Assembly (NCBI GenBank): GCA_036736085.1
Contig: DAINNB010000002.1
Location: 1-32,681, forward strand
DNA: 32,681 nt
Direction of reading: 5' to 3'
Source: Chlamydiales bacterium
GTDB taxonomy: Bacteria; Chlamydiota; Chlamydiia; Chlamydiales; SM23-39
Shown: piece after piece, positions 1-32,681 of the stretch
Numbering within the stretch: position 1 is the first letter of the stretch
How the letters are laid out: each line of letters begins with the position of its first letter
Made by a program: the position numbers and the translations under genes
Notes under the pieces: model-generated
Seen by the model: only the letters and a program-made list of their open reading frames with translations
Databases searched by the model: none
Told to the model about the DNA's origin: nothing

Positions 1-91
1 ATACCCAACGTGATCCAAAATTTGGTTGCTAGGAGGGTTCAAAGCGCCAAAAATCCCTCCTAGCAACCAAATTTTGAATCACGTTGGGTAT
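1..91. repeat. Long near-perfect inverted repeat (37 bp arms, 17 nt loop) at the window edge
   Basis: Arm 1..37 (ATACCCAACGTGATCCAAAATTTGGTTGCTAGGAGGG) is the reverse complement of arm 55..91, with one mismatch that would be a G:U pair in RNA. The loop is 38..54. The stem is much longer than an ordinary terminator stem. Confidence 0.8.
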
Positions 92-248
92 AAGAGCTTG
101 AAGGCTGTTTTTTTCTCTAAGCGGTCTGTGCTAGAGCTCGCAGAGATGAATATTCAAGTTTTGCCTACTCATGAATAATTAAGACGCGCAGGCACGATTT
201 TCTGGTGTTTTGCGATTATCGGATATGCTTGGTGGAGATTAGACACAC

Positions 249-276
249 CTTGCATCTCTCGAGTGGGGGATGCAAG
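249..276 (-). terminator. Hairpin just downstream of the 285..593 gene, a possible terminator
   Basis: CTTGCATC (249-256) pairs with GATGCAAG (269-276), giving an 8 bp stem 9 nt after the stop codon on the minus strand. There is no clear U-run. Confidence 0.3.
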
Positions 277-284
277 ATGTTGAA

Positions 285-593
285 TTACACTCTTTTGGAA
301 GATCTTTTTGGCTGTTTAGGGAGGTGGTCGATCCATCGGACGCACTCGCGGGCCATGTAGTTGCACTCGCCTAAAAGGAGCATTAAATGATTTTTGTCTT
401 CGAGGAGAACTTGCGGGCTTGCGTGTTTCTTTACGTCGTTTTGCAGCTTTGCCCATGCGGCGTTGATCTGCTTTTCAATCGTTCTATAAGCTTCCCATTG
501 CAGCTGAGGATTGATCATATCGGTAGGATAAGCAGCTGGCTGTCTAGAGGCTGCTTTTTTAGAGTAGGGTTTTTTTGCTTTTTTTTTGGCCAT
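285..593 (-). CDS. Hypothetical small protein (102 aa) with Lys-rich N- and C-termini
   Basis: ORF with an ATG start preceded by GGGAGA about 5 nt upstream on the minus strand. I recognise no family. Basic termini: MAKKKAKKPYSKK ... KQPKRSSKRV. Confidence 0.55.
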   Translation of the reverse strand: MAKKKAKKPYSKKAASRQPAAYPTDMINPQLQWEAYRTIEKQINAAWAKLQNDVKKHASPQVLLEDKNHLMLLLGECNYMARECVRWIDHLPKQPKRSSKRV

Positions 594-808
594 GAAGGTC
601 TCCCGGCTATTTGTTTTTACTTCCTTATTTTTATAGTATACATTTTATTATAAAACCTCAAGTTTATTATGGTTAATTAGTGGTTTTTAGTTGTTTATGA
701 TTTTGTTGTTTTTGGCTTTTTGATGAAAGATAAAATTTTATTGTCTATAAATTCTGCCTGCCTTAAGATCTTCCTTTCGCGTAACACATAACATATAAGG
801 AGGTATCT

Positions 809-1006
809 ATGCGAAAACTAGTACAAGCACTGCTCATCACTTTGGGTTGCTTCTCTGCTGCAGGCGTTTATGCTCAAGAAGATGAGACTTCATCAGAAGT
901 AGTCATCAGCACAGAAGGCAGCGAAGAGACTTCGCAGAATCGCAACTTCCTTTTGCTTCAACAAGAAGAAGAAATTGCAGCTGATGATGAGAGCGGCAAA
1001 AACTAA
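809..1006 (+). CDS. Small secreted acidic protein (65 aa) with an N-terminal signal peptide
   Basis: Strong RBS AAGGAGG at 798-804 precedes the ATG at 809. The N-terminus MRKLVQALLITLGCFSAAGVYAQ resembles a Sec signal peptide with an A-x-A-type cleavage site. The mature part is rich in E, D and S. Confidence 0.6.
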   Translation: MRKLVQALLITLGCFSAAGVYAQEDETSSEVVISTEGSEETSQNRNFLLLQQEEEIAADDESGKN

Positions 1007-1026
1007 GGTGTAAACCACTGATCGCA

Positions 1027-1056
1027 CTGAAGTTTGGACTTAGGTCCAAACTTCAG
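1027..1056. terminator. Bidirectional hairpin between convergent genes (809..1006 and nrdB)
   Basis: CTGAAGTTTGGAC (1027-1039), TTAG loop, GTCCAAACTTCAG (1044-1056): a perfect 13 bp stem between two convergent stop codons. Confidence 0.6.
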
Positions 1057-1069
1057 ATTGTCTACGATG

Positions 1070-2110
1070 TCAGCTCCAGACAAGATTTGAAGCTGATTGA
1101 TACTCAGTTACTCGTGTTTCGAAAAAGTTTTTCTCTTTTCCTAAATCGATCGTTTCGCTCATCCAAGGGAAGGGGTTTTTGGAGCGGTAGATTGCTTTGA
1201 GCCCGATTCTTTCCAGTCTTCGGTCGGCGATATGCTGTACATAATCGCGGAACATAGGAGCCGTTAATCCTAAAATGCCTCGCGGCAGGCAGTCTTCCGC
1301 ATACTGAATTTCCAGTTCGACGGCTTGTTGGATCTTATCGATCACGTAGGCCTGAAATTCCGGAGTCCATAAATGGGGGTTTTCCTCTTTGATGGTGTTG
1401 ATGAGATCGATACCAAAATTAAGGTGGATGGTCTCGTCGCGCAAAATGTACTGAAATTGTTCTCCAATCCCTACCATTTTATTTTGACGTAAAAAAGAGA
1501 GGATCATAGCAAATCCACTATAGAAGAAAATTCCTTCCATGATGATATAAAAGCCAATCAGATTTTCTAAAAATTTCTGAGCGCCCTCTTGGGTTGTCGT
1601 GGTAAAATCGGGATGGAGCACATCTGCTGTCAGAGTCATTTCAAATGCGTCTTTATTATGGATCGTGTTGATTTCATTGTACATATTGAAGACTTCCCCT
1701 TGGTCGAGAGTGAGGGATTCCACAATATATAAAAAGGCGTGAGTATGGATCGCTTCTTCAAAGGCTTGTCTTAAAAGATATTGCCGCGCCTCAGGGTTCG
1801 TGATGTGTCGGAAGATAGCGAGGACGATATTGTTGCCTACCAAGCTTTCCGCCGTTGCGAAAAATCCCAAATTCCTCATGATGACGCGTCTTTCGTCTTC
1901 ATTGAGAGCGTTGGATTTCCACAGTTCGATATCTTTGCCCATGGGCACTTCATTGGGCATCCAGTGGTTTGCGCATCCATTCAAATAATGCTCCCATGCC
2001 CATGTATATTTTAAGGGCATAAGTTGGTTGACATCGACGGCATGGCAATTGATGAGCCGTTTGCTGGCGACATCAATTCGGTTTGTGTTCGTTTTCAATA
2101 CATTTTTCAT
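1070..2110 (-). CDS. nrdB: Ribonucleoside-diphosphate reductase beta subunit (R2), class Ic type
   Basis: Full-length ferritin-like R2. The metal-site motif reads [12 protein letters not shown], where E. coli has ETIHSRSYTH. The radical-Tyr position is Phe126 (codon 1733-1735), and the first ligand is Glu88 (FFATAESL, codon 1847-1849) instead of Asp. This matches C. trachomatis R2 (E89, F127). AAGGA RBS upstream. Confidence 0.95.
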
Positions 2111-2141
2111 GTAGATCCTTTTTCTAACATTTTTTATTTCA

Positions 2142-2175
2142 GATGCAGAGCCATGTTTCGCATCGGCTCTGCATC
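2142..2175 (-). other. Stem-loop in the nrdA-nrdB intergenic spacer
   Basis: GATGCAGAGCC (2142-2152) pairs with GGCTCTGCATC (2165-2175), an 11 bp perfect stem. It lies between the nrdA stop and the nrdB start on the transcribed strand. Possibly an attenuator, processing site or mRNA stabiliser. Confidence 0.4.
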
Positions 2176-2187
2176 AAAAAACACATA

Positions 2188-2236
2188 GGATTCCAAAGGA
2201 CGAAGTCCTTTGGCCGGGTTTGGGGCAGCGCCCCAA
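2188..2236. repeat. Double-hairpin GC-rich repeat, solo copy A
   Basis: GGATTCCAAAGGAC-GAA-GTCCTTTGG CCGGGT TTGGGGC-AGC-GCCCCAA. The same unit recurs at 5746-5871, 7994-8041, 23272-23322 and 25739-26044. Confidence 0.85.
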
Positions 2237-2239
2237 TGA

Positions 2240-5200
2240 TTACTGACAGCTTTCGCAGCCTTCTCCTAATGTGCAGACAGTTGGCGCGGAAACCTCTCTA
2301 TCGACCTTAATGTTGCTAGAGGCAGACTTGCTTTTCATCCAGCGGGGCTGGAGGCCTCGTTTGTTAATATCGATAGATGATTTTTCGATCTGCGTGGCTC
2401 CGAGCGAGCGGAGATAGTAGGTGGTCTTTAGTCCTTTTTCCCAAGCTTGCATGTACATTTGGTGTAATTTTTTGCCGCTGGGTTCGGACAGATAAAGATT
2501 GAGGGATTGGCCCATATCGATCCACTTTTGTCTGCGGGCGCCGCATTCGAGTATCCATTCCGGTTCGATTTCAAACGCTGTGAGAAATAGCTGCTTGATT
2601 TCATCGGGAATGCGCTCGATTTCTCGGATGGAGCCATCAAAGTATTTTAGATCGTCGATCATCTCCTCATCCCAAAGATTTTCTGCTTTGAGCCTTTCGA
2701 CAAGGTAAGGATTCGTGATCGTAAATTCGCCAGAGAGGTTCGATTTGACGAACAGATGCTTGTACATCGGTTCGATCGAAGGGATGGAGCCTGTAATATT
2801 TGCAATCGTTGCTGTTGGAGCGATCGCCATGGTGTTGCTGTTTCTTAGGCCATGTTTTTTTACAGCCTCTCTGACAACTGTCCAGTCCATCGATTTAGAG
2901 CGGTCCACGTCAATGGGAAGACCTCTTTCTTTTTCGAGGATTTCCAATGTGTCGATAGGTAAATAGCCCCGGTCCCATTTCGATCCTGCATAAGTAGGAT
3001 AGCGTCCTTTTTCTGCCGCCAGTTCCGTTGAAGCTAGGATGGCATAGTAAGAAATCATCTCCATGCTCTTATCTGCAAATTCGACAGCTTCGTGGCTGGC
3101 ATAGCTAATATTTTGCATGTAAAGAGCGTCTTGGAATCCCATGATCCCCATGCCGATAGGCCGGTGTCTGAGGTTGGCATTCTTGGCTTCTACTGTGGGG
3201 TAGAAGTTGATGTCGATCACGTTGTCGAGCATTCTTACGGCTGCTTTGATTGTGGCGGCGAGCTTCTTTTCGTCGAGGCCTTTGCTTGTCATGTGCTTGG
3301 CCAAATTGATCGAGCCTAAGTTACAGACAGCAGTTTCTTCCGCTGATGAATTGAGGAGGATCTCAGTGCATAAGTTAGAAGAGTGGACGACGCCTTGGTG
3401 ATCTTGAGGTGAGCGGATGTTGGAGGGATCTTTGAACGTGATCCAAGGATGGCCGGTTTCAAAGAGCATGCTGAGCATTTTTCTCCAAAGCTGGATCGCT
3501 TCGAGTTTTTTAAACAGCTTGATTTCTCCTGTTTCCGTCATCTTTTCATATTCAGCGTACCGTTTTTCAAAAGGAGCTCCGTAGAGATCGTGAAGATCGG
3601 GCACATCGCTTGGGCTGAAAAGAGTCCATGAGCCACCCTCTTTGACCCGCTTCATGAAGAGATCGGGAATCCAGTTGGCCGTATTCATATCGTGTGTGCG
3701 GCGTCTCTCATCGCCTGTATTTTTACGCTATTCTTAATATTCTTCGATGTCCAAATGTCAGGTTTCATAATAGGCGCACATAGCCCCTTTTCGTTTTCCT
3801 CCTTGATTCACCGCTACGGCGGTATCGTTGGCTACTTTAAGAAAAGGAATCACGCCTTGTGAAGTGCCATTGGTTCCTTTAATGCGAGCGCCTGTGGCTC
3901 GAACGTTCGACCAGTCGTTGCCGATGCCGCCTGCCCATTTAGATAGCTGAGCATCGTCGGCGACAACTTTAAAGATATGGTGGAGATCATCCATGACAGT
4001 AGAGAGATAGCAGGAGCTCAGTTGCGAGTGGAGCGTGCCTGAATTAAATAAGGTTGGTGTAGATGAGGTGAAATGAAATTGGGAGAGCACATGATAAAAC
4101 TCGATGGCTCTTTGGTTTTTTTGATCCCCTTCGCCAAGGGCGAGGCCCATAGAAACGCGCATCCAGAAAATTTGAGGGGTTTCCAATCTTCGCTGTTCAT
4201 GGTGGAGGAAATAACGATCGTAAAGAGTTTGGAGGCCAAGATAGGTGAATAGATCATCTCTCGATATATCCATGGCCTGTCCTAAAAGATCCAAGTCGAA
4301 ATCAAGCAGGTCTGGAGAGACGCGCTGATAGGAGATTGCTTGCCTTACATATTTTTTGAAATACTTTTGGTGCGCTTTTTTTAGACCCGAATCGGAAGCG
4401 GGAAGGCCCATTGTTTCTCTATACAAAATGTCGAGCAGAAGACGGGATGCGACCTGTGAGTAAGCGGGTTCTTTTTCGATTTTTGAGCGGGCCGCCATGA
4501 TATGGGCCAAATCGACCTCCTCTTCTTTAATCCCTATATAAAACTGGGCAAGGGAGGTATCTAGCATTTCATCAACGGAGACAACGGATTCTAACCCTCT
4601 GCAGGCAAAAGAGAGTTTTTTTCGCAGTTGATTTTCATTGATCGTGATTGTTTTTCCATCAGCCGCAACAATTTCAAATTCGCGCACATGAGCCCCTTCA
4701 TTTGAGGGCGCTGCCGCCATTTCGTGCTGCAAGTCTTATTCCGCGCTGTATAGGATATAGTTTCTCGCAACACCAAAATATTTTTCGCTCATCAACTCTC
4801 TTTCGATCCGATCTTCTACGGCATCGATATAAAGAGCTTCCCCTTGAGAAGATAAATAGATCATCTCGTCTACGATTTTTTTTGTGAGCACGTTCACAGC
4901 ATCGACGACTTCATCAGGAGACTGCTCTTCGATATTTCTCGCTCTTCTAAAAGCCCTTTCTATGGAAGAGGCGATTTTCATAGGATTGAAACGGGTGGGG
5001 GTCGTTTTATCTCGGCGGTAGATTTTCACGTTTTGCGGCGTCTCTTTTCGGGTCGCTTTGCGGCTGTCTCTATAAATAATGTAATCGCGGGCTACGTCAT
5101 GGTATCCGTTTTTCATTAAAGTGACTTCTACCACATCTTGGATCCCCTCCACGGTAAGGCACGCACCTTTAGATGCCAGGTTAAGCAATTGTTTCACCAC

Positions 5201-5473
5201 GCTGCCTGTGATTTGATCGATAACTGCTTCCAAATCTTTATCTAAAACTGCCGCTTCCGCTATGTTTTTCGTATCTCGAAAAGCCGCCTCGATCGCGCGG
5301 AAAATTCTTTCTCTTTTAAACGGGACCAATGTTCCGTTCCTCTTCACTACAGTATATTGCGCCTCTTTCGAAGAAATGTTTTTCCTGGCAACTCCTTTTT
5401 CTTGGCTCGCTTCCATTAATGAAACGGGATCGAGAAACGAAGTGGTCATATCATGATTGGTTTGTTTTTTCAT
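2240..5473 (-). pseudogene. nrdA: Ribonucleoside-diphosphate reductase alpha subunit (multi-ATP-cone, chlamydial type), interrupted by four in-frame stop codons
   Basis: Three track ORFs (4736..5557, 3758..4732, 2240..3688) share one reading frame. They are separated only by TAA 4736-4738, TGA 3758-3760, TAA 3734-3736 and TAG 3728-3730. Read through, the frame gives [49 protein letters not shown]-cone repeats (VVKRNGTLVPF, IYRRDKTTPTRF), the active-site SNLCTEI and the C-terminal Cys pair CESCQ are all present. The likely start is ATG 5471-5473 with RBS AAGAGG, not the track GTG at 5557. Confidence 0.85.
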
Positions 5474-5557
5474 TGTACTTACCTCTTTGGCGCAAAAAAA
5501 CTTAAGGTCCAGCGCAGTGTTTTTGTTTGTAAATAACTGGTTAATTTTTCGTGTCAC

Positions 5558-5605
5558 CTACCAGATGTGGTAGGTTTTTTCGGTTTACATAACTATATAT
5601 TGTAG
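5558..5605 (-). promoter_or_regulatory. Tandem NrdR-box-like palindromes upstream of nrdA
   Basis: Box 5590-5605 reads CTACAATATATAGTTA on the minus strand and matches 12 of 16 positions of the NrdR consensus acaCwAtATaTwGtgt. A second, weaker palindrome CTACCAGATGTGGTAG lies at 5558-5573. Centre-to-centre distance is 32 bp, the usual tandem spacing. Both sit 85-130 bp upstream of the nrdA start. Confidence 0.5.
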
Positions 5606-5745
5606 TCGGGGTTTTCTGGTCTAGAAAAAAAATACTCGTTCGCAGACCCATTTACACAGAGTCGTTAAGAGTAGCAAAAATAACCAAAACTTGCGATTTT
5701 TTTGTCTGAGAATTGTTTGAGGTTGTCACATTTCCTCGGCTTGTT

Positions 5746-5871
5746 TTGGGGCGCTACCCCAAACCCCGTTAAAGGACTACGCCCCTTAAAACCCCTTTTG
5801 CTTTTTTAAAAAAAACAAAATGGATTTTAAAGGACGCTAGTCCTTTAACGGGGTTTGGGGCAGCGCCCCAA
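5746..5871. repeat. Back-to-back inverted pair of the double-hairpin repeat (copy B), about 126 bp palindrome
   Basis: The left unit, TTGGGGCGCTACCCCAAACCCCGTTAAAGGAC..., and the right unit, ...AAAGGACGCTAGTCCTTTAACGGGGTTTGGGGCAGCGCCCCAA, are inverted copies around an A/T-rich centre (TTTTGCTTTTTTAAAAAAAACAAAA). Confidence 0.85.
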
Positions 5872-5957
5872 GACAGCGGAATCGTGCAAACGTGGTTTTT
5901 GTGTGCTGAGTGAGTTTTAGCTTGGGATGCAGCTCTTTTTGTGTTATTGTTAGGATT

Positions 5958-6803
5958 ATGAAGAGAGCCTATTTAGTTCCCAACATCATCACGGCGTTTA
6001 GTCTAGCTTGCGGTCTTTTTGTGATTTTCAAGGTCAACATGATCGAGCCGGGGAGCGGGGATTATGAAGTGGTGTATGCGGCGGCCCTTTTGCTTTTGGT
6101 GGCGGCTTTGGCTGACTTTCTGGATGGGGCTGTGGCCCGTGCTTTTCATGCCGAGAGCCAATTCGGCCTTGTGTTTGATTCGCTCTCGGATGCTATTTCT
6201 TTTGGGGTGGCGCCTTCTGTGATTTTGTTAAAGACCTTGTCTTTAGAGCAGGGGACGTTTCTTTCTTTTTTTAGTACAACGGGGGCGATGATCTATTCTC
6301 TTTGTGGGGTGCTGAGACTGGTTCGCTTTAGCGTGAAGGCCTCGGAGGCAAAAGGGAATGAGGAGCTGCAGGCGGCGCAAAAGAAACATTTTACGGGATT
6401 GCCGATCCCGGCAGCAGCGGCGGCGGCGGTATCAGCGAACTTGTTTTTCCTTTCTCCTTTTGTGAGACGGTGGATCGATTTAAATACCTTTGACCGCTCT
6501 GTTTTTTTGACATGCGTGATGATCATTTTGGGGTATTTGATGGTCTGCCGCCTCAAATTTCCTAGTTTAAAATCGCTTCATTTCCGTATTCCCTCGTTTC
6601 ATTGGGTGTTTTTATCTGTCGTCGTTGCGGTCTTTGTCTTATATGGCATCTTGTACTTTTTTCCTTTGATATTAGCGTTTGCGGCTTGGAGCTATATTCT
6701 AGTTGCTTTCGTTTTGACAGTCATTCGTCTGATCGCTGGAAAAAAATCCAAGACATTGGAAGAGTTTGAGCCGGAACCGGACGATTTTGAACAGTTGCAC
6801 TAA
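5958..6803 (+). CDS. pssA: CDP-diacylglycerol--serine O-phosphatidyltransferase (CDP-alcohol phosphatidyltransferase family)
   Basis: The CDP-alcohol motif DGAVARAFHAESQFGLVFDSLSDAISFGVAP fits D-G-x2-A-R-x8-G-x3-D-x3-D, and the DSLSD..SFGVAP form is typical of PssA. Multiple TM segments. Start set at ATG 5958 (MKRAYLVPNIITAF) rather than the track alternative start at 5910. Confidence 0.8.
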   Translation: MKRAYLVPNIITAFSLACGLFVIFKVNMIEPGSGDYEVVYAAALLLLVAALADFLDGAVARAFHAESQFGLVFDSLSDAISFGVAPSVILLKTLSLEQGTFLSFFSTTGAMIYSLCGVLRLVRFSVKASEAKGNEELQAAQKKHFTGLPIPAAAAAAVSANLFFLSPFVRRWIDLNTFDRSVFLTCVMIILGYLMVCRLKFPSLKSLHFRIPSFHWVFLSVVVAVFVLYGILYFFPLILAFAAWSYILVAFVLTVIRLIAGKKSKTLEEFEPEPDDFEQLH

Positions 6804-6817
6804 GAGAACCTCTCCAC

Positions 6818-8026
6818 ATGCTCATCTTTATCTCTACTAGTCTTTTATTTTTAGCGGGCTCGGTTTTTTTATGGTTTGCGTTTCAGCGCCAATCGAAGCA
6901 GATGCGCCAGCAAATGCGCGATACGTTTCAATCGCTTTCTTTCGATGTATTGGAAAAAAGCGGACGTTCCTTTTTGGATTTGGCATCCGCCCACCTCGAT
7001 AAGTATCAAAGCTTGGCTAAAGAGGATTTAGAAGGAAGGCAAAAGGCGATTGCTGAATCTCTCCTTCCAATCTCAGAGACAATGCAAAAGCTAGATGCTC
7101 ATCAGCGAGAGCTGGAGAAGAGGAGAGAAGGAGCTTATGCCTCCGTTTCCAAGCAGCTCGAAATCTTGGTTGCTTCTGAAAAAGAGCTCCGTCTTCAAAC
7201 GCAGCAGCTCTCGCAAGCTCTCCGTTCTCCAGGCATTAGAGGTTCTTGGGGACAGATGCATCTTCGCCGCGTTGTTGAGCTCGCCGGTCTTTTGAACCAT
7301 TGCGATTTTTCTGAGCAGCATACGGCTGAGACTGAAGGGCGGGTCCAAAGACCTGATCTCGTCGTTCATTTGCCTGGACAAAGACAGATTGTCATTGATG
7401 CCAAAACGCCGCTCGATGCTTATCTTGAAGCGTCTGAAACGCAAAATGAGGACCTTCGCCGCAAAAAGATTCAAAGTCATTCTCTTTTACTGCGCAAGCA
7501 TATGAAGGATCTTTCTAACAAAGAGTACTGGAAGCAGTTTGCCCCTTCCCCCGAATATGTCATCTTATTTCTCCCCGCAGAGGCCTTTTTCAGCGCGGCG
7601 CTCGAAAGCGATCCTACGCTCATTGAAGTAGGTGCAGAGCAAAATGTGATCGTTGCAACGCCAACTACCCTTATTGCGATTCTTCGTGCCGTTGCTTACG
7701 GATGGAAGCAAGAGAGCCTTTCCAAAAGCGCCAAAGAGATCGCCAGGCTTGGCCAAGAACTCTATGAACGGATCGGCATCGTCTGCGAGCACTGGAACCG
7801 CGTTGGCCGTTCGCTCAACACTGCTGTCGAATCCTATAATCAAAGCCTCTCATCCTTCGAATCCCGCGTCCTCGTCTCCGCTCGTAAGCTCAAAGAATCG
7901 GGCGCCGCCGCTTTTAACAAAGAACTTGTGGAACTTGTCGAAGTGGAAAAATTGGCCCGCTCGTTTAGGAGTTCTGAGTTGATTGAGGATGATGGGGTGC
8001 TGCGCCAAACCCCGCCAAAGGACTGA
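6818..8026 (+). CDS. rmuC: DNA recombination protein RmuC
   Basis: N-terminal TM segment, then a long coiled coil, then a RmuC nuclease-like core (PDLVVHLPGQRQIVIDAKTPLDAY ... VILFLPAEAFF ... VIVATPTTLIAILRAV). The last roughly 10 codons and the stop lie inside repeat copy C. Confidence 0.9.
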   Translation: MLIFISTSLLFLAGSVFLWFAFQRQSKQMRQQMRDTFQSLSFDVLEKSGRSFLDLASAHLDKYQSLAKEDLEGRQKAIAESLLPISETMQKLDAHQRELEKRREGAYASVSKQLEILVASEKELRLQTQQLSQALRSPGIRGSWGQMHLRRVVELAGLLNHCDFSEQHTAETEGRVQRPDLVVHLPGQRQIVIDAKTPLDAYLEASETQNEDLRRKKIQSHSLLLRKHMKDLSNKEYWKQFAPSPEYVILFLPAEAFFSAALESDPTLIEVGAEQNVIVATPTTLIAILRAVAYGWKQESLSKSAKEIARLGQELYERIGIVCEHWNRVGRSLNTAVESYNQSLSSFESRVLVSARKLKESGAAAFNKELVELVEVEKLARSFRSSELIEDDGVLRQTPPKD

Positions 8027-8041
8027 CGTCCTCTGGACTCC
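7994..8041. repeat. Double-hairpin repeat, solo copy C, acting as a terminator between convergent rmuC and the NEL gene
   Basis: GGGGTGCTGCGCC AAACCCCG CCAAAGGAC-TGA-CGTCCTCTGG ACTCC, followed by TTTTGTTTTT. The rmuC stop TGA (8024-8026) lies at the top of the second hairpin (its G may pair with C8027). It shares the ...GTCCTCTGGACTCCTTTTG tail with copy D. Confidence 0.8.
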
Positions 8042-8060
8042 TTTTGTTTTTATGGAGGGG

Positions 8061-32681: not shown

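Follow-up and report, generated by a model that had tools for sequence, protein, structure and literature searches.

Comparison of two assemblies of one strain indicates, with a probability of roughly 0.87, that the four in-frame stop codons of nrdA and the nine substitutions accompanying them are consensus errors of a low-coverage MAG and no property of the organism. The gene, which encodes the large subunit of a class I ribonucleotide reductase (RNR), lies on a deposited contig of 32,681 nt, the whole of which was analyzed and is referred to here as the window. The same comparison showed, at the level of assembled sequence, that the real nrdA of the strain is ordinary, intact, and strongly conserved. 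It was also shown that nrdA spans two points where poor coverage made another assembler break the sequence and insert Ns. An assembly or consensus artefact had been one of several options offered in an earlier note on this DNA, and it was the only one of them that fitted the comparative evidence.

The nrdA frame in the deposited record

The genes, stop codons, substitution patches, and assembly gaps considered in this work are listed in Table 1. In the frame of nrdA, the minus-strand translation around the affected motif is ...GAMCAYYET*HLDIEEY*E*RKNTGDE... (asterisks denote stops), and the codons from 3780 to 3720 are GCC TAT TAT GAA ACC TGA CAT TTG GAC ATC GAA GAA TAT TAA GAA TAG CGT AAA AAT. 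The earlier note had reported three different stops within 33 nt of the WHxDIxxFLxLRKN motif, each of them one substitution away from a sense codon and none associated with an indel. All of this was confirmed at the positions given in Table 1. The high conservation claimed for the motif was also borne out, since L569, W572, and L582 were invariant in 81/81 relatives and F579 was found in 80/81. The tyrosine at the position of a conserved leucine, which the note had attributed to a T-to-A change, is indeed present, but the path to it is longer than proposed: compared with the closest intact relative, codon 569 went from TTG to TAT by two substitutions, and the G-to-T part is also found in the sister assembly described below. 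Similarly, the description of the rest of nrdA as excellent held for the SNLCTEI and CESCQ motifs and for the intact nrdB, while a fourth stop at codon 246 and the second patch that contains it had been missed.

Table 1. Features of the nrdA region, in window coordinates
Feature	Position	Strand	Remarks
nrdB, RNR small subunit	1070..2110	minus	PF00268, E = 1.5e-91; adjoins nrdA; intact
nrdA, class I ribonucleotide reductase large subunit	2240..5473	minus	1077 codons + stop; four in-frame stops in the deposited record
In-frame TAG, nrdA codon 582	3728..3730	minus	TTG (Leu) in sister assembly and relatives
In-frame TAA, nrdA codon 580	3734..3736	minus	TTA (Leu) in sister assembly and relatives
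In-frame TGA, nrdA codon 572	3758..3760	minus	TGG (Trp) in sister assembly and relatives
Fourth in-frame stop, TAA, nrdA codon 246	4738-4736	minus	...YILYSAE*DLQHEM...; seen in ORF list and translation
Patch B, codons 569-582	3729..3768	minus	seven substitutions vs intact relative: L>Y, W>*, D>E, F>Y, L>*, L>*
Patch A, codons 234-247	4735..4773	minus	six window-private substitutions: D>G, K>R, R>S, K>*, N>D and one synonymous; holds the fourth stop
N-gap 1 of sister	4780..4797		just 18 nt shared by the adjoining contig ends; patch A is 7 nt away
N-gap 2 of sister	3645		one base missing between sister contigs; 84 nt from patch B

The stops are part of the deposited NCBI record, as an exact-sequence look-up returned fragment proteins of 245, 320, and 482 aa for the 32,681-bp contig. 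Pfam analysis of the three fragments identified two stretches of the ATP-cone PF03477 (E = 1.9e-31), Ribonuc_red_lgN PF00317 (E = 3.4e-23), and Ribonuc_red_lgC PF02867 (E = 4.6e-144), and the intact nrdA orthologue received the same annotation. The catalytic Asn-Cys-Glu loop SNLCTEI is readable in the translation, as is the C-terminal redox Cys pair (...GEGCESCQ*), and the closest PDB match to NrdA was 5im3_A, a class I R1. The unbroken frame with YLExWHxDIxxFLxLRKN that characterizes a class I R1 was interrupted by the four stops in the record of the window; both the sister assembly and a relative that is 98.6% identical at the nucleotide level have it complete. The NrdB protein is identical to that of the same relative. 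Judged from its sequence, the underlying nrdA-nrdB is an ordinary, strongly conserved operon of a Parachlamydiales bacterium. A search for the strict NrdR-box consensus returned no match at ≤3 mismatches; a looser palindrome, ACTACAATATATAGTT, is located upstream of nrdA.

Two substitution patches beside coverage breaks

In the 98.6% relative, locus L001 of GCA_964440435.1 carries an intact nrdA of 1077 aa, whose product is identical to that of the window outside both patches. The two genes differ by 33 nucleotides in 32 codons, with no indel along the gene. Twenty-one of the codon changes are synonymous, 20 of which are spread along the gene while one falls inside patch A. The 11 non-synonymous changes all lie within patches A and B, so that the nrdA sequence outside the patches shows 20 synonymous and 0 non-synonymous changes. 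With eleven amino acid changes, including four stops, inside 80 nt and none outside, the pattern in nrdA is unlike evolutionary decay.

Further relatives gave the same picture. A second nrdA, L178 (Logan DRR685534), is nucleotide-identical to that of L001 and was consequently left out as an independent relative. In the more distant lineage P0003, which is about 84% identical in nucleotide sequence across the wider region, nrdA is intact on 9 contigs and encodes an identical protein. At the four stop positions, sense codons were found in the sister assembly, L001/L178, L004, and L005. Broader decay of nrdA in related strains, which the earlier note had named as a sign of ordinary pseudogenization, was not observed; the relatives were intact, and the window contains no frameshifts or deletions in the gene.

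The same strain was assembled a second time as the Parachlamydiales MAG GCA_003448855.1, which contains the 32,379-bp scaffold DLXJ01000194.1 (HAB99567.1; loci L003, L006, L008, L015, and L016), which is referred to as the sister; this assembly and that of the window may rest on the same or on different reads. Outside nrdA, every aligned block of the window and the sister showed 99.93-100% identity, and the strain-specific synonymous markers of the window are also present in the sister scaffold. The identity was 98.8% in the 1,152-nt middle segment of nrdA. Over the 30.4 kb compared, there were 30 differing positions, comprising 13 window-private substitutions, 16 sister-private substitutions, and one indel. 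No fewer than 12 of the 13 window-private substitutions fall into the two patches, which measure 39-40 nt each and 80 nt in total. The chance of such clustering is about 1e-30 by a binomial calculation made post hoc.

Where the window has its four stops, the codons of the sister are AAA, TGG, TTA, and TTG. Between its gaps, the sequence at patch A is TAT TTT GAT GTT GCC AAA AAC ... CGC GCG GAA AAA AAC, and that at patch B is TAT TTT GAA ACC TGG CAT TTG GAC ATC GAA GAC TTT TTA GAA TTG. Consequently, the sister has none of the four stops, and it carries the ancestral base at 12 of the 13 positions substituted in the patches. Resequencing that revealed TGG, TTA, and TTG had been proposed in the earlier note as the sign of an artefact, and the second assembly of the strain has in substance supplied this result with exactly those codons. 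In patch B, six of the seven substitutions are private to the window, and each of them replaced a base by A on the coding strand (T on the plus strand), with the ancestral base kept in the sister at 3729, 3735, 3738, 3740, 3758, and 3768; among the codons affected is codon 578, which was changed from GAC to GAA (Asp to Glu). The remaining substitution of patch B, a coding-strand G>T at 3767, is the only patch change common to both assemblies and yields Phe569 in the sister. At this invariant Leu569, either L569F is a genuine change or the two assemblies share an error. In patch A, four of the six private changes are to G in the minus-strand reading.

The positions of the patches coincide with the breaks of the sister scaffold. 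Six N-gaps interrupt this scaffold in the 30 kb that it shares with the window, two of them inside nrdA. Both patches lie within ≤84 nt of such a gap, for which simulation gave P of about 0.002. They are situated just within the two ends of the 1,152-nt middle contig of the sister, where inward extension from the flanking contigs would end. In the sister, nrdA is split into fragments of 231, 383, and 467 aa. The gene is thus annotated as three partial proteins in both assemblies, where its frame is broken by stop codons in the window and by N-gaps in the sister. The protein cluster of the nrdA fragments also holds two full-length proteins of 1077 aa.

Two public datasets provided indications of sequencing depth. 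An ENA contig from ERZ1066136, which is 100% identical to window positions 9486-12660, carries the label cov_2.98. From SRR6482765, the Logan assembly yielded just one contig of the strain, which measures 3.9 kb and is likewise 100% identical. Based on this label and the small Logan piece, the depth of the organism is low in these two datasets at least.

Taken together, these observations are consistent with the following course of events. In the assembly of the window, each break would have been closed by the tail of a read or contig that had little support and reached inward from the flank. The final ~40 nt of each tail may have contained miscalled bases that were biased to one nucleotide, a bias that would be expected from degraded read ends. 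Read in this manner, the miscalls would correspond to the six private changes to T in patch B on the plus strand, 5′ to 3′, and to the four of six changes to G in patch A on the minus strand, and they would then have been retained in the consensus. The stops would stand in the most conserved motif because this motif happens to adjoin a coverage break. Errors of this kind should not be reproduced in another assembly of the same genome, and the private changes were indeed not reproduced in the sister, an assembly that may share reads with that of the window.

Several observations run counter to consensus error. Should the assemblies derive from different samples, the allele of the window could represent real variation. 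Where correct reads are available, an assembler of the bubble-popping de Bruijn type should normally choose them over a single erroneous one. Elsewhere the window is cleaner than the sister, with one private difference outside nrdA, so that 12 in one gene is a striking concentration. Finally, the 3767 G>T substitution is present in both assemblies.

Additional copies of the allele were sought in several ways. Exact-protein look-ups for further copies of the nrdA of the strain returned only the sister scaffold and the outgroup strain, and a protein search with the motif region found no fragment above 86% identity. A degenerate DNA pattern covering both alleles had no match in the JGI metagenomes, and protein-guided scans of the GTDB representatives and the JGI metagenomes revealed nothing nearer than 76-80%. 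A literature search on the run and assembly accessions found no paper.

Substitution spectrum and alternative explanations

The window, the sister assembly, and the outgroup strain were compared over the whole contig in a three-way analysis. The substitutions that separate the strain from the outgroup and are common to both assemblies (n = 551) comprised 71% transitions and were 76% synonymous. By comparison, the window-private class (n = 13) contained 4/13 transitions and 9/13 transversions, and 11 of the 12 in nrdA were non-synonymous. The sister-private class (n = 16) was similar, with 4/16 transitions, 12/16 transversions, and 11 of 15 coding changes non-synonymous. The excess of transversions over the shared class was significant for both the window-private (Fisher P = 0.003) and the sister-private substitutions (P = 0.0002). 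The latter include a stop (TTA>TGA) and a W>G change in a tilS-like gene (window 20184 and 20222), which is intact at these positions in the window and the outgroup. Since the private changes of both assemblies are rich in transversions and mostly non-synonymous, each assembly carries private, error-like noise that is blind to codon structure, with that of the window concentrated in nrdA.

This spectrum also bears on ordinary pseudogenization of nrdA in the lineage. Four in-frame stops are what such a process would leave behind, but the transversion-rich changes differ from the real substitutions of the lineage, the gene contains no frameshifts or deletions, and the 80 nt of the patches contrast with a remainder that has 0 non-synonymous against 20 synonymous changes. 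Moreover, nrdA is intact in all close relatives and in the sister assembly. We therefore consider pseudogenization in the lineage highly improbable.

A real and very recent inactivation in a sub-population or sister clone would involve two localized multi-nucleotide events, for example through error-prone repair synthesis, introducing 6-7 substitutions each. The stops do stand in the deposited record, the changes are clustered as in multi-nucleotide mutation events, and the window is very clean apart from these changes, as 30 kb contain just one further private difference. Chlamydiae are able to import nucleotides from the host, and the loss of RNR is thus conceivable in principle. Nevertheless, the 12 changes are all absent from the assembly of the same strain, and both patches adjoin its coverage gaps, which a biological event does not predict. 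No other decay accompanies the stops: there is no frameshift, nrdB is intact, and change elsewhere in nrdA is synonymous only. The 98.6% relative has a 100% conserved NrdA protein, and the 9 contigs of the distant lineage encode an identical one. The single-base bias of patch B is probably better matched by base-calling error than by any known signature of a polymerase, and the contig offers no template for template switching or gene conversion. Recent inactivation, as suggested in the earlier note, was accordingly judged unlikely, given that the rest of the gene shows synonymous change alone and the close relatives are free of broader nrdA decay. Even more doubtful is the full proposition that the window allele is real, with two independent localized multi-nucleotide events in one clone, four stops, and the very recent loss of the only visible RNR. 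If it were true, the organism would survive on host-derived deoxynucleotides and would have undergone an unusual process of patch mutagenesis.

Specific mutational mechanisms were examined separately. In a donor search, the mutated and ancestral stretches were compared with the whole contig on both strands, in direct and inverted orientation. The longest shared k-mers were 10-11 nt, which is at chance level, and the mutated bases were not covered, so template switching and gene conversion were rejected. Targeted mutagenesis of the DGR type was rejected as well, because the gene content of the contig and of its relatives includes neither a reverse transcriptase nor a template repeat, and the changes show no specificity for adenine. 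The localized hypermutation or repair scar mentioned in the earlier note was thus left with neither a mechanism nor a donor sequence.

Programmed recoding, in which the ribosome reads through or reassigns all four stops to produce a full-length R1, would agree with the preserved frame and the otherwise intact protein, and with nothing beyond these. It would require the decoding of three different stop codons, whereas TAA, TGA, and TAG terminate the other 24 genes (14 TAA, 7 TGA, and 4 TAG), none of which has internal stops. The accompanying missense changes strike invariant residues. In addition, the stops are not conserved in close relatives, and sense codons occupy their positions in the other assembly of the strain, by which recoding appears to be effectively refuted. 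Its probability is close to nil, and the option of recoding raised in the earlier note was given up on the grounds that all three codons act as terminators. A search for tRNA genes and Rfam families found none in the window. An altered genetic code or general read-through was rejected on the same basis, as all three stops serve as terminators and there was no tRNA or Rfam match.

With consensus error as the preferred reading, the underlying nrdA is normal and the stops have little biological importance. The case is of methodological relevance, since dense local substitution errors in contigs of low-coverage MAGs can give the appearance of a dramatic event, here several stops within an invariant motif. 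Comparison of two assemblies of the same strain exposes such errors.

Comparison with known systems

The gene shares its architecture with the class Ia NrdA-NrdB systems of the Chlamydiota/Pseudomonas type, in which R1 has extra N-terminal ATP-cones. The common features are the two ATP-cone stretches, the lgN and lgC domains, the SNLCTEI motif, the C-terminal CESCQ, and the adjacent nrdB. Without the 12 private substitutions, the nrdA described here would be an ordinary member of this group with no notable difference.

The patches resemble clustered multi-nucleotide mutations, as produced by quasi-palindrome template switching, error-prone polymerases, or DGRs, in that several substitutions occur within tens of bases and no indel is present. 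Unlike such mutations, they have no donor copy in the contig and are absent from the other assembly of the strain.

The resemblance to substitution errors in low-coverage short-read MAGs, caused by miscalls at contig ends or in read tails that persist in the consensus, extends further. Like these errors, the patches are private to one assembly, clustered within ~40 nt, located beside coverage breaks, rich in transversions, and biased to one base. They are also blind to codon position, mostly non-synonymous, and stop-creating, and the same class of error, including a stop, is seen in the sister assembly. The patches differ from the usual errors of low-coverage MAGs in being unusually concentrated, with 12 of 13 private differences in one gene.

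Private substitutions in nrdA and a tilS-like gene

Besides the stops near its centre, nrdA, which encodes the large subunit of class I RNR, carried a fourth in-frame stop codon (TAA, codon 246, positions 4736-4738), located within a second patch of six substitutions private to this assembly. Neither this stop codon nor its patch appears in the earlier note. At position 3767 (codon 569), a G>T change was common to the window and the sister assembly of the same strain (GCA_003448855.1). Residue 569 was Leu in 81 of 81 relatives, and the change would give Phe. Either L569F is a genuine substitution, or both assemblies contain one common error, in which case shared reads would be suggested.

The nrdA case was mirrored in the sister assembly by the tilS-like gene, which was intact in both the window and the outgroup strain. 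Sister-private changes affecting window sites 20184 and 20222 introduced an in-frame stop at codon 378 (TTA>TGA) and a W>G replacement at codon 391, and the gene was broken into products of 377 and 75 aa.

Repeats and assembly junctions

Double-hairpin repeats of one family, each ~50-60 nt long, were recognized in intergenic DNA, with the pattern GGGGCGCTGCCCCAAACCC(N4)AAAGGACT(N2)GTCCTTT, for which four matches were found against none expected by chance. The family resembles an element of the REP or MITE type in this lineage, and copies were located on either side of nrdA. When the sister locus L003 (12738-13744) was compared with the window from 2176 downward, the sister scaffold DLXJ01000194.1 diverged exactly beyond the copy of the repeat that lies downstream of nrdA, with unrelated DNA in place of nrdB. 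In the relatives' loci L001, L004, and L005, nrdA and nrdB were adjacent, as in the window. The break is probably a repeat-mediated misjoin of the sister assembly.

The start of the contig fell within a long inverted repeat, which probably explains why the contig ends there. This repeat is natural, because the same region was present in the relative GCA_964440435.1. Two palindromes were found upstream of the nrdA start, and a search with the strict NrdR consensus, allowing up to three mismatches, gave no match.

Features of the window by position
Feature	Position	Strand	Details
Long inverted repeat	1-91		arms 1-37 and 55-91, 97% complementary, 17-nt loop
Double-hairpin repeat	2195-2234	-
Second nrdA patch	4735-4773
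Palindrome	about 5556-5573	-	CCTACCACATCTGGTAGG
Palindrome, NrdR-box-like	about 5594-5609	-	ACTACAATATATAGTT
Double-hairpin repeat	5748-5787	+
Further double-hairpin repeat	about 5830-5870	-
LRR-NEL protein	8061-9962	-	633 aa
Protein without Pfam match	17334-19046	+
tilS-like gene	19052-20308	+
Double-hairpin repeat	25741-25780	+
Double-hairpin repeat	26003-26042	-
Protein without Pfam match	30988-31530	+

Divergence and fast-evolving proteins

L007 (window 1.9-22.2 kb) diverged from the outgroup strain by about 1.1%, and for L014 (window 13.6-32.7 kb) the figure rose to about 2.3%. One example of the higher divergence is the tRNA-synthetase gene (23901-25715), which differed from the outgroup at 58 synonymous and 0 non-synonymous sites. 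The higher divergence over 23901-32681 may reflect a recombination mosaic between strains.

While the differences of their housekeeping neighbours from the close relative were almost purely synonymous, the two proteins without a Pfam match had 13 non-synonymous versus 7 synonymous differences (17334-19046) and 16 versus 14 (30988-31530). The gene for the protein that combines leucine-rich repeats with a NEL (novel E3 ligase) domain had 20 non-synonymous and 11 synonymous differences from the 98.6% identical relative. Judged by these sequence differences, the LRR-NEL protein is changing quickly compared with its neighbours. Its pairing of LRR and NEL is the domain combination of IpaH/SspH-type effectors.
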